This document shows positions 1-64,000 of a stretch of 64,000 nucleotides of DNA, one piece after another. Origin of the DNA: a bacterium (GTDB lineage: Bacteria; UBA8248); NCBI GenBank assembly GCA_965261085.1, contig OZ253442.1, forward strand, positions 3,360,001 through 3,424,000. Reading direction: 5' to 3'. The translations under genes and the position numbers were made by a program. The notes under the pieces were generated by a model. It ran no database searches. It had not been told where the DNA came from and worked only from the letters and a program-made list of their open reading frames with translations. Numbering within the stretch: the stretch's first letter is position 1; every line of letters begins with the position of its first letter.

Positions 1-203
1 GGAGGCAATCACGTGCCCTTTCCAGGAAATCCGTCCCCTTTTTTGAAGTCATCTCTCCACCTCTTTATTCATAACAGGCCATAATTCCAGCGAAAGTTTC
101 CGTCAAGCCTCAAAATTGTTCGAAATCCTTATATCAGAATCGTCCCGCTTCACTACAACCTCCCGCGAATCATCGAATGCTAAGAACCGGCGCCCTGGTT
201 GTC

Positions 204-2255
204 CTACCGGCGCCGCAACAGGAGATGCCCGCTCGCGTGAACCGTGACGCGCCACCCCGGAGGAATAACCGTCGTCGCTCCGCTCTCTTCTATAATGGCA
301 GGACCTTCCACGGTCGCTCCAGGACCGACCTCCATTCGGTCAAACACGGAGGTATCGCGCCACTTCCCCTCAAACCAGACTTTCCGGACCTCCCTGGGAC
401 CCTCGCCACCCCCGCGCCTTGTTCGCCAGGTTTTCGTTGGATACGTCTGGACCTCTCCCTCACCAATAATCTGGATCGAGATCACCTCCCATTCGGTTGC
501 GGGATCCGGGTTGCGACCGTAGCGTTCGGCATAAATCTTTCGGAAGGCGCCATCGATGGCCGACAGAACCACCTGGTCCGGAGACGGCCCCAGGGGAACG
601 GGAATCTCATGGGCCTGCCCGAGACAGCGCATCTCCAAAAAACACGACAAAGAGATGCTTTCCTCCCGGACGCCGTCGGCCCGAAGGCGCTCCTCAACCC
701 CCTTGGCCATTCCTCCGAGCCGCTCGCGCAAGTCCGCTAAATCGAGGGAGGAGGAGCGTTCGAGATAGGTGGCGGTCGCATCCCGGCGCATCTTCGCCAT
801 CACGAGCCCCATGGCGGAAAAATTCCCCGGGTGAATCGGAACCACAACCGTTTCGATATCGAGTTCATCCGCGATGGCCGTGGCGTGCATGGGCCCTGCC
901 CCGCCAAAGGCCACGAAAGCGAATTCGCGCGGGTCAAATCCTCGTTCGAGCGAGATTTCGCGGATGACTCGAACTGTTCGAGCCACGAGAATTTTCAACG
1001 TCCCTTCGGCCAACTCCTCGGGCGAGCGAAATTCGAGCTTATTCTGCACCGGGGCCATTGCCCCTCGCGCCAACGAGGCGTCCACCCGTATTTTCCCGCC
1101 GAGAAGGGCGCCGTCTCCGATTCGGTTCAAAATTACGTTCGCGTCGGTGATGGTGGGCTCCACTCCCCCAAATCCATAACAGGCGGGACCCGGCGAGGAA
1201 CCCGCGCTCCTGGGTCCTACGCAAAGCGCCCCGTCAACATCGATCCACACGATGCTCCCGGCTCCCGCACCAACGGTTTTAATCTCGATCTGGGCGGCGC
1301 GGATGGGTATGCCCGAGATAACGGTATCTCCGGCGTAAAGAATCCGGTCTCGAAGGAGGAGGGCGACATCTGCGCTCGTTCCGCCCATGTCGCAGGTGAT
1401 GAGATTCTCAATCTCGAGTTCCTTAGAGATAAAACGCCCCGCGGTGACACCTCCGGCCGGCCCCGAAAAGATGGTCCGTACCGGAAAGGACTCCGCCGTG
1501 TCGATATCCATCACACCGCCGGCCGAGCCCATGATGTAAATGCTCCGGTTGTCCAGCTTCCCGATATCGCCGTCTCGGAGTTTCGAGAGATATCGTCCCA
1601 CGGCCGGACCGACATAGGCGTTCACCACCGTTGTGGAGAACCGCTCGAACTCGCGGTATTGGGGGTTCACGGAGCTTGAGAGCGAGATGTAGACCTCTGG
1701 TCCGAGTTGTTCCCGCAACCACTGCCCGACAGCTTTCTCGTGATCCGGATTCTCGTAGGAATGAAGGAAGCATACCGCCACCGCCTCGACTCCTTCTCGT
1801 TTCAAATTTTCCACTACTCTCGTGAACTCTTCCGGCCGGGGCGAGGCTTCAACGTTCCCATTCGCCCGGAGACGCTCATCCACCTCCTCTCTAAGGCTTC
1901 GAGGAACCAGAGGCGGCGGGCGGCGGAATTGAATATTGAACATGCCGCCCTCGACCAGCCGCCGGCATCTTCCAATTTCGATGACATCCCGGAACCCGCG
2001 TGTGGTCACCATCGCCGTAACGGCTCCGCGCCGCTCCAGGAGCGCATTGGTGGCGACGGTGGTTCCATGAATCATCCGGTCCAATTCCTCACCTTCGAGC
2101 CCGAGATCATAGAGGCACGCCAGGATGGCTCCTGCGGGTTCATCCGAAACCGAGGGGATCTTTCCCGTCCGCACCTCGCCGCGTTCGGGATCGATGGCCA
2201 CAAGGTCGGTAAACGTTCCACCGATGTCGACACCTAACGTAAACAACCGATACAT
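204..2255 (-). CDS. Hydantoinase A / 5-oxoprolinase family protein (ATP-dependent lactamase, alpha subunit)
   Basis: GVDIGGTFTD N-terminus, HGTTVATNALLER, DMGGTS, GPACYG.GG.EPTITDAN and FGGAGPMHA motifs. Confidence 0.93.
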   Translation of the reverse strand: MYRLFTLGVDIGGTFTDLVAIDPERGEVRTGKIPSVSDEPAGAILACLYDLGLEGEELDRMIHGTTVATNALLERRGAVTAMVTTRGFRDVIEIGRCRRLVEGGMFNIQFRRPPPLVPRSLREEVDERLRANGNVEASPRPEEFTRVVENLKREGVEAVAVCFLHSYENPDHEKAVGQWLREQLGPEVYISLSSSVNPQYREFERFSTTVVNAYVGPAVGRYLSKLRDGDIGKLDNRSIYIMGSAGGVMDIDTAESFPVRTIFSGPAGGVTAGRFISKELEIENLITCDMGGTSADVALLLRDRILYAGDTVISGIPIRAAQIEIKTVGAGAGSIVWIDVDGALCVGPRSAGSSPGPACYGFGGVEPTITDANVILNRIGDGALLGGKIRVDASLARGAMAPVQNKLEFRSPEELAEGTLKILVARTVRVIREISLERGFDPREFAFVAFGGAGPMHATAIADELDIETVVVPIHPGNFSAMGLVMAKMRRDATATYLERSSSLDLADLRERLGGMAKGVEERLRADGVREESISLSCFLEMRCLGQAHEIPVPLGPSPDQVVLSAIDGAFRKIYAERYGRNPDPATEWEVISIQIIGEGEVQTYPTKTWRTRRGGGEGPREVRKVWFEGKWRDTSVFDRMEVGPGATVEGPAIIEESGATTVIPPGWRVTVHASGHLLLRRR

Positions 2256-2292
2256 CCTCCACGGAGCATTGGCTCAGCCATATCCAGGAACT

Positions 2293-4242
2293 TCAAGCGG
2301 CCTCCTGATTCGCCTGCCTTCTCCCAAGAATTTGCCACAGAACCACCAACGCGAGGAGAACCACGCCGATGAAATCGAAGAAAAGTCGCGGTTCAAATAA
2401 GGCGATCGTCGCCGCTGCGAGTAAGAATCTCTGCCATATTTTCAAGGGACCCGCCAAGTAGCCAATGATGGCTCCACCAAAGCAAACCGCCGAGAGGGCC
2501 GCCGTCAAAAGTGTCCTGAAGAAGGGGACGTTCAACCCTGGATTCAGGAGATCACCGAAAACGAAAGCGATGGGAATGAGGTAGATGAACAGCCCAATTC
2601 GAAAGGCGAAGAAGCCGGTCCTCCAGGGGTGAGCACCTGCAATGGCGGCAGCGGTGAAGGCGCCGCCGCAGACCGGAGGCGTCAGGTTGGAGGTCTGCGA
2701 ATACCAGATGATCAAAAGGTGGGCCGCCATCGGCGTCGCGCCGAGTTCAATCAGCGCCGGAGCAATCAGCACTGAAAGCAGGAGGTAGTCGGCCGTGACG
2801 GAAGAGACTCCCATCCCCAACACGAACGTCACCAAAGCGGTCAGCAAAACGGCGAAAAGGAGATATCCTCCGGATAGATCGACCACGAGAATCGAGAGTT
2901 TGGTTCCGATTCCCGTCCTGAACACAATCCCGATAATGATACCCAGGCATCCGGCCAATCCGCCGACGGTGAGCGATCTTCGGGCGCCGACCTCAAGGAT
3001 TTTGCCCCATTGGGGAATTGTCAGACGTGTGCGCCTGGAGAGGAGACTTGCCCCCCCCACTCCCAGAATAGCGACAAATACGGCATAATCCGGACTGTAG
3101 CCCGATCCGAGCATGTAGAAAATGAGAGCCAAAGGAACCGCAAAGGTCCAATAATTTCGGATTATCTCCCAGGGATTGCCCAGCTCCTCGGGCGGCAATC
3201 CCTCGATACCCGCCTTCCTGGCATACACGTGGGCCACCACCAGCAGGGACAGCATAAACAATAGGGACGGCAGTATTGATACCTTGACTATCTCCAGATA
3301 GGGAATTCCCGTGAAATCCGCCATGAGGAATATGGCCGCGCCCATCAATGGGGGCATGGTCACTCCGATGGTCGAGGCCGTAGCCTCAAAAGCGGCCGCC
3401 ACGTGAGGCGGGAATCCGGAACGCTTCATCAAAGGGATGGTGAGCGTCCCGGTGCCCACGATGTTGGCCGTGGGACTCCCGGATATCATGCCGAAGAGGG
3501 CGCTCGCCACGGCGCTGAGCTTCGCCGAACCTCCCCGTGTTCGCCCAATGAATGCGAGCGGGAGATTGAGGAAGAGCTCCTTGCCTCCCGACATCTCCAA
3601 AATTGCGCCGAACAGGATGAAGAGAAATACGAAACTCGCAAAGATCCGCGTGATGACGCCATAGATTGATTGGTTGCTGTACAGCCATGCCGCGGTATCC
3701 CAAATACTGATTCCCTGATGCGTCAAATGACCAGGAAAGTAAGGACCGAAAAGGGCATATCCGATCAGGAGAAGCGAGATCAACGGGAGGGCGGGACCCA
3801 GTGTGCGGCGGCAGGCCTCCAGGGCCAATACGATAGCCATGATGCCGAAAATCACATCGTGCGGGAGCGCCTCGCCGAATCGCACGATGTAGCGAATGGG
3901 GAAGTAGACATTGTAATGGTATGTGACCGCGATGGTGCTCAATACCAAAATTCCATCGAACACGGTAATTCGGTCGCGTGGAGATTTTTCCGAGCCGGGG
4001 AAAAGGATGAAAACCAGAACGAAGGTGAACCCCAGATATCCGGAGATGAAGCTCTCGGGTGAGAAATATCCGAACCCGGCATAGTAGACATAGAGAAGAG
4101 AAAACGTGACGGAAACCAGTGTTACAATGGTGCGAAGTCCCTTCGAGCGCAAGCTGCGGGGCAGTGGAATGGCGGTAGTCCGGGTGATGAAGCGGTTGAG
4201 CCAATTATTTCGGGCATCATCGCGCACAGCAACCGTCTCCAT
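2293..4242 (-). CDS. TRAP transporter fused permease (4TM/12TM, TAXI-type)
   Basis: 649-aa highly hydrophobic protein; GMISGSPTAN, AFEATASTIG..MPPLMGAA and SNLTPPV motifs; TAXI receptor nearby. Confidence 0.92.
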   Translation of the reverse strand: METVAVRDDARNNWLNRFITRTTAIPLPRSLRSKGLRTIVTLVSVTFSLLYVYYAGFGYFSPESFISGYLGFTFVLVFILFPGSEKSPRDRITVFDGILVLSTIAVTYHYNVYFPIRYIVRFGEALPHDVIFGIMAIVLALEACRRTLGPALPLISLLLIGYALFGPYFPGHLTHQGISIWDTAAWLYSNQSIYGVITRIFASFVFLFILFGAILEMSGGKELFLNLPLAFIGRTRGGSAKLSAVASALFGMISGSPTANIVGTGTLTIPLMKRSGFPPHVAAAFEATASTIGVTMPPLMGAAIFLMADFTGIPYLEIVKVSILPSLLFMLSLLVVAHVYARKAGIEGLPPEELGNPWEIIRNYWTFAVPLALIFYMLGSGYSPDYAVFVAILGVGGASLLSRRTRLTIPQWGKILEVGARRSLTVGGLAGCLGIIIGIVFRTGIGTKLSILVVDLSGGYLLFAVLLTALVTFVLGMGVSSVTADYLLLSVLIAPALIELGATPMAAHLLIIWYSQTSNLTPPVCGGAFTAAAIAGAHPWRTGFFAFRIGLFIYLIPIAFVFGDLLNPGLNVPFFRTLLTAALSAVCFGGAIIGYLAGPLKIWQRFLLAAATIALFEPRLFFDFIGVVLLALVVLWQILGRRQANQEAA

Positions 4243-4308
4243 CCCCTACCCTCTCTGAAGGCATACCTCGTATGGCATGAAGGGCGCCACATGCGGAGAG
4301 GGGAATTC

Positions 4309-5403
4309 TCAGATGACTCTCGAGGGCAGCTCAATCGCCCTTCCGGTTCGGGCGGATTCGTCAATTGCGAGGGTAATTTCCAAAGTCCGCCGCGCTTCTT
4401 TGGCGGTCGGATGCAAGCAAGGATTCCCTGTCGAAAGGTAATCGAGCCAGGCGCGCGTCTCGTGGGCGACGGGTCCGAACATATGATCAAGCGCCCAATC
4501 GCCGGCGGAGTTGGTTCCCAAGAATGCGGTATTTATGTGATGGTCGGGGACATACACGTGAGGATATCCCTTTTCCGTATAGAGGAGGTTCTCCTTTTTG
4601 TCCTCGTCAAAAAGAAGGACCCCTTCTTTTCCGATGATTTCCAGGCGAGTGCCTTGCCCCAGCGTGGGATACTTCGAAGGCAAGGCGTAGCAAATTCCCA
4701 GGCTGAAAACGGCTCCGTCCTCGAATGTGAGAATCGCCCAGGTCGTATCGTTCACCTTGGGGTAACCGGCTTCTTCGAAAACAACCCCATGACCGCGGGC
4801 GAAAACCTCCATAGGGCGGATCCCCTCCATGAGCCAACAAATCATGTCCACGGAGTAGACCAGCACGTCAACCACCGGGGTAACCTCGTCCGTTCGTTTC
4901 AGAATCTCGAAGGCCTGCGCGCGCGAATTGTAGACCCGTGCCGTTCCGCCCAGAATCCGCCCCAACCGGCCCTCCAGGACCTGCTCCTTAGCAAGGAAAT
5001 AGTGCCGCTGATAACGCTTGCTGTAGTTCACGTGTAATTCCACGCCACTGCGCGCGGAAGCTTCAATCAGCCGATCCGCATCATCAAGGGTCAAGGCCAG
5101 GGGTGTCTCGACCACTACGGATTTTCCGCGCTCGATGGTCTGCAAAATCGGATCGACATGCTTGGGTTCGGGGGTGGATACAATGACGGCTGTGACGTCG
5201 GGGTGGGATATCGCCTCCTCATTGCTCCCCGTGGTGAAATGGGCCCCCACTTGTTCGCCCAGCGCCTTTGCCCGGGCGGGATCTGCATCCGAAATAGCCA
5301 GGAACCGAACCGCGGGATGGTTGGCCGCCATTCGCGCGCGATGGGTCCCCATACGACCCGCGCCGATGACGGCGACTCCTAGTGTCTTTCGCTCATAACT
5401 CAT
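4309..5403 (-). CDS. Gfo/Idh/MocA family oxidoreductase
   Basis: VIGAGRMG Rossmann motif and STPE..H; the usual EKP motif reads ETP. Confidence 0.88.
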   Translation of the reverse strand: MSYERKTLGVAVIGAGRMGTHRARMAANHPAVRFLAISDADPARAKALGEQVGAHFTTGSNEEAISHPDVTAVIVSTPEPKHVDPILQTIERGKSVVVETPLALTLDDADRLIEASARSGVELHVNYSKRYQRHYFLAKEQVLEGRLGRILGGTARVYNSRAQAFEILKRTDEVTPVVDVLVYSVDMICWLMEGIRPMEVFARGHGVVFEEAGYPKVNDTTWAILTFEDGAVFSLGICYALPSKYPTLGQGTRLEIIGKEGVLLFDEDKKENLLYTEKGYPHVYVPDHHINTAFLGTNSAGDWALDHMFGPVAHETRAWLDYLSTGNPCLHPTAKEARRTLEITLAIDESARTGRAIELPSRVI

Positions 5404-5753
5404 CGCACACGGCCCCGCTCTCCTCGATCTCGCAGGAGATCGGGAAACCCCAAATCAAGGATATCTCCCCGATTCTTCAACCCTCTAAAAAACGACAGGA
5501 ACCACCCGTTCTCGCCATCAGTCCAATGAGAAGTTTTCACTCCTGGTATTCGGTTTTCCAACAGGCGAAACCCCGCCGTTTCCCTATTCTATCCAAGGTC
5601 TTCCCGGCCTTTGCGCAGCAAACACATATTACGCATGGCCTTCGCGGGTTTTCCCCCGCAGGAGGTGGAATCCGGCCCCCGCGAAAATGAACAGAAAAGG
5701 CTACCCCAACTCCAAGCCTCCGGGGATATAAACGTGAATATCACCGGCACAAT

Positions 5754-6791
5754 TTACATAGAACCCTCGGCAGGCGCCATATTCTTGATCCCTTTTTCCT
5801 TCCAGTACCGGGCAGCTCCCGGATGAAGCGGAATAACCAGCCCTTCGGTCGGATTGGCGCTCTTCAGGCCGGCCAGGCCGCGGTTGTTCTTGGTCAGGTA
5901 ATCGACGCAGGACTTGCCCCAGATCGTCTTCGTCATTTCGTAAATCAAGTCCGGGGAGGTGTTTTTGTTCGCTACTAAAAGACCGCTCAGGCCCATGGTG
6001 GACACGTCATAGTCCACTCCCTTGTAAGTCCCTTTCGGTATTGTCGTGGGTTCGAAGCCGGGAAACTCCTTCAAGAAACCGCTGAAATCCACCCCCTGAT
6101 CGACGCTGATCAGCCGGACGGGCCGGGACAGGGCCGCCTCCGTAACCGAGGGGTTCGGAAGACCTCCCTGAAGGGCGTAGCCGTCGATCTTGCCGTCCTT
6201 CAGGTAGCTGACCTGCTCGCCGTGGGAGAGGTTGCTAACCCTGATCTTCTTGTACAAACCAATGTGTTTGAGAAAGGAGCCGACGGATGCGTAGCAGGTG
6301 GTGCCGATGGGGCATGGCGAAAACTTTTTCCCGCTCAAATCGGCCAGTTTCTTGATGCCGGAGCTTTTCAAGACAACGAAGTGAAAAATCGAAGAGGAAA
6401 TTCCGAAACCGACCGCGCGCAATTCCCTGTGCTTCTTTCCCTTCCAGCTTCCCTTCCCCTGCCAAGCCGGAAAGGCCACGGTCTGGAAGGTGAACCCCAC
6501 GTCGGCCTTGCCTCCCTGGAGCTTCCTGAAGGCTTCCATCCCACCCGAAGTCGGGACGACGGTGACTTTGATGTCACTATTTTTCCGCATACATTCGCTC
6601 ATCGCGGTCAGGTAGCGGTACCAGGAACCCTTCGCACCGCCCGACATAAAGGTAAGTTGCTTGTCCGCAGCGAAAACGGGGGGCGAGAGAACCGCGCCAG
6701 CGCCAAAAATCGCCAACACCAGAAGCCACCCACCCATTCTCATGGTTCGGTTTTCAACGAGGCTCTTCCTGTTACTTCGAATTCGCCACAT
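5754..6791 (-). CDS. TAXI family TRAP transporter substrate-binding protein
   Basis: Signal peptide, GG.KGSWY, TSGG, IPKGTYKG and C-terminal IPLHPGAARYWKEKG; start could be 6743. Confidence 0.92.
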   Translation of the reverse strand: MWRIRSNRKSLVENRTMRMGGWLLVLAIFGAGAVLSPPVFAADKQLTFMSGGAKGSWYRYLTAMSECMRKNSDIKVTVVPTSGGMEAFRKLQGGKADVGFTFQTVAFPAWQGKGSWKGKKHRELRAVGFGISSSIFHFVVLKSSGIKKLADLSGKKFSPCPIGTTCYASVGSFLKHIGLYKKIRVSNLSHGEQVSYLKDGKIDGYALQGGLPNPSVTEAALSRPVRLISVDQGVDFSGFLKEFPGFEPTTIPKGTYKGVDYDVSTMGLSGLLVANKNTSPDLIYEMTKTIWGKSCVDYLTKNNRGLAGLKSANPTEGLVIPLHPGAARYWKEKGIKNMAPAEGSM

Positions 6792-7319
6792 AGCCCACCT
6801 CTCCTATCTCTCGGTTGCAGAAAAGGAAAGCGCATCAGCGCCTTCCACGTCTTTTTTCAACTTCCTGGTCGCGCATATTTCTCTGACGATTTCGTTTCGT
6901 ATCCCTTCCGCGAGCACCAGGCTTCGCGACGCGAAGGGTAAAAAGAACATTTCTCCAATATACCGGAGTATCGACGGCGCATGGGGACATCGAAAAAATC
7001 TTCCCTTGGAGAGATATTCGATGTCAGTTTTCCGCCCAGGTTTTTGAAATTGGATTTAGGATCATCACCGGCACGAGGGGCCGATGAAAACCACGCATAT
7101 TTCACGTCCATCGTGGACCTCTTTTAGTGGTTCAGAAATCGCAGGTGGATCTTTGATGGCGTGGTCACAAGTATAATTTATATCAGAGCATGGTTACTGT
7201 ACCACAGAGAATAAGGCTGGGCAATTTGGCGCAATAGGTTCATGGGTTGATGTCGACCAACCATAATTATTTTCAGCTTTCGTATGACAAATGAATAATT
7301 CAGGCCCATAATTAAATTT

Positions 7320-7343
7320 GGGGAATTATATACTTGGGTTGAC
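7320..7343 (+). repeat. Left terminal inverted repeat of the IS1595 element
   Basis: ggggaattatatacttgggttgac. Confidence 0.88.
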
Positions 7344-7393
7344 AAATCCCCCGTAAGGCCCTATATTGCATGTATCACATAGGGGGATACAAG

Positions 7394-8346
7394 ATGGCGC
7401 AGAAGGCACCCGGCAAGGCATTCAGGAAGGGAATCACGATAATCGAACTGGCGCAGATGTTCCCGAACGAGGAAGCGGCTCGCAAGTGGTTCGAGGAAAT
7501 CATCTGGCCGGACGGATTGAGGTATTGCCCTGAGTGCGGAAGCGTCGATACGCACGAGTGCCAGCACGCCAAGATGCCGTACAGGTGCCGCGACTGCCGA
7601 AAGTATTTCAGCGTCAAGACCGGAACCGTGATGACGGGTTCTCCCGTTCCCCTGCTCAAGTGGCTCTACGCGATCTACCTGGACGTTACGTCGCTCAAGG
7701 GCGTTTCGAGCATGAAACTGCACCGCGATATCGGCGTCACGCAAAAGACCGCGTGGCACATGCAACAGCGCATCCGCGAGGCGTTCCGGGAGGAAGGCGG
7801 TCTGCTTTCCGGCCCGGTCGAAATCGACGAAACCTACGTGGGCGGCCTGAAAAGAAAAAGCACGGAAACAAGCGGCGTCGGGCCGGTCGCGGAGGAACCG
7901 GAAAGGATATCGTGGTCGGCATCAAGGACAGGGCCACGAACGAAATCCGCGCCAAGGTCGTGCCCGACACAAAGAAGGAAACGCTACACACGTTCATCGC
8001 CGAGAACGTGGCCGAGGGAGCCGAGAAGTTCACGGACGAGAATCGTTCGTATCGAGGACTCGACAACCACAGGGCCGTGAATCACAGCCTCGGTAAATGG
8101 GTCGATGAAATGGCCCACACGAACGGCTTGGAGTCGTTTTGGGCGATGTTCAAGAAAGGATTCCACGGCACGTTTCACCGCATGAGCCCGGCTCACCTTC
8201 ACCGCTACATCACGGAATTTGCCGGTAGACACAACATAAGATCTCTTGATACCATCGAACAGATGAAGCGGTTGGCCGAAGGGATGCGTGGAAGGCATCT
8301 TCCCTATAGTGATTTGGTGTCCGGTAATGAAAACAGCTATTCGTGA
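7394..8346 (+). pseudogene. IS1595 (ISXO2-like) DDE transposase split by a -1 frameshift at ~7847-7860
   Basis: Frame 1 has the CPECG..YRCRDC zinc ribbon, GVSSMKLHRDIGVTQKTAW HTH and VEIDETYVGG; the -1 frame continues EKKKH..TDENRSY..VNHS..HTNGLESFW..HLHRYITEFAGRHN. Confidence 0.9.
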
Positions 8347-8623
8347 AAATCCTCCTGATCGGTCTCGTGAAGCTCAGGGGCCATCACGTGCGAAACAACA
8401 GCCTCGGCCATCATCTTCATATTCCAAACGACTTCAGGAGCTAATTCCCAAGGATGTTCTGGAACTGAAACGGCGTCTATCCGATTCTGAATACCGTCAG
8501 TTACTTCTAAAGCAAGGTCCAAACCCTTATCGGGCGAATGTCTCCGAATGTTGCGAAGCGCTAAAGCGAGCAGGAGAAGAAACTTGTTTACGCTTTCTTC
8601 GTGGGGATTTTGAGCAGGCATAG
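8327..8623 (+). CDS. Hypothetical protein (IS passenger)
   Basis: 98-aa ORF overlapping the transposase end; no recognisable motif; a competing ORF lies on the - strand. Confidence 0.35.
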   Translation: MKTAIRENPPDRSREAQGPSRAKQQPRPSSSYSKRLQELIPKDVLELKRRLSDSEYRQLLLKQGPNPYRANVSECCEALKRAGEETCLRFLRGDFEQA

Positions 8624-8654
8624 ATTCGTCCTTCCTTTCTAGGGGTTGGGCGCA

Positions 8655-8689
8655 AAAATACGGCGCTGGGCCTCATCACCCAGCGCCGT
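8655..8689 (-). terminator. Intrinsic terminator of the minus-strand passenger operon
   Basis: 11-bp stem acggcgctggg / cccagcgccgt followed on - by ATTTTT, just after the 8697 stop. Confidence 0.75.
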
Positions 8690-8696
8690 TGTCGTG

Positions 8697-8843
8697 CTAT
8701 TGCGAGCGTCCAGTCATCCAGCAGAAGATACCATAAACGGCACTTCCCATGCAGATCACGGCAAACAGGATGATCGTCCAGACGAAATCACCTACGAATT
8801 GAAATAAGCTCCATGCCGTGGCGCCTAGAATGTAATCAATCAT
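8697..8843 (-). CDS. Small hydrophobic membrane peptide (48 aa; not in ORF track)
   Basis: MIDYILGATAWSLFQFVGDFVWTIILFAVICMGSAVYGIFCWMTGRSQ; G-rich RBS; fills the gap between the upstream gene and the terminator. Confidence 0.6.
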   Translation of the reverse strand: MIDYILGATAWSLFQFVGDFVWTIILFAVICMGSAVYGIFCWMTGRSQ

Positions 8844-8853
8844 CCGCCACCCC

Positions 8854-9351
8854 CTATCGCCCCAGTGATTTTAGTTCGTTCAGGCAGGCGCGGCTGTATT
8901 TGTGACATCCCGTCTGGAAGTAGTAGTTCTTATCGAGCGCGCGGTTTCCGCGCTCCAGTTCTTTGACCTTCCATTCGGGCATCCTGAACCCGCGCGTGTA
9001 CGGTTGGGTCCCGTAGGGGTCGGAAGGGTTGTGTTGTTGGGCGCGTTGTCTCATTTCGCGGAGAGCATTTTGTAGGGCCTGCTGGCGCTGTATCTGTTGT
9101 TGCCTGAGCGCATGGAGGCGTTGCTCGAGGGTCTGCACTCCGCTTTGCCGCGCGGGCGAGTTAAGCGTCGGAAGCGAACCGAGCCCCGATGGCGTCCGGT
9201 ATTGGTGTCCTTGGTTCTGCTGGGGCTGGTATCCACCACCATATAGCGGGCTTCCGCCTTGAGGAAGTTGCGTGTACGGGACGGACTGCGCGGCCGCGGC
9301 CACCGGAAACGACAGAATCAGAAACAGAACTCCTATCTTTATGTGCTTCAT
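8854..9351 (-). CDS. Secreted Gln-rich hypothetical protein (165 aa)
   Basis: AAGGAG RBS; signal peptide MKHIKIGVLFLILSFPVAAAA; Q-rich coiled region; C-terminal Cys pair. Confidence 0.72.
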   Translation of the reverse strand: MKHIKIGVLFLILSFPVAAAAQSVPYTQLPQGGSPLYGGGYQPQQNQGHQYRTPSGLGSLPTLNSPARQSGVQTLEQRLHALRQQQIQRQQALQNALREMRQRAQQHNPSDPYGTQPYTRGFRMPEWKVKELERGNRALDKNYYFQTGCHKYSRACLNELKSLGR

Positions 9352-9362
9352 GGTTTTTCTCC

Positions 9363-9506
9363 TTAATGACAGTGATAGCCGACCCGGACGCCATTGACCC
9401 AGACGTAATGGCATCCACTAAAATTCGTTCCGCCACTGTGCGCGGCCACGATGACTGGCGACAAGAGCGCACCAATGAGAAGCGACACGAGGATTGCGTT
9501 TTGCAT
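9363..9506 (-). CDS. Small secreted YHYH-type (HSGGT..GCH...YHCH) peptide (47 aa; not in ORF track)
   Basis: MQNAILVSLLIGALLSPVIVAAHSGGTNFSGCHYVWVNGVRVGYHCH; GGAGG RBS; signal peptide followed by the recognisable His/Cys motif. Confidence 0.8.
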   Translation of the reverse strand: MQNAILVSLLIGALLSPVIVAAHSGGTNFSGCHYVWVNGVRVGYHCH

Positions 9507-9574
9507 GGGGTTTCCCTCCGTTCATGAATGGCCGGTAAAGGTTGAGATTGAACGGTAGGATATGATAATCAAGG

Positions 9575-9650
9575 TATTGCAACGCGTTGTAGTGTGACTT
9601 ACCCCACCACAAGGAGGTCTCGGTTGCCGCCGAGGCCTCCTCACTTTTTT
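9575..9650 (+). ncRNA. Putative small RNA (~75 nt)
   Basis: TTGAGA-16-GATAAT upstream (~9542-9569); 12-bp hairpin 9612-9641 whose G-U pair favours the + strand, then CACTTTTTT; no + ORF. Confidence 0.4.
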
Positions 9651-9654
9651 GTGC

Positions 9655-9790
9655 AAAAATGACAACCGGCAGTCCGGGCCGGTTGTCACGCACTCCACTG
9701 GATAGGTGGGTTCCCGCGTATTCCCTCGTAATCGAGGTGTTTTATTTCGCGGGCGACCCGAAGGGCCTGCCCCAGCGAATCACGTGACAA
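9655..9790 (-). ncRNA. Putative structured RNA or attenuator leader (~135 nt)
   Basis: TTGACA-17-CATATT promoter places the start at ~9790; long imperfect hairpin; ends in an 11-bp terminator stem (9660-9688) plus U5. Confidence 0.55.
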
Positions 9791-9795
9791 TCGGA

Positions 9796-9870
9796 AATAT
9801 GCTACCTTGCAGGAAATCTGTCAAGGTGCACACAAAGGGTCTTGACGTAACATGAGGCAATCGGGATAAT
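9796..9870. promoter_or_regulatory. Divergent sigma70-like promoters with an operator-like inverted repeat
   Basis: Minus: TTGACA (9824-9819)-17-CATATT (9801-9796). Plus: TTGACG (9842-9847)-17-GATAAT (9865-9870). IR accttg..caaggt at 9804-9827. Confidence 0.6.
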
Positions 9871-9899
9871 GGCTGACCCTGAACGGAGGACACCAATCC

Positions 9900-10088
9900 A
9901 TGGCCACTAAAAAATGTGAAATATGCGGATCTAAACATTTTGAAGAAGTCAAGCAACATACGTTTTGTTTCAAATGTGGTGCCCGCGAAAGCGCCATTAT
10001 TAAGGATCTTCATCCATTGGCTTGGCAAAAGCGTATAAGTGCCACTAGAACACCGCGACCGACAAAAAAGGTGCGAAATGGACGCTGA
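9900..10088 (+). CDS. Small zinc-ribbon protein (62 aa)
   Basis: CEICG...CFKCG, basic tail, GGAGG RBS, promoter upstream. Confidence 0.65.
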   Translation: MATKKCEICGSKHFEEVKQHTFCFKCGARESAIIKDLHPLAWQKRISATRTPRPTKKVRNGR

Positions 10089-10257
10089 GCTCAAGGAATA
10101 CCTCGAAGCGATGGAAGCGCGTATAAACGAACGCTTCGATAAGATGCAGGCCGAGAATAACTGCTGGCACGAAAAAACCTATCGTCTGCAAGTTGGCTTG
10201 GAATCACGGGTAAATTCCCTTGAGGATAGAGTGAGTGCCTTAGAGAAGGGGTATTGA
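10078..10257 (+). CDS. Small coiled-coil protein (59 aa)
   Basis: MDAELKEYLEAMEARINERFDK...LESRVNSLEDRVSALE heptad pattern; overlaps the upstream stop. Confidence 0.65.
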   Translation: MDAELKEYLEAMEARINERFDKMQAENNCWHEKTYRLQVGLESRVNSLEDRVSALEKGY

Positions 10258-10258
10258 C

Positions 10259-10390
10259 ATGACCGACAAGAAACCGAAGCAACCCACCAAGAAAGAGCCG
10301 CTCAAGGCCGATTACAAGGGCGCGACACCCCGACAGGTCGGCAAGGCCGTGTTGACCTATCGTCCGAAGTCCGTCAACCTAAATATATAA
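10259..10390 (+). CDS. Small basic peptide ending inside the right TIR (43 aa; not in ORF track)
   Basis: MTDKKPKQPTKKEPLKADYKGATPRQVGKAVLTYRPKSVNLNI; starts 1 nt after the previous stop. Confidence 0.5.
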   Translation: MTDKKPKQPTKKEPLKADYKGATPRQVGKAVLTYRPKSVNLNI

Positions 10391-10396
10391 TTCCCC
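10373..10396 (-). repeat. Right terminal inverted repeat of the IS1595 element
   Basis: gtcaacctaaatatataattcccc; its reverse complement matches the left TIR at 22/24. Confidence 0.88.
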
Positions 10397-10765
10397 TAAC
10401 TTTTATTATCTTCCGTCCGCATCAAGCCGTCTTTACCGGACGTGGAATCCTGTTATCTTGTTGATATCATTGGGAGACAATCATAATCAAAAAGCTCGTT
10501 CGGAATCCGCCTTCCGCAACATGTAATCAAAAAGAAAGCGGGCCAATTATAACTCCCGCGCAGAGCGGAGCGCTCCTGTCGAAATGTCCTCCAAAGTCCG
10601 GCCCACAACGGTTTGATTGCGGTTATGCTCCGCTGCCCCGCAACGTTCATTCAGGAACCACCGGTCGGCCCGCGGCGTAGCCTCCGCCGCAGCTTGTTCG
10701 AAGTCGCCGGAGGCTGAAACAACCCGAGGCGGAGCGCGCCGTCCAGTTCCGCGCCGCCGGCGGGA

Positions 10766-11407
10766 TCAGCTCCGATCGAGTCTGCCCGCAGCGGGCTGGA
10801 CGGCCACGTCCATGGCGTTCAGGAACGCTCGCCCGATCAAGTCCATCTTCCGCACCTGTTCGATCCGTGGCGCAGCCTGAGCCAGTTCGCCCGAGGACAA
10901 CAGCGGGCCGACGAGGCCACAGCCGTCCGCGAGGGTGATGATGACGACATCCCTGGGATCGGGAATCACGTCACTCAACAGCACCATTCTGATCCGTTGC
11001 ACCAGTTCACGCTCGATCTTGCCGTCCACGACCGAGTAGCGTTGCGCCCCGAATATCCACAGGAAGCGGTCATCCTCTAGCTGCAGGATGCCGTTCTCGA
11101 TCAGCCGCTCCAACGCGGCTTCGCGAATTTCGTCTGCATGGCGGGTGGCATGATCCACCCAGTAGAGGGCGTTATGGGTCACTTCCGCCCGCGCAATCTC
11201 GGCGAGCATCGGATCGAGCAGAGGGTCACCGACCGGTGTCGAATCCATGAGGAACAACCGGTCGGCATCGCTATCGATGCGGTTCTCGAGTGCGAGATCC
11301 ATCAACACGGCGGCGCCGAGAGCGGGGCGCACCAACCATTCAGCCGTCCTCGATAGCGTTCCGTCCTCGTCGCGGAGCAGGAGGAGGAACTCTTCGGCGA
11401 ATCTCAT
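10766..11407 (-). CDS. GPP34 / GOLPH3-Vps74 family protein
   Basis: AEEFLLLL.D..G, LGAAVLMDLALENRI, GDPLLD, ERL...GIL, FLWIF...RY, PDPRD..IITLA..CGL. Confidence 0.85.
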   Translation of the reverse strand: MRFAEEFLLLLRDEDGTLSRTAEWLVRPALGAAVLMDLALENRIDSDADRLFLMDSTPVGDPLLDPMLAEIARAEVTHNALYWVDHATRHADEIREAALERLIENGILQLEDDRFLWIFGAQRYSVVDGKIERELVQRIRMVLLSDVIPDPRDVVIITLADGCGLVGPLLSSGELAQAAPRIEQVRKMDLIGRAFLNAMDVAVQPAAGRLDRS

Positions 11408-12681
11408 CACCCGGCGCTCCCAGTCAAGGTCAGGGTCAAGATGGAATAGAACAGCACCGCGAGCGCGGCTCCTGCGGGAAGCGTCACAATCCAGGACACG
11501 ACGATCGTGCGCACCACGCCGAAGTCGAGGGCGCCCATACCACGGGCAAGCCCGACTCCTATCACTGCGCCTACGAGTGTCTGGGTCGTCGAGACCGGCA
11601 GTCCCGTACCACTCGCCACCACCACCGTCGATGCGGCGGCGAATTCGGCGGCAAACCCGCGGCTCGGCGTAAGTTCCGTGATCTTCCTCCCAATTGTCGC
11701 CATCACCCTGTACCCATACGTTGCCAGGCCGACAACGATGCCAACGGCGCCGACCAGCAGGAGCCAGGGTGGAACCGCCGACTTCGGGGCAACCTCGCCG
11801 GTCGTCACCACGCTGACGATTGCGGCCAACGGTCCGATGGCGTTAGCGACATCATTGGAACCGTGAGCAAACGCCATTCCCGACGCGGTGACGATCATCA
11901 GGGCTCCGAATGCCCTCTCGACGTTGGTAAAGCGCGATTGTCCCCCCGAGGGAGAATCGCCACTTTCGAAGCTAATGCGATTGATGACCACGCGACCGAC
12001 GCACGCGACGACGGCGGCGAACAGCACCGAATACAGGATCGCCAGGGGTGTGCTCAGATCAAGGCCGACGTGCTTCAAGCCCTTGACGAACGTCACCATC
12101 GAGGTTATGAGCACCGCGGCGAAGATGTACACTGGTACATAACGGCGCGCGTACACTGCGGGATCGTCTTGGTTGAAGATCAGCCGCTGCACGCTCAGAA
12201 CCAGCAGATACGAGATCGTTCCGGCGATGATGGGAGTGACGACCCAGCTCGCGACAATCTTTGCCACGCCCCACCAGTGGACGGCCTCGAATCCGAGCGC
12301 AACCACCGCGAATCCGATAATCGCGCCGACTATCGAGTGCGTGGTCGAGACGGGCCAGCCGAATCTGGACGCGACCGTCAACCAGACGGCGGCCGCCAGG
12401 AGCGCCGACATCATGCCGATGACGAGCAGGTCCGAATTATGCCCGAGCGACTCCGCGTCGATGATGCCCTTGCGGATCGTCGAGGTAACTTCGCCGCCGG
12501 CCAGAAACGCCCCGAGAAATTCAAATATTCCCGCGATCACGATGGCGCCACCTACGGTGACGGCGCCCGCTCCAACCGACGTTCCCATCGCATTCGCAAC
12601 ATCGTTGGCGCCGATCGCCCAAGCCATATAGAGACCGGAGCCGATCGCCGCAATCAGAATGACGGTGAGACTCACGTCCAT
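11407..12681 (-). CDS. pit: Inorganic phosphate transporter, PiT family
   Basis: GANDVANAMGTSVG, GWPVSTTHSIVG, AHGSNDVANAIGP and GLPVSTT signatures. Confidence 0.95.
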   Translation of the reverse strand: MDVSLTVILIAAIGSGLYMAWAIGANDVANAMGTSVGAGAVTVGGAIVIAGIFEFLGAFLAGGEVTSTIRKGIIDAESLGHNSDLLVIGMMSALLAAAVWLTVASRFGWPVSTTHSIVGAIIGFAVVALGFEAVHWWGVAKIVASWVVTPIIAGTISYLLVLSVQRLIFNQDDPAVYARRYVPVYIFAAVLITSMVTFVKGLKHVGLDLSTPLAILYSVLFAAVVACVGRVVINRISFESGDSPSGGQSRFTNVERAFGALMIVTASGMAFAHGSNDVANAIGPLAAIVSVVTTGEVAPKSAVPPWLLLVGAVGIVVGLATYGYRVMATIGRKITELTPSRGFAAEFAAASTVVVASGTGLPVSTTQTLVGAVIGVGLARGMGALDFGVVRTIVVSWIVTLPAGAALAVLFYSILTLTLTGSAG

Positions 12682-13083
12682 GGAATACCCTTTCTTGGGC
12701 GTTACGGTGCGGGAACGATCGGCGCCTGCGTGCGTCGGAGCGTCATGGAAGGGGTGTTCAAGCCGGCAGAAGAGTTGTCCCCATTCGTTACCCGAGACAC
12801 GCCCACTCGGTATCTACGGTCCGGCCTTGTAGCAATAACAGCCGTGCGCGACTCACTCCCAATTCGTTCCGGCCATGTTGGTCCCAAGCAGGCATGCAGG
12901 GGAAACGACGGACCCATCGTCATCGTTAGAGTCGCCATCGCCCACTCCGCCGACAATGCCCCTGGCTTCTTTGACCGGCCCCCGGCGACTGAATCTAGTT
13001 CGAATGCTAGCACATTGAAAGTTGCTTCCCCAAGCTGGGAGCGAAGCGGCCGGCTTGGCGTGACGATCGTCTCCGGAGCCGGC

Positions 13084-13236
13084 GGCGGGCGGGGACGACT
13101 CCCACGCCTCGGCCCCCGAGAAGATTTTGGAGAGGACACCGACCGCCGTGTTGGCCAGGCTGGGTGTGACGCGGAGCCGGTGGTGCAGCGCCGAGACCTC
13201 TCCCCGTTCGACCTAGCCGACCGCCATCCCGCCCAG
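13084..13236 (-). pseudogene. Tyrosine-integrase remnant (core-binding domain fragment)
   Basis: Translates as LGGMAVG*VERGEVSALHHRLRVTPSLANTAVGVLSKIFSGAEAW with an in-frame TAG at 13213-13215; resembles the integrase 'TP..AN....LS..F..A..W' segment. Confidence 0.6.
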
Positions 13237-13461
13237 GGTGTGGCCGAGCGCTCGTTTCGCGCCCGATGAAAACGGCTTCATCTATCCGAAATAGTGAAAA
13301 ATAGTGAAAAATCCGATAAATTCCTGAAAATTAATCGCAAGGATAAAAAATGATAATCTATTTTATTTCAGTCAATTATGTAATTTACCTAAAGTAGAAA
13401 AGTAATATATTTCACATAAAAACTTTTTCCCTCCCCCGGTCGAACTACGTCCAGCCGTGCT

Positions 13462-13839
13462 CTAGTAACCCTCGTCGATCACCTCTTTAAGCTGCGTGCA
13501 TCCGGCCACCAGCGCCGTCATCCCGCAGGGGGGCAGCATGCACTCAAGCGCCTCGGTCGCCTCCTCGACGGTCGCGCCGAGTTGCAACGCTTTTTTCAGG
13601 TGGTTCTTGATGCCCTCGGTATCGGAGGGATCGCGCGAGGCGCTCGCCACGGCGATGAAGAGCTCCTTGTATTTCTCGTGAAACGGCCCCTGTTTCTTCA
13701 TGATGTGGTTTTTCAGGTTCTCGTAGTTCTCGAGAAGCTCCGGGTCCACCTCGCACAAGAGTTCATACGCCGGATAGATAAACCCGCGAGCCGCCTTCAT
13801 CTCCTCATACAAGGCCCTGCCCCGTTCACTCATCGCCAT
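13462..13839 (-). CDS. Carboxymuconolactone decarboxylase (AhpD-like) family protein
   Basis: KYKELFIAVASA...IKNHLKKALQLGATVEEATEAL. Confidence 0.85.
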   Translation of the reverse strand: MAMSERGRALYEEMKAARGFIYPAYELLCEVDPELLENYENLKNHIMKKQGPFHEKYKELFIAVASASRDPSDTEGIKNHLKKALQLGATVEEATEALECMLPPCGMTALVAGCTQLKEVIDEGY

Positions 13840-13885
13840 CCTGAATCCTCCCTATACAAATCTTGCCGCCGAGCGTTTTCCGCTC

Positions 13886-14656
13886 CTACGGATACACTTC
13901 CTTCTCCAGCACCGAGGCCTCATGGCCGGGCAGGATGTATTCCTCCTTGGTGGCCCGCTCGATGCACTTCCAGATGGAATCCATCGCATCGCGCATGCTG
14001 GACATCTGGCCGGCGGGAACGCGGCGATCGAGGCCCTCTTGAATCTGGATGACGTCGGCGGCGATGACGTAGGTGCCCACGCGCGTCTCCACGGCGACGG
14101 AGCAATGCCCCGGCGTATGGCCCGGCGTGTGGAAATAGGTGACGCCCGGCACGATCTCGTAATTATCCTTCCAGATGGGCTCGAAGATGATGCCCTGCTG
14201 CGCGATTACCGGCCAGCGGGTGTTGGGATGAATCGGCGCGTCATAGGGTTTCGATTGCAGCGCGACCGGGCAGACGGAGTATTGAAGCTCCTCCGCCCAC
14301 ACGTATTTGATGGCGTTGGGGAACAGGTCGCAGTTCTGGGAATGATCCCAGTGCAGGTGCGAGAGAATCAGGATGTCCACTTCCTCGGGCTTCCAGCCCG
14401 CGCCTTCGAGTTGTTCGCGCACGCTCTGGCCGGGCTCCCTGCTCGCGGGCCACGGGGCGCCGCCTCGCTCGGGGTCGAGAAAACTGGTGTCGACCACGAC
14501 TTTCACGTCCTTGCCGTCGTGATCCTTGGCCCCTTCGATCATGTAGATGAACGAGGGAATGGCGAGTTTCGTCCCGAAGTTCGTCCAATACACCATATTG
14601 GAATAGTCCGTGTGAATGGTGCCGCAATTCAGCGGACGGATGGTGAGGTCTGACAT
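13886..14656 (-). CDS. MBL-fold metallohydrolase, N-acyl-homoserine lactonase-like
   Basis: SHLHWDH, TPGHTPGH, AAD and PGHE motifs. Confidence 0.88.
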   Translation of the reverse strand: MSDLTIRPLNCGTIHTDYSNMVYWTNFGTKLAIPSFIYMIEGAKDHDGKDVKVVVDTSFLDPERGGAPWPASREPGQSVREQLEGAGWKPEEVDILILSHLHWDHSQNCDLFPNAIKYVWAEELQYSVCPVALQSKPYDAPIHPNTRWPVIAQQGIIFEPIWKDNYEIVPGVTYFHTPGHTPGHCSVAVETRVGTYVIAADVIQIQEGLDRRVPAGQMSSMRDAMDSIWKCIERATKEEYILPGHEASVLEKEVYP

Positions 14657-14775
14657 AGAGACTTTTCCTTTCTGCTTTGTTTCGCGGTCATAACGGGACG
14701 CAAATCAACGATGGCAGTCATTCGCCTGATAATCACCGGCCCAGGCGTCGCAAGGCCGGCAACGGATATATGTTT

Positions 14776-15375
14776 TTAAGCCTGCGCAGTTCTGGAGAAG
14801 CGCACCACCTCCATCAACTCATCGGGGCCTTCTGGTTCGACGGCATCGAGGCCGAGCGCGAGATTCAGCCGGTTGCTCATGTTCCGGTACGACACGGAGC
14901 CGATGATGTCCAGCACGTTCTCATCGCTGAAACCCGCCTCGCGCAGCGCGTCCAGATCCGCCTCGCTCATGGCGTAGTGGTCGAACGTGAGTTTTTCGGC
15001 AAAGGCGAGCATCGCCTTGTCCGCGTCGTCGAGAACCGGGGAATTGTCCCTGTCCATCACCACGGTGGCCACGTCGGCCAGCGTTACGTCATCGCCGCTT
15101 TCAGCACGGAAAGCCTGGCCATGGTTCATCGTTCAGCCATAGCACGCGCCGATGGTGGCCACGTAGTAGGAGATCAACTCCTCGCGCCTTTTCCCAAGCG
15201 TCGAATTGCCGCCGTGCACGGCCATGTTCATCGTCTGGCGTCCGTTCAGGACCTCGGGCCTTCGCGCCATGGTGAGCAACAGCTTGGGCACAGCGCCTCT
15301 TTTCGCCCGTATGCCCTCGAGTATGCCTTTCGCGGGTTCTTGCGCGTCATTCAGCCTTAAAGGGGATACCCACAT
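14776..15375 (-). CDS. AhpD/peroxidase-related protein, probable selenoprotein (Sec at TGA 15133-15135)
   Basis: Two ORF-track pieces are in frame across one TGA, giving C-Y-G-U-T-M-N-H at the CxxC..H site; SECIS-like hairpin downstream. Confidence 0.8.
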
Positions 15376-15399
15376 TCTCCGTTCTCCTCAACACCGATG

Positions 15400-16455
15400 C
15401 TAGTCGTTTGAACTCGCCGCGCGCTCCTCCTGGAACGCGGGCATCACCTCATTCGCAAACCTCTCTAACGATTGAATCGCCTCGTCCTGGACGATGCCGC
15501 GCAGCACGAAGATCATGATGTGGTTCACCTTGAACTCCTCCTGGAGCCGCTTGAGATCGGCTATCACCTTATCCGGCGGGCCGATGACGCCGCCTCCCTC
15601 GATAACCTGGCGGATGTCGACGTCGTAGCTCCAGTTGCGCTTGAGCGCTTCTTTATCCTCCAGGGGCATCTCGATGGAATTCACCGCGCTGCGGTAGGAG
15701 AGATACCAGGATTCGGAAGGTTCGATTTGCTTCCAGGCGTGTTCGGGGTCGTCGCAAACATGGACGTGGTGCGCCATGAGGGAGGGATAATCATTCGGGT
15801 CACCGCCCCGGTTGCGCACGGTTTCGTTGAACAACGCCATTTTCTCGAGATACACGTCAGGCCCCTTGAAGGTGCCCGACGCCATGATGTTGTACCCACT
15901 CTGGCCGGCGAAGACATAGGTTTCGGGACTCGTGCCGGCCAACCAGATGGGAGGACGCGGCTTCTGGATGGGTTTGGGGAAAATCTCCGCGTCGATGCAG
16001 CTATAGTGCTTACCGTGGAAAGTGAGGCATTCCCCCTCCAGCAGGCGGGTCATCACCTCGAGGCCCTCCTGCATCTTCTCTCTGCTCTCGGTGGGCGAGA
16101 TGTTGAAGCCCTGAAATTCCTTGGGCTGGGAACCTCGTCCGACGCCCAACTCCAGACGCCCGCCGCTCAAAACGTCGACCAGGGCGGCCTGCTCGGCCAG
16201 ACGCACCGGATTATGGAAAGGCATGATGCAGATGGCGGTGCCGATTCTGATCTTTTTGCTTCGCTGCGCGATGGCGAGCGCGACCATCAAGGCGTCGGGA
16301 CACATACCCACGCGGGAGAAGTGGTGCTCGGCCAGAAACACGGTGTCGTAGCCGAGTTCGTCGGCCACCTCGCACTGTTCGAACAACTGCTCGAACTCGT
16401 GCTTGTAGGTTTCTCCCTCCTGACAGGCAGGAATATAGAAAAGCGAGAATTTCAT
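15400..16455 (-). CDS. LLM class flavin-dependent oxidoreductase
   Basis: AEHHF, PVRLAEQAALVDVLSGGRLELGVGRG, PKPIQKPRPPIWLAG. Confidence 0.93.
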   Translation of the reverse strand: MKFSLFYIPACQEGETYKHEFEQLFEQCEVADELGYDTVFLAEHHFSRVGMCPDALMVALAIAQRSKKIRIGTAICIMPFHNPVRLAEQAALVDVLSGGRLELGVGRGSQPKEFQGFNISPTESREKMQEGLEVMTRLLEGECLTFHGKHYSCIDAEIFPKPIQKPRPPIWLAGTSPETYVFAGQSGYNIMASGTFKGPDVYLEKMALFNETVRNRGGDPNDYPSLMAHHVHVCDDPEHAWKQIEPSESWYLSYRSAVNSIEMPLEDKEALKRNWSYDVDIRQVIEGGGVIGPPDKVIADLKRLQEEFKVNHIMIFVLRGIVQDEAIQSLERFANEVMPAFQEERAASSND

Positions 16456-16502
16456 CTTTCAGGTCTCCATCCCGTACATGATAATCGTGTGCGCAGGGCG
16501 TC

Positions 16503-16901
16503 TTAAGCACCCATCGTGAATACCTTGTTCGCCCGGATGCGGTAGATAACGCGCACCTGGCCCTCCTGGCGGTTGGGGTAGCTGTCCACGCCCAGATATT
16601 TTTTCGCCAAAGCGTCGATGTGCTCCTCCGCCCCGTTTTCCGTGACCTCCACCACCGTACCCTGCATCCCCACCCATTTGTAGGGATTTTCCGGGTCGAC
16701 GATGGCGATCGACACCTGCGGACGCACGCGCATGTTGAGGTCCTTCAGGCGGCCTTTGGCCGAATTGATCTCGATGATGTCCCCATTGGTATCGAACCAG
16801 ACGGGAGAGACCTGGGGGGAGCCGTCCTTGTTCTGGGTTCCCAGATACAAGAGGGCCTTGGTGTCGAGAATGCCGGCATGAGAATCGGGTATCAGCGCCA
16901 T
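16503..16901 (-). CDS. PPOX class F420-dependent oxidoreductase
   Basis: T.NKDGSPQVSPVWF, R.K..N....PQVSI..VDPENPY, HIDALAKKYLG. Confidence 0.88.
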   Translation of the reverse strand: MALIPDSHAGILDTKALLYLGTQNKDGSPQVSPVWFDTNGDIIEINSAKGRLKDLNMRVRPQVSIAIVDPENPYKWVGMQGTVVEVTENGAEEHIDALAKKYLGVDSYPNRQEGQVRVIYRIRANKVFTMGA

Positions 16902-16949
16902 TTTAGGTTCCTCATATGAAAAAGACGGTCGATTACGCCCGAGATGCGC

Positions 16950-17930
16950 TCATACGCACTTGGGCAAAACCTCTTCGGTGAACATTTTGAGAGATTCGTC
17001 GAAATCCTGGTTCGGGGGGTCGATCATGATGCTCTTGACCCCGTAGGATTCAATCTCCTGGATGCGATCGACGCACTCCTCGGGCGTTCCCGTGATGGTG
17101 AAGCGATCCAAAATGTAATCGGTGATGAGGGGCACGTGCTTCGGGTCGCGCCAGTTGCTCACGTCGAAATTGTCCAGGAGGTGTTGAATTTCGGGCTTGA
17201 ACGCATCGGGCACCGAGTCGAGCGTCATGCGGAAATTATGATGCGCGCGGTTCGCCACCCGCGCCCGCACCTTCTCACGCGCGCGCGTACTGTCGGTATC
17301 CACGGAGACGACCGCGCCGAAAATCACGTCCATCTCACCAAGAGAGGAATCGCGATTGGCAATCCCCTCGTTCAGGTACTTCAAAACCCAGTCCACCGTC
17401 TCCTTGTAGACGCCCGAACCCACGATGACGCCGTCCGCGATTTCACCGGACATGGCGAGCGTCCTGGGGCCTTCGGCGGAGGTGTATATGGGGATTTCGC
17501 GCGCGCACCACATGCTCACGTCCACGCCCTCGGCGTATTCAACCGTCTCGCCGCGCGTGAACGCGCGAATGGCCGCGATGGACTCGCGCATCCTGGCGAG
17601 TCTGGCCATCTTCTTGCCCAGGGTATAGACGGGCGTATCGCCCGAGCCGATGCCGAACAGCACGCGGCCTCCCGATAGTTCATCGAGCGTGGCGATAGCA
17701 CTCGCCGCGACGCTGTCGTCGTGAAGAACCGGATTCGTAACGCCCGGACCGATTTTCACATGCGAGGTCTTCTCGATCGCCAGAGCGAGCGCGATGTTGT
17801 GATCCCGGCAGGTGAGATGGCTCTCCGCTATCCATACCTGTTCGAAACCGTTGTCCTCGGCGTATTTCGAGCGCTCCGCCACGACCCGGACGTCATCCGG
17901 CACCAGATGAAGACTAAAGCTCATACCCAC
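16950..17930 (-). CDS. LLM class oxidoreductase, Mer-like (probably F420-dependent)
   Basis: IGPGVTNP, ATLDELSGGR..FGIGSGD, GPRTLAMSGEIADG. Confidence 0.85.
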   Translation of the reverse strand: MGMSFSLHLVPDDVRVVAERSKYAEDNGFEQVWIAESHLTCRDHNIALALAIEKTSHVKIGPGVTNPVLHDDSVAASAIATLDELSGGRVLFGIGSGDTPVYTLGKKMARLARMRESIAAIRAFTRGETVEYAEGVDVSMWCAREIPIYTSAEGPRTLAMSGEIADGVIVGSGVYKETVDWVLKYLNEGIANRDSSLGEMDVIFGAVVSVDTDSTRAREKVRARVANRAHHNFRMTLDSVPDAFKPEIQHLLDNFDVSNWRDPKHVPLITDYILDRFTITGTPEECVDRIQEIESYGVKSIMIDPPNQDFDESLKMFTEEVLPKCV

Positions 17931-17978
17931 GACAAAGCGCCTCCCGAATTTTCAGAGAAAAAAGAAACCATCAAGGTA

Positions 17979-19049
17979 TCAAGACTGACTTCCATTGGAG
18001 CCGACGGGCGCGGTGGCGTTCACCAGCGGCATGACGTCGTTGGCGAAGCTCTCAATCGACCGCATCACCGAGGCGTGGTCCGGCCCGCGCCAAGGCGCCA
18101 GGATGACGTGATTGACACCGTAATCATCCCGCAGCCTGCAGATATCTTCCGTCACGGCCTGCGGATCGGCAATGATGCCGCCGCCCCTGACAATCTCGGC
18201 GACGTCCAGTTCATAACTCCAGTTGCGCTTTAAGTGCTTCGCCTCTTCCTCGGGCATTTCCACCTCGTTCATCTTCGCCCGGTATCGCAGATACTCACCC
18301 TCGCCCTCTACCGTGAGCTTGAAGTTTTCATCCGCATCCTCCGCATCGCACACGTGGATGTGGTGAACGAGCGGCCGCGCGGTTCCGGAGGGGTCGCCGC
18401 CTGATTTTCTGATGGCGTCCTCATAAAGCCCGAACTTTTCCTTATAGACCTCGGGGCCCGTGAAGCCGGCCGAGGCCATCACCTTGAAGCCGTTCTCGCC
18501 CGCGTAGGTGTAGGTTTCCGGGCTCGTTCCCGCCAGCCAGATGGGGGGCCTGGGCTTTTGCAGAGGCTTGGGGAAGATTTCCACATTCTTGCACTGATGA
18601 TGCCGGCCCTTAAACGTCACCTTCTCTCCTTCCAGAAGGCGGGAGAGAATGTGGAGTCCCTCTTTCAAGCGCTCGCGGCTTTCGGAGGGCCTCACGCCGA
18701 ACCCCTGAAACTCCTTGGGCTGGGAGCCGCGCCCCACCCCCAACTCGAGCCTGCCGCCGCTCAAGAGATCGACCATGGCGGCCTGCTCGGCCAGCCGGAC
18801 GGGATCGTGGAACGACATGATGGAAATGGCCGTGCCCACATGTATTTTTTTCGTCTTCTGGGCCACCGCCGCGCAGATGAGGAGGGGATCGGGGATCATC
18901 CCGACGCGCGAGAAGTGATGCTCGGCGTACCAGACGCACGAGTAGCCCAACTCATCGGCCAGCACGCTTTCTTCGATCATCTCCTCATGGACCTGCGCCT
19001 CGGTCATGTCTTCGGGACGATACAGGATGTAGAACAAGGAAAAATCCAT
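17979..19049 (-). CDS. LLM class flavin-dependent oxidoreductase (paralog of 15400-16455)
   Basis: AEHHFSRVGM and DLLSGGRLELGVGRGSQPKEFQGF shared with the paralog. Confidence 0.93.
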   Translation of the reverse strand: MDFSLFYILYRPEDMTEAQVHEEMIEESVLADELGYSCVWYAEHHFSRVGMIPDPLLICAAVAQKTKKIHVGTAISIMSFHDPVRLAEQAAMVDLLSGGRLELGVGRGSQPKEFQGFGVRPSESRERLKEGLHILSRLLEGEKVTFKGRHHQCKNVEIFPKPLQKPRPPIWLAGTSPETYTYAGENGFKVMASAGFTGPEVYKEKFGLYEDAIRKSGGDPSGTARPLVHHIHVCDAEDADENFKLTVEGEGEYLRYRAKMNEVEMPEEEAKHLKRNWSYELDVAEIVRGGGIIADPQAVTEDICRLRDDYGVNHVILAPWRGPDHASVMRSIESFANDVMPLVNATAPVGSNGSQS

Positions 19050-19313
19050 TCAAAACCCTCGATTCCAGTGCGTCGAAGCCGTGGTTCACGGCTCTATTCC
19101 AGATGCCGAAAGGGGCATCCGACACTTGATGATGAAACGATCCTGTGAGGTTTCCCGTAAGCAAGGTTGGCGGTTATAATGCCGATATAATCACAGCGGC
19201 GTCAAGGTTCAGCGCCTAATTTGCGGATTTCTCGCGATAAACCATTCACGTCTTCGAGAGACGCTTTCGGCCTTATCTCGCCTGGAGCAGAAGTTCTTTT
19301 TAACGGGGTTATT

Positions 19314-20072
19314 TTGAGTCCTCTGGTCTACATTCTGGTTTTTTGCGCCGCATTCGTCGGCTCGGGACTAAAAGCGGTGGGCGGATTCGGCTTCGCCACC
19401 CTGACGACGCCCACCGTGGCCATTTTTTGGGACGTGCCGACGGCCATCGCCGTCATCTCCATCCCCACCCTGTGTACGAGCCTCATGAACGCCTGGCGAA
19501 CGCGCGCGGCCGTTCAGGAGGGGCTCAGGCCCTTCATTCCCTTCTTTTCGATGAGCCTGGTGGGCCTGGGCGTCGGCTTGACGATTCTCCTGAACACGGA
19601 CCCGCGCCTGATGAAATTCATACTCGGCGCTTTTCTCATCTGCCAAATCGTCTGGCAATGGATGCAGCCCGAAAAATCGGCGCCCGAGGATTCCCTGAAA
19701 CGCTCGCTGGGCATGGGAGCGGTCGCCGGGCTGATGCTGGGCACCATCAACATTCCTTCCCACGTCATCGCCTCCTACCTCACGGGAATGAAAATTTCCA
19801 AAGAGCGCTATCTGTTCGTTCTGAGCGCCAGCCAGGTCGTGCTCCGGGTCGCGGCCATCGCTTCTATCGCGGCCGCGGGTTACATCGACTCCACGGCCTT
19901 GTGGCTCATCCTCGTCTTGACGGCGCCCGTGCTGCTCGGGTTTTTCGTGGGCACGAAGATATACAACATTTTTACGGATCAGCTGTTCTTCCGAATCGTC
20001 ACGATCATACTGTTCATAATGGGCGTCCTCCTCCTCGTGATGAACTTCGAGGCGTTCGTCGCCTTTTTCTGA
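19314..20072 (+). CDS. TSUP (TauE/SafE) family transporter
   Basis: About 8 hydrophobic segments; G.GF motif near the N-terminus; start (TTG) uncertain. Confidence 0.8.
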   Translation: MSPLVYILVFCAAFVGSGLKAVGGFGFATLTTPTVAIFWDVPTAIAVISIPTLCTSLMNAWRTRAAVQEGLRPFIPFFSMSLVGLGVGLTILLNTDPRLMKFILGAFLICQIVWQWMQPEKSAPEDSLKRSLGMGAVAGLMLGTINIPSHVIASYLTGMKISKERYLFVLSASQVVLRVAAIASIAAAGYIDSTALWLILVLTAPVLLGFFVGTKIYNIFTDQLFFRIVTIILFIMGVLLLVMNFEAFVAFF

Positions 20073-20216
20073 TTATTCCGAAATGAATCGCGGAGCCTGA
20101 CGGAATTGACGGGGGCGAATAATCTGCGCTATTTTCTGGATTCATCATAAATAATGGCAAAAAATTGATGAAAGGCGTGACTGCGTTCATCGGATATTTC
20201 AAAAGGGCCGAATAAA

Positions 20217-20969
<753 letters not shown>

Positions 20970-20996
20970 CGTCACCTCCGCATCGGAATCACAAAC

Positions 20997-21029
20997 AAAA
21001 AGGCCGGCCCCCGAGGGAGCCGGCCTTTC
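20997..21029. terminator. Bidirectional intrinsic terminator
   Basis: aaaggccggc..gccggccttt stem with A- and T-tracts between convergent genes. Confidence 0.8.
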
Positions 21030-21052
21030 TTATGGCCTTTCGATTTTATTCG

Positions 21053-21919
21053 TTATTGGCGCTGTCCGCCGACCTCTTCCATCATGCCCCACTTGACGAC
21101 GGTCACTTTTTCGAATTTCTCAAAAATGAATTTCTCCATCACGAACCCGACCAGGGCGATGGCCGCGATTCCCACCAGCATGAAAGCCGTATCGAGGTCT
21201 TCGCGGCTGTCGAAGATGGCGTAGCCCAGGCCCCAGTCACTCGCGGCCACCATCTCTCCGGCGATGCCGGCGCGCCATGCGCGCGCGAGGCCGATGCGGA
21301 TGCCCGAGAGAATGAACGGCAGCGAACCGGGGAAAATGACTTTCCAGAACAGAGTCATACCCTCTGCGTTCATCGATTGCGCCGCGCGTATCCAAATCGG
21401 GTTGATGGTCTTCACCCCCGTCCACGTCGAGGAGATGGCCGGCAACGCCGCGGCGAATGCGGTGATGAAAATCATGGTCGTGTTGCCGAGGCCGAACCAC
21501 AAGACAAGAATCGGGCTCCAGGCCAGGGCCGGAATGGGCAGCAACATGCTCAGGATGGGGATCATGAACTTCTCGAACCAGCCGACGCGCCCCATGGCGA
21601 TGCCGATGGCTATCCCCACGAAGCCTGCGATGAGCATTCCTATCATGATCCGCCAGGCGGTGTGGTAGGAGTGTACGCACAAAACACACGTGGTCTCACC
21701 GGACTTCAGGAAGGTGACCTCATAAAAGCGGTGGACAATGGGAAATACGCGCGGAAACAACGCGGGTTCGTTCACGTACCAGGCGATACACTCCCATATC
21801 ACGAGCACCGCGATGAAGCTCGGGATGTTGTCCTTGATCCACATCCAGAATCTTTCTTGCCTGGTGTACTCGGTAGCTAGTTTTACGTCATCCCTTCTGA
21901 CTTCACTCGCCGTGGCCAT
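21053..21919 (-). CDS. ABC transporter permease, NitT/TauT family
   Basis: PIPALAWSP..LWFGLG, EAA-like IRAAQSMNA, PGSLPFILSGIRIG..AW....AGEM. Confidence 0.93.
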   Translation of the reverse strand: MATASEVRRDDVKLATEYTRQERFWMWIKDNIPSFIAVLVIWECIAWYVNEPALFPRVFPIVHRFYEVTFLKSGETTCVLCVHSYHTAWRIMIGMLIAGFVGIAIGIAMGRVGWFEKFMIPILSMLLPIPALAWSPILVLWFGLGNTTMIFITAFAAALPAISSTWTGVKTINPIWIRAAQSMNAEGMTLFWKVIFPGSLPFILSGIRIGLARAWRAGIAGEMVAASDWGLGYAIFDSREDLDTAFMLVGIAAIALVGFVMEKFIFEKFEKVTVVKWGMMEEVGGQRQ

Positions 21920-22182
21920 CAAACAGCCTCCCAAATCATGCGAAATTCAAGACATCTCATATACGTTTCTCTCATAGCCGAAGCCATGGAATCATCCCGT
22001 CTGTTCTGTGTGGTTCATTGCGGGCTACGTCCAATATGCGGCCATTCTTGCAAAAATACTATTTCAAGTCAAAATCTTCGAGCAAAATACGCGCGTTTTC
22101 AGATCATGGAATTGCGCGCGAATATCGCCTCATCCCGCTTTTTCCTGCCCTACTCCCCTCGCCGGGGATTTTCTTCGCTCGT

Positions 22183-22644
22183 CTACTGCCGGCCTAAATC
22201 AATTGCCGCCTGATTCGGGACCTTCTCGGCAATATCCCGAAAACGGGCGGCCACGCTCTCATCCGCGCCCTCGCCGATATACGCGCCATACGCAGAATCA
22301 TCCTCGGCGACTCCCTCGATCTGCCAGGTCGTATCCTTCGCCACGATGAAAATAACGTCCTCATCATCCGTGGCCACCATGCTGTGGAGCGAATTCGCCG
22401 GTATGTGGATGATGCCCCCCGCGCCGACCGTTTTCCGCTCGCCGTCGATCATCGCCTGGAGGCTGCCCTGCTGCACGAGAATGAACTGCTCGTTGGGATG
22501 GCGGTGTGGTCGGCTGCCCGTGCCCGCCGGCTTGTTGATGACGCCGAATATGACGCGCTCGCCGTCGACCCACACGCCCTCGGAGGTGCTATAGCTCGCC
22601 CCCGCCAGTTTTTGCTCCATCGTTTTTGGATCATAAAAAGGCAT
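22183..22644 (-). CDS. Cupin domain protein
   Basis: PHRHPNEQF...G and HIPANSLH metal-binding motifs. Confidence 0.88.
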   Translation of the reverse strand: MPFYDPKTMEQKLAGASYSTSEGVWVDGERVIFGVINKPAGTGSRPHRHPNEQFILVQQGSLQAMIDGERKTVGAGGIIHIPANSLHSMVATDDEDVIFIVAKDTTWQIEGVAEDDSAYGAYIGEGADESVAARFRDIAEKVPNQAAIDLGRQ

Positions 22645-22712
22645 TGTCTTGCGTTTCCTCCAATCGGTTGTTCAAAGGCTCATAGATAAATTTTGCGCTT
22701 CCGCTCGTTTGG

Positions 22713-23747
22713 TTATATTTCCCTGAATTCGGTGGCGACGGCGAACCCCTTGTTCCCCACCTCGAGCGGCCCGCTGCACCTGCTGAAGAAAAGCACGCCA
22801 TCGGCGGGACTGCGCAATTCCTCCACCACCTCGAGACTGAAAGGATCGAGCATTTCACCCAGTAATTCTCCTTCGCTCACCTTGGCGCCCAGGTCTGCGA
22901 AATGCGTTTTTCGCGAGATGAGGTATCCCCCGTTCGAGGGGTTGGCCTCTGCGCGATGGGCGAAATCGAAATAGGTGATCCTCAATCTCATCTCATCTCC
23001 GGCCATCATCCCGAGATGAACGAGGAGATTCAAAAAGCCTTTCTCCAGGTCGCCGCGATAGAGATTCTCCTCGCACTCAGGGAGGTAGGCGCCGCCAATT
23101 TCCACGCTGATGGCGGGTATCTTCTGCGTGAGCGCATAGCCCGAAGCGCTCGATTTGCCGAAGGGCACGCCATGCACCAGCGCAGCACCACCGCTTGCGA
23201 AAGCGATTGCCATCTCGCGCGATTTTTCGGCGAGCGGGCCTTCGGTGTCCGGGTCCGTATCAACGCGCCTTTGGATTCTTCCCGCCGCCCCGCCCGAGTG
23301 ACATTCCACGAAATAATCCGCGCCCTCGATCAGGATTTCACGAATCTTGTGCGCATAGCGCTGCGTGAGCGTCCCTCTGGCCGAACCCGGAAAAGCGCCC
23401 CAAAGATTCGTCTGCTCGTGCTGATCCGGGGATTGACGCGAGAAATGCGCGAACGCGAACGGGTTCGCCACCGGAACGAGCAACAGGGCGCCGCTCAATT
23501 GCGCGCGATCTATTTGCCCCAGCACATTTTGAAACGCGCGAATCGGCTGCGGCTCATCCCCGTGGACGCACGCCAGAACGGAAAGGGTGGGGCCAGGCTT
23601 TGCCCCTCTCACGCAATGAAGGGGCAGACCCGTTTCGGAGCCTGTGAGCATTTGCGCCACGGGGATTTTCACGTATTCATACGCGCCGGGGGCTATCGCC
23701 ACACCTGCGATTTCCCAGGTATCCGCACTCGTTTCGCTCACCCTCAA
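22713..23747 (-). CDS. Succinylglutamate desuccinylase / aspartoacylase (M14) family protein
   Basis: GPTL...ACVHGDE, PVANP, FPG..RGT, HSG, C-terminal biotinyl-like SPADG. Confidence 0.88.
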   Translation of the reverse strand: MRVSETSADTWEIAGVAIAPGAYEYVKIPVAQMLTGSETGLPLHCVRGAKPGPTLSVLACVHGDEPQPIRAFQNVLGQIDRAQLSGALLLVPVANPFAFAHFSRQSPDQHEQTNLWGAFPGSARGTLTQRYAHKIREILIEGADYFVECHSGGAAGRIQRRVDTDPDTEGPLAEKSREMAIAFASGGAALVHGVPFGKSSASGYALTQKIPAISVEIGGAYLPECEENLYRGDLEKGFLNLLVHLGMMAGDEMRLRITYFDFAHRAEANPSNGGYLISRKTHFADLGAKVSEGELLGEMLDPFSLEVVEELRSPADGVLFFSRCSGPLEVGNKGFAVATEFREI

Positions 23748-24745
23748 TGCCCCCTGATCTCGGAAACCTCGACCACGCGCCCGCTCCTAGCACTCTCGAC
23801 GATCGACTCCAAAACGGCCACGACTTCCCGCGCGGCCTTGCCGTCCGTCTCGGGCGTGGCCTCGCCCCGGATACATTTGCCGAATTCCTTTATCTCTTCT
23901 GCGAGCGCATCGCCGCCGTCTACGGACAACTCGCTTCTTTGGTTTTCGTCCTTTTTCTGGAGATAAAGCTTCTCCCCCTCGTCCTCGCTCCATGCAGAGG
24001 CTTCGGTGCCGTGCGCCGACGTCGTGCATTGCTTGGGCGTGACGTAGCAGGTGGTGATGTACCCGAGCGGTCCGCTCTCGTATTCGAGAATGATGTTCGT
24101 CACGTCATCGAGATTGCCCGCGCCGAACAGTTGTTTGCTGAACGCGCTCACCCGCTTCGCGGGGCCGGTCAGGTACTGGAGATTGTCCACCATGTGGACG
24201 CCCAGCCCCGTCATCCCCCCCGCCGGGCATTCCGCCGGGTCGTTTCTCCAGCCGCTTCTCGGGTTTTGCCCGTTGGGATTCGAAAGATTCGCCTCCAGAG
24301 CGTGAATCATCCCCAGTGCACCCTCGTCTATCATCTCGCGTATCTTCCGGTTCGCTCCCTGCCGCCTTCTGTGGTGCCCGATCAGGAGCGTAACGCCTAC
24401 TTTTTCAGTGGCGTCGATGCACTTGTCCGCATCGGCGACCGTCAAGGTGAGCGGCTTTTCGACAAACACGTGCTTGCCCGCCGATGCAGCCTGTGTAATC
24501 AGGTCCGTATGCGTGGAATGGGGCGTGGCGATCAATATCCCCTCCACCTCGCTATCCATCAGGACTTCTTCAAAAGACGCCGCCGGGCGGCACCCGAATT
24601 TCTCGGCGAATTCCTCGCGCGCCGATTCGGTTCTCGTGAAACACCGAACGATTTCCACGTTTCCCGCCCTTTTCGCGGCATTCGCCAGCATGGTTCCCCA
24701 ATTCGCCAAACCGATGGACGCCAATCGAACCTTTTCATCCCCCAT
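23744..24745 (-). CDS. Gfo/Idh/MocA family oxidoreductase
   Basis: ATPHSTH, GKHVFVEKPL, GVHMVD. Confidence 0.92.
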   Translation of the reverse strand: MGDEKVRLASIGLANWGTMLANAAKRAGNVEIVRCFTRTESAREEFAEKFGCRPAASFEEVLMDSEVEGILIATPHSTHTDLITQAASAGKHVFVEKPLTLTVADADKCIDATEKVGVTLLIGHHRRRQGANRKIREMIDEGALGMIHALEANLSNPNGQNPRSGWRNDPAECPAGGMTGLGVHMVDNLQYLTGPAKRVSAFSKQLFGAGNLDDVTNIILEYESGPLGYITTCYVTPKQCTTSAHGTEASAWSEDEGEKLYLQKKDENQRSELSVDGGDALAEEIKEFGKCIRGEATPETDGKAAREVVAVLESIVESARSGRVVEVSEIRGH

Positions 24746-24991
24746 AACAACCCCCAGTAAGTTTGATATATGCCGTTAAAAATCCACGTTCGCGCCCATC
24801 GCCATGAAAAGGCGGAGGGAAGCTTCATCTTTTTTGTCGAACATAAATTGTCAGACGCGACGGGAAAGGGTAACATTCGCCCCTTGGGTTCAACAAACCT
24901 GATAATAAAATTTTTGATTCTCGGCGACACCTTGCCGTGATTCACCGAAAATCCCTGTACGGACAATTTCGTCAAAAAAGGAGTTTGCTGG

Positions 24992-25819
24992 ATGCCATTT
25001 CACCGTTTCGAAGAAATAGAGAAAAAAGCCGTCTCGCCCCATCTCTCCTCGGGACAAGGCGCCATCGTCGAAGGGGAATTCATGTATTTCTGCCAGGTCA
25101 GCAAGGTGGCCGGCACGGGTTCCCAGATACATTATCACCCCAACGAACTCATGATTTTTCCCATCCGGGGGAAAATAAACGCGCTCGTCGGAAAGGACAG
25201 GCGAGTCGTCTCTCCGGGCACCTTTGTTCACGTGCCTGCGTACGCGCAGCATCAGATGATCGCCACCGAAGACGGCGACATGGACTACCTCTACGTGAAG
25301 GACCGCTCCTGGACGGTCGTGGGTCTGGATAGGGACCAGGTGGTGCCGGACAAGGCGCTCACCGTCGAGGAGATCAACGAACAATACGAGGGAGGCACCG
25401 CCGCCGACGTCGAAAGAGACGTCGAAAAGGCGCAAATCATCGTCGAGGGCTTGAAGAACTCCTATTACCCGCTTATCCCCTCCTTCGACGCCCCTGAATG
25501 CTCGGGACACCATACCGTGTGGATCGAAGGCGAACGCCTCGCGTTCGGGTATGGAGAAATACCTGAGGGCTTCGAGGATTCGACCACCGAGAACGCGCAC
25601 GAACAATTCGTCTACATTCTCAAAGGAGTCATCGACGCCCAGGTGGACGATGATCGGCAACAGGCGGGTCCCGGTTCCATCATCCATATTCCCAAGGGTT
25701 CGAAGCGAAACCTCTCCACCCAGAGCGGCCAGCATGCGCGCTACGCATCGGTGCGGGCCATGCTGAGGCTCGAGCAGATGTTGAGAGAAAAGGCGACGGG
25801 CATGGCGGCGCAGAACTAA
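24992..25819 (+). CDS. Bicupin protein
   Basis: HYHPNE..HVPAYAQH in the first cupin; degenerate second cupin (HEQFVYILKG..HIPKG). Confidence 0.85.
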   Translation: MPFHRFEEIEKKAVSPHLSSGQGAIVEGEFMYFCQVSKVAGTGSQIHYHPNELMIFPIRGKINALVGKDRRVVSPGTFVHVPAYAQHQMIATEDGDMDYLYVKDRSWTVVGLDRDQVVPDKALTVEEINEQYEGGTAADVERDVEKAQIIVEGLKNSYYPLIPSFDAPECSGHHTVWIEGERLAFGYGEIPEGFEDSTTENAHEQFVYILKGVIDAQVDDDRQQAGPGSIIHIPKGSKRNLSTQSGQHARYASVRAMLRLEQMLREKATGMAAQN

Positions 25820-25836
25820 GACGGGGCGAATCACAC

Positions 25837-26235
25837 ATGGCGAAACACCTGGTGTGCAAAATATCGGAACTGCCCCCCGGTGCGCGGAAGATAATCGAGA
25901 TCGAGGGCCGCTCCATCGGCGTGTTCAACATCAAGAATTCCCTATATGCGGTGAGAAACTCCTGCCCGCACCAGGGCGCGCCGCTTTGTCTCGGCAAGGT
26001 CAAGGGCACGATGAAATCGTCCAAGCCGCATACCTATAATTACGTGATGGACGAGCAGGTTCTCGTGTGCCCGTGGCATTGCTGGGAGTTCGACATCACG
26101 AACGGGCGTTCCGTATTCAACCCCCACAGAATGCGCGTCAAAACCTATGAGGTCACGCTCGAGGCGGAAGAAGACCCCTCCATCGAGACCTACCAAGTCA
26201 CTCTCGAAAAAGACCTGGTGATGCTGCACGTGTGA
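25837..26235 (+). CDS. Rieske [2Fe-2S] ferredoxin
   Basis: CPHQGAPLC...CPWHCWEFD. Confidence 0.93.
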   Translation: MAKHLVCKISELPPGARKIIEIEGRSIGVFNIKNSLYAVRNSCPHQGAPLCLGKVKGTMKSSKPHTYNYVMDEQVLVCPWHCWEFDITNGRSVFNPHRMRVKTYEVTLEAEEDPSIETYQVTLEKDLVMLHV

Positions 26236-26263
26236 TTCCTCGCTATTGGAGCCAACAGCACAA

Positions 26264-27361
26264 ATGAAAAAAATCGAGAAAATAGAGCTCTTTCCCGTCG
26301 CCATCCCCCTCAACCATCCCTACAAGAGCGCTACACGCATGGCGACGCATTCTGAGGACATCGTCGTAAAAATCACCTGCGACGGCGTTTCCGGCTGGGG
26401 AGGAGCGCCGCTCCGCTCGTTCCCAACCGGGGAGACCTTGAAGAGCGCGTATCAGATTCTCGAGGAATACCTGGTTCCCGCCATCGCCGATTGCAACCCC
26501 TTCGATCGGGAACTCATCGTCCACAAGATGGACAAGGCCATTCCCTTCCACTATTCGCCCAAAGCGGCCATCGATTGCGCCGTGCACGACCTGCTGGGCC
26601 GCATGCTGGGCTGTCCGGTCTACGATCTGCTCGGCGGAAAAATCAGGGACGAGATGCCCGCTTTCGACATCCTGCCCCTCGAATCACCCGAAAGAACCGC
26701 CGAACTCGCGGCGGAATCCATGGCTTTAGGGATAACGTCGTTCAAGGTGAAGATGAACCGCGACACGAAGACGAGCATCGCGCGCGTGGCGGCGGCCAGA
26801 GAGGCGGCCGGGGATGAGGCCCACATCGTCGTCGACGCGAACATGAGCTGGACGCCCAAGCTCGCCGTGCAGATGTGCGCGCGCATCGAGGAATACGGCA
26901 TCACCATGGTCGAACAGCCCGTGCCCGGCAACGACCTCGACGGCCTGGAATTCGTCACCAAGAACACGCGCATCCCCATCTGCGCGGACGAGTCCTTCCG
27001 CCCCGACTACCTGGCCGAAATCGCCCGCAGGCGCGCCGCCGACATCGTGAACCTGAAGGTGAACCGCGAGGGTGGGCTGCTTCACGCGAAAAAGGCCGCC
27101 GCCCTCATCGAGATTCACGGCATCGAGGGTATTTGCGGCAGCGTGATTCACAGCGCACTGAACGACGCCGCCTGCGCGCACCTTTTCGCCTCCACGCCCG
27201 CCATCGTCTACAACGAATCGGGCAAGGCCCCCGCCTGGCATGATGAGGACATCGTCACCGGCTTCAAGGCGGAAGGCGGGGTCGTCAAGGTTCCCGAGGG
27301 TCCGGGTCTGGGGGTGGAAGTGAACGAGGAGGCGGTTCACAAATTCCGCCTCGATATTTAA
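26264..27361 (+). CDS. Enolase superfamily, muconate cycloisomerase / dipeptide epimerase-like
   Basis: KVK, DAN, EQP, ADES, NLK and PEGPGLGV motifs. Confidence 0.9.
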   Translation: MKKIEKIELFPVAIPLNHPYKSATRMATHSEDIVVKITCDGVSGWGGAPLRSFPTGETLKSAYQILEEYLVPAIADCNPFDRELIVHKMDKAIPFHYSPKAAIDCAVHDLLGRMLGCPVYDLLGGKIRDEMPAFDILPLESPERTAELAAESMALGITSFKVKMNRDTKTSIARVAAAREAAGDEAHIVVDANMSWTPKLAVQMCARIEEYGITMVEQPVPGNDLDGLEFVTKNTRIPICADESFRPDYLAEIARRRAADIVNLKVNREGGLLHAKKAAALIEIHGIEGICGSVIHSALNDAACAHLFASTPAIVYNESGKAPAWHDEDIVTGFKAEGGVVKVPEGPGLGVEVNEEAVHKFRLDI

Positions 27362-27439
27362 TACGGGCAGACTTTCCCGGGCACTCGACTTTTTGTAGCC
27401 CAAGCCTATGCGCCGCGCCTCTCCCGAGCCGCCGCCTTG

Positions 27440-28585
27440 CTAGAGCTTGTGGCCGTAGAGCTCCTCGGCGCTCTCATGGTAGATGCGGCGCCTGAGTTCA
27501 TCCGAGACTTCCTGAAAAACCTGCCTGGGATTGTCGAAATCCCAATGCGGATAATCGGACGCGAACAGCAGCGTCTTCTCCGCTTTCGCCATCCTGAGAA
27601 TCTGGCGATGATCCTCGTTCGTGGGCGGCTCCGCGATGGGCTGTGTGGTCAGCCGGATGTGATCGACGATGTATTCACTCGGCGGACGCTCGAGCCAGGG
27701 CACCTCCGCACGCAGCGAGCGCCATTCCTGATCGAAACGCCACATGATGCTCGGCAACCATGCGTAGCCCATCTCCTGAAAAACGACCTTGAGTTTCGGG
27801 AAACGCACGAACACGCCCTCGCACACCAGACTGATGACCTGGGCTTGCGCGATGGTCACCGCTCCCGTATGCACCTCGATGTAATAGGCTGGAACGCCCG
27901 TCGGGTTCATGGGCGTGTTCACGCCCGCCCCTTCTCCTGCGCCGTGCATCCCGATGGGCAGCCCCATGGCCTCGGCGGCTTCGTAGATGGGATAGTAATG
28001 GCGGTTTCCCAATAAAACGTCCATCTGCGGAATTTGCACCTGCACCACGGCGGGATGAGCGCCGATTCTCTCGATTTCCTTGACGGCGAGCCCCGGGTCG
28101 CGCGGGCCGACGTGAATCGCGAGCTTGAGCCGAGGTTCCGGTTCGCACCACTCATGAAGCAGCCAGTCGTTGTTCGCCGCAATAAACGCCGCCGCCATGT
28201 CGGCGTCCGGCAATCCCCCGATGCCGAACAGATCGCCCGCGATCAGGATGCCGGTGTCGACCCCGTATTTGTCCAGATGGTGTGAGCGCAACATCTCGAG
28301 GCTAGAACCAGGCCTCCCGCCGTCGGGCGGCAGGGCGTCGGGACGCTCGGCGCCGTGGGGGTGGTAATACCAGCGCTTCGGAATCGAAAAGACGTTTCTC
28401 GCGGTGGTCGGGTCTTTCGCGGAACTGAGCGGCGCCACGCCCATACGCTTGCGCCATGATTCTGAGAGATACGGATGAAGCTGGTACATGCCGTTCATTC
28501 GCGGGTGGATATCCGCATCTATTATCTTGAGTTTCACCTCATCCGCCGTTTCCGGCGCTGCCGTTTCAAGTCCGGTCTCGTTCAT
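27440..28585 (-). CDS. Amidohydrolase_2 family protein (possible dimetal oxygenase)
   Basis: IIDADIH, YYPIYEAA...GLPIGMH, RFPKLKVVFQE, TTQP, LLFASDYPHWDFD. Confidence 0.88.
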   Translation of the reverse strand: MNETGLETAAPETADEVKLKIIDADIHPRMNGMYQLHPYLSESWRKRMGVAPLSSAKDPTTARNVFSIPKRWYYHPHGAERPDALPPDGGRPGSSLEMLRSHHLDKYGVDTGILIAGDLFGIGGLPDADMAAAFIAANNDWLLHEWCEPEPRLKLAIHVGPRDPGLAVKEIERIGAHPAVVQVQIPQMDVLLGNRHYYPIYEAAEAMGLPIGMHGAGEGAGVNTPMNPTGVPAYYIEVHTGAVTIAQAQVISLVCEGVFVRFPKLKVVFQEMGYAWLPSIMWRFDQEWRSLRAEVPWLERPPSEYIVDHIRLTTQPIAEPPTNEDHRQILRMAKAEKTLLFASDYPHWDFDNPRQVFQEVSDELRRRIYHESAEELYGHKL

Positions 28586-28627
28586 TTCCGACCCCTCAAT
28601 GTCATGAACTCAAAAATTTGCGAAGTC

Positions 28628-29971
28628 TTAAAATTCCGGAAACTCCGCCCTCCAGCCCATCTCGTCCTCAAACCACTTCGCCATCGCCAGGAGCTTCTCC
28701 TCGCCGCAGCGCATGGCCCCGAACTGGATTCCCAGGGGGAGGTTCATGTCCCCGCGTCCCAAAGGCAGGGTGATCGCAGGCTGGCCCGAAAAGGTAAGCG
28801 GCTGCAAAAAGGCCGGCCCCCCGGTGGATTCCTCCCACGGCGGTGGCCCCGCATCGAAACTCGGAAGCACGAACAAATCGTAGCGGTTCATCAAATCGTC
28901 CATTTTCCGGGTGAAATTCGTGCGAACGCGCATCGCCTTCACGTAATGAACCGAGGGCGTCATATAGCCAATCGTGAAACTCCTGCGCACGAAAGGCGAG
29001 AGGTCATCCTTGTGCGCCGCGTACAAATCCTCATGGCAGGATGCGAAATCCACGCACCGGACGATGAAATGCGCCGCGTTTATCTCATCCATGCTCAGAG
29101 GCAACTCCACCTCGTGGACGGCGACGCCCTTCGATTCGATTCGGGCTATGGCCCGTTCGGTCCACTCGACGACTTCCTCGCTGGCAAGCGCGAGCAAATG
29201 CTTCAAATATGCGATTTTCTCCGGTTTCCGGGGCGTCTGGTTCGCGGCGGGCGGGGGGGACTGCACGGCGCTGTGATCCATCCCATCCGGTCCGGCCGCC
29301 ACTTCGAGAATTTTGGCGATATCTTCTACTGTGCGCGCTATGATTCCTGGGTGATCGAAATTCCACGAAACTTCGATGACGCCCGTTCTGGGAATGCGTC
29401 CATAGGTGGGCTTCAGACCCGGTACGCCACAATACGCGGCGGGGCGAAGCGTGGAGCCCGTCGTCTGGCTGCCGAACGCGGCGGGCACCATCCCCGCGCC
29501 CACGGCCGCGGCCGAGCCGCTGCTCGACCCGCCCGGGCTTCGCTCGATGTTCCAGGGATTGCGGGTGATCGATGGATCCCCCTGCGCGAAAGGCGTGGTC
29601 ACCGCCTTGCCCAGGGCAATCGCGCCCGCACTCCGCAAGCGCGCCACGCACTCGGCGTCATCGGAAGCTATCTGTCCCTTGAAAATCTCCGTTCCCGCTT
29701 CGAGCTTGAGTCCCCGGATGCCGAAAATATCCTTGGCCGCAAAAGGCGCCCCCGCCAGAGGGCCTAACTCCTCCCCGGCGTTCCTGGCGTCATCCACCGC
29801 CTTCGCCGCCTCGAGCGCGCCCTCATTATCCACCTGCACCCAGGCTTTCACCTTATCCTCACACGCGTCGATACGGGATAAAAGAGAGCGCACCCATTCC
29901 GTCGCGGTGAGATCGCCCTCCTCCATCTTGCGCAAACCATCGCTCAACGAGAGCCGCCAGTGTTCACTCAT
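28628..29971 (-). CDS. Amidase signature family enzyme
   Basis: GPLAGAPFAAKD, PGGSSSGSAAAV, GSQTTGSTLRPA. Confidence 0.93.
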   Translation of the reverse strand: MSEHWRLSLSDGLRKMEEGDLTATEWVRSLLSRIDACEDKVKAWVQVDNEGALEAAKAVDDARNAGEELGPLAGAPFAAKDIFGIRGLKLEAGTEIFKGQIASDDAECVARLRSAGAIALGKAVTTPFAQGDPSITRNPWNIERSPGGSSSGSAAAVGAGMVPAAFGSQTTGSTLRPAAYCGVPGLKPTYGRIPRTGVIEVSWNFDHPGIIARTVEDIAKILEVAAGPDGMDHSAVQSPPPAANQTPRKPEKIAYLKHLLALASEEVVEWTERAIARIESKGVAVHEVELPLSMDEINAAHFIVRCVDFASCHEDLYAAHKDDLSPFVRRSFTIGYMTPSVHYVKAMRVRTNFTRKMDDLMNRYDLFVLPSFDAGPPPWEESTGGPAFLQPLTFSGQPAITLPLGRGDMNLPLGIQFGAMRCGEEKLLAMAKWFEDEMGWRAEFPEF

Positions 29972-30189
29972 TTCGCGCCCTCATCAGCCTTAAGATTTTC
30001 GAGTGGGGGGATAAACGGTTCATCGGTGGATTCCACGGGTATATTGGAGAGGATTTGAAGCATCCGGGCGCAATCATCCGCCGTCTTGAGGCCTAGTTCA
30101 TCCTGGGGCACGTCAAAGACGGCAGCGGCCATCTCGCTTATTCGCGCCGCTATTTTGTGATGACCCTCTTGTGGTTGTGGCATATTCAC
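29968..30189 (-). CDS. Small amidase-associated protein (GatC/AtzG-like position)
   Basis: 73 aa, overlaps the amidase start; ends ...DEPF.P like amidase small subunits. Confidence 0.55.
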   Translation of the reverse strand: MNMPQPQEGHHKIAARISEMAAAVFDVPQDELGLKTADDCARMLQILSNIPVESTDEPFIPPLENLKADEGAK

Positions 30190-30303
30190 TCTCCCGATTG
30201 CATGGATGTCACCCAGTCCGGCATATCGCGTTAGGCATTTCGCATGAAAGCATCATACTATAAAGGAGCCGCCATGATTAAGGGCGATGAGAGGGAAAAA
30301 CGC

Positions 30304-30756
30304 ATGAAAATCTGGGTGGATGCGGACGCATGCCCACAAGATGTCAAAGAGATCCTCTATAAAACCGCAAATCGGCTCGATATTCCCACCGTGCTGGTGG
30401 CCAACATGAAGCTGAGGACGCCGGATATTCCCTCGGTTTCCATGATACAGGTCCCCGGCGGAGCGGACGTGGCCGATGAGTACATCGTAGAGCACTTGAG
30501 CTCAGGCGATTTCGTCATCACCGCGGATGTTCCCTTCGCGGCGAAAGCGGTCGAAAAAGGCGCGCTGGCCATCGACCCCCGAGGCGAAGTCTATAGCGAA
30601 GAAAACGTGGGCGAGCGGCTTTCCTTGAGAAACTTCATGATGGATATGCGCTCGGGCGGCCTCGTCCAGGGCGGCCCGCCACCCATGGCCACCTCGGATC
30701 GCCATAAATTCGCAGCGGCGCTCGACAGGGAATTGACGAAAAAACGGAACAGCTAG
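30304..30756 (+). CDS. yaiI: YaiI/YqxD (UPF0178) family protein
   Basis: MKIWVDADACP, VITADVP.A, DPRG, GGPPP. Confidence 0.92.
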   Translation: MKIWVDADACPQDVKEILYKTANRLDIPTVLVANMKLRTPDIPSVSMIQVPGGADVADEYIVEHLSSGDFVITADVPFAAKAVEKGALAIDPRGEVYSEENVGERLSLRNFMMDMRSGGLVQGGPPPMATSDRHKFAAALDRELTKKRNS

Positions 30757-31739
30757 GCGTTCACGTCGACGACCACGCGGCCCCTCACCTGTCCTTTCAG
30801 GATATCACCGCCCAGGCCGGCCAGATCGGAAAGCGTCGCTTCGGTGATCATGGATTCGAGTTTGTCCATGGGCATCTGCTCCGCAAGCCGCGCCCACGCC
30901 TTTTGACGAGGTTCATAGGGGCACATGACGGAATCGATGCCCAGAAGATTCACGCCCCGCAGGAGAAACGGGATCACCGTCGTCTCGAGCGCGCTCCCGC
31001 CGGCCAGACCCACCGCCGCCACCGAGCTTCGGTATTTCATCTGCGTCAGCAGACGCGCCAGCGTCGTGCCGCCCACCGAATCGACGCACCCCGCCCAGCG
31101 CTCGCTATCGAGCGGGCGTTTCGTGGGTTCGGCGAGTTCGCTCCGGGCAATGATGTTCGAAGCGCCGAGTGATTGGAGATATCCGTGGGTCTCCTCCCTC
31201 CCCGTCGACGCGGTGACGGAATAGCCCTGACTCGCAAGAACGGCCACGGCGACGGAACCCACCCCACCGGCGGCGCCTGTGACCAGGACTTCCCCGTCTT
31301 CGATGCCCAGGCCATGGTCTTCTAACGCCTGAACGGAGAGCATGGCCGTGAAGCCGGCCGTGCCGAGCGCCATCGCCTGTCTCGTTGAGAGATTCTCCGG
31401 CAGGTGGACCAGCCAATCCCCCTTCACGCGCGACTTTTGGGAATATCCCCCCCAGTGCGCCTCGCCGACCCGCCAGCCGGTGAGGACTACCTTGTCTCCG
31501 GTGTGATAATCGTGGTGCGCGCTCTCCTCCACCGTGCCCGCGAAATCGATGCCCCCGATGTGGGGATAATTCCGCACCATCCGCCCGACGCCGCCCAGGA
31601 TCATCCCGTCCTTATAGTTGAGCGTAGAATAATCAATCGCGACCGTCACGTCGCCATCCGGCAGGCTCGCCTCGTCGAGTTCCTGAATCGATGAACTGAC
31701 TTTCCCGTCCGCTTCCTCTAAAACCAGAGCACGAAACAT
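30753..31739 (-). CDS. acuI: Acrylyl-CoA reductase, AcuI/YhdH family
   Basis: YSTLNYKDG, GIDFAG, GTAGFTAML, TGAAGGVGS, PFLLRGVNLLGIDSV. Confidence 0.9.
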   Translation of the reverse strand: MFRALVLEEADGKVSSSIQELDEASLPDGDVTVAIDYSTLNYKDGMILGGVGRMVRNYPHIGGIDFAGTVEESAHHDYHTGDKVVLTGWRVGEAHWGGYSQKSRVKGDWLVHLPENLSTRQAMALGTAGFTAMLSVQALEDHGLGIEDGEVLVTGAAGGVGSVAVAVLASQGYSVTASTGREETHGYLQSLGASNIIARSELAEPTKRPLDSERWAGCVDSVGGTTLARLLTQMKYRSSVAAVGLAGGSALETTVIPFLLRGVNLLGIDSVMCPYEPRQKAWARLAEQMPMDKLESMITEATLSDLAGLGGDILKGQVRGRVVVDVNA

Positions 31740-31759
31740 AACGCATCATCTCCATATGG

Positions 31760-32245
31760 TTAGCTTAGTTCGATTGCCTCTTTGAGCTGGCCGAGCGTCG
31801 CCTCGGCAAACGCCCACATGTTCGCCTCCCTGTCCGCGCTGCCCGTCTCCAGCGTCATCACCTTGTTCACCGGGCCGGAAACCGCCATGCACGAGTGCCC
31901 GGGCGCATCCCCGTATCTGTTTCCCGAAGGGCCTGCGGCCCCGGTTTCGGAAACACCCCAGGTCGATCCGAGCCTGTCCTTGATCGCCGCGGCCAGCTTC
32001 GCCGCATAGGGCTCCGTGCTCGGCCGCATACCCTCGAAGGCGTCCTCGGGAAGCCCGAGGAGAATGCTCCTCGAATCATAGGTGTAGAGAACGCCGCCGC
32101 CCATGTAGTAGGCCGAAGCCCCCGGAACGGCGAGCAGAGCGGCCGACACCAGGCCACCTGCGGATGTTTCCGAAACGGCGACCGTCTGCCCCTTATCTTT
32201 TAACAATTGCCCGATTTCACCGGCCATTCGCGTGAGCAAATCCAT
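31760..32245 (-). CDS. CinA / PncC-like C-terminal domain protein
   Basis: VAVSETSAGGL, VPGASAYY.GG, ETGAAGP. Confidence 0.85.
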   Translation of the reverse strand: MDLLTRMAGEIGQLLKDKGQTVAVSETSAGGLVSAALLAVPGASAYYMGGGVLYTYDSRSILLGLPEDAFEGMRPSTEPYAAKLAAAIKDRLGSTWGVSETGAAGPSGNRYGDAPGHSCMAVSGPVNKVMTLETGSADREANMWAFAEATLGQLKEAIELS

Positions 32246-32438
32246 GAGGTTCTCCAGATGAGAAAATTTTGAACTTAGAAGGTGGAACAATGGCACATTC
32301 TCGCCCTAAAATCACCCTGTCACCGGTATTGGACGCATGAAACGCCAAGGCGGGGGGACTTGTTTCCCACTCGTGATATACTGCGCTCAAAGCACGCTTA
32401 TTCCATGAGGATGCCCGAATTCGTGGAGGTAACTTCTT

Positions 32439-34766
32439 ATGCCCGACGGACGGGACGGGGTCGAAAAACGTCACCACAGTTCCCACTGGGGGGCATTTCA
32501 GGCGCATGTGCGCGATGGGCGAATGGTGGGTTTCGAGCCGTTCGCCAAGGACCCGGCGCCCTCCCCCATCCTGAAGTCGATCCAGGACGCCGTTTACGAT
32601 GAAAGCCGCGTCTCCCAGCCGATGATCCGCGCGGGCTGGCTCGAAGGCGGCCCCGGCAAAAACACCGAAGGACGCGGCGGCGAGCCTTTCGTGCCCGTCT
32701 CCTGGGATTTTGCCCTTAAGACTGTCGCCGACGAAGTAAAGCGCATCACTACCGAACACGGGAATGAATCCATTTTCGCGGGCTCATACGGCTGGGCGAG
32801 CGCGGGCCGCTTCCACCATGCGAACACTCTGGTGAAGAGATTCTTCAATTGCTGCGGCGGCTTTACGGATCAGGTGACCACCTACAGCATCGCCGCCGGA
32901 TACGTCATCCTCCCCCACGTTCTGGGGGACAACATCGCCTGCTCGGGCCCCATCACGACTTGGGACAGCATTGCGGAAGAGGCCGGGTTGTTCGTGATGT
33001 TCGGCGGGGTTCCGATCAAGAACACACAAGTCGCCTCAGGAGGCGCAGGAGAACACACCCTGGCGCTTTGGCTCGAAAGGGCGATAGCGAACGGCGCGAA
33101 ATTCGTGAACATCAGCCCTTTGAAAGACGATGCACCCGATTTTCTGGACGCCCAGTGGCTCGCCGTGCGCCCCAATACGGACGTGGCGCTTATGCTCGGC
33201 CTCGCCCATGGGCTTTGGGAAGAGAATCTGCACGATACGGATTTCCTCACGCGCTACTGTGTGGGTTTCGATAAATTCGAAGCCTATCTGACGGGCAAAA
33301 TCGACGGCCGGCCTAAGAACGCGGACTGGGCGGCTGCGATTACGGGAATCGAGGCGGACGTCATCCGAAATCTCGCGCGGCGCATGGCAAGCACGCGAAC
33401 CATGCTCAACACGAACTGGTCGCTCCAGCGCGGTGATCATGGCGAGCAGACGTTCTGGATGACCACCACGCTCGCCGCCATGCTCGGGCAAATCGGCCTG
33501 CCCGGCGGCGGATTCGGTTTCGGCTACGGGAGCATGGGCGGGCGCGGGACTCCGCGCGAGAACATCTCAACGCCCAACATGAAGGCCGGGAAAAACCCGA
33601 CGGGCAGCTTCATCCCCGTCGCCCGCATCGCGGACATGATGCTCCACCCGGGCGAGGAATATGACTTCAACGGTGAGCGCCGCACCTACCCGGACATCCG
33701 CATGGTGTACTGGTGCGGGGGCAATCCTTTCCATCACCATCAGGATTTGAACCGCCTAGTGAAGGCGTGGCGGCGACCCGAAACCATCGTAGTTCACGAG
33801 CCCTGGTGGACGTCCACTGCGCGCCATGCGGACATCGTGCTGCCTGCGACCACTACGCTCGAGCGCAACGACATCGGTTCAAGTTCGAGAGACCGCTTCA
33901 TCCTCGCCATGCACAAGGTCATCGAGCCGGTGGGCGACGCACGGCATGATTTCGACATTTTCGCCGACTTGGCCGAACGACTCGGGGTCAAGCGCGAATT
34001 CACCGAAGACCGCGACGAGATGGAATGGCTCCAGCACATCTACGAGGAAGCGCGCCAGAAAGCCGCTTCTAGGGGCGTGGTTCTGGACATTTTCGAGCAT
34101 TTCTGGGAGACCGGGCATACCGAAGTCGCCCCGCCGGAGACGCCGCACGTCTACCTGGCCGATTTCAGGGAAGACCCGGAAAAAAATCCGCTCAAGACGC
34201 CTTCCGGGAAAATCGAGGTGTACTCCGAGCGCATCGAGAGCTTCCGGTACGCCGATTGCCCGCCCCATCCCACCTGGCTCGAACCCGTAGAATGGCTGGG
34301 AAGCGAACTGGCGGAGAAATTTCCGCTGCACCTGATCTCGAACCAGCCGCGCACGAGACTGCACGGCCAGATGGACAACGGAACCACCAGCCTCGAAAGC
34401 AAGATTCAAGGCAGGGAGCCGGTGTGGATTCACCCCGATGACGCTGCCGCACGGGGAATTGAAGGTGGCGACGTCGTCAAGATTTTCAACGAGCGCGGGG
34501 CCATCCTCGCGGGAGCCGTCATCACAGAGGGGCTCCTCCCCGGGGTGATTCAACTCTCCACTGGCGCCTGGTATGACCCGCAGGAACCCGGGAAAATCGG
34601 TGCGCTCGACAAGCACGGAAACCCCAACGTACTGACGCCCGACAAGGGAACCTCCAGCCTCGGCCAGGGCCCAAGCGCGCACAGCGCGCTGGTGGAAATG
34701 GAGCGCTACGAGGAAGAGCTTCCCGAAATCACGATATTTCAACCCCCATCCTTCATTGAGGCGTAA
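32439..34766 (+). CDS. Cytoplasmic molybdopterin S/N-oxide reductase (BisC/TorA/DorA type)
   Basis: SHWG, SYGWASAG, TYS..A (Ser ligand), GGNPFHHHQD, RLHGQ; no twin-arginine signal. Confidence 0.92.
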   Translation: MPDGRDGVEKRHHSSHWGAFQAHVRDGRMVGFEPFAKDPAPSPILKSIQDAVYDESRVSQPMIRAGWLEGGPGKNTEGRGGEPFVPVSWDFALKTVADEVKRITTEHGNESIFAGSYGWASAGRFHHANTLVKRFFNCCGGFTDQVTTYSIAAGYVILPHVLGDNIACSGPITTWDSIAEEAGLFVMFGGVPIKNTQVASGGAGEHTLALWLERAIANGAKFVNISPLKDDAPDFLDAQWLAVRPNTDVALMLGLAHGLWEENLHDTDFLTRYCVGFDKFEAYLTGKIDGRPKNADWAAAITGIEADVIRNLARRMASTRTMLNTNWSLQRGDHGEQTFWMTTTLAAMLGQIGLPGGGFGFGYGSMGGRGTPRENISTPNMKAGKNPTGSFIPVARIADMMLHPGEEYDFNGERRTYPDIRMVYWCGGNPFHHHQDLNRLVKAWRRPETIVVHEPWWTSTARHADIVLPATTTLERNDIGSSSRDRFILAMHKVIEPVGDARHDFDIFADLAERLGVKREFTEDRDEMEWLQHIYEEARQKAASRGVVLDIFEHFWETGHTEVAPPETPHVYLADFREDPEKNPLKTPSGKIEVYSERIESFRYADCPPHPTWLEPVEWLGSELAEKFPLHLISNQPRTRLHGQMDNGTTSLESKIQGREPVWIHPDDAAARGIEGGDVVKIFNERGAILAGAVITEGLLPGVIQLSTGAWYDPQEPGKIGALDKHGNPNVLTPDKGTSSLGQGPSAHSALVEMERYEEELPEITIFQPPSFIEA

Positions 34767-36158
34767 ATGTCAAATAAATTCTTTTCAGACCACGCAAAGT
34801 GGCCCCGGTGCGTTTCGGGGGGGCCTTTCCTGTTCTTCAGCGGGCGGATGGGAATGCACCCGCAAACGGGGAACATCTGCACCAAGTACGCCGAAATCGG
34901 AGACAAAGGGCCTGCGCGGACCAAAAATTACCCCTGGGTCGACAAGATCGAAGCGCCCATCGGAGCTCAGGCCATCGCTACCTATGAGGGCGTGGGGGAA
35001 ACGCTTGAGGCAAACGGCGGTGGGCTGGAGAATCTGCTCAGGTTTCATCTGTATCAGCTCGACAAGCGCTTTTTCCCGGTGTTCGACAGCATCAGGCGCC
35101 ACTATGAACCTGCGGCCCCCACGCCGAGCACCGCCGTGGGCATGGGCGCGTTCGACCCGGAGAGAACAGTGCGCTTCAACATCGACGGCATCGCCCTGAA
35201 TCCCAAAGCGGCGGAAACTTTGGGGGAAAGAATGGTGCATGAAGGCTCAAAGGCGCATTCGGCCGCCGCTCATTTCTCCCACGTCGTGGGCGCGGGGCCG
35301 TACCTGTTCGTCGCCGGGCAGATTCCGACGGATACCTCCAAACCCGGCTCTCCCCTCATTCGCAATTATCCTGATATCCCTAAAAAGGGGAGATTCCTCT
35401 CCGTAGGCCAGAGCCACGAGGACAGCCGAAACGGCCCCATCGCCGCGCAATCGTGGTTCGTGTACGACCTCATCCGAAAACATCTGGAGGGCTCGGGCTC
35501 TTCTCTTAAAAACATCCTGAACCTCACCGTCTATCTCCAGGACATGCGGGATTTCCCCACCTTCCACCGCATCCACGAGAGATTTTTCCAAAAAGACCCG
35601 CCAGCCCTTACGGTGATGCAGGTGGCGGAAGTCGGCCACAAGGGGGAGAAAATTGAAATCGAGCCCACGGCGTTGACGAACAAAGGGGACTTCAAGCGCG
35701 AGGTGATCCGCGGCGACGATGGATCAGGCGCGCAGATGAGCCTCGGTATCGAGGCGGGCGGTCTTTTGTTCCTCTCAAACCTTGTCGGCCTGAACGAAGA
35801 CGGTGAACCGATTAGCAAAAGAAGTGAATTGAGGGGAGCGCTCCGCAAGAAACTACCGAAAGCATCTTCGCCATCGACGAAAAACGCGGTCTTACAGGGG
35901 CTGGATATTCTGGATCGGATGGAAAGCGCGATGAAAGCCGCAGACTCCGATATGAGCCGGGTGACGCACCTGACCCTGTTTCTCCAGAACATCGCTCACC
36001 TATCGGCGCTCGAGCCTTTGTTCAGAAAGTACTTTCCGAAACGAAGGCCGGCCTTCACGGCGATACAGATACCGGAGCCCTCGCCCGTCGCGGGTACGGA
36101 AGTCTCGATTACGGCCATCGGGTGGATAGGCGATGGCGAGCCGGAAATCGTCGCCTAA
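34767..36158 (+). CDS. Protein of three tandem RidA/YjgF domains
   Basis: Three repeats of the G..LF.(S/A)G..., L.N/R...L.LYL/FL.., P..T... pattern; start abuts the molybdoenzyme stop. Confidence 0.8.
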   Translation: MSNKFFSDHAKWPRCVSGGPFLFFSGRMGMHPQTGNICTKYAEIGDKGPARTKNYPWVDKIEAPIGAQAIATYEGVGETLEANGGGLENLLRFHLYQLDKRFFPVFDSIRRHYEPAAPTPSTAVGMGAFDPERTVRFNIDGIALNPKAAETLGERMVHEGSKAHSAAAHFSHVVGAGPYLFVAGQIPTDTSKPGSPLIRNYPDIPKKGRFLSVGQSHEDSRNGPIAAQSWFVYDLIRKHLEGSGSSLKNILNLTVYLQDMRDFPTFHRIHERFFQKDPPALTVMQVAEVGHKGEKIEIEPTALTNKGDFKREVIRGDDGSGAQMSLGIEAGGLLFLSNLVGLNEDGEPISKRSELRGALRKKLPKASSPSTKNAVLQGLDILDRMESAMKAADSDMSRVTHLTLFLQNIAHLSALEPLFRKYFPKRRPAFTAIQIPEPSPVAGTEVSITAIGWIGDGEPEIVA

Positions 36159-36255
36159 GGCTACCCCGCATCGCAGACCCTGTGACCGGCGAGGTCTTCG
36201 ATGAGTGTGGCGAAGCCGCTGTGGTCCAGTTCTCCGCGATCCGCAGCCTGGAAAA

Positions 36256-37593
36256 TTACTCGCCGAGTCGGGCCTCCAGCCATTTCGCCGTCCGAAGCAG
36301 CCTGGCGTCGTCTCCCTTAGGCCCCACGAGTTGAACCCCGAGCGGCATCCCGTCCGCTCCCTTCATCAAGGGGAGCGTTACGGCCGGCGTTCCGCACAAA
36401 GTCCAGATGGTGCAAAAAATCGGATTCCCCGTCGTGCCGAGCCCGAGCGGCGCCTGCCCCGGCGCAGGTGGTGTGAGTAGGGCGTCGAACCGCTCGAACA
36501 TCTCTCCCAGCAAACCGTTCAGCACAGGCACCCGTTCCACCGCCCGGGTGTAATCCACCGCAAGATATTTTTGGCCGCGTTCGATCATCTTGCACAGAAG
36601 ATCGCTTATCTTGTCCTTGCCGCGTACGTATTCCATCTCGAAATTTCGCGCGAGGTTCGATTCCAGGATGATTTGGTGCCACTCGATTGCGTTGTTGAAG
36701 GGCTCGGGTAGTTCGACCTCCTCCACTATCTCCTCGCCCAGATGCGCCGCCAATTCCTCAAAGGCCGCCTGCGCGTCCTCATCGGCCTGATTCCAGACGG
36801 GCGTTTTCACGAACGCAAAGCGCGGGGTGACCGGAGGCTCCGAGGCGGCGATTTCCCGCAGTCTCGGGGCCGCGCGATGCCACATATCCGGATCGCGCGC
36901 GTCAAAGACCATCAACTGATCGCCCAGGAAGGCGAGGTCCTCGACCGAGCGTCCGAAAAGACCCACGTGGTCGATCGGCCTCGACTGCGGAAGCATTCCG
37001 TAGCGTGAAATTGATCCGAACGTGGGCTTGAAGCCACAGACACCGCAATAAGAGGCGGGCCGTATGACGGAGCCGTTCGTCTGGCTCCCCACCGCCACGG
37101 GAACCATACAGGAGGCGACGGAGGCGGCCGAACCGCTCGACGAACCGCCGGGCGTGCGCGTCGGATCGTGGGGGTTCTTCGTCTTGCCGGGAGCATAGAC
37201 GGCGAACTCCGTCGTCACGGTTTTCCCCATGATGACGGCGCCGGCGCTTTTGAGCAGGGATACGACCGCGGCATCCTCGGTGGGCCGGCGGCCCGCGTGA
37301 AGGGGGGAGCCGTTCTCGGTCGGCAGAGCGGCGGTGTCGATGATGTCCTTGATTCCGACGGGAACCCCGTGAAATGGACCAAGGGCCTTCCCTTCCCCTC
37401 TGGCGAGGTCGGCCTCTCTGGCCTGCGTCAGGGCGAACTCCTTGTCCAGGTGCTCCCAGGCGCCGATTTGCTCTTCTTGCTCCTCGATGCGGGCCAGACA
37501 CGCCTCGACGAGTTCCTCCGAGGTCAATTCGCCTTCGCGAATCGCCTCTGCGGCGCGAAGGGCGCTCATTTGAGCAGGATTCATCTCTTCCAT
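36256..37593 (-). CDS. Amidase signature family enzyme
   Basis: GVPVGIKD, TPGGSSSGSAA, GSQTNGSVIRPA. Confidence 0.93.
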   Translation of the reverse strand: MEEMNPAQMSALRAAEAIREGELTSEELVEACLARIEEQEEQIGAWEHLDKEFALTQAREADLARGEGKALGPFHGVPVGIKDIIDTAALPTENGSPLHAGRRPTEDAAVVSLLKSAGAVIMGKTVTTEFAVYAPGKTKNPHDPTRTPGGSSSGSAASVASCMVPVAVGSQTNGSVIRPASYCGVCGFKPTFGSISRYGMLPQSRPIDHVGLFGRSVEDLAFLGDQLMVFDARDPDMWHRAAPRLREIAASEPPVTPRFAFVKTPVWNQADEDAQAAFEELAAHLGEEIVEEVELPEPFNNAIEWHQIILESNLARNFEMEYVRGKDKISDLLCKMIERGQKYLAVDYTRAVERVPVLNGLLGEMFERFDALLTPPAPGQAPLGLGTTGNPIFCTIWTLCGTPAVTLPLMKGADGMPLGVQLVGPKGDDARLLRTAKWLEARLGE

Positions 37594-37654
37594 CAAACTA
37601 TTCCTCCAATCAGGGCGCTTCGCGCAGTCAGTTGTTTTCCTTGCCATTCTTCGA

Positions 37655-38554
37655 TCATCGGGGACGCTCCGCCGCGCCCAGCAACATGGCCACCGCGGCG
37701 AAATCCAAATCCCCCAGACCATCGCGCGAAGCCATGCGGTAGACCTGGTTCGCGGCTGCGCCGGAAGGACACGGCAACCCCAGGGACATGAGAGCGGAAA
37801 CGGCCAGGGACATATCCTTGAGCATCAAATCCACCGTAAAGCCCGCCTCGAAATCCTTGCTCGAAGGCGCGCCCTCGATGAGGCCGGGGCAAGGCGGGTC
37901 TTTTTCCATCACCCAGCTTCCGCCACTGCTCGTGCGTATCACCTCGTGGAGAATTTTGGTATCCACGCCCGACGCCTTGCCCATGGCGAACGCCTCCGCA
38001 GCCGCCACCATGGTGACGCCCGCTATTAAATTGTTGCAGAGTTTCGCGACCTGCCCCGCGCCGTACTCTCCGACGTGGATGATGTTTTTCCCCAGCAACG
38101 CCAGAACGGGCTGCGCCGCATCGAACGCCTCTTTCGGCCCCCCGACCATGATGGTGAGGCTCGCCGCCTCAGCGCCCATCACCCCGCCCGAGACGGGCGC
38201 GTCAATCGCCACCGCTCCGCGCTCAGTCGCTTCGGCGGCGAGTTTGCGGCTCTGCTCGGGCTCTATGGTGGAGAGGTCGACCAGCAAGCCGCCCTCGCCC
38301 ACGGCTTCCATGAGGCCTCCCTCGCCCAGGTAGACCACATCCACCTCGGCTCCCGTGGGCAAGGAAGTGAACACGATCTCGCAAGTAGCGGCGAGTTCCG
38401 CAGGGCCAGACGCCTCGGAGGCGCCATGAGAAACGGCGCTCTCCACGGCTTCGCGGCCGACGTCCACCACGCCCACTTCATGTCCCGCATTGATGAGGTG
38501 CGGCACCATGCGGCCACCCATTGCTCCGACTCCTACAAAACCCAATCGCTTCAT
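37655..38554 (-). CDS. 3-hydroxyisobutyrate dehydrogenase family protein
   Basis: GFVGVGAMG, DAPVSGG, KLCNN, GF...LMLKD. Confidence 0.9.
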   Translation of the reverse strand: MKRLGFVGVGAMGGRMVPHLINAGHEVGVVDVGREAVESAVSHGASEASGPAELAATCEIVFTSLPTGAEVDVVYLGEGGLMEAVGEGGLLVDLSTIEPEQSRKLAAEATERGAVAIDAPVSGGVMGAEAASLTIMVGGPKEAFDAAQPVLALLGKNIIHVGEYGAGQVAKLCNNLIAGVTMVAAAEAFAMGKASGVDTKILHEVIRTSSGGSWVMEKDPPCPGLIEGAPSSKDFEAGFTVDLMLKDMSLAVSALMSLGLPCPSGAAANQVYRMASRDGLGDLDFAAVAMLLGAAERPR

Positions 38555-38601
38555 CAGATATCCTCCACGAATAATTTTCTCATTTTCATTCTCATCAAAT
38601 C

Positions 38602-39981
38602 TTAACCCGCCCTCGATAGAAATTCTTCCGCCACCGCGCACAGGAATCCCTCCCTGAAGGCGGGCGCAAGGAGGGTCACTCCGATGGGCAGCCCGTTTGC
38701 ATAAAAACCATTGGGGATGGCGATGGCGCATAAATCCAGCAAATTCACAAAATTCGTATACATCCCCAGATTCGCGTTCAAGGCGACGGGGTCGGCATTC
38801 ACCTCGTCTATCGTATAGGCCGTGGGCGTGGTGGGGACCGCCAGAAAATCGACCTCACACCAGACTTCTCCCGCCTCGCGTTTTAGTTCCTCCAGGCGAT
38901 AGAAGGCCCGGAAAGCATCGACCGCCGAGTATCGGGCGGCGCCCGCAATCAACTCCCGCGTTACGGGATGAAGGGCTTCCGGCTTCTTCCTATAAAATTC
39001 TTCAATCGCCGCCAGACGCTCCGCCACCCAAGGACCTCCGTACAGGAGTTCCGCTGTCTCGAAAAAAGATGAAAAATCGACCTCCCGCACGGCCACGCCC
39101 ATCTCCGCGATACGCTCGACCCCCCGCTCATAGGCCCTTTTCGCTTCCTCGTCTCCCAGGAAGTCTCTTTGTTCGGGAAGGGGCGCACCAGCTTTCAATC
39201 CCTTTGGCAGATCAGCCGTCATCTCCAGGGACGCTCCCGCCGGAAGAGCGCGGCTATAGGGGTCCTCATCCGGGACGGCCATCCTCTCGAACGCGCAATG
39301 TGCGTCCGAAACTTCTGCGGCGAAAACCGAGACGCAATCGAGCGTGCGGCAAGCAGGAACCACGCCACACGCGCTCACCAGTCCTCGTGAGGGCTTGAGA
39401 CCCACGATGTTGTTGAACCCGGCAGGCACTCGGCCCGAACCGGCCGTGTCCGTGCCGAGCGCGAAACTCACCAGACCCGCCGCGACGGCCACGGTCGAGC
39501 CCGAACTCGAACCTCCCGGAATGTAGTCAGGGTGAAACGGGTTTTCGGCGACACCATACGGCGTGCGAACACCCACGAGACCCAAGGCGAACTGATCCAG
39601 GTTCGTCTTCCCGACGAAAACGGCTCCTGCGTCGAGCAGATGCTCTACGCAGGGAGCGCTCTCATCGGGCGTATAGGCGTATTCGGGACACGCCGCCGTC
39701 GTCGGAATGCCCGCGACGTCGATGTTGTCTTTCACCGCAAACGGAACACCGAATAGAGGCAGTTCAGGCGCATCCGCGCTGCGAGCTTCCAACTCTTGCG
39801 CGCGCGCGAGTAATTTATCCTCAGGCTCAACGTGAATCCACACGCCGTCTTCACCGCGCGCGGTGATTCGCCGATAAACCTCAAGAACGATGTCCACCGG
39901 TGTTCGCTCGCCTGAGGAATATGCTTGCCGGAGCCTGGAGAATCTCATCTCCTCCACGTGCGGCGCGACGCCCTTCATCAT
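38602..39981 (-). CDS. atzF: Allophanate hydrolase (amidase domain only)
   Basis: GKTNLDQFA.GLVGVRTPYG, GTDTAGSGRVPA, PACRTLDCVS, N..LG.YTNFVNLLD. Confidence 0.9.
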   Translation of the reverse strand: MMKGVAPHVEEMRFSRLRQAYSSGERTPVDIVLEVYRRITARGEDGVWIHVEPEDKLLARAQELEARSADAPELPLFGVPFAVKDNIDVAGIPTTAACPEYAYTPDESAPCVEHLLDAGAVFVGKTNLDQFALGLVGVRTPYGVAENPFHPDYIPGGSSSGSTVAVAAGLVSFALGTDTAGSGRVPAGFNNIVGLKPSRGLVSACGVVPACRTLDCVSVFAAEVSDAHCAFERMAVPDEDPYSRALPAGASLEMTADLPKGLKAGAPLPEQRDFLGDEEAKRAYERGVERIAEMGVAVREVDFSSFFETAELLYGGPWVAERLAAIEEFYRKKPEALHPVTRELIAGAARYSAVDAFRAFYRLEELKREAGEVWCEVDFLAVPTTPTAYTIDEVNADPVALNANLGMYTNFVNLLDLCAIAIPNGFYANGLPIGVTLLAPAFREGFLCAVAEEFLSRAG

Positions 39982-40053
39982 CTGGAATTCCCAGCTTTCA
40001 CAACTTTCTCCCCGTACGAATCTTTCCCATGTTAAGCCCGGCGCCCGGCCCCA

Positions 40054-41601
40054 TCATCCATCGCTCTCTTGGGATTCGTGCTCCAGCATCTCACGAAGCG
40101 CCGTTTTGAGAACTTTTCCATAATTATTCTTGGGCAAGGCCTCGATGAAACGATACGCCCGGGGACGCTTGAAGCGCGCAATGTGCTCGAGACACAAGCT
40201 GTCGAGTTCTTCCTCACTCAAACCTCGCCCGTCTTTGCGCACCACGAAGGCCATGACCTCCTCTCCCCAATCCGGGTGAGGACGCCCGATGACGGAGACC
40301 TCCAAAACATCTTCATGGCGGAGCAGCACTTCCTCCACCTCGCGGGGATAGATGTTGCTGCCGCCGCTGATGATGAGATCTTTGGAGCGATCCTTGAGGG
40401 TGAGAAAACCATCCGAATCCATCACCCCCACGTCGCCCGTGTGGAGCCACCCGCCTTTGAGCGCGCTCGCCGTGGCTTCGGGGTTGTTCCAATAGCCTTT
40501 CATGACGACGTCGCCGCGCACGAGCACCTCGCCGGTCTCTCCGGGCGGCAGGGTGTTGTCCTCAGAATCGACCACGCGCACTTCGACCACGGTGTGCGGC
40601 ACCCCGACGGATGCGAGCCGCTCCTCATAGCGCGGGTGATCCGTATCGACGTGCCGCTCTCTGGAGACAACCGTGATGGTCATGGGGCTTTCCCCCTGTC
40701 CGTATACCTGAACGAGCTTGTTGCCCAGAGCCTCCATAGCCTTTTTGAGGTCTTCCACGTACATCGGGCCGCCGCCATAGGCGATGGTCTTCAAATTCTC
40801 TGTATTCGCATCCCTGAGGGCCTCGCTCTGAATCAGGCGCGTCACCATGGTGGGCGCTGCGAAAATGGTGACGCCCGGGTAGGCCTCGATGAGCCGAAAT
40901 ATCTCCGCAGGCTCGAACCCGCCGCTTTCGGGGACGATGTTGTTCGCGGCCTTATAGACGTGGGGGATGGCGTACAGACCGGAACCGTGGGACATGGGCG
41001 CGGCGTGCAGAATGCAATCGTTCTCCGATATCGGATCGACGTCGGCGAAATAACTCAAGGACATGCTGTGGAGATTCTGGTGGGTGAGCATGGCGCCCTT
41101 CGGCCTGCCCGTCGTGCCGCTCGTATAGAAAAGCCAGGCCAAGTCATCCGGCCCCTGTGGTTCGATGGGGTCGGCCTCTCGGGATTGGAGCGCCCGATAC
41201 TCGGGGGTATCTACCTCCATCACGCTTTCCAAGGACTTGATTTCATCGGCAAGCGGCACAACCGTCTCCATGAGATCGGAAGTGGCGAAGCAACAGCGCG
41301 CGCCCGCATTATCAAGGATAAAGGCCATCTCTCTGGGGTGGAGTTTCGCGTTGATGGGCAAGGCGCAACACCCTGCATGCCATATGGCGTAGAGGACCTC
41401 TAAAAACGCCGGGCAATTCTTCATGGTGATGGCCACGCGATCTCCGGGCATGAGTCCGAGTTCGTTTCTCAGATAACCCGCTATAGAGGCCGCCCTGCGG
41501 GCAAGCGCCTCATACGTACAATGAACCGCTTCACCCGAGGAAATGGCCGGCCGCTCGCCACAGGCTCTCGCCGCTCGGGCCAAAAACTCCGCCATGTTCA
41601 T
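40054..41601 (-). CDS. AMP-binding acyl-CoA synthetase
   Basis: YTSGTTGRPKG, YGQGE, WLHTGD, ISGGSNIYP, LPKN..GK. Confidence 0.92.
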   Translation of the reverse strand: MNMAEFLARAARACGERPAISSGEAVHCTYEALARRAASIAGYLRNELGLMPGDRVAITMKNCPAFLEVLYAIWHAGCCALPINAKLHPREMAFILDNAGARCCFATSDLMETVVPLADEIKSLESVMEVDTPEYRALQSREADPIEPQGPDDLAWLFYTSGTTGRPKGAMLTHQNLHSMSLSYFADVDPISENDCILHAAPMSHGSGLYAIPHVYKAANNIVPESGGFEPAEIFRLIEAYPGVTIFAAPTMVTRLIQSEALRDANTENLKTIAYGGGPMYVEDLKKAMEALGNKLVQVYGQGESPMTITVVSRERHVDTDHPRYEERLASVGVPHTVVEVRVVDSEDNTLPPGETGEVLVRGDVVMKGYWNNPEATASALKGGWLHTGDVGVMDSDGFLTLKDRSKDLIISGGSNIYPREVEEVLLRHEDVLEVSVIGRPHPDWGEEVMAFVVRKDGRGLSEEELDSLCLEHIARFKRPRAYRFIEALPKNNYGKVLKTALREMLEHESQESDG

Positions 41602-41848
41602 TCTAAACCACCCTCCCGGAAGTCACGGCCCATGATTCGCGCAATCACGCGGCTACATGGGCAATTCATCGCTGGAAGACCTTTTCGCCTCATGGCCTGA
41701 TGATAAGCCATATCCGAATCCATGAATATGCGCTAGTATTAAAGCATATATCAGCGTTTCGTGGAGCGCGGCTTCTGCCGAGAAAACCGCATTTGCGAGA
41801 GGAGCGCGTAGAGCGTCCTTTCTTCCGATACCCAGGGAGGCAACCCCC

Positions 41849-43165
41849 ATGCGAAGCGAAAAAGACCTACTTGATTCCGCAAAAAAATACAGCTTTCGCG
41901 GGCGGGTGGACAAGACGGTTTTCGCAGGCCCCGTCTTCGTGCGCGGCGAGGGTTCCACCATCGAGGACGTGAACGGCAAGCAATACCTCGATTTCAATTC
42001 GGGCCAGATGTGCTCCGCCCTCGGACACAACCATCCCACCGTCACGGCCGCCATCAAAAAAAGCTGTGATCAGCTGATTCACGCGCACAGCAGCTTCTTC
42101 AACGACCAGGAAATCATTCTCGCCGAGCGTCTGGGGGAACTACTCCCGCCCCCGCTCGAGAAAAGCCTCTTTCTGGGTTCCGGCGCGGACGCCAACGAGG
42201 CGGCGGTGACAATCGCCCGAAAATACACCGACGGCTTCGAGGTGGCGAGCCCCCACATCAGCTTTCACGGTCTCTCCGACACGGCGCGTTCTCTCACCTT
42301 CGCGGGCTGGCACAGCGGGCACGGGCCGCTCTCTCCGGGAAGTCTGGCCATGGTCGCGCCCTATTGCTACCGCTGTCCGCTCGCCCAGAAATTTCCCGAT
42401 TGCGAGATCGCCTGTCTGGACACGAGCTTCGAGCTCATCGACGCGCAAACGACGAGCAAGCCGGCCGCCGTCATCACCGAGCCCCTGTTCAGCGCAGGCG
42501 GCGTTGTGGAGCCGCCGCCCGGATGGTTCAAGAAGCTTAAACAAAACTGCGAGGAACGCGGCATGCTGCTCATCGTGGACGACGAGCAGACGGGGCTCGG
42601 CAAGCTGGGCACGATGTTCGGCTTCGAGAAGGACGAGGTGGTGCCCGACGTCGTGACGCTTGCGAAACACTTCGGCGGAGGCGTGAGCATCAGTTCGGTC
42701 TCGACGAGTGTCGAGGTTGAGGAGAAGGTGGCGTCCACCGAGTTCGTCGTCACTCATTCGCACACGAACGACCCGCTCGCCTGCGCCGCAGGGGTGGCGA
42801 GCCTCGACGTCATCGAACAGGAAGACGTGCCCGCAAAGGCGAGAAAAATCGGCGCTCATCTCAGGGAGCGCCTCACCTGGCTGGGCGAGCAATATGAGTT
42901 GGTGGGAGACATCCGGGGTCGGGGTCTTCTGCAAGGGATCGAACTGGTCGAAGACAGGCGCTCGAAAACGCCCGCCACCAGACAGGGAAGCGAGATTTAC
43001 CGCAGATGCCTCGAAAACGGACTCATCTTCAGCCAGCGGCGCGGGGGAAGTGTTCTTCGCTTCGTGCCGCCGGCCACGACGACGGAAGGCCAGATGGATC
43101 AGGCGATGGACATCCTCACGGACGCGATGGACAAGGCGAGCGTTCGCGGCGCCGCCTCGGGATGA
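41849..43165 (+). CDS. Class III PLP aminotransferase, 2,2-dialkylglycine decarboxylase-like
   Basis: LDF.SGQM...LGH.HP, EP..SAGG, D..QTG.G..GTMF, PD..TLAK. Confidence 0.85.
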   Translation: MRSEKDLLDSAKKYSFRGRVDKTVFAGPVFVRGEGSTIEDVNGKQYLDFNSGQMCSALGHNHPTVTAAIKKSCDQLIHAHSSFFNDQEIILAERLGELLPPPLEKSLFLGSGADANEAAVTIARKYTDGFEVASPHISFHGLSDTARSLTFAGWHSGHGPLSPGSLAMVAPYCYRCPLAQKFPDCEIACLDTSFELIDAQTTSKPAAVITEPLFSAGGVVEPPPGWFKKLKQNCEERGMLLIVDDEQTGLGKLGTMFGFEKDEVVPDVVTLAKHFGGGVSISSVSTSVEVEEKVASTEFVVTHSHTNDPLACAAGVASLDVIEQEDVPAKARKIGAHLRERLTWLGEQYELVGDIRGRGLLQGIELVEDRRSKTPATRQGSEIYRRCLENGLIFSQRRGGSVLRFVPPATTTEGQMDQAMDILTDAMDKASVRGAASG

Positions 43166-43207
43166 CGTCCAGTTTCGCCTCCTCTGCTTTCGATTAGATT
43201 AGATAAA

Positions 43208-43699
43208 ATGCTCCACGTCGCTCTCTATCATCCCGCAATTCCGCAGAACACCGGGAACATCGGCCGGTTATGCGTCGGGATGGATGCGCATCTCCACATC
43301 ATCGAACCCGCGAAATTCGATTTTTCGGACAATTCTCTCAAAAGAGCAGGACTCGATTACTGGACCGACGTGAAGCTCACCATCCACGAGAGCGAAGACC
43401 TCTTTCTCGAATGGCTGGGCGAGAGGAAACCCTGGCTCATCACGAAGTTCGGCGCTTCGCGTTTCGATCGGGTGGCGTATCGGGATGAAGACGTGCTGCT
43501 GCTCGGGAACGAAAACACCGGCCTGCCCGATCAATGGCACGCGCGCTGGGCCGAGCGGCGGATTTACGCGCCCATGCCCGGGCCGATCCGCTCCTACAAC
43601 CTCGCCAACACCGCCGCCATCGTCCTCGCGCAGGCATACGTTCAACTGCATGACGCGGAAGTGACAAACCACGGCGGAGCAAAAGACCCTATTGGTTGA
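43208..43699 (+). CDS. trmL: tRNA (cytidine/uridine-2'-O)-methyltransferase TrmL
   Basis: P.IPQNTGNIGR, KRAGLDYW, G.E..GLP, RSYNLAN. Confidence 0.93.
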   Translation: MLHVALYHPAIPQNTGNIGRLCVGMDAHLHIIEPAKFDFSDNSLKRAGLDYWTDVKLTIHESEDLFLEWLGERKPWLITKFGASRFDRVAYRDEDVLLLGNENTGLPDQWHARWAERRIYAPMPGPIRSYNLANTAAIVLAQAYVQLHDAEVTNHGGAKDPIG

Positions 43700-44031
43700 A
43701 GCCTGCATCCCCAAAACCAGTGAAGAAAATAATTTTGACAACCACCCCCCGCTGATTAGAGTGAAATATGGCCCATATTCACGCATAGACCGGGGAGGTA
43801 GGCTACGTCAAGACGTATTTTGTGCCGTTTTCATGCCGTATTTTGTCGGTCTCTTACTACTTTTGTGCCCTTTTCGGACTCTGTTTTTTCCACCACAAAA
43901 TACCTAAACTAATTAACGTTTGCCACTTGATTGACTAGATGGGTTTCCCGTGAAAAGACTACGAGAAATCGAATAAGGGGGGCATGCCCCAAGGAATGGA
44001 ATTCTCATCGGTTGACCCAAAGGAGGAGAGC

Positions 44032-44562
44032 ATGGACGTCACAATGAATAGAGAAATGGTCAGAAAACGTCTCTACAAACTCGGCGACAAAACACAAGCC
44101 AAAATAGCAGAAAGACTCAACTGCGACGAGGGCACAGCCCGCCGAATCCTTAACGGGGCCTCCGTTCGATTGAACACTGCAGAAAAAGTATCTCAGATAT
44201 TACTACTCGATCCGCTTGAAGTCATTAATTTTGGAATTAATAAGGAAGAGCAACCTACAGACACGGAGGAGCAAATTTCAGAAGCGGACCAACAAAACGC
44301 ATTCTTCACGGAAGCCGAACAGACGGCTTGTGATGCGGCTGGCGAAAGCATGAACGACACCCTCAACCGTTATGGTGCGTACAATCGTGAAGAAGTCTCA
44401 AACGTTCTGTCCCTTCTTCTCCTGACATACGGAGTGGCCCTCTCGTATGAGGCCCCCACAGACGGCTTGCTTTTCATTGACGAGATCACCCACAAGGCGA
44501 AAAGATTGGTTTACTTAAATCTGTTAAAGATGCAGTCTGAAGACACAACAGATTCCGATTAG
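44032..44562 (+). CDS. Xre/Cro-like HTH protein with an acidic C-terminal domain
   Basis: TQAKIAERLNCDEGTARRILNG helix-turn-helix; AGGAGG RBS; lower GC. Confidence 0.65.
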   Translation: MDVTMNREMVRKRLYKLGDKTQAKIAERLNCDEGTARRILNGASVRLNTAEKVSQILLLDPLEVINFGINKEEQPTDTEEQISEADQQNAFFTEAEQTACDAAGESMNDTLNRYGAYNREEVSNVLSLLLLTYGVALSYEAPTDGLLFIDEITHKAKRLVYLNLLKMQSEDTTDSD

Positions 44563-44608
44563 CCCATCCACCGGGTAGTTCTGGTTCGACGAAAGGCCAG
44601 CCCGCCCA

Positions 44609-45766
44609 TCACGGCACCATATTCACCCAGCCGCCCTCTTGCGCGCTACGCAGGCAGGCTTCAGCGAGTTGAACGTCACGGATTCCGGCGGAGAGATCGG
44701 CGTAGAATGGCTCATCGCTAACCACGTGGCGGATAAAGCACTCCCAGCCGTAGCGATAGGGGTTCTTGTACGGCGCGGAGTCGGGTTCCTCTTCCCAGTT
44801 CTCCCGATAATCCACAGAGACGTCCATGGTGTCCGCATCGCGCCCCATGAGGAAACCGCGCACCACCGGCGTATCGTCCGCCGCCTGCTTCCAGCATCTT
44901 CTCAAGCTCGCTACCGCAGAGCCATTGGTTCCATCCACCTGGAAGGTGACCAGATCCTCGCGCCGCACCCGGGTGGACCACGAACTTAGAATCGCGCCAC
45001 GCGCGCCGCTTTCGAGCTCCAGGAGAGTATGCGCATTGTCCTCGACATCGACCTCGAAACGCGCCCCCGCCTCGTCGGCGCGCTCGGTCTGACCCGTCCA
45101 GGAGAGCGCCGCCACGCGCGCAATCGGCCCCAAGGTGCCTTCGACGATGTAGCGCCAGTGCGGGTGCATGTCCGAGATGAGTCCGCCGCCGCCCGCTTTT
45201 CGGTAGTTCCAACTCGGGCGCTGGGATTCCGCCTCGATTCCGTCGAACACCCACCACCCGAACTGAATCTGAAAACCGATGACCCGGCCCAGAAAACCGC
45301 TCTCCACCACCCGGCGAAGTTTCAGGAACCCCGGCAGGAAGAGCTTATCCTCCACCGCGCCGTGCTTGAGGCCTTTGGCCTGCGCCGCGCGCAGCAGACC
45401 CATCCCCTCCTGAGCGGTGGGCGCCACCGGTTTTTCGGTATAAATGTGCTTTCCCGCGGCGATGGCGCGCTTTAATATGTCCACCCTCAAGTGCGTGACC
45501 GCCGCATCGAAGAAAACGGGATACGCCGTATCCCGGAGAGCCGCATTCAGGTCCGTCGTCCATTCGAGGCCGCCGTGTTCCGCCGCCAGTTTCGTGAGCC
45601 GCTCCTCGTTTCTGCCGACGAGCAGCAGCTTCGGCAGGATTTTCTCACCCCCCAAGTCGAGGCCGCCCTCGCTTATGATGGGCATGAGCGAGTTTCTCAG
45701 ATGCTGGAAGGAGCAGATGCCGCCGGTCGCTCCGTGCAGAATGATTCCCAATTCCCGCGTCGCCAT
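44609..45766 (-). CDS. Gfo/Idh/MocA family oxidoreductase
   Basis: GKHIYTEKP, QRPSWNYRK..GGG.I.DM..HW.Y. Confidence 0.9.
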   Translation of the reverse strand: MATRELGIILHGATGGICSFQHLRNSLMPIISEGGLDLGGEKILPKLLLVGRNEERLTKLAAEHGGLEWTTDLNAALRDTAYPVFFDAAVTHLRVDILKRAIAAGKHIYTEKPVAPTAQEGMGLLRAAQAKGLKHGAVEDKLFLPGFLKLRRVVESGFLGRVIGFQIQFGWWVFDGIEAESQRPSWNYRKAGGGGLISDMHPHWRYIVEGTLGPIARVAALSWTGQTERADEAGARFEVDVEDNAHTLLELESGARGAILSSWSTRVRREDLVTFQVDGTNGSAVASLRRCWKQAADDTPVVRGFLMGRDADTMDVSVDYRENWEEEPDSAPYKNPYRYGWECFIRHVVSDEPFYADLSAGIRDVQLAEACLRSAQEGGWVNMVP

Positions 45767-45808
45767 GTATCCGATCCGCCCCAAATTCAAAATTTCTGGA
45801 GAACACCC

Positions 45809-46939
45809 CTATGCCTCCAGGCCGGCCATCAGCTCCGCAGGCTCAATGGGCAGTATCAGTTCGGCGCCTCGCTTGGCCGAGAGGTCCATCGCCATGGTCA
45901 GCATCAGGTTGCGATGCCCCTCGGCGGCGGTCGCATGGGGGGTGCGCTTGCCCGAATAAATCCGCTGGAACCAGGAGTTGGTCTCCTCGCGCATCGGACC
46001 CCAAAGCTCTCCGTCATACATGTCGCCCGGGGGGAAGCTGGTGAGAAAATCGACGTTGCGCCGCGCTTCGAGGTCGAAATCCTCCGGATTATAGGCGGGC
46101 CCTTGCGAGAACTCCGACGCCATCACCACGTCGCGGTGCGTGTCCTCGATGTCCACCACCCCCTTGGTGCCCACGATGCCGATTTCGAGTCCATACACCG
46201 CTCCGGGCCACTCCTTGGGCAGCGCCCAGCAGATGTTCATGCTCCAGATGGCGCCGCTATCCATCGTGAACACGCCGAAAGTGGCGTCCTTGGTGCCGAG
46301 ATCACTCAAAATCCCCTCGGTCGAGCGCGCGAAAATCGAGACCGGCTTGGCGTCGCCCATCAGCCACAGGCACATATCGAGACTGTGGGTGCCCGAAATG
46401 ACCATGGGCGTCAGAAACCGGCGATCCTGCGATAGACGGACCTCTCCGGTCGGCGCCATGCGGTTCATGAAGGCGCGCGTGACCACCGCTGTAACGTCGC
46501 CGATCTGGCCGCTTTGGACACGATCCTTCACGGCGAGGAAACGTCGGCGAAAACGCTGGGTGTAGCCGACGACGACGTCCACGCCGGCCGATTTTATCGC
46601 CGCGAGCACGGAGGCCGACTCACGCGCGTCCGTGGCGAGTGGTTTTTCTATCAGCATGGGCAGGCCACGCTCCGCCGCGGCGAGCGTGGGTTCGACGTGC
46701 GCCCAGGTCGACGTGGCGATGATCGCCGCATCCACCTCGGGACGGGCGATGAGTTCGTGAAAATCGGTGGTGAAATAATCGGCCCCGATGTCTACTTTCA
46801 GTTTCTCGCCGACCTTCTCGTTCATGTCGGAGAGGCCAATCCACCCGATTCCGGGGAAATCTCTGGCCAGTGCGCCCCGCATGCGCCCCACGACCCCACA
46901 GCCGACGATGGCCAGCCCGAGTTCTTTTTTATCCGACAT
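45809..46939 (-). CDS. Gfo/Idh/MocA family oxidoreductase
   Basis: IVGCGVVG, IEKPLA, GYTQRF; related to 4309-5403. Confidence 0.9.
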   Translation of the reverse strand: MSDKKELGLAIVGCGVVGRMRGALARDFPGIGWIGLSDMNEKVGEKLKVDIGADYFTTDFHELIARPEVDAAIIATSTWAHVEPTLAAAERGLPMLIEKPLATDARESASVLAAIKSAGVDVVVGYTQRFRRRFLAVKDRVQSGQIGDVTAVVTRAFMNRMAPTGEVRLSQDRRFLTPMVISGTHSLDMCLWLMGDAKPVSIFARSTEGILSDLGTKDATFGVFTMDSGAIWSMNICWALPKEWPGAVYGLEIGIVGTKGVVDIEDTHRDVVMASEFSQGPAYNPEDFDLEARRNVDFLTSFPPGDMYDGELWGPMREETNSWFQRIYSGKRTPHATAAEGHRNLMLTMAMDLSAKRGAELILPIEPAELMAGLEA

Positions 46940-47000
46940 TCCTCTTCCTTTCACTTTTGAAAATTTCGTCTCTGTGACCTCGTATGCGCGGCCGACAAGT

Positions 47001-47029
47001 AAAAGGCTGCGGACTCGCCGCAGCCTTTT
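47001..47029. terminator. Intrinsic terminator (probably the original tRNA terminator, displaced by integration)
   Basis: aaaaggctgcgg / ccgcagcctttt 12-bp stem immediately beyond the att repeat. Confidence 0.8.
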
Positions 47030-47036
47030 GTTTTCT

Positions 47037-47052
47037 TGGTAGCGGGAGGAGG
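47037..47052 (-). repeat. att direct repeat (copy of the tRNA-fMet 3' end)
   Basis: tggtagcgggaggagg versus tggtagcggggggagg at 56523-56538 (15/16). Confidence 0.85.
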
Positions 47053-47309
47053 TGTAGAATCTACATATTAACTTATTGTATTTATTGAAGTTACATTTTA
47101 TGCTCCGCTTCTTTTACCACGATAAATACCACTCATAATGTGGGAATATACGGGAATATCATCGGCTCCTAGTATGCGCTCACCACGCTTATACCACGAA
47201 CGCCGACACGTTTTCGACCTCTAAGCGCCTCAAATATTCAGGAGGATTCTCGGGTAGGGGGAAGGGCCTGGCGCTCGCCCTGCGCCGCCACTGCAAGGAT
47301 GAGGTGCTG

Positions 47310-47528
47310 TCATAGTGGGTACCCCGCTTCGTCGTATCTCGCGTTCGTCTCCATGGCCTTCTCGATTAGGCGATCAAGTTCCTGCGTCCCGTAGTGAAGA
47401 TTTTCCACCAGGAAATCCCATTCCGCCGCGCTTAGGTTTTCCATTCCGTGCTCCCGCGCTCGTTCGAGTAAAACCTGCGCGCGCGCGGTCGGGTCTCGCC
47501 AGGTCTTCTTCATCCTGGCCCTACTCAT
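47310..47528 (-). CDS. Hypothetical protein (satellite)
   Basis: 72 aa; overlaps the portal stop. Confidence 0.6.
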   Translation of the reverse strand: MSRARMKKTWRDPTARAQVLLERAREHGMENLSAAEWDFLVENLHYGTQELDRLIEKAMETNARYDEAGYPL

Positions 47529-48594
47529 TCAAAACTCCCGACACGGCGGCGGCTTGTTCAAGCGCCATGCCTCCTTGCACCATTTTCGCAAATGACGCCG
47601 CTCTGCCTTGCAAGTCGTGCGCCCATAGGCGGCTCAAGTCGAAGCTGATCCGTGTCTCAAGTTTCGCCTCAAATTCTTGTTTCACGATCTCGAGTAGCGG
47701 CTCCACCGATCCCATGACGAAACGCCGCCAGCTTTCGCGCTGGCTTGTGCCATCCGCATCCGAGGCGAGACTCACGGGAACGCCGCAAGCGCTCAAAACG
47801 CTCATCCCGGATTCGCTCCGAAGGAACCTAAGAGTGTCGGGCGGATCGGCTCCGAGGCGTGATGAGACGAAATCTTTACGCGGCGCTTCACTCATGCCTT
47901 TTTGCCAGCCGCCCGCCGTGGTTTCCGTCAAAATGGTACGGCCCTTCGCGGCGGCGATGTCGGCCTTGAGCATCTTGAGCGGATCGTCACCTTCACCGTC
48001 TCCGCCGTCCGAGGGAATGGGAACAACGTGCGCCACCGGGCCGCCCGCTTCTTCGCCCAAGCGTTTTTCGAGATTGCCCGCAAGCGTTCCCGTTTCTCGC
48101 GCCCACCCGAGCGGCCCGACGCCGTACCACGGACGCGCCGGATCAACTGCGTATCGGAAATGCAGTACCTGGCCCGACTGGACAAGGCGCGTGAGATTTC
48201 CCGAGGGACCGAAAAGATCGGCCCGGTAAAACCAACTTGACTCATCATGGCCGCCCCTCACGTCCCAGCTTCCCACGGGGAGAAATTCCACTTGCCCGCG
48301 GCGTAGCTCGATGACGTGCAAGCCTTCGCCGCGGCGGATGAGATTTCGTGCGATGAGGGCCATCATCCCCGGAGTGATTCTTTCCGCCCGGTCGCCTGTA
48401 ACCTTCGCGGCGGCGAAGGCTTGCGCATAGAGCGCCGCGCTGGTTTCGAGCGCCCACGTCTGCGCGGGATCGCCCGGCATGGTTCCTTCGGCTTGCGATA
48501 CGATGGCTTGAACGAGCGCGTCCGTGAAGGGTTGCGTTTCCCGCTTCTCCGCCGCGCCGCCGCGCCAGTCTATCGCCGGAATTTGCGCGCTCAT
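47521..48594 (-). CDS. Phage portal protein (short, HK97-like)
   Basis: NLIRRGEG, VLHFRY......YGVGPL, SACGVP.SL, VEPLL...QEF..KL; ATGA overlap with the connector. Confidence 0.8.
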   Translation of the reverse strand: MSAQIPAIDWRGGAAEKRETQPFTDALVQAIVSQAEGTMPGDPAQTWALETSAALYAQAFAAAKVTGDRAERITPGMMALIARNLIRRGEGLHVIELRRGQVEFLPVGSWDVRGGHDESSWFYRADLFGPSGNLTRLVQSGQVLHFRYAVDPARPWYGVGPLGWARETGTLAGNLEKRLGEEAGGPVAHVVPIPSDGGDGEGDDPLKMLKADIAAAKGRTILTETTAGGWQKGMSEAPRKDFVSSRLGADPPDTLRFLRSESGMSVLSACGVPVSLASDADGTSQRESWRRFVMGSVEPLLEIVKQEFEAKLETRISFDLSRLWAHDLQGRAASFAKMVQGGMALEQAAAVSGVLNE

Positions 48595-48953
48595 CCGATC
48601 ACCCCCCCGCGTCGCACTTTCCACCTCGTCAAAAGTGCCCCGGCGCCCGATAGCTGGAACGACGAAGCGGGCGGCGCCATACGGAATTCGATCACCACAT
48701 CCCCCACGTCTATTTTCTGGATCGATCCGGGCGGCGCTTGCGCCAAATATCCCGCGTAACGAATCAGCGCCTCATCCTTCACGGCTTGCGGAGCGAGAGG
48801 CGCATACTCTTCGATAACCGCCGCCGCCACTTCCCCGAGTTCGGAGATTGTCTCATCGTCCGCACTACTCAAACCCGAGACACGCCTTTTCAGTTTCGCA
48901 ATCGCCGCCGTGCGGGCTTGCGTGCCGGCGTTCGGCCAAGGACTCAGAGCCAT
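48591..48953 (-). CDS. Putative head-tail connector (gp6-like)
   Basis: 120 aa helical: D..I..L...AAAVIE.Y, P.AVK.A, LL..WK; lies in the head module. Confidence 0.65.
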   Translation of the reverse strand: MALSPWPNAGTQARTAAIAKLKRRVSGLSSADDETISELGEVAAAVIEEYAPLAPQAVKDEALIRYAGYLAQAPPGSIQKIDVGDVVIEFRMAPPASSFQLSGAGALLTRWKVRRGGVIG

Positions 48954-49918
48954 AATCTCGACCTCCTGGGTTCGCCGGCAGCGCCAGCCGGCATGTCATC
49001 ATCGCGGCCACGCCGAAAACGAACAGGCGTCCACCCCCCGCTCGCGTCAGTAGCACCAATCTGCAAGGCCCTGATTCTCGCTTTCTGATAGGTTGCCCTG
49101 CCTGCCTCAAGAACAAAATCAGAAGCACCCGCCGCCGTGTCGATGACGGGCCTTGCGATAACGTCCGCCGCGTCCATGCTTTCGAGCAATGCCCTGCCCC
49201 GTGGCGAGTCGGGAACGTCTAGCGCATACTCCAAACCGCCGCGCTTGTCAGACCAAAATCGGAGCGTCTTTCGTTTCCGGCTCCCAAGCGGGTTTGCATA
49301 TTCCCCGAGCACGGCGAGCGCGTCTTTTTGTTGATCCGGATCAATCGCCCCGTCCAAAGCGCCGCTCTCGAAAAGAGCTTCCGTGCAATCACCGGGAGAA
49401 CACCGGCATTCGACCGCCCGCTTCGCCGGGATGTTTCCCCGGATCGTTCGTAGACGCTTAGCGCGTTCCTCGCGTTGGCGGGCCGACACGATGCTTTGCT
49501 CATACTGCGGATCGTCAACCACGGCGACGCCGACAAGCTGCGCTTTCTCGATGATTCTGATATCACCGTCCTGGTGTTCCTGCCTCGAATGAAATTCGAT
49601 GCTCAGACCTCGCAAGATTTTTGCTTTTACGAGAGCGATTGTTTCCGTCGCGGATGGCGTGTTCGGGAGCGTGGCGCGAATGCGGAGCTCTTCGGGTGAG
49701 TCGATGAGCTCAAGGCCGCCGCCGCCCGTGCGAGCGAGGGGCGTTTTCCGGTCGTGCTGTCTGTTCAAAATTGTGTCGCCCAAGGGCGCGAACGCGCCCG
49801 GATCGATGCGCTCCCGGCCCCACGGGAAAACCGCCTCATCCCCGTAAACGAGCGCCGCGCCTTCGAGTAAACGACCTTCGGATTGTCGCAGTTCGAGAAA
49901 GCGTCTCTCCGGTTCCAT
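48944..49918 (-). CDS. HK97-type prohead protease with a C-terminal extension
   Basis: LEG.A.VY, ERIDPGAF, LNRQHD...PLART, GLSIEF, VAVVDDPQY. Confidence 0.85.
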   Translation of the reverse strand: MEPERRFLELRQSEGRLLEGAALVYGDEAVFPWGRERIDPGAFAPLGDTILNRQHDRKTPLARTGGGGLELIDSPEELRIRATLPNTPSATETIALVKAKILRGLSIEFHSRQEHQDGDIRIIEKAQLVGVAVVDDPQYEQSIVSARQREERAKRLRTIRGNIPAKRAVECRCSPGDCTEALFESGALDGAIDPDQQKDALAVLGEYANPLGSRKRKTLRFWSDKRGGLEYALDVPDSPRGRALLESMDAADVIARPVIDTAAGASDFVLEAGRATYQKARIRALQIGATDASGGWTPVRFRRGRDDDMPAGAAGEPRRSRLWL

Positions 49919-49920
49919 GA

Positions 49921-50193
49921 CTACACCTCGTCGACGACTACGTGGGCGATTGCGCCGGTGCGTGGAACCCATATCCAAACCTTGTCCAGGCCGGTCGCAT
50001 AAACGATTCGCTCTTCGCCTGGTTGCATTATCGGGCCGCGCTTCGAAGATGTTGGCGCGGCGGGAGAAAACCGGATGCGGACGCGCTCGGAGTTTGAAAG
50101 ATTCTCGATACTGTGGTGATTTGAGAAATCAATTCCCAAGGCCGCGCCCAGGTCTTGCGGCGTGTCGGTCGCCTCAAAATCAAGAGTCGCCAT
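49921..50193 (-). CDS. Small virion-associated protein (possible capsid decoration)
   Basis: 90 aa beta-rich, directly after the capsid gene; GGAGG RBS. Confidence 0.55.
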   Translation of the reverse strand: MATLDFEATDTPQDLGAALGIDFSNHHSIENLSNSERVRIRFSPAAPTSSKRGPIMQPGEERIVYATGLDKVWIWVPRTGAIAHVVVDEV

Positions 50194-50205
50194 TTTCGCG
50201 GCCTC

Positions 50206-51525
50206 CTACGCCACCTTGAAGGAAATCCGTTTATAGGCGTCGGCCCGGAAAGCGGCCTCCAGATCCCAAAGCGTGATCCACGTCAGCACCACACCTTGGC
50301 TCGCCTTCGAGTAGATATCCCGGATCACTTCGAGTGTTGGCCATACCGCTGCCACGGAATCGCCTCGCATCGCTCCGCCGTTCGGCCCGGCGGCGTGGAA
50401 AATGTTGCCCGACTGGATGTCCTGATTCGCGCCCGAGTCGGGCGGGGCGGGAACGTAGCTTGAGGCGACGCACATCATAGAGCGGCGCATGAGCGCTTCC
50501 GACGCGCTCTCATCGCTACCCGCTCCGGTGCGGTAGGTTCGGGCCGCCAACTGATACGACGCGACGCCGACCACGCTAGAGACTTCGCCCTCTCGTTGCG
50601 CGTGGACTCCATCCACGGCGCTCGCATGACTCCCGGCAAAATCCTCGAAGGTGGCAATGGCGCTTGGTGCGGTGGGAGCGGCGATTTTCTCATAGAAACC
50701 GGACGGCTCTTGCGCGTTCGTGGCCTCATCGCCGTTGAGCGCCAGGGCGCTCATCTTGCTTTTCACGGCGTCGGCCAGGTCGCGGCGAAGGGCTTGTTCG
50801 AGATCGGGAACCTGGGCGGACTGTTCATGCGTATATTCGTATCGGCCCGTAAGTCTTTTCGGCTTGAGCGTTTCCGTGTCGAACGTCGCCTCGCCCGCCG
50901 CCGCCGCCGCCATTCCTTCGGCCACGTTCGCGGGCGCGACGCCACCCGTGAGCAAAGGCCATTCCGTGCGGCCCGAAGGAACGGAATCTATCCGGACCCC
51001 GAGCGCATCCAAGATGCCCGACCCGAAAAGACGTTGCAGGATCGGACGTTGCGCGACCCCGCCCGCGTAGTCGCCGGTATCCGTGAATGCCCGGCGCTCC
51101 GCTTGCCTCGCTTCGGGCGCAGGGGAAGGGCCGGACAAAACGATCCACGGGATGCAAACGCCGCCGCTCTTGCCGACGGTCGACAACTGGAGGGCCGCGT
51201 TCAATTCCTTCGCCCGGCCCTCGATGCCGACGCCACCCGCCGCCCGGGTGAGATAGTCGCCGATTGAAACCGCGCCCATCAACTGGCGGATTTCCGTGCT
51301 CTCCCCGTCGCCTTCGTTGAAAGCGCCTTGCATCCGGGCTTCGTCTTCACCTTCGGCCACGATGGCGCTCCGGTGGCGTACTTCCAGATCGCCGTACTCG
51401 GCTTGAAGGGCGCTCGCTTCGTTCCTAATTTCTTCGGTGAAGGCGTCGCCCTCGATGCCGGATATTTCGTTCAAGCGGCCCCGCACTTCGGAGAGCCTGA
51501 TTTCGATTTTCTGTTTATTCGTCAT
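50206..51525 (-). CDS. Major capsid protein, HK97-type with N-terminal coiled-coil delta domain
   Basis: Coiled-coil N-terminus, GG.C.P, VAEG, F....LKPKRL, ALNGD.....PSG; AAGGAG RBS. Confidence 0.85.
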   Translation of the reverse strand: MTNKQKIEIRLSEVRGRLNEISGIEGDAFTEEIRNEASALQAEYGDLEVRHRSAIVAEGEDEARMQGAFNEGDGESTEIRQLMGAVSIGDYLTRAAGGVGIEGRAKELNAALQLSTVGKSGGVCIPWIVLSGPSPAPEARQAERRAFTDTGDYAGGVAQRPILQRLFGSGILDALGVRIDSVPSGRTEWPLLTGGVAPANVAEGMAAAAAGEATFDTETLKPKRLTGRYEYTHEQSAQVPDLEQALRRDLADAVKSKMSALALNGDEATNAQEPSGFYEKIAAPTAPSAIATFEDFAGSHASAVDGVHAQREGEVSSVVGVASYQLAARTYRTGAGSDESASEALMRRSMMCVASSYVPAPPDSGANQDIQSGNIFHAAGPNGGAMRGDSVAAVWPTLEVIRDIYSKASQGVVLTWITLWDLEAAFRADAYKRISFKVA

Positions 51526-51612
51526 TGTTTAATCTCCTTTCATGCCCCGCCCATCAGTGCATAAGATGTACTAATATACATTATTATAAATACTAAACAA
51601 GGTGACAGAATG

Positions 51613-51906
51613 TCATGGTGTGTCGACCAGCTCGCGCACCAGCTCGCGCCACGCTTCGACGCCTGGACGCGGCGGCGGGCGATGCGAGGCGATATGACAA
51701 TCCCGGCAATAGGTCGCCGTGTTCGTCATGGCGAAAGGTTCTCCGCCATCTTCGAGCGGCTTGATATGGTGAGCTTCGAGGCGACCGGCTTTGCCGCAAA
51801 TTACGCAACGCCAGCCGTCGCGCTCGAAAACGGATTTTCGGAATGCGGCCCACCGGCGCTTACTCAGTTTCGCGTGATGACGGCTCCCCGGATGCTTTCG
51901 ACTCAT
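51613..51906 (-). CDS. HNH endonuclease (gp74-like terminase cofactor)
   Basis: RW..FR..VFERDGWRCVICG...EAHHIKP..GG.....N....CRDCH. Confidence 0.92.
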   Translation of the reverse strand: MSRKHPGSRHHAKLSKRRWAAFRKSVFERDGWRCVICGKAGRLEAHHIKPLEDGGEPFAMTNTATYCRDCHIASHRPPPRPGVEAWRELVRELVDTP

Positions 51907-53399
51907 CCCACAATCGCCGATCGGAGCCGTCGCGGCGCTTGTGTTTTCTTTGCCCTGCGATAGCCCGCCGCAACGGCAAGGATGGCGGCGGCCGCTGCGT
52001 CATCCCTCGCCCGTTTTCGTCGGCCGCCTTGCGTGGATTTCGAGAGCTTGGCATTCCCGGCCGCGTCCATCACCACGCGGGCCTCGCTCATGGCGGCCGT
52101 CATCAAAAGCGAGCGCGAGGGCCGCACCGCGTCCGCAAGGCAAGCCTCCCGGAAAAGCCGCACGTCTTCTCCGCCGTCCTTGAATCCCTGCCCGCGCACC
52201 TCAACAGCCGTGAGGGGGAAACCGGCTTTTTCGAGCGAATCTCGCAACTCCGCCTCGCGCCACCTATCGCATACAATGAGATCGGGAAAGCCCCACCGCT
52301 CGCGCACTTCGTGAAGCAATGAGCGAATATCGGAAACGCGCCGCCCGGCGATGATCAACTCCCCCCGCTCCGCCATGCGACGATACAAACCGCCGACGCC
52401 ATCCGAAAGGCCACGCTCGCGCAAGTCGGGAAGCTCGGGAAAACACGCCACGCACTCAAGCGCCTTCGTGTCTGGCCAGTAGGCCGCCGCCGCGCTCATC
52501 GCCGCCGACGTGCCAAGGTCAAGCCCGAGCGCCCAGCGTCCCCGGCGTTCGTTTTCCGGGGCCTCGATGCGCGCCCACGTTCCCGCGTCAAGCAAGGTGC
52601 TTAGGAGCGTGTCGGGAGTGCCAAGGTTAAGCCGGTATGCTTCAAACTCCGCCAGCTTGGAAGCATCGCGCCGGGCCTCATCCGCTTCCTTGCGAATCCG
52701 GGCCTCAAGCGCCGGGAGATATTTGAGTGAGGGATTCGCCTTCGCCCACGTCCGGCGCTGAAACGGAGAATCGTCTTTTCGCGCCGCGTGGCATTGCGCA
52801 TAGTCCGCGCTTTCGAGTAATCGGGAAAACCAATGCTCGGGGGTGTCGGGTTTCGTTCCCAGCGCCACCATGCGAGAGCCGGGAATTTTCCCCATTGCAG
52901 TTCGGAGCGCCGACACCATTCTATCGCTTTTTGACGGCTCCCATTGCGCGGGTTCATCCGCCAACACAAGCGCCGGTGCCAGCCCGTGCGCTCGCGCCGG
53001 ATCGCATCCGATACAACGCACTCTAGCTCCGCTCGGGCGGTGCTCGATGGCGGCGTTTTGCGCCGTGTCCCACACCCGCCACTCGCTCTTGAGCGCCAGC
53101 CGGTCGCCGATAAACGCCCGGACGTGTTCAAAACTGATTCGCGCTTGCCCGAAGGATGACGCCGCAATAATCACGTCCGCTCTCGGCTTTCGGAGCGGGC
53201 CGTCTAGGAAGGCCGCCGCCACTCCCGAGAGTAAGGTTGTTTTCCCGTTCCCCCTCGCCACGGATAGGGCCGCGTCGCCATCCACCCCGAACGCGCCGCG
53301 AAGGAACCTGCGCTCCCACGGGAAAAGCGGGAACGGCTCCCCCACGCCCTCGCCCTGGGTAACCTGTAGGCCCTCGATGTATTTGAGAAGCGGTCGCAT
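51903..53399 (-). CDS. terL: Terminase large subunit
   Basis: Walker A VARGNGKT, QARISF, Walker B LVLADE, WAKANPSL, LGLDLG nuclease, C-terminal D...A. Confidence 0.9.
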   Translation of the reverse strand: MRPLLKYIEGLQVTQGEGVGEPFPLFPWERRFLRGAFGVDGDAALSVARGNGKTTLLSGVAAAFLDGPLRKPRADVIIAASSFGQARISFEHVRAFIGDRLALKSEWRVWDTAQNAAIEHRPSGARVRCIGCDPARAHGLAPALVLADEPAQWEPSKSDRMVSALRTAMGKIPGSRMVALGTKPDTPEHWFSRLLESADYAQCHAARKDDSPFQRRTWAKANPSLKYLPALEARIRKEADEARRDASKLAEFEAYRLNLGTPDTLLSTLLDAGTWARIEAPENERRGRWALGLDLGTSAAMSAAAAYWPDTKALECVACFPELPDLRERGLSDGVGGLYRRMAERGELIIAGRRVSDIRSLLHEVRERWGFPDLIVCDRWREAELRDSLEKAGFPLTAVEVRGQGFKDGGEDVRLFREACLADAVRPSRSLLMTAAMSEARVVMDAAGNAKLSKSTQGGRRKRARDDAAAAAILAVAAGYRRAKKTQAPRRLRSAIVG

Positions 53400-53484
53400 T
53401 CAAGACTCCCGGAGAGGCTTTTGTTTGAAGTTCGTCTCTACCCCCACGCCCCCCAAGGAATTTCGGCTACTATCGGCGGTGCCA

Positions 53485-53712
53485 TCATCGCGCCGTTCGC
53501 TCCACGTCCGCGTTCATGGCTTCCGCGAGAGCAGCGGCGAACTCGCGGCCCCTCTCGCGTCCTCGCAGTCGGTTCGTGACCCGGATGACTCCCATGCGGA
53601 CGTGCCATCGCTCCAGTTCGGCAAAGGGGAGAACCCGGCCACACCGCCCACACACAAGCGCCACGTCACCCACTTCGGGGATGCGCCAGCGGTGCGGACG
53701 GCAAGCGAGCAT
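53485..53712 (-). CDS. Small Cys/His protein (possible zinc binding)
   Basis: MLACRPHRW...VCGRCGR; TGATG overlap with the upstream ORF. Confidence 0.55.
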   Translation of the reverse strand: MLACRPHRWRIPEVGDVALVCGRCGRVLPFAELERWHVRMGVIRVTNRLRGRERGREFAAALAEAMNADVERTAR

Positions 53713-53888
53713 CAGTCTTGCTCCGCTTCGCCCATTCGCCGCGCAAATTCCTCGTCCAATGCCGCGCACATCGCTTCGCGCTGATCCGGCTCACAATTCT
53801 CGAGGTAGAATTTGAACAAGTCCAGTCGATTTTTCGGGTCATCTGCAATGAGAATGACGGCCCCGTTGCAAAAGGAAATTTGAATCAT
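53712..53888 (-). CDS. Small hypothetical protein (58 aa; not in ORF track)
   Basis: MIQISFCNGAVILIADDPKNRLDLFKFYLENCEPDQREAMCAALDEEFARRMGEAEQD; GAGG upstream; coupled to the next ORF. Confidence 0.55.
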   Translation of the reverse strand: MIQISFCNGAVILIADDPKNRLDLFKFYLENCEPDQREAMCAALDEEFARRMGEAEQD

Positions 53889-54389
53889 TTTTTCATCCTC
53901 TCGAAAAATTTTGGCCCGATACCTTCAGACCCTTAAAATCCTTAAAAGATGAAGAACAATGCCCTCAATCAGGCAGGGGCCGCGCCATCCACCAAGAAGC
54001 GATCACTCGGGGAAGGCAATGTCTCGCCTGCCTCGCTGCGCTCAGTAGCGGCTCGCCTTTCAGTTCATCGCCGCCGCCCCATCGGATATCCCGGAGGCCG
54101 CGCCTGGGCGCACCTCCCCTTACGAAGGAGAGGTGCGGAGGTCATCCCGTGTGGCCGACTTTTCACGCTGCGTCATCTTCCCGGAAAGTTTCTGCGAGGG
54201 GGCGTTCGCCGTGTCCCTTTCTCAAGGGCGATTCATGGCGTCGGCCTGTCCGCTTTTCTCGACGGCTCGCTCCGCCTTCCATTGCCAGCCCGCCATGACG
54301 CTTCCCTCGGCGGTGTGCTACGCTGGTACCTCTGCACGAGAATCACCCCCGCGTGACGGAGCGTTCGAGGCACCGACACACCACGCGAG

Positions 54390-54427
54390 GAAAAAGAAAC
54401 CCCGGCCTTGCGAGCCGGGGGTTTCTT
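54390..54427 (-). terminator. Intrinsic terminator after alpA
   Basis: aagaaacccccggc..gccggggtttcttttt on the - strand. Confidence 0.75.
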
Positions 54428-54638
54428 ATGAGGCCGCTACTACCGCTTCCGGTGTTTCGCCTTGCGCGACCGGGCGGGAGTCGAGCCATTCCTCGAGATC
54501 GGAGAGTCGCCACCTCACACTGCGTGGCCCGACGCGGATCGCGGGAGGAAACCAACCCTCTTTGAGGCCGCGATAAATTTTTGAGCGTGAGACCCTGCAG
54601 AATTGCTCGACTTCGGGGCGGGTGAGTAGCGTTTCCAT
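54426..54638 (-). CDS. alpA: AlpA family regulator / excisionase
   Basis: LL...EV....VSRSKIY.....G.FPP.I..G.RSVRW..SD..EWL; AGGAGG RBS. Confidence 0.92.
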   Translation of the reverse strand: METLLTRPEVEQFCRVSRSKIYRGLKEGWFPPAIRVGPRSVRWRLSDLEEWLDSRPVAQGETPEAVVAAS

Positions 54639-54767
54639 TTCGTGTCCTCCTGTGCTTGGGAAGTTCTTTGTCTACACAGAAGATAGCGCCGAAGGAAATC
54701 TAAAAAGAATCCACTTAATTCATTTTTTTTGAGGAAATTTCCGGGGATTATTTGTCAAATAAGTAGA

Positions 54768-55184
54768 CTAGAGATTTTTGCGATCATCAAATATTTTTTC
54801 AAGATAGGTGCATTTCAAACCGATTTCTTTCCCTAGTTCGTTGCAAAGCGAATCCTCCCAGTTCACCTTGTCAACGATGGCTCGCTTGACTCCGTTTCGC
54901 TTCGCCTCGTCTTTGCGGCGGATCAGTTCTTCAACGATCATCCGGTTTCGGAGTTTGGTGTTTTCAATGATGATCCGAAACTCTTTGCCGCCGTGATTTA
55001 TTCGAGGCCCCGGCTTCAAAATCGGGAGGCGCTCGGTGAAAGGTAGCGTCTCTCGCTCCTTGCGACGCTTTTCTCTGTCCTTGCACTCAAACTCACGAAG
55101 CCGATTCCAATAAAACCGGGCCTCCAACCGTTCGAATCGTTCCGCAACGGAAATGAACCTCTCCAAAACATCGGTATTCCTCAT
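54768..55184 (-). CDS. Hypothetical basic protein coupled to the integrase
   Basis: 138 aa; ATGA overlap with the integrase stop; lower GC. Confidence 0.6.
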   Translation of the reverse strand: MRNTDVLERFISVAERFERLEARFYWNRLREFECKDREKRRKERETLPFTERLPILKPGPRINHGGKEFRIIIENTKLRNRMIVEELIRRKDEAKRNGVKRAIVDKVNWEDSLCNELGKEIGLKCTYLEKIFDDRKNL

Positions 55185-56365
55185 CGAATCGCCACCACCT
55201 TCCCGGCCTCGCCACCTGCTACGAAACGACCCCATTGATCCATGAGCCGACGCCGCTTCTCGAAAAGATCGGAGCGCGCATAGCTTCGTTCAACATCGCT
55301 CCCGACTTGGTGCGCAAGCGCCAATTCCATGACGGCGTGCTCGGCGTTCGTTTTCTCGCTCGCCCACGTTCGGAATGACGTGCGGAATCCGTGAATAGTC
55401 GCCCGAGACGCGAGGCCCGTGTCTCTCAAAATCTTCGTCATGGTCATGTCCGAAAGCGGCTTGCCTGTCTTCATGGGCGAGGGAAAAATCACACCTTCGC
55501 CACCGGAAAGCGGGCGCGCTTGTTCGAGCACGGCGAGCACCTCATCGCTTAGTGGAACGCGATGTTCTTTTCCACCCTTCATGCGCTGGCCAGGGATGCG
55601 CCATTCTCGCGCCTCGGTGTCGATTTCTCCCCACGTCGCACCGCGCACTTCGCCCGAGCGCGCCGCGCATAAAATCAAAAACCGGATCGCCAGCTTCGCG
55701 GCCATCGACGCCCCGCTCGATTCGATGATATCGAGCGCCTGCCCGACTTCCCGATAATCCAGCGCCCGGAAGTGCGCCTTCACCTTCGCCATACGCGGGA
55801 GCGCGCCATCGATGGCCTCACCGGCGGGATTGTTCTCGATGAATCCGTGGGCCTGCGCCCACTGCATCACGGAGCGGATTTTCTGACGTAGCTTGCGAGC
55901 CGTCTCCGACTTGGTGCTCCATATCGGCGTCAAAATGCGGAGCACTGCCTCGCGGTCAATCTCATCAATGCGCATATCGCCTATGGCGGGAAAAGCATAC
56001 TTGCTCACAATCTGAATCCAGTTCTTCGCGTGTTTCTCGGCGCGCCATCGCGGCTTGTTCGCTTCGTACACCTTGTGGGCGGCTTCCCGGAATGTCGGCA
56101 TCTTCGCCCGGCGCTTCTCCGCCAGTATGTCGCGCTTCTCAATGCGAGCGGCCCGGCGGTTTTCGTGCGCCTTCTCTCTCGCTTCGGCCAAACTCACCAA
56201 AGAAAACGAGCCGAGGCCGATATCTCGGCGAACGCCGTTGATCGCCAGCCTTTGCACCCAGCTTTTCGCCCCGGATGGGGAAATGTTGAGGTAAAGCGTG
56301 TCGCCTGCGCGATAGCGGCCAGGTGTTTTGAGTGATTTCGCCCTTGCGGCGGTGAATTTTTCCAT
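55181..56365 (-). CDS. int: P4-like tyrosine integrase with Arm DNA-binding domain
   Basis: LYL.I...G.KSW...GLGS...SLAEAR arm domain; catalytic R (ARSGE), HGFR, LAH and Y. Confidence 0.95.
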   Translation of the reverse strand: MEKFTAARAKSLKTPGRYRAGDTLYLNISPSGAKSWVQRLAINGVRRDIGLGSFSLVSLAEAREKAHENRRAARIEKRDILAEKRRAKMPTFREAAHKVYEANKPRWRAEKHAKNWIQIVSKYAFPAIGDMRIDEIDREAVLRILTPIWSTKSETARKLRQKIRSVMQWAQAHGFIENNPAGEAIDGALPRMAKVKAHFRALDYREVGQALDIIESSGASMAAKLAIRFLILCAARSGEVRGATWGEIDTEAREWRIPGQRMKGGKEHRVPLSDEVLAVLEQARPLSGGEGVIFPSPMKTGKPLSDMTMTKILRDTGLASRATIHGFRTSFRTWASEKTNAEHAVMELALAHQVGSDVERSYARSDLFEKRRRLMDQWGRFVAGGEAGKVVAIR

Positions 56366-56410
56366 GCGTTTCCCTCCGTTTCCCACCTCATTTCCCACGT
56401 TCAATCAGGG

Positions 56411-56439
56411 AATCTATGAGAATCGAAAGGAATTGTCAA
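56411..56439 (-). promoter_or_regulatory. Putative integrase promoter
   Basis: TTGACA-17-TAGATT on the - strand. Confidence 0.55.
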
Positions 56440-56452
56440 GCCCCCAAAAGCA

Positions 56453-56482
56453 CCGAAACCCCTTTGTTTCAAGGGGTTTCGG
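56453..56482 (-). terminator. Element-supplied terminator downstream of the tRNA
   Basis: ccgaaacccctt / aaggggtttcgg 12-bp stem followed by TGCTTTT on -. Confidence 0.7.
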
Positions 56483-56522
56483 GGTGTTTCGGGTATTTCT
56501 GGAAATGTATGAAATGAGTGCG

Positions 56523-56599
<77 letters not shown>

Positions 56600-56704
56600 T
56601 CAATATGTGTTATCTACTCCCGCATGGGCATTCTGTCAAGGAGAAGAGGTTTTCGAGAAACACCAGGGAGGCTCCCTTGACGTCAAGGCACCGAAAATCG
56701 TGCA

Positions 56705-57031
56705 TCATTTTTTCGAGGGAATGAACTCGTAGACGACTTCCCCTTTCTTGACGAGGCCTAAATCTTCTCTTGCAATCTTTTCGATCGCCTGCTTATCGGA
56801 GCGCAGAGAACGAATCTCCGCGCTCAATTCCTTGTTCTTCGTCTTTATTTCCTCGATCTCTATTTTGAGTTCGGACACGCGCTCTTTATTCACGATGACG
56901 GCGAGATACCCATCCTGGCCAAGCCATGCGGTTCCCAGCAACAAGAGGATGATGCCAGCAGAAATCCAGAAGAAGAGTCTAGCGGCTTTTGGCGATTGGC
57001 CCGTGCTGGATGATCGCCCTGCTTTTCGCAT
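56705..57031 (-). CDS. ftsB: Septum formation initiator, FtsB/DivIC family
   Basis: TM helix, G..G, coiled coil, IEKIAREDLGLVK.GE. Confidence 0.88.
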   Translation of the reverse strand: MRKAGRSSSTGQSPKAARLFFWISAGIILLLLGTAWLGQDGYLAVIVNKERVSELKIEIEEIKTKNKELSAEIRSLRSDKQAIEKIAREDLGLVKKGEVVYEFIPSKK

Positions 57032-57067
57032 CGCGCTCAGGCTCCGCGGCGCGCGAGCCTCATCGGA

Positions 57068-58351
57068 CTACAGCTCGGCGAACGCTTCTCGCGCGGCGGC
57101 CAGCGTGGCCTCCACGCTCTCATCCGTATGGGCGGAGGACATGAACCCCACTTCGAACTGGCTCGGGGCGAATGCCACACCCCGTTTTAGCATAGAATGA
57201 AAGAATTTTGCATACTGCGCGGTGTCCGAGCGCATGGCGTCGGAGAAATTTCGAACCGGACCTTCATGAAAAAATGCGCTGAACATCGAGCCGCAACGTG
57301 CGCCGGTGAGCAGAACGCCCGCCGCTCGCGCCGCGTCGGCCATCCCCTCAGAAAGCGCCTTCACCTTCTCGTCCAGGGCTTCGGGCAGCCCATCTTCTTC
57401 GATAATTTTGAGCGTCTCCACTCCCGCCGTCATGGCCAGGGGATTTCCGGAAAGCGTGCCCGCTTGGTAGACGGAGCCCAGGGGAGAGACGCATTCCATC
57501 ACGTCGCGCCTTCCGCCATAAGCACCCACGGGCATTCCGCCGCCAATCACTTTTCCGAGAGTCGTCAAATCGGGCTTGATTCCAAAAAGAGCCTGAGCAC
57601 CTCCTCTGGCTACCCGAAACCCCGTCATCACCTCATCAAAAATGAGCAAAGCGCCCGCCTTTTCGGTTTCTTCCCTCAAGACCTCTAAAAACCCGGGCTC
57701 GGGCAGAATGAGCCCCATGTTGCCGGCCACCGGCTCGATGATGAGGGCGGCCACGTCCGCTCCGCGCCTGGCGAAGAAATCCCTGAGCGCCTCGATATCG
57801 TTGAAAGGAAGAGTCGCCGTGTTTCGCGCGTAATCCCGTGGAACGCCTCCGCTGTCCGGTACACCCAAGGTGGCGCCCCCGCTGCCCGCCTTGACGAGAA
57901 GTCCGTCGGCGTGGCCGTGGTAGCAGCCCTCGAACTTGACGATTACGTCCCGGCCCGTGAATCCGCGCGCGAGGCGGATGGCCGACATCGTCGCCTCCGT
58001 GCCCGAGTTCACGAAACGCAACAACTCCATGGAGGGGTATACTGCGTTCACCAGTTCCGCCAATTCGGTCTCGAGGGCCGTGGGCGCGCCGAAACTCGTG
58101 CCGCGCGCCGCCGCCTTTTGAATCGCTTTCACTACACGCGGGTGGGAGTGGCCCAGAATCAACGGCCCCCAGGAGAGTACGTAGTCGATATAGGCGTTGT
58201 CGTCGGCGTCCCATATCCGGTCGCCCTCTCCTTTTTCGACGAAAAAGGGCGTTCCGCCTACGCCCCGAAACGCGCGGACGGGCGAATCCACGCCGCCTGG
58301 GATGCGGTTTTGCGCAAGCGCGAATAACTCCTCGGATTTAGGCCGGTTCAC
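57068..58351 (-). CDS. hemL: Glutamate-1-semialdehyde 2,1-aminomutase
   Basis: [50 protein letters not shown]. Confidence 0.97.
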
Positions 58352-59220
58352 GATACGTATTTTCCAATCAGGTGACGGAGACGTTCTTTCGTCTCACTCG
58401 GCATGCGGGCCGGATCGGTCATGATGGCCGTCGCCAAAGAGCCGGCGAAGGGACTCTCGCCATCGATTTCGGGCGCCGCCTCCTTGATGATCTCCTGTGC
58501 GAGGACCGCGTTGCGCCTCACGAGGGCGACCACGGCCTCCACACTCACCGCCTCTTCCTCCTCATGCCAGCAGTCATAATCCGTCGCCAGCGCGATAGTG
58601 GCGTAGCTCATCTCCGCCTCGCGCGCGAGCTTGGCCTCGGGCATGTTCGTCATGCCGATGATCGAAGCGCCCCAATCGCGGTAGCGGAAACTCTCCGCCC
58701 GGCTGCTGAACTGGGGACCCTCCATGCACACGTACGTGCCGCTCCAGTGCGCCGTCGCGCCAGCCCGAACGGCTGAGCCCATCAGTATCTCGCTCAAAAC
58801 CCCGCATACCGGGTCCGCCATGGAAACATGGGCCACAATGCCATCGCCGAAAAACGTGCTCACGCGCGTCTTGGTGAGATCGATGAACTGGTCGGGAATC
58901 ACGATGTCGCCCGGATGAATGTCTTCTTTCAGACTGCCCACCGCGCTGACGGATATGAGCCACTCCACACCCAACTGCTTGAATCCATGGATGTTGGCCC
59001 GGAAAGGAATCTCGTTCGGCAGGAACACGTGCCCTCTCCCGTGCCTCGGTAAAAACGCGATTCGCTTGCCGGAGAGTGTCCCCAGAACATAGGGGGCTGA
59101 GGGCGCGCCGTAGGGCGTATCCAAGGAGCGTTCTTCCACTTCGCTCAACTCAGCCATCTCATAGAGGCCGCTGCCGCCGATGACTCCGATATTCGCTTCA
59201 GCCACTCTTGTATTCCCCAT
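58348..59220 (-). CDS. mtnP: S-methyl-5'-thioadenosine phosphorylase
   Basis: [41 protein letters not shown]. Confidence 0.95.
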
Positions 59221-59226
59221 CCATCG

Positions 59227-60237
59227 CTACTTCACCGGGGTGGTCCGGAGCATTCCCTTCTCTATCAGCGCCTCGGCTATCTGCACCGCATTGAGCGCAG
59301 CGCCTTTTCTCAAGTTATCCGCCACCACCCACAGGTTGAGGGTATTTTCCTGAGAATCATCCCGGCGTATGCGGCCGACATACACCGGATCCTCCCCATC
59401 CGCATCCTTAGGCATGGGGTATGAGAATGATTCCACGTCATCCACTACCTCCACACCCGGGGCGCGCGCCAGAAGCGCCCTCGCCTCCTCGGGTGAAACG
59501 GACTCTTCGAACTCCACGTTCACCGATTCTGAGTGCGCGTTAAAAACGGGCACTCGCACACAGGTTGCGCTAACGGCCAGATGAGGCGCGCCCATAATCT
59601 TTCGCGTCTCATCGACCATCTTCTTCTCTTCTTTCGTATGGCCGCCTTCCAGGAAAACGTCGATATGGGGCAGGCAGTTGAAGGCGATCTCATGGGGCAT
59701 TTTCTTGGGAGCCGCGGTGTCGCCCTTGATTTGCGCCTGCATCTCGTCAATCGCGGCCTGCCCCGCGCCGCTCACCGCCTGATAGGTGCTCACCACTATC
59801 CGCTTGATGCGCGCTGCATCGTGAAGGGGCTTGAGCGCGACCACGAGTTGAATGGTGGAGCAATTCGGATTCGCGATGACTCCCCCGTGTGAGTCCAGCG
59901 CATCCACGTTCACTTCCGGCACCACCAGGGGAACGCCCTCATCCAGGCGAAAAGCGCTGGAGTTATCCACCACCACCGCCCCCGCCTTCACGGCGGCTGG
60001 CGCAAACTCCAGAGACCTAGAAGCGCCGCAGGAGAAAAGCGCCAGGTCCACTCCAACAAATGCGTCTTCCGTGAGCCGGCTTACAGTAAGCTCCGAGTCC
60101 CGAAACGGAATTTTTCGCCCAACGCTGCGCTCGCTCGCGAGCAAAACGACTTCTTCGGCGGGAAATTTTCGCTCTTCTAGTATCCTGAGCATCTCCCGAC
60201 CCACGGCGCCCGTGGCTCCGGCGATGGCGACGCGCAT
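59227..60237 (-). CDS. asd: Aspartate-semialdehyde dehydrogenase
   Basis: GATGAVG, DNSSAFR, IANPNCSTIQ, CVRVPV, DNLRKGAALNAVQIAE. Confidence 0.97.
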   Translation of the reverse strand: MRVAIAGATGAVGREMLRILEERKFPAEEVVLLASERSVGRKIPFRDSELTVSRLTEDAFVGVDLALFSCGASRSLEFAPAAVKAGAVVVDNSSAFRLDEGVPLVVPEVNVDALDSHGGVIANPNCSTIQLVVALKPLHDAARIKRIVVSTYQAVSGAGQAAIDEMQAQIKGDTAAPKKMPHEIAFNCLPHIDVFLEGGHTKEEKKMVDETRKIMGAPHLAVSATCVRVPVFNAHSESVNVEFEESVSPEEARALLARAPGVEVVDDVESFSYPMPKDADGEDPVYVGRIRRDDSQENTLNLWVVADNLRKGAALNAVQIAEALIEKGMLRTTPVK

Positions 60238-60239
60238 CA

Positions 60240-61325
60240 CTATACCCCTCTCGCCAGAGCGGCGATGCGCGCTCCCATCTCGACGCAACCTACCGCTTTT
60301 GCGTCCGGCGTATGGATGTCCGGCGTTCTGAGCCCCTCATCGAGCGCTGCGGCCACGGCCGCCTCGATAGCTTCGGCCACGTCCACCCGCTTGAGCGAAT
60401 AGCGGCACAACATGGCGGCCGACATGATAGCCGCAATCGGGTTCGCCTTGTCCTGGCCGGCAATGTCCGGCGCCGTGCCATGCACCGGCTCGTACAAGCC
60501 GAAACCGGTCTCGTTCAGGTTCGCCGAGCCGAGCATGCCAATGGAGCCCGTGAGCATGGAGGCGCAATCGCTCAGGATGTCGCCGAACATGTTGCTCGTG
60601 ACGATAACGTCGAATTGCAGCGGGTCGCGAATCAACTGCATCGCCGCGTTGTCGACGTACATATGGCTGGTCTCGACTTCCGGGAACTCCCCGGCGACAT
60701 CTCCGGCGACCCTGCGCCACAGGCGGCTGTTGTCGAGAACGTTTTCCTTATCCACCGAGCAAAGTATTTTTTCCCGCACGGAGGCCAATTCGAACGCGAG
60801 GCGAACGATTTGGCGAATCTCACCCGTGGTATACGTCATCGTGTCAACCGCTTTTTCCTCATCCGGCGAGAGCCGCTCGATGCCCCTGGGCTGGCCGAAG
60901 TAAATGCCGCTCACGCCCTCGCGCACGACGAGGAGATCCAGGCCTCGAACCACCTCGGGCTTGAGCGAGGAGGCCTCCACCAGCGGATCGAACATGACGG
61001 CGGGCCTCAAATTGGCGAACAGATTCAACTCTTTCCTCAAACCCAGGATGGCCTGCTCGGGGCGTTTGTCGCGAGAGAGCGCATCCCACTTCGGACCTCC
61101 CACTGCGCCGAATAGTCCTGCGTCGCTCCGGCGGCAGAGGGCGAGGGTTTCCTCGGGAAGAGGCTCTCCAGTCGCGTCATAAGCCGAGCCGCCGCAAAGC
61201 CCTTGCTCGAACTCGAAACTCGCGCCGAAGCGAGCGCCCGCCGCCTCCAATACTGAGCGCGCCTGCGCCACCACCTCCTGGCCGATGCCGTCGCCCGGCA
61301 AAACGGCTATCCGATAACTACTCAC
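60240..61325 (-). CDS. leuB: 3-isopropylmalate dehydrogenase
   Basis: PGDGIG.EV, GAVGGPKWD, NMFGDILSD, YEPVHG.APDIAG. Confidence 0.97.
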   Translation of the reverse strand: MSSYRIAVLPGDGIGQEVVAQARSVLEAAGARFGASFEFEQGLCGGSAYDATGEPLPEETLALCRRSDAGLFGAVGGPKWDALSRDKRPEQAILGLRKELNLFANLRPAVMFDPLVEASSLKPEVVRGLDLLVVREGVSGIYFGQPRGIERLSPDEEKAVDTMTYTTGEIRQIVRLAFELASVREKILCSVDKENVLDNSRLWRRVAGDVAGEFPEVETSHMYVDNAAMQLIRDPLQFDVIVTSNMFGDILSDCASMLTGSIGMLGSANLNETGFGLYEPVHGTAPDIAGQDKANPIAAIMSAAMLCRYSLKRVDVAEAIEAAVAAALDEGLRTPDIHTPDAKAVGCVEMGARIAALARGV

Positions 61326-61343
61326 CAAAAACTCTCCTCTTTC

Positions 61344-61952
61344 TTATTTCGTTTCGCTTTCGAAATTCGTGACGTACGGCAGGCGTTGCGCCACCTCCTC
61401 GACGCGGGGCAGGTTTCCCCGTAAATTGGTGAGCAAATCCCACGTGCCGGATAAAAATGCGTTTTTGCGCGTCTCCTGAATCTCGATGGATATAACGCGC
61501 TCGCCGAAGCTGACCGTGGAATTCCTGATGTCCACGGTGAAGCGCGTCTTCGGCTCGTCCTGCGCCTGTTTGATCAACTCATGCACGTCATCCGCCGACG
61601 CCACACCGAGCGGCACTCCGATGGCGAAGCAGTTTCCCGCAAAAATCTCCGCGAACGATATGCCGACGAGCACCTCGATGCCGAAGCGCTTGAGCGCCTG
61701 CGGGGCGTGCTCGCGCGAGGAGCCCGAACCGAAGTTCGTGCCCACGAACATCATGTTGGCCCCTTTGTGGGCGGGGTTGTCCACGGGATGATCGGGCGTA
61801 TTCTCACGCTCATCGCAGAACAGGGCCTTCTCGATGCCTTCGAAGGTAATGGACTTGAGAAACCTCGCCGGCGTGATTCTGTCGGTATCGATGTCGTCAC
61901 GCGGCATGGGAATGGCCTTGCCCACGATTTTTTCGATCTTCTTCGTGCTCAT
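61344..61952 (-). CDS. leuD: 3-isopropylmalate dehydratase small subunit
   Basis: DIDTDRI.PARFL, NFGSGSSREHAPQAL, SFAEIF. Confidence 0.97.
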   Translation of the reverse strand: MSTKKIEKIVGKAIPMPRDDIDTDRITPARFLKSITFEGIEKALFCDERENTPDHPVDNPAHKGANMMFVGTNFGSGSSREHAPQALKRFGIEVLVGISFAEIFAGNCFAIGVPLGVASADDVHELIKQAQDEPKTRFTVDIRNSTVSFGERVISIEIQETRKNAFLSGTWDLLTNLRGNLPRVEEVAQRLPYVTNFESETK

Positions 61953-61954
61953 GC

Positions 61955-63361
61955 TTATTCTCCCATCTCTCTGGGGTCCGCGATGCAGCCGGCAATCGCC
62001 GATGAGACGACAACGGCCGGGCTGCCCAGGTGGGTTCTTCCTCGCGGACTGCCCTGGCGTCCGATGAAATTGCGATTCGAGGTGGAAATGCTTCTTTCCG
62101 CGCCCACGAGCTTGTCCGGGTTCATCCCCAGACACATCGAGCATCCCGCTTCGCGCCACTCCGCACCCGCTTCGGTGAAAATTTCGTGCAACCCCTCTTC
62201 CTCGGCCTGCTTCTTCACCTGCTGGGAGCCGGGCACCACCAGCATCCTGACGCTGGGGTGCACCTTGTTTCCCTTGATCAGCCGCGCGCCCTCGCGCAAG
62301 TCGGAGATTCTCGAATTCGTGCAGGAACCCAGAAACGCGACGTCGACTCTCGTGCCTAAAATCGCCTCGCCCGGCTTGAGGCCCATGAATTCATAGCCGT
62401 GTTCCGCAGTCTTCCTGTCCTCGCCCGCGAAGCTGTTCACCTCGGGGAGCGGCTCTGAAATCCCGACCGAATGCCCCGGATTGATCCCCCAGGTCACCAT
62501 CGGCTCGATGGATTCTCCCGCTATCTCGTAGATATCGTCATATTCCGCGTCATCGCCCGAGGCGATCTCGCGCCAATATTCCAAGCCTCTCTCCCAGGCT
62601 TCTCCCTCGGGGCTGAACTCGCGGCCCTCGAGATAATCGAACGTCGTCTGGTCCGGATTCACGTAGCCGATGCGGGCGCCGCCCTCGATGCTCATATTGC
62701 AGACCGTCATGCGCCCTTCCATCGACATGTCGTCAAAAACGTCGCCGCCGTATTCATAGGCGAAGCCCAGGCCGCCCTTGATGCCCAGATCGTGAATGAC
62801 CCGCAAAGTCACGTCCTTGGGCGTCACGCCGGGGCCGAGAGAACCCGTGACTTCTATCCGCTTCACTTTCATGCGGTTCAGCGCCAAGGTCTGGGTCGCC
62901 AGGACATGGCCCACCTCGGTCGTGCCGATGCCGAAACCCAGAGAACCCATCGCGCCGTGCGTACTCGTGTGGCTGTCGCCGCAGGCGATGGTCATGCCGG
63001 GCTGGCTCAGCCCCAACTCGGGGCCGATGACGTGAACGATGCCCTGCTTGCCGGTATCGAGATGCAGAAAGCGGACGCCGAATTCATTCACGTTCTGCTC
63101 CAGAGCGGCCATCATCTTCTCGGCCTGCACGTCCTCGTAGGGCCTGATCTGGCTGAGCGTGGGGATGATATGGTCCACCGTCCCCATCGTGCGGTCGGGG
63201 AAAGCGACGCCGGCGCCGATTTCCTTGAGCATCCCGAACGCCTGTGGCGTGGTGACTTCATGGATGAGGTGCAGGCCGATGAATATCTGATCCTGGCCCG
63301 AATCGAGTTTGGCCACCGTGTGGGAATCCCAAACCTTATCGTACAGCGTGTTTTTCGACAT
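61955..63361 (-). CDS. leuC: 3-isopropylmalate dehydratase large subunit
   Basis: [47 protein letters not shown]. Confidence 0.97.
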
Positions 63362-63416
63362 GGCATTACCCTCGAAATGATCTACAGATTCTTACGCGTC
63401 ATATTGAAATTGAAAG

Positions 63417-64000
63417 TCAAGAAACCGTTTTTGAGCGATCGAGACCTTCCCGCAAAGAAGCGACGTAATCGCGCGCCGCCCGTAGCTTGTCCTCGCGCGT
63501 CGCCTGCGCCTCCATGACGTCTATCAGGGCGCTGCCCACGATGACGCCATCGGCGTGACCGGCCACTTCCGCCGCCTGTTTGGGCGTCTTGATTCCGAAC
63601 CCCACGAGAACAGGCCGGTTCTTCACCCGGTTGATCCGCGACAGGGTGGCGCCCAAATCCGAATCCAGTGCGTCTCGCGCACCGGTGACTCCCATCTGCC
63701 CGACGTAGTAGATGAAACCGCCGCCCACGTCGTTCACCAGTTCGATCCGATGTTCGGTGCTCGTGGGCGCGAGCATGAAGACGGGCTCGAGCGGATAGTC
63801 GTTCATAATTTCTACTAGAGGACTCGCTTCTTCGGGCGGCAGGTCGGGCACGATGACGGCGTCGGCCCCCACCTGAGATGCGCCGCGCACGAACTCCGCC
63901 AAGCCCATGGCGATGATGGGGTTGTAATACGTCATCAGAACCAGGGGCGTATCGGGTATTTCCGCACGTACCTCGCCCACCATTTTCAGGACGCCGCTCA
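63417..64000 (-). CDS. trpA: Tryptophan synthase alpha chain (5' end outside the window)
   Basis: LMTYYNPI, IVPDLPPEE, LAPTS, GVTGAR, VGFGI, DGVIVGSA. Confidence 0.95.
   Translation of the reverse strand, partial: SGVLKMVGEVRAEIPDTPLVLMTYYNPIIAMGLAEFVRGASQVGADAVIVPDLPPEEASPLVEIMNDYPLEPVFMLAPTSTEHRIELVNDVGGGFIYYVGQMGVTGARDALDSDLGATLSRINRVKNRPVLVGFGIKTPKQAAEVAGHADGVIVGSALIDVMEAQATREDKLRAARDYVASLREGLDRSKTVS

Follow-up and report, generated by a model that had tools for sequence, protein, structure and literature searches.

Is the structured element read on the minus strand of a bacterial IS1595-family transposon a regulatory leader of the operon behind it, an RNA in its own right, or repeated DNA? 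The locus lies in a window of 64,000 nt, by which we mean the whole stretch of DNA analysed (GTDB Bacteria; UBA8248; assembly GCA_965261085.1, contig OZ253442.1, positions 3,360,001-3,424,000 of the forward strand), and its features are collected in Table 1. We assign a probability of roughly 0.6 to a cis-acting, switch-like leader RNA, that is, a riboswitch candidate, in which a terminator would here be gated and a stabilised P1 would turn the YHYH operon on. Genomic context shows the wider family to be one of predicted leaders placed immediately downstream of promoters and immediately ahead of genes whose products are exported or belong to the envelope.

Table 1. The leader RNA, its operon and the enclosing element, in window coordinates
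Feature	Position	Strand	Details
Sigma-70-type promoter	9796..9824	-	TTGACA 9824-9819, 17-nt spacer, CATATT 9801-9796; 10/12 matches
Conserved leader RNA, full-length match to covariance model R1	9674..9790	-	104.5 bits, E = 4e-22, model positions 1-122
P1 5' strand UUGUCACG, predicted transcript start	9783..9790	-	+1 = 9790
P1 3' strand CGUGACAA	9683..9690	-	9688-9683 common to terminator 5' arm
P2 5' strand UUCGCUGG	9772..9779	-	Pairs with CCAGUGGA
P2 3' strand CCAGUGGA	9694..9701	-	
Segment X, CGGGUCG	9754..9760	-	Near-invariant across phyla
Weak P3 of the window copy	9767-9763 and 9759-9755	-	GGCCC and GGGUC
P4 5' strand CCCGCG	9748..9753	-	Pairs with CGCGGG 9718-9713
Internal loop, 5' side, AAAUAAAACA	9738..9747	-	Family consensus GAAUAnAAnA; columns invariant or near-invariant; also in RF02221 consensus
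P5 hairpin	9724..9737	-	CCUCG 9737-9733, loop AUUA, CGAGG 9728-9724; short-P5 variant
Internal loop, 3' side, and P4 3' strand	9713..9723	-	GAAUA 9723-9719; CGCGGG 9718-9713
Joining strand AACCCACC	9705..9712	-	CCAC could pair with GUGG of P2 3' strand
Tail segment X', CGGCCCG	9675..9681	-	Complementary to X; within terminator 5' arm and loop
Intrinsic terminator	9655..9688	-	UGACAACCGGC 9688-9678, loop CCGGACU, GCCGGUUGUCA 9670-9660, U5 9659-9655
First downstream gene, 47-aa secreted YHYH_alt mini-protein	9363..9506	-	167 nt past end of model match
Second downstream gene, 165-aa protein	8854..9351	-	Signal-peptide-like N-terminus; no family match
IS1595-family element enclosing RNA and operon	7314..10402	.	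Inverted repeats 7314-7343 and 10373-10402; transposase 7370-8346 (+), two frames

Promoter, fold and covariation

The first-pass annotation of this DNA had proposed a TTGACA-17-CATATT promoter on the minus strand, and our reading agrees, with +1 falling at 9790, the first base of UUGUCACG. The geometry recurs among relatives: the model start is preceded at 33-36 nt by a TTGACA-like hexamer (at least 5/6 matches) in 84/102 and 41/77 members, compared with only 12/102 and 5/77 in a control window. Family copies sit directly after a predicted promoter, and their closing helix starts at the promoter-defined +1.

The conserved structure covers ~117 nt, or ~135 nt with the terminator included. For the 143-nt RNA a fold of -60.7 kcal/mol is predicted (z = -3.87), which none of 200 shuffles equalled. 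That this is a structured RNA, as had been claimed, is well supported by the presence of the nested fold on the minus strand and by abundant covariation among relatives. Pairing under the nested model stands at 89% over 102 distinct sequences, with double changes at 30 of its 33 pairs, while slid controls of the same model reach 36-42%; its covariation score of 0.537, versus 0.227 in shuffles, was attained by 0/500 of them. Four of the five helices originally put forward covary strongly in this set, namely P1 (double changes at 8/8 pairs, 87% paired), P2 (9/9, 91%), P4 (6/6, 96.7%) and P5 (4/4 modelled pairs covarying, 97% paired). The fifth, GGGU with ACCC, was not upheld, being 79% paired, lacking any double change and having 63 unpaired cells at the U-A position.

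The same tendency is visible at single pairs and in whole strands. One P4 pair in the unfitted alignment A4 occurs as CG 41, UA 21 and UG 6, and G-U pairs are confined to a single strand, with UG counts of 49 at a pair in P4 and 35 at a pair in P2 as examples. When P1/P2 strands were combined across phyla, cognate strands paired at -20.8 and non-cognate strands at -8.2 kcal/mol, the cognate partner being better in 73 of 75 cases; the helix itself measures 17-20 bp, with a stability of -21 to -25 kcal/mol. Outside the helices, ~45 positions in loops and junctions are kept across phyla, and GAAUA is present on both sides of the internal loop. The covariation shows the window RNA to be a member of a large uncatalogued family, one under selection for the nested fold. 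Separately, many family members were seen to carry a P5 extended by 30-40 nt (the long-P5 form).

Family distribution, IS1595 cassettes and downstream genes

The RNA had been taken for a one-off within a transposon. It does lie inside an IS1595 element, but it is no singleton: the source genome holds 8 copies, some as tandem RNA units, and the family extends over many phyla. A covariance-model search located it in 20 of 22 congeners at 1-13 copies per genome, and a pattern scan returned at least 117 loci in named genomes of ~ten phyla; all 74 of the 74 loci from that multi-phylum scan which were tested gave a full-length model match. Copy numbers in five other genomes were 13, 8, 7, 4 and 4. 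These member counts overstate independent events, since many members are orthologous loci of related species. Most copies lie outside recognisable transposons, and none was found in a plasmid collection (blastn, distant mode, with locus L165 as query) or among viral contigs (family-pattern search).

The element in the window ends in 30-nt inverted repeats that are 87% complementary. Its transposase has Zn_ribbon_IS1595 and DDE_Tnp_IS1595 domains, and the combination of a DDE_Tnp_IS1595 transposase with cargo between terminal inverted repeats places it among IS1595 elements with passengers. A second such element carrying both the RNA and YHYH_alt was found in an alphaproteobacterial genome, and hence in another phylum; it is 2258 bp long, has perfect 32-bp terminal repeats and is present in three 99%-identical copies. 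Read-through toward YHYH, which the first-pass annotation had suggested, would therefore correspond to a conserved arrangement, the same RNA-YHYH_alt pair being predicted in both elements. Comparison of these elements shows the putative RNA to move with IS1595 cargo cassettes, and in one IS1595 element the -35 hexamer lies inside the terminal inverted repeat. The name YHYH itself proved apt, as NCBIfam YHYH_alt recognises the 47-aa product with 34.8 bits (cut-off 30); a Pfam search with this protein gave no match, and assignment to the Pfam YHYH family (PF14240) was accordingly rejected in favour of the NCBIfam one. The 167 nt between the end of the model match and the YHYH gene contain a further hairpin.

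An ORF with a ribosome-binding site (RBS) starts at most 200 nt downstream in 66/77 and 62/102 members and, where found, is on the same strand as the RNA. Signal-peptide-like N-termini, as scored by a crude rule, occur in 43/66 and 33/60 of these ORFs versus 503/3978 genome ORFs, and xCGG lipoproteins in 10/66 and 11/60 versus 24/3978. Pfam families encoded downstream include TbpB_B_D, Bac_transf, Glyco_transf_25, OMP_b-brl, CsgG, Wzy_C and Sel1, and one copy is followed by a nucleotidyl cyclase gene. The family thus usually precedes genes predicted to encode signal-peptide proteins, CGGG-lipoproteins or envelope glycosyltransferases. As these products share a location, the envelope or the outside of the cell, and no common pathway, they indicate no particular ligand; the gene set nevertheless suggests a cell-surface or life-style signal more than a metabolite of biosynthesis. 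The neighbourhoods of the loci that were read revealed no conserved regulator gene.

Relation to sRNA-Xcc1 and other known RNAs

Rfam was searched at the gathering threshold over the whole window and in E-value mode over the flagged region and 9, 15 and 2 related loci. The statement that this is not a known Rfam family held under this Infernal-type check, in which no family reached its gathering score. Sub-threshold matches were to sRNA-Xcc1 and, at chance level on terminator-like hairpins, to BSnc120, CC0734, ftsZ-DE and isrF. The sRNA-Xcc1 model (RF02221, gathering score 53) scored 16.0 bits in the window and 32.2, 29.6 and 26.0 bits at loci L133, L165 and L161; across the source genome it gave no match at E up to 10. 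It is the sole Rfam family that aligns with the present one, and we regard it as a relative that, though below threshold, is convincing in structure.

Chen et al. 2011 (RNA Biol) is reportedly the founding paper on sRNA-Xcc1, an integron-cassette small RNA of Xanthomonas campestris. For 15 years sRNA-Xcc1 has been treated as a trans-acting, virulence-linked small RNA. The core architecture of Xcc1, a GC-rich closing helix, an inner helix, AAUACAA and GAAUA loops and an apical stem, is found in the present family. In the alignment X and X' take the place of its closing helix (GgCcGGggG with CccCCgGcC), and P4 that of its inner helix; counterparts also exist for the AAUACAA and GAAUA loop strands, the short apical stem and the ACCC that follows the helix. 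Published work describes sRNA-Xcc1 as mapped at 88 nt and detected as a ~100-nt RNA on Northern blots with mapped ends (PMC2996969), and its family as multi-copy and tandem in Xylella (PMC12189769), with a copy upstream of symE (10.1101/2025.06.18.660453) and another upstream of an ORF6N gene (10.1101/2020.03.17.996009). The two families share multiple copies, a link to mobile DNA and a position upstream of a same-strand gene.

The two families also differ. The present family begins ~30 nt earlier, adding the P1/P2 5' strands and a P3 strand; while the Rfam model starts at the X helix, promoter geometry here sets +1 ~30 nt upstream of X. The added P1/P2 5' strands pair with the region that forms a local hairpin in the Xcc1 model, and X-X' would therefore be a pseudoknot or an alternative fold. 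Judged by eye, CCAC of AACCCACC and GUGG of the P2 3' strand might form just such an alternative local hairpin. Many present-family members have, in addition, the 30-40-nt P5 extension. The context also differs, consisting of transposons or the chromosome and genes for exported proteins rather than an integron with symE; among the ORFs annotated around the window's IS1595 element, no integrase or attC was evident. Among the papers listed on sRNA-Xcc1, none described it as a leader family or with the extended fold, and searches on riboswitch candidates or RNA motifs near surface lipoproteins or in sponge symbionts did not reveal the motif among the matches listed. The family is uncatalogued, being absent from Rfam 15 and having no printed description that we could find.

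A covarying structured domain in a 5' untranslated region, the generic signature of a riboswitch, is present here, and more specific parallels may be drawn. In transcription-terminating ON riboswitches such as the adenine riboswitches pbuE/ydhL, the closing helix has its 3' strand in common with a terminator, and a stabilised P1 allows read-through. The window RNA is analogous in having an aptamer-like predicted fold near +1 and a closing-helix 3' strand shared with a terminator; its P1/P2 is, however, far longer than a typical switching P1, and a terminator is found in only 9/179 members. Riboswitches for c-di-GMP (classes I and II) and cGAMP are multi-copy and precede genes for surface or secreted proteins. 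The resemblance, one of gene content only, lies in the many copies per genome before surface proteins, polysaccharide enzymes and, once, a nucleotidyl cyclase; the fold is different, and RF01051 and RF01786 gave no match in the window region at E up to 10. HIV-1 DIS and the guanidine-II riboswitch dimerise through kissing loops, and the palindromic apical loops of long-P5 members may suggest similar dimerisation, although no such palindrome is found in AUUA, the P5 loop of the window copy. In 60 of 68 long-P5 sequences the apical loop includes 4 nt or more of self-complementary sequence, with at least eight different palindromes represented (AGCU, UAGCUA, GGCC, UCAUGA, UAAUUA, CUAG, UGAUCA and AUUAAU). 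Two further identities were rejected: an attC-like recombination site, as the R'/R'' consensus misfits the P1 strands by eye, and a self-cleaving ribozyme (HDV-like, twister or other), as there is no Rfam match and the promoter accounts for the 5' end.

Alternative pairings and competing explanations

The terminator that had been described, an 11-bp stem with U5, was recovered both by reading and by a dedicated script. A consensus terminator scan did not list 9688-9655 on the minus strand, because that tool, in its register, places CA between the stem-loop (11-bp stem, 7-nt loop) and the U run. The proposed exclusivity of terminator and closing helix is supported in the window copy, in whose minimum-energy fold the terminator forms and P1 does not, and where enforcing P1 costs only 2.0 kcal/mol; the two predicted folds cannot coexist and differ little in energy (-60.7 with the terminator vs -58.7 kcal/mol with P1 enforced). 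Segment X likewise has two possible partners, the upstream strand (P3) or the tail X', with some covariation for each. For X with X' the 102 sequences give 95% pairing, including one pair with CG 56, UA 38 and UG 6, and this is the helix selected by RNAalifold on the unfitted alignment A4. It tolerates a C-A mismatch (11/19 and 1/5 members with A at X' position 3), and enforcing it in the window copy costs 12.5 kcal/mol.

Other members do not share one output. Terminator-like hairpins with a U run at the tail occur in 4/77 and 5/102 members, and we dropped terminators as a family-wide platform. In the minimum-energy folds of 99 leaders the RBS is mostly unpaired in 32 and paired with motif or tail in only 18, and a shared rule of RBS occlusion was dropped as well. 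With an RBS that is mostly free and rarely paired with the motif, and with so few terminators, no single expression-platform logic emerges. At locus L023 an alternative partner of the P1/P2 3' strand overlaps the RBS (-24.2 kcal/mol, predicted), and P1/P2 is more stable than this pairing by 11 kcal/mol; L036 and L113 have comparable alternatives, and exclusive alternative structures are plausible in these three modelled leaders. A P1/P2 of such length and stability is unusual for a switching helix.

We propose the following for a cis-acting leader. Transcription would start at the first base of the long closing helix P1-P2, which would enclose a junction of the small hairpin P3 and an arm made of P4, an asymmetric GAAUA-rich loop and P5, and would be followed by the C-rich X' tail. 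The leader would then work in cis as a conformational switch. The window terminator would depend on the final six bases of the P1 3' strand together with the start of X', such that holding P1 or X-X' closed would let RNA polymerase read into the YHYH operon. The candidate effector is a small ligand or else a protein that would bind the conserved loop and junction; without it, the terminator's 3' arm would displace P1 and a stand-alone ~135-nt RNA would be released. In members that lack a terminator the same strands may take other partners near the RBS, which would place control on translation or mRNA fate.

A constitutive cis element would require no such switching. Phage HK022 put and Bacillus EAR are RNAs that make RNA polymerase resist Rho or intrinsic terminators, and the leader might resemble them or serve as a 5'-terminal stabiliser of foreign cargo mRNAs. 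A long, stable P1/P2 starting exactly at +1, an RBS that is usually free in predicted folds, travel with transposon cargo and a position before unrelated genes in many phyla would all suit such a role, and the window terminator directly downstream is the kind of obstacle that such an element would overcome. We nonetheless consider it unlikely, as bases of P1 and X' are also part of the terminator, an exclusive design rather than the read-through of an independent terminator; the ~45 conserved loop and junction positions exceed the needs of a stabiliser, and other partners of the X, X' and P1/P2 strands are conserved or recurrent. Quite unlikely, in our estimation, is a stand-alone sRNA acting in trans, whose ~135-nt product would pair with other mRNAs while the YHYH operon had its own start. 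The promoter and strong terminator of the window RNA, with the next gene 167 nt off and a hairpin between, would accommodate it, as would the records of sRNA-Xcc1 as a ~100-nt Northern-blot species with mapped ends (PMC2996969) and of tandem copies in Xylella (PMC12189769), which have a parallel in the tandem units of the source genome. Against it, 170/179 members have no terminator-like hairpin at the tail, and most run into a same-strand ORF starting within 200 nt. Their conserved positions lie in helices and the internal loop and expose no seed, and their variable parts covary so as to maintain helices rather than toward a common target. Even the published Xcc1-family copies stand upstream of symE (10.1101/2025.06.18.660453) and an ORF6N gene (10.1101/2020.03.17.996009).

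The RNA might instead be the binding site of a regulatory protein controlling a regulon of envelope or secreted proteins, comparable to ribosomal-protein leaders or Csr/Rsm, with the GAAUA loops and GC-rich hairpins as recognition surface. Many copies per genome before functionally related surface genes, the repetition of GAAUA across the loop, the similar GC hairpins P3 and P6, which could suit a dimer, and a gene set that suggests no ligand are consistent with this. Distribution over ~ten phyla and transposon mobility would, however, demand a partner that is universal or travels along, and the loci read contain no conserved regulator gene nearby; we judge a dedicated protein site improbable. 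Least credible, and in our opinion very improbable indeed, is the idea of repetitive DNA (a MITE-like element or a piece of a transposon end) whose hairpins act as DNA. Multiple copies, residence in IS1595 elements and the one -35 hexamer within a terminal inverted repeat might be read that way, but copies that diverge strongly in sequence retain pairing, one-strand-only G-U pairs are a signature of RNA, and downstream ORFs, where found, are on the RNA's strand. Moreover, most copies are outside recognisable transposons, with none in the plasmid (blastn, L165) or viral (pattern) searches.

The preferred reading of a cis-acting leader may be extended, speculatively and at a low probability, to a new class of horizontally mobile riboswitch of which sRNA-Xcc1 would be a stripped-down form. 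The signal turning surface genes on would be one tied to life on surfaces or with a host, for instance a second messenger or a compound made by the host or community; the genes proposed are those for surface lipoproteins, secreted mini-proteins and envelope glycosyltransferases; long-P5 members would form homodimers through kissing loops. As promoter, sensor and cargo fit within IS1595 elements, the module could be passed between phyla that share a habitat. If true, this would constitute a large orphan class of cis-regulatory RNA, with hundreds of representatives across ~ten phyla and as many as 13 copies in a genome, controlling the surface make-up of many uncultured marine or symbiotic bacteria, and sRNA-Xcc1 would be recast as the core of a leader family. 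The cassette of promoter, sensor and cargo would be a concrete example of such a unit travelling in an insertion sequence, and the covarying palindromic loop offers a testable prediction of RNA dimerisation. The covariance model, for its part, accounts for dozens of seemingly empty 150-250-nt gaps in carrier genomes.

Structure and covariation of the leader RNA

The 143-nt leader RNA of the window folds at -60.7 kcal/mol (z = -3.87, equalled by 0/200 shuffles), and a reading of window positions 9500-9950 recovered on the minus strand every element described in the first-pass annotation. Its minimum-energy fold contains the terminator and lacks P1; with P1 enforced, the energy is -58.7 kcal/mol. 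The two folds, earlier proposed to be mutually exclusive, are indeed so, at nearly equal energies.

Features of the leader RNA and of the transposon around it (window positions)
Feature	Position	Strand	Description
Sigma-70-type promoter	TTGACA 9824-9819; CATATT 9801-9796	-	17-nt spacer; consensus scan, 10/12 matches
P1	9790-9783 with 9690-9683	-	UUGUCACG paired with CGUGACAA; sequence reading
P2	9779-9772 with 9701-9694	-	UUCGCUGG with CCAGUGGA; nested inside P1
X	9760-9754	-	CGGGYYG, conserved
P4	9753-9748 with 9718-9713	-	CCCGCG with CGCGGG; nested
P5	9737-9733 with 9728-9724	-	CCUCG with CGAGG; nested
X'	9681-9675	-	CGGCCCG, conserved tail
Terminator	9688-9678/9670-9660; U5 9659-9655	-	11-bp stem
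IS1595-family element holding the RNA	7314-7343 and 10373-10402		inverted repeats
IS1595 transposase	7370-8346	+	split across two frames
47-aa secreted peptide		-	NCBIfam YHYH_alt, 34.8 bits (cut-off 30)
165-aa protein		-	signal-peptide-like start
48-aa membrane peptide		-
94-aa ORF		-
62-aa zinc-ribbon, 72-aa coiled-coil and 43-aa basic proteins	9900-10390	+	three small genes within the transposon, divergent from the RNA promoter
Promoter-like site	9842-9870		TTGACG, 17 nt, GATAAT; faces the three divergent genes
Promoter-like site	9542-9569	+	TTGAGA, 16 nt, GATAAT
Terminator-like hairpin	9612-9641	+	13 bp, with T6

A covariance model (R1) was built from 19 aligned, trimmed copies (alignment A1), and 107 matches from 100 loci, 102 of them distinct, were re-aligned as A2. 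Collecting homologs and checking them for covariation, a course suggested by the first-pass annotation, revealed a strong signal: on A2, which was fitted to the model and is thus biased in its favour, the nested model was 89% paired, with double changes in 30/33 pairs and a covariation score of 0.537 (0.227 shuffled; 0/500 shuffles as high). Changes on both sides occupied 562 cells against 166 in shuffles, counts that overstate independent events because many of the entries come from orthologous loci in related species, a relatedness to which shuffle controls are blind. Shifting the 3' partners by 1-3 columns left pairing at only 36-42%, and a seed alignment made with MAFFT alone agrees with the model (93% paired, double changes at 21 pairs). 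Every pair of the proposed helices P1, P2, P4 and P5 was supported on A2. A GGGU/ACCC helix, part of the same proposal, was not upheld: it was 79% paired, its sole changes ran from G-C to G-U, and its U-A pair was unpaired in 63/102 cells.

Segment X has two possible partners. With an upstream strand it forms the small hairpin P3, 76% paired on A2 (GC 38, AU 32 and GU 8 at one pair), and with X' it is 95% paired (CG 56, UA 38 and UG 6 at one pair). Position 2 of X' is A solely alongside U at position 6 of X, in 35/35 cases from the set of the window's genus and in 4/4 from other phyla; A at position 3 lies opposite C in 11/19 and 1/5 cases, respectively, and is a tolerated mismatch. As X-X' crosses P1/P2, it must represent a pseudoknot or else an alternative fold, and enforcing it in the window RNA costs 12.5 kcal/mol. 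RNAalifold, applied to A4, an alignment of 68 long members that was not fitted to the model, picked an 8-bp X-X' helix with 3/544 cells broken, as well as P4 (CG 41, UA 21 and UG 6 at one pair). The variable strands of P1/P2 are beyond alignment by MAFFT and were therefore tested alignment-free. Cognate strands averaged -20.8 kcal/mol across phyla, against -8.2 for non-cognate strands (cognate better in 73/75), and -25.0 against -12.1 kcal/mol in the genus set (83/84).

Members with a long P5 have a further regularity. Their apical loop (A4 columns 72-88; loci L132-L211) is self-complementary over at least 4 nt in 60/68 cases, chiefly as AGCU (34), UAGCUA (9), GGCC (7) and UCAUGA (5), with UAAUUA, CUAG, UGAUCA, AUUAAU and GUAGCUAC as single cases. 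The longest palindrome averages 4.2 nt; for shuffled loops the figure is 2.2. The letters of the loop vary while its self-complementarity is kept; palindromy itself thus appears to be under selection, which suggests that long-P5 RNAs form loop-loop homodimers. The P5 loop of the window, AUUA, has no palindrome of this kind.

Distribution, mobility and relation to sRNA-Xcc1

Searching at the DNA level gave partial matches in 22/61 related genomes (genome G000 included). R1 detected 8 copies in the window's genome and 1-13 copies each in 20/22 other genomes of the genus; it was positive in 1/19 genomes from other genera of the family and, across the phylum, in 24/51 genomes and 4/15 genera. Scanning a collection of species-representative genomes with a degenerate pattern (X, P4 and two loop strands) returned at least 117 loci. 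Among the 80 loci in the matches listed, MAG titles name Alphaproteobacteria, Gammaproteobacteria, Binatia, Acidobacteriota (three orders), Gemmatimonadota, Chloroflexota, Spirochaetia, Nitrospirales, Nitrospinota, Latescibacterota and several Candidatus groups. R1 was applied to 74 of these 80 loci, leaving out six with the window-type variant (L150, L168, L174, L187, L190 and L203), and gave full-model matches at 74/74 (21.5-77.6 bits). Records whose titles give Nitrospinota or Nitrospinaceae (L150, L168, L190 and L203) also have the window-type short P5. In other phyla, five genomes carry 13, 8, 7, 4 and 4 copies. Several bin labels of carrier MAGs may be those of sponge-microbiome bins, and one record title among the matches listed is 'Candidatus Poriferihabitaceae'; this reading of habitat draws on record titles.

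A second RNA locus in the window's own genome, found by DNA search near 1.6729 Mb (L002 1200-1900, L112), comprises three related units in tandem followed by a gene for a 466-aa CGGG-lipoprotein. The full motif is present in the middle unit only; unit 3, in which the P4 sequence is inverted, may be a diverged sister class. Ten or more species of the genus share this arrangement.

Mobility is apparent in an alphaproteobacterial genome, G066. Each of three 2.26-kb repeats, 99% identical (e.g. L249 935-3192), has perfect terminal inverted repeats of 32 bp and contains the RNA, a YHYH_alt gene (49 aa, 35.7 bits) and a convergent IS1595 transposase. Since this arrangement is shared with the window, the set of RNA, YHYH gene and convergently oriented transposase, bounded by IS1595 ends, is a recurrent, transferable module. 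In all three repeats, L249 among them, the -35 hexamer of the RNA falls within the inverted repeat, so that the end of the transposon also serves as promoter for its cargo. A second, different IS1595-family element (L252 2682-4777) is present in three copies with another version of the RNA as cargo. Six near-identical short-P5 copies (L255-L260) each precede a 102-aa Cys-rich secreted protein with a weak Pfam DX module and a DUF6444-like ORF; because the repeat starts ~55 nt upstream of the RNA, these represent another mobile cassette, of unassigned type. Searches of a plasmid collection and of viral contigs found no copies of the RNA.

No Rfam family matched at its gathering score, in agreement with the first-pass annotation, which had not recognised the RNA as a known Rfam family. 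The sole aligning family was sRNA-Xcc1 (RF02221; gathering score 53), at 16.0 bits for the window and 32.2, 29.6 and 26.0 for loci L133, L165 and L161; RF02221 had no match in a search of the whole window genome. In the model alignments, its closing helix equates to X-X', its inner helix to P4, and its AAUACAA and GAAUA strands to the loop strands of the present family. sRNA-Xcc1 lacks the 5' extension that makes P1/P2 and P3 and has a local hairpin there instead; by eye, YCAC of the joining strand could pair in a comparable local way with GUGR in the 3' strand of P2 in the present family. Published accounts describe sRNA-Xcc1 as 88 nt long, its ends having been mapped (PMC2996969). It is encoded ahead of symE and co-oriented with it in the most widespread integron cassette of Xanthomonas (10.1101/2025.06.18.660453), occurs in Xylella as seven copies, five of them tandem (PMC12189769), and in APSE phages precedes an ORF6N gene (10.1101/2020.03.17.996009). 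By Rfam score or transcript architecture the present family is not a member of sRNA-Xcc1; it is probably a distant homolog, and probably works in a similar way.

Downstream genes and possible mode of action

A TTGACA-like hexamer (at least 5/6) lies 33-36 nt upstream of the model start in 84/102 and 41/77 members, against 12/102 and 5/77 in a control window 100-124 nt upstream. This spacing sets +1 on the opening base of P1, where the first-pass annotation had put it. In 62/102 and 66/77 members, the next 200 nt downstream contain the start of an ORF of at least 45 aa that has a ribosome-binding site before it. With crude ORF calls and a crude signal-peptide rule of our own (not SignalP), unique N-termini downstream are signal-peptide-like in 33/60 and 43/66 cases, against 503/3978 ORFs of the window's genome, and xCGG lipoprotein starts number 11/60 and 10/66, against 24/3978. 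The Pfam search covered 74 downstream ORFs, each 100 aa or longer, some of them wrong picks owing to mechanical picking. It identified TbpB_B_D barrels (6), Bac_transf (3), Glyco_transf_25, OMP_b-brl, Sel1 and DUF4875 (2 each), and CsgG, Wzy_C, 17-kDa antigen, GH113, SNase and a HAMP nucleotidyl cyclase (1 each), along with two tyrosine integrases that are probably not regulated cargo. Most of the remaining ORFs matched no Pfam family, and NCBIfam gave only sub-threshold matches to Slam-dependent surface lipoproteins. As annotated, the cargo has export and the cell envelope as its theme, and no metabolic pathway. Four ORFs follow the window RNA on the same strand; the 47-aa YHYH_alt peptide had no match in Pfam.

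Judged by sequence comparison, the RNA is a member of a new, widespread and mobile family of leader RNAs, and a candidate riboswitch. A search of public sequencing runs listed none of RNA. The conserved fold, the promoter-proximal position, the same-strand cargo and the physical overlap of the window terminator with X' and the 3' strand of P1 are established, and we infer that the leader is a switch. In the window, stabilisation of P1 or X-X' would block the terminator and turn the operon on. A terminator-like tail occurs in only 9/179 members, and the expression platform differs between members. At locus L023, the 3' strand of P1/P2 can form an alternative pairing (-24.2 kcal/mol) with a second copy of the 5' strand, located downstream and overlapping the ribosome-binding site, and similar options exist at L036 and L113. 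Of 99 leaders folded at minimum energy, 32 leave the ribosome-binding site mostly free and 18 pair it with the motif or its tail. These folds, the unusually long P1/P2 and the want of a nameable ligand argue against a simple switch. For these reasons three rivals stay in play: an element that acts constitutively in anti-termination or stabilisation, a leader that binds a protein, and a small RNA acting in trans. The observation behind the first-pass annotation thus stands and its interpretation holds in part, retaining the structure, the exclusive folds and the absence of an Rfam family, less the one discarded helix.

Within the window element, the transposase frames overlap (7370-8080 with a zinc ribbon, 7534-8346 with a DDE domain), and an A-rich run lies near 7850-7860; the split reflects a frameshift mutation or else programmed slippage. 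On the strand opposite the leader, the promoter-like site and hairpin within 9542-9651 could produce a ~75-nt RNA antisense to the spacer between leader and YHYH gene, a region with a weak Rfam match to BSnc120 (23.9 bits).

Follow-up and report, generated by a model that had tools for sequence, protein, structure and literature searches.

The element at positions 47037-56548 of the window (the whole 64,000-nucleotide stretch of DNA that was analysed) measures 9,486 bp and is inserted at the 3' end of a tRNA-Met gene. It is intact and belongs to a large, apparently unnamed family whose elements are 9-11 kb long. Every element of this family joins a head-and-packaging operon that is fixed to a maintenance module that varies. 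For maintenance, an element carries either a plasmid-type replicase or AlpA together with a tyrosine integrase that targets a tRNA gene, and the head operon has the order terL-HNH-capsid-protease-(orf120)-portal. We think it probable that the element is a capsid-forming phage satellite that resembles the cf-PICIs in its working and belongs to a separate lineage, forming heads of about T=4 and using helper tails and lysis. A search of the literature found no named family of such 9-11 kb head-only elements.

An earlier note on this DNA had proposed an intact element of ~9.5 kb at a tRNA gene with both att repeats. The boundaries that we determined agree with this proposal, with the qualification that the distal repeat is imperfect (Table 1). 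The first 16 bases of the distal repeat contain a single mismatch (10 exact matches, the mismatch, then 5 exact matches), which would be accounted for if the crossover took place inside the first 10 shared bases. The repeat is genuine, because in all nine same-genus loci examined (L017-L025) the integration site is empty and tRNA-Met adjoins the conserved left flank, abutting it directly in eight and lying ~200 nt farther away in L018. In the empty sites of two genomes (G031 and G027) the intact tRNA starts at exactly the position of 47037, and the original tRNA terminator is found immediately to the left of 47037. The empty site in all nine congeners indicates that the element was gained recently. 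It is polymorphic among close strains, with the capsid gene present in 2 of the 23 genomes of the genus. The tRNA gene prediction and the Rfam call give tRNA-Met, with no fMet distinction; we take it to be tRNA-fMet, based on the hallmarks of three G-C pairs beside the anticodon loop and an unpaired 1:72 position.

Table 1. Features of the element and its integration site, in window coordinates
Feature	Position	Strand	Evidence or remark
tRNA-Met(CAT), integration target	56523-56599	minus	Rfam tRNA 66 bits; 3' end is the proximal att site
Terminator-like hairpin supplied by the element behind the rebuilt tRNA	56453-56482	minus	sequence (feature span 56411-56482)
Promoter-like site upstream of int	56411-56439	minus	10/12 matches
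Tyrosine integrase, arm-binding, central and catalytic domains	55181-56404	minus	PF13356, PF22022, PF00589; phrog_1 6.6e-54
orf155, AT-rich accessory ORF between int and alpA	54768-55235	minus	ORF call
AlpA-family regulator/excisionase	54426-54638	minus	PF05930 2.8e-14; phrog_66
Terminator-like hairpin after alpA	54400-54420	minus	sequence
Non-coding, ~500 bp, alpA terminator to head operon	53889-54399		sequence
orf58, first small ORF of head operon	53712-53888	minus	no family match
orf75, Cys/His-rich small protein	53485-53712	minus	shorter reading of listed orf94; ATG overlaps orf58 stop; kept in L001
TerL, HK97-type large terminase	51903-53399	minus	phrog_9 7e-66
HNH endonuclease, overlaps TerL stop	51613-51906	minus	PF01844 1.7e-7; phrog_589 1.3e-16
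HK97-fold major capsid protein, 439 aa	50206-51525	minus	PF05065 4e-8 at residues 160-295; TIGR01554
orf90, small ORF between capsid and protease	49921-50193	minus	homologue in L003
S78 prohead serine protease, HK97 type	48944-49978	minus	PF04586 9.5e-24; TIGR01543 6e-17; C-terminal extension ~170 aa
orf120, between protease and portal	48591-48953	minus	conserved 115-125 aa protein
Portal protein, 367 aa as listed	47521-48624	minus	PF04860 2e-13; phrog_12; TIGR01537 below cut-off
orf72, small ORF after portal	47310-47528	minus	no family match
AT-rich non-coding arm beside att site	47063-47309		GC 0.53 vs ~0.62 surroundings
Distal att site, displaced copy of tRNA-Met 3' end	47037-47062	minus	21/26 bases identical to 56523-56548

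All genes of the element are on the minus strand, open and uninterrupted, as the note had claimed, and the start/stop overlaps that it described were confirmed at four junctions (terL/HNH, orf58/orf75, protease/orf120 and orf120/portal). The order that it gave, terL-HNH-capsid-small ORF-protease-connector-portal, was also found, but the label "connector" for orf120 was not borne out. TerL is 29% identical to gp2 of HK97 (E 8e-36). The capsid protein has 862 homologues, and the ~150 aa N-terminal to its Pfam match may form a scaffold or delta-like domain. The portal gene probably starts with the ATG at 48594, in overlap with the orf120 stop, and the portal is 71% identical to that of a copy in a congeneric genome (L001). 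Profile scans gave no family match for orf75, which is possibly a zinc ribbon. Neither orf90 nor orf155 had a family match in Pfam, PHROG or NCBIfam, and orf155 had no match to a defence system. The non-coding region between the alpA terminator and the head operon contained no leftover of the relatives' replication genes and no Rfam match; its position would suit a possible regulatory, cos or ori region.

The small protein encoded between the protease and the portal, orf120, had no match in Pfam, PHROG, NCBIfam or PDB, and its alignments to gp6 and gp7 of HK97 had hhalign E values of 0.32-0.88. It has 1640 representative relatives. One of 45 relatives has a weak match to PF05135 (E 0.012), and in three of the 45 the protein is joined to a domain with the Pfam name podophage fibre-tail adaptor. 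It was found in 8/8 loci located via the capsid protein and, with the queries used here, in just 5 of 80 IMG/VR loci. Its dN/dS is 0.11. A connector function would be a guess, and orf120 is the sole candidate for the adaptor/connector component of cf-PICIs.

Consistent with the absences noted earlier, tail, lysis, primase/helicase and TerS genes had no family match on any ORF scanned (Pfam, PHROG, NCBIfam). No head-tail adaptor or connector was recognised in the element. No TerS was recognised among 10 small ORFs from seven elements, where a divergent TerS is possible. The proposed lack of a replication module applies to the window copy and not to the family. No replication gene was found in the window copy, L001 or L028, and the largest protein in the corresponding interval of L001 is a 149-aa winged-helix protein; other relatives have genes for AAA_25 ATPases, PF03090 replicases or HTH_36 proteins.

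The suggestion of a distinct minimal head-encoding family, rather than a prophage remnant, was upheld by three properties of the relatives. The order terL-HNH-capsid-protease-portal was present in 90/90 loci read, comprising 8 located via the capsid protein (window included), 80/80 IMG/VR contigs and 2 in the cultured Pseudorhodobacter turbinis. Both ends could be placed in 22 elements, 18 of them flanked by direct repeats and four assembled as circles, and 21 of the 22 are 9.0-11.2 kb in size. The six head genes have dN/dS values of 0.11-0.22 between the window copy and the congeneric L001, which is at a different tRNA and has exact 22-nt repeats. The 18 repeat-bounded elements are the att-bounded copies with shared gene order that the note had anticipated, and most of their direct repeats overlap the 3' end of a tRNA gene, with nine amino acids represented (Met, Glu, Asn, Lys, Ala, Leu, Ser, Arg and Cys). 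The ~9-10 kb circles that it had also anticipated are present in relatives (L005, L008, L031 and L083), three of the four with a plasmid-type replicase in place of the integrase. None of the outcomes that the note had listed as refuting its proposal was seen: no relative read has tail genes or room for them, selection is not relaxed, and the gene order differs from that of cf-PICIs. In one relative (L012) the integrase is frameshifted and the portal is split. A tblastn search of 50,697 phage records gave no match to the capsid or the portal. Among the hosts are a Rhodobacterales isolate and MAGs titled Nitrospinota and Thiotrichales.

We infer for the window element induction, a small capsid, cos-type packaging and the borrowing of tails, in the following sequence. 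The element would reside silently in tRNA-Met until a signal, most likely from a helper phage, leads to excision by AlpA and the integrase. The head operon would then be switched on, and the capsid protein, whose N-terminal region would act as its scaffold, would assemble on the portal into a small shell of about T=4 that the S78 protease matures. The HK97-type TerL and the HNH protein would cut and package one genome of ~9.5 kb. The filled, tail-less head would receive tails from helper phages and be released by helper lysis functions, as in cf-PICIs. The heads of described cf-PICIs are tail-less, have T=4 and are served by an HK97-type packaging module; tails from other phages are added to them (10.1101/2025.02.11.637232). 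By this analogy the tails are probably taken from other phages, and the element would depend on a helper for them. The projected capacity given for a T=4 shell is ~10 kbp (PMC13669383). The window copy, lacking a replicase, would rely on host or helper replication; capsid-encoding satellites with no primase are known, namely MulchRoom and MiniFlayer (PMC10690885). Against the satellite reading stand the failure to recognise a TerS or a head-tail adaptor or connector, the detection of orf120 in just 5 of 80 IMG/VR loci, the imperfect att repeat and the lack of helper-prophage markers in the carrier's own genome.

An autonomous minimal virus or virus-like plasmid, with no helper and with DNA delivery that needs no borrowed tail, seems unlikely to us. 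Such a virus would fit the carrier's own genome, which had no markers of a helper prophage (no further match to a PF04860 portal, Terminase_6N, a PhageMin_Tail tape measure, a sheath or a PF05065 capsid). It would also fit the three circular relatives with their own replicase and no integrase, and the orf120 relatives fused to the fibre-tail adaptor domain. However, the unassigned ORFs of the window element sum to only ~570 aa, and an adaptor, nozzle, fibre and lysis set of the podophage kind needs more than this. No holin or endolysin family was found among these ORFs (Pfam, PHROG, NCBIfam), and portal and TerL together point to canonical packaging and portal-mediated exit. In favour of autonomy, tail genes are reported in only 4.3% of MCP-bearing genomes <11.6 kb, for which non-canonical life styles are discussed (PMC13669383). 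Example routes for such a virus are a minimal vertex structure made from small unknown proteins and the uptake of heads or vesicles. A bolder claim, improbable in our estimate, is that these are the smallest self-encapsidating dsDNA replicons known, smaller than any isolated tailed phage, for which the lower limit is 11.6 kb. On this claim they are an ancient lineage, separate from others and marked by a fixed operon order, that lives as tRNA islands or replicase plasmids and, in the boldest form, spreads as head-only particles with no helper tail. We also give little credence to membership in an already described cf-PICI clade with loss of the primase, TerS and connector genes. The integrase, AlpA, HNH, TerL, capsid, protease and portal are common to both, as are the HK97-type packaging system and the absence of tail and lysis genes. 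Against this, the head gene order of cf-PICIs follows HK97, unlike the order fixed in all loci read here. Only part of the core components is recognisable (see below), which sets the elements apart from cf-PICIs by their descriptions, and the phage-record searches and the range of hosts also argue against membership.

Two further readings concern the state of the element. It could be immobile or domesticated in the carrier genome, a fixed island with head genes that serve a host purpose or have not yet decayed. The imperfect att repeat and the missing replication gene are compatible with this reading, which we nevertheless rate as very unlikely: every gene is open, the dN/dS values are low, the empty sites point to a recent gain, the repeat mismatch is explicable by the position of the crossover, and the congeneric copy sits at another tRNA between exact repeats. 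A decayed remnant of a full-size tailed prophage, to which the presence of head genes only and the damaged integrase and portal of L012 could be attributed, is scarcely credible and is largely refuted. Relatives of like size and gene content occupy many independent att sites and also occur as circles, none of those read has tail genes or space for them, and selection is purifying rather than relaxed. Three other candidates were rejected. A gene transfer agent (non-mobile, packaging random host DNA, with no integrase or att sites) is contradicted by the integrase, the att repeats, the empty sites and the nine tRNA amino acids, and a GTA-like particle is unlikely because the integrase and att sites are present and the element moves between tRNA genes. 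A classical PICI or P4-like satellite hijacks helper capsids, and this element encodes its own capsid, protease, portal and TerL. An intact tailed prophage would have tail, lysis and replication modules, which were not found in an element of only 9.5 kb.

As far as the available descriptions go, most documented capsid-forming satellites are cf-PICIs of ~14 kb from Proteobacteria and Firmicutes. If the satellite reading is true, there would be a second widespread lineage with a smaller genome and another fixed architecture, reaching Nitrospinota-titled MAGs and a Rhodobacterales isolate, and IMG/VR would contain at least 80 head-only satellites of ~10 kb that are mislabelled as "viral genomes". 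The minimal gene set for a DNA-filled HK97 head would be TerL, HNH, capsid, protease and portal plus, at most, one small protein, and one head cassette would be combined by module swapping with an integrase or a plasmid replicase. Direct tests of the idea are open in Pseudorhodobacter turbinis S12M18, a carrier that is in culture.

The element shares with the HK97 head module TerL, HNH-dependent packaging, the S78 protease, the HK97-fold capsid and the HK97-type portal families. HK97 differs in its order, terS-terL-portal-protease-capsid followed by adaptor, closure and tail genes, and its pairwise similarity to the window element is in TerL only. The phiRv1/phiRv2-type mycobacterial elements (candidate PICIs) are ~10 kb with HK97-like protease and terminase, and their gene order, terminase-protease-capsid, compared by description, is unlike that of the window element. 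To our knowledge, no portal or HNH has been reported for them, and phiRv1, by description, has a serine integrase, unlike the window element. In common with it they are small and integrated, have an integrase and a major capsid gene, include tyrosine-integrase members at tRNA genes, and are treated as PICI-like satellites (PMC10654092; PMC10085698). The Streptomyces satellites MulchRoom and MiniFlayer also have TerL, portal, capsid and HNH with no primase, and MulchRoom has a tyrosine integrase (PMC10690885). By description, both differ in having linear genomes with direct terminal repeats of ~1 kb, TerS, a scaffold protein and an adaptor, 20-26 genes and actinobacterial hosts, and MiniFlayer also in a tail fibre protein and possible adsorption genes. 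The "twilight-zone" HK97-fold mini genomes are metagenomic contigs of 5-11.6 kb that bear DTRs, encode an HK97-fold capsid and seldom contain tail genes, a definition that L005, L008, L031 and L083 would satisfy (PMC13669383). The group detailed in that source differs in having no terminase or portal and encapsulin-like capsid proteins; the remaining genomes are said not to be homogeneous, and a terL-HNH-capsid-protease-portal family is apparently not singled out among them.

The closest comparison is with cf-PICIs such as EcCIEDL933. They likewise have an integrase and AlpA, an HK97-type TerL with HNH, and their own capsid, protease and portal, they have no tail or lysis genes, and their small genome fits a T=4 head (PMC10085698; 10.1101/2025.02.11.637232). 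They are reported to have a highly conserved organisation, in which 9-11 of the 11 core components are present, and a median size of 14 kb (PMC10085698); their size criterion is given as about 10-18 kb together with conserved gene organisation (10.1101/2025.02.11.637232; PMC10085698). The window element has the recombinase, AlpA, capsid/protease/portal and TerL with HNH, and lysis and a complete tail are absent; a primase-replicase, TerS and a size of 10-18 kb with cf-PICI organisation were not found. It has 7 of the 11 SatelliteFinder core components (int, alpA, HNH, terL, capsid, protease and portal; criterion >=9), counted by Pfam and PHROG models and not by SatelliteFinder's own profiles. 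Compared by description, the elements differ from cf-PICIs in their terL-HNH-capsid-protease-portal order and in their size of 9-11 kb versus a median of 14 kb, and also in that a TerS, adaptor or connector could not be recognised. The window copy has no replication module and the relatives have variable ones; some relatives are replicase-bearing circles with no integrase. In addition, the capsid and portal are without a match in isolated phages, and the hosts extend beyond the reported Proteobacteria and Firmicutes to MAGs titled Nitrospinota.

The window element is intact and belongs to a large lineage, apparently still without a name, of tail-less mobile elements predicted to form capsids. 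It lies between the tRNA-Met(CAT) gene called by ARAGORN, where Rfam also places a tRNA, and a repeat of that gene's 3' end in which 21 of 26 bases are identical, with one mismatch among the first 16. The minus strand carries every gene between the repeats, and all reading frames are open. Family searches confirmed the earlier observation of an integrase, AlpA and uninterrupted head genes, with no match to tail, lysis, primase, helicase or TerS families on any ORF scanned in the element.

Features of the window element and its borders (window coordinates)
Feature	Position	Strand	Remarks
tRNA-Met(CAT)	56523-56599	-	ARAGORN; tRNA also by Rfam
integrase	55181-56404	-	three integrase domains
orf155	54768-55235	-	ORF between integrase and AlpA
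AlpA	54426-54638	-	family match
terminator-like hairpin	54400-54420	-	next ~500 bp without ORF
orf58	53712-53888	-	stop overlapped by ATG of the 75-aa protein
75-aa Cys/His-rich small protein	53485-53712	-	ATG overlaps orf58 stop
TerL	51903-53399	-	phrog_9, 7e-66
HNH	51613-51906	-	family match
capsid protein	50206-51525	-	PF05065, TIGR01554
orf90		-	ORF between capsid and protease
S78 protease	48944-49978	-	TIGR01543
orf120	48591-48953	-	no family
portal	47521-48624	-	PF04860
orf72		-	beyond portal, last ORF of the operon
repeat of tRNA-Met 3' end	47037-47062		

A search for TerS in 10 small ORFs from seven elements gave nothing usable in PHROGs at E values up to 0.5. PADLOC found no defense system in orf155 or in nine other unassigned ORFs, the latter taken from relatives and lying upstream of or inside the head operon; only the related element L001 showed a match, to a SoFic-like HTH, and that was weak. 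Rfam, searched over 46500-57000 at E values up to 0.1, reported nothing besides tRNA-Met. A 90-nt tRNA-Arg(CCG) called by ARAGORN at 50471-50560 (+), on the opposite strand inside the capsid gene, had no Rfam support at that threshold and was probably called in error. Directly behind the rebuilt tRNA-Met, a strong terminator-like hairpin of 12 pairs (56453-56482, minus strand) is contributed by the element. This hairpin replaces the original tRNA-Met terminator, which is now stranded at ~47008-47033.

Of 8000 scored candidates, 862 were homologues of the capsid protein (E value of 1e-3 or better), and identity was at least 60% for each of the top 120. The single capsid protein had no match in IMG/VR; the capsid alignment A1 found two contigs there, and capsid scans gave four matches in metagenomes and one in genomes. 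One locus, L001, is on a MAG contig titled Nitrospinota bacterium that is apparently identical to G020:C226, from a congener of the window's source. The capsid searches also yielded L012 (genome G002, same class), L003, L004, L005, L007 and L008. The operon order was identical in every locus for which DNA was obtained. Scanning IMG/VR with a TerL alignment from eight loci (A6) gave at least 454 TerL relatives among the 600 pattern matches listed, and the best 80 were used for a count of gene order. On these contigs (median length 9,974 bp), terL, HNH and capsid, followed by protease, orf120 and portal where the contig reaches them, lie on one strand in this order in 80 of 80; terL, HNH, capsid, protease and portal are all present in 63. 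Two further members, L106 (13.7 kb, tRNA-Cys, 55-nt repeats) and L107 (10.6 kb, 27-nt repeats), are on the 1.58-Mb replicon (NZ_CP039965.1) of Pseudorhodobacter turbinis S12M18, a cultured Rhodobacterales isolate that is a possible experimental model.

Both ends could be defined for 22 elements, and 21 of these are between 9.0 and 11.2 kb. Eighteen, including the window element, are bounded by direct repeats: the window (9,486 bp), L001 (9,494), L012 (10,515), L003 (10,325), L107 (10,645), L106 (13,731), and twelve of 9,690-11,164 bp (L027, L028, L037, L049, L057, L059, L078, L084, L085, L093, L096 and L100). The other four are circular assemblies, L005 (9,031), L008 (9,459), L031 (10,095) and L083 (10,640), whose termini overlap exactly over 99-103 nt; the overlap of L083 ends 22 nt before the contig end. 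Most repeats overlap tRNA 3' ends (Met, Glu, Asn, Lys, Ala, Leu, Ser, Arg, Cys), and no tRNA gene was found at the repeats of L100 and L107. Three repeats are only 15-16 nt long; the start of two of them coincides precisely with a tRNA 3' end, which the third resembles. The earlier note had proposed, as a possibility, a distinct minimal head-encoding family and had recommended looking for att-bounded relatives of similar size and gene order and for a circle of ~9.5 kb. The constant operon order, the narrow size range and the repeat-bounded and circular relatives bear out that proposal, the circles being assemblies of relatives. The lengths of 119 capsid-bearing contigs peak at 8.4-10.7 kb, with 32 contigs in this bin, 16 in the bin below and three in the bin above. 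We discounted this peak as proof of free circles because an insertion that varies between strains also causes assembly breaks at its ends, as seen in the run contigs of the window element itself.

The content of the stretch from integrase or AlpA to terL varies among elements. L012 and L003 have AAA_25 ATPases (2e-27 and 4e-32); L005 and L008 have PF03090 replicases (6e-33 and 2e-29) and no integrase, and L031 has a homologue of these replicases (30-31% identity). A zinc-ribbon/HTH_36 protein is encoded in L004, with a homologue in L026 (33% identity), L001 encodes a 149-aa winged-helix protein, and L028 has small ORFs only. Among the best 80 IMG/VR loci, many on contigs that are cut, the queries used detected 23 with integrase, 13 with AAA_25, 11 with AlpA and one with a replicase. 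No remnant of the relatives' replication genes was found in the 500-bp non-coding stretch of the window. The absence of a replication module, as previously claimed, thus holds for the window copy, L001 and L028, which are at three different tRNA genes, but does not characterize the family, given the relatives with AAA_25 or PF03090 proteins.

The small protein orf120, previously called a connector, had no match among PDB sequences or in the Pfam, PHROGs and NCBIfam collections. Searching with a profile gave 1640 representative relatives at an E value of 1e-3 or better, none with a Pfam family over the orf120 domain. Profile searches of PDB sequences with the orf120 alignments A2 and A5 gave chance matches only (E 0.75 or worse), comparison of the same alignments with HK97 gp6 and gp7 by hhalign was not significant, and the ESM Atlas held no entry for orf120 or its homologue P0144. 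In three of 45 relatives examined (P0190, P0214, P0219), the orf120 domain is fused to an N-terminal PF23148, a podophage GP4 fibre-tail adaptor by its Pfam name, and one of the 45 weakly matched PF05135 (E 0.012). Two other relatives, P0180 and P0183, have unassigned C-terminal domains of ~100-160 aa, to which orf90 had no significant similarity. The orf120 gene is translationally coupled to its neighbors, protease and portal, and is strongly constrained (dN/dS 0.11). As a hypothesis only, orf120 could be an adaptor. With the queries used, it was detected in just five of the best 80 IMG/VR loci. Proteases of the window subfamily (344-358 aa in total; in L008, 4316-5392) have a ~170-aa C-terminal extension. 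In a larger IMG/VR clade, the protease is short (~190 aa) and the portal is directly next to it, with no orf120. The protease extension and orf120 may go together.

The possibility that the element is a decayed prophage remnant is largely refuted. Between the window and L001, the genes for TerL, HNH, capsid, protease, orf120 and the portal have dN/dS values of 0.11-0.22, at dS values of 0.8-1.9 that are partly saturated. Tail genes are absent from every relative read, and there is no space for them either. The earlier argument against a simple prophage remnant is supported. In L012 (G002:C7, 16044-17240 and 7910-8970), the integrase is frameshifted near residue 60 and the portal is split over two frames, reflecting either decay or assembly errors of the indel kind.

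Comparison with congeners shows a genuine insertion of recent date. All 23 genomes of the genus contain the 1-kb left flank, with tRNA-Met beside it in all nine congeneric loci examined, directly adjoining in eight and ~200 nt away in L018. Two empty sites were aligned to both window junctions: the intact tRNA starts exactly where the repeat at 47037 starts, and element DNA begins past a 16-nt shared core. A crossover in the first 10 shared bases would explain the single core mismatch. Within the genus, two of 23 genomes (G000 and G020) have the capsid gene, as do three of 51 genomes of the phylum. The left-flank gene (45809-46954, minus strand) belongs to an expanded family that has nothing to do with the element: each genome of the genus has several paralogues of it, at 64-69% DNA identity.

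Data from all four public runs consisted of contigs, in which rare forms would be lost. In runs X1 and X3, from one sample, one contig per run brings 47034 and 56523 together, separated by three other letters. The joint resembles the empty site of congeners, weakly, with a side of only 29 letters and 85% likeness. Flank contigs had depths of 28-34 and 6-19 differences, element contigs had depths of 8-10 and no difference, and the flank bins sum to roughly the flank and element contigs together. The sample seemingly contains a more abundant close strain, with ~1-2% flank differences, about three times the depth and an empty tRNA-Met site. We read the joint, tentatively and from one 29-letter side per run, as coming from a co-occurring strain that lacks the element rather than from excision, and we see in the depths no sign of element amplification. 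No circular (attP) joint was present among the 15 joints listed, out of 119, from contigs of public runs.

The TerL is of the HK97 type (28.7-29% identity to HK97 gp2). The window capsid and portal had no tblastn match at an E value of 1e-3 or better among 50,697 phage records, and the capsid of the larger IMG/VR clade (L046) is at most 26-31% identical to those of isolated phages. The HK97 order is terS-terL-portal-protease-capsid-adaptor, whereas that of the element family is terL-HNH-capsid-protease-portal. The element's own genome, one 4.27-Mb contig that is 96% complete, has only one TerL of the element's type, and searches for five families (PF04860, PF03237, PF10145, PF05065 and PF04984) found no further matches there. 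A helper could be a virulent phage.

By analogy with cf-PICIs, we infer a life cycle in which AlpA and integrase would excise the element, the head operon would be switched on, the element's own shell of roughly T=4 would assemble, TerL with HNH would package one unit-length genome, and a helper would provide tail and lysis. This proposal is based on three published points: cf-PICIs have an HK97-type packaging module and form tail-less T=4 heads that later receive tails from other phages (10.1101/2025.02.11.637232), a T=4 shell has a projected capacity of ~10 kbp (PMC13669383), and some known satellites encode a capsid yet have no primase (PMC10690885).

We found no paper in the literature that names this element family; members may appear in the supplements to PMC13669383 and PMC10085698. 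A survey of metagenomic HK97-fold genomes smaller than 11.6 kb reported that tails are rarely encoded, and the part of its text available to us does not single out the element family (PMC13669383). Small elements with integrase and capsid at tRNA genes include the mycobacterial phiRv1/phiRv2 type (PMC10654092, PMC10085698). VEIMEs encode no capsid protein (PMC9618062). The definition of cf-PICIs comprises 9-11 of 11 core components and a gene organization that is very conserved, and their median size is 14 kb (PMC10085698). Judged against that published description, the element was not classified as a cf-PICI because it has seven recognizable components, a different gene order and a smaller size.
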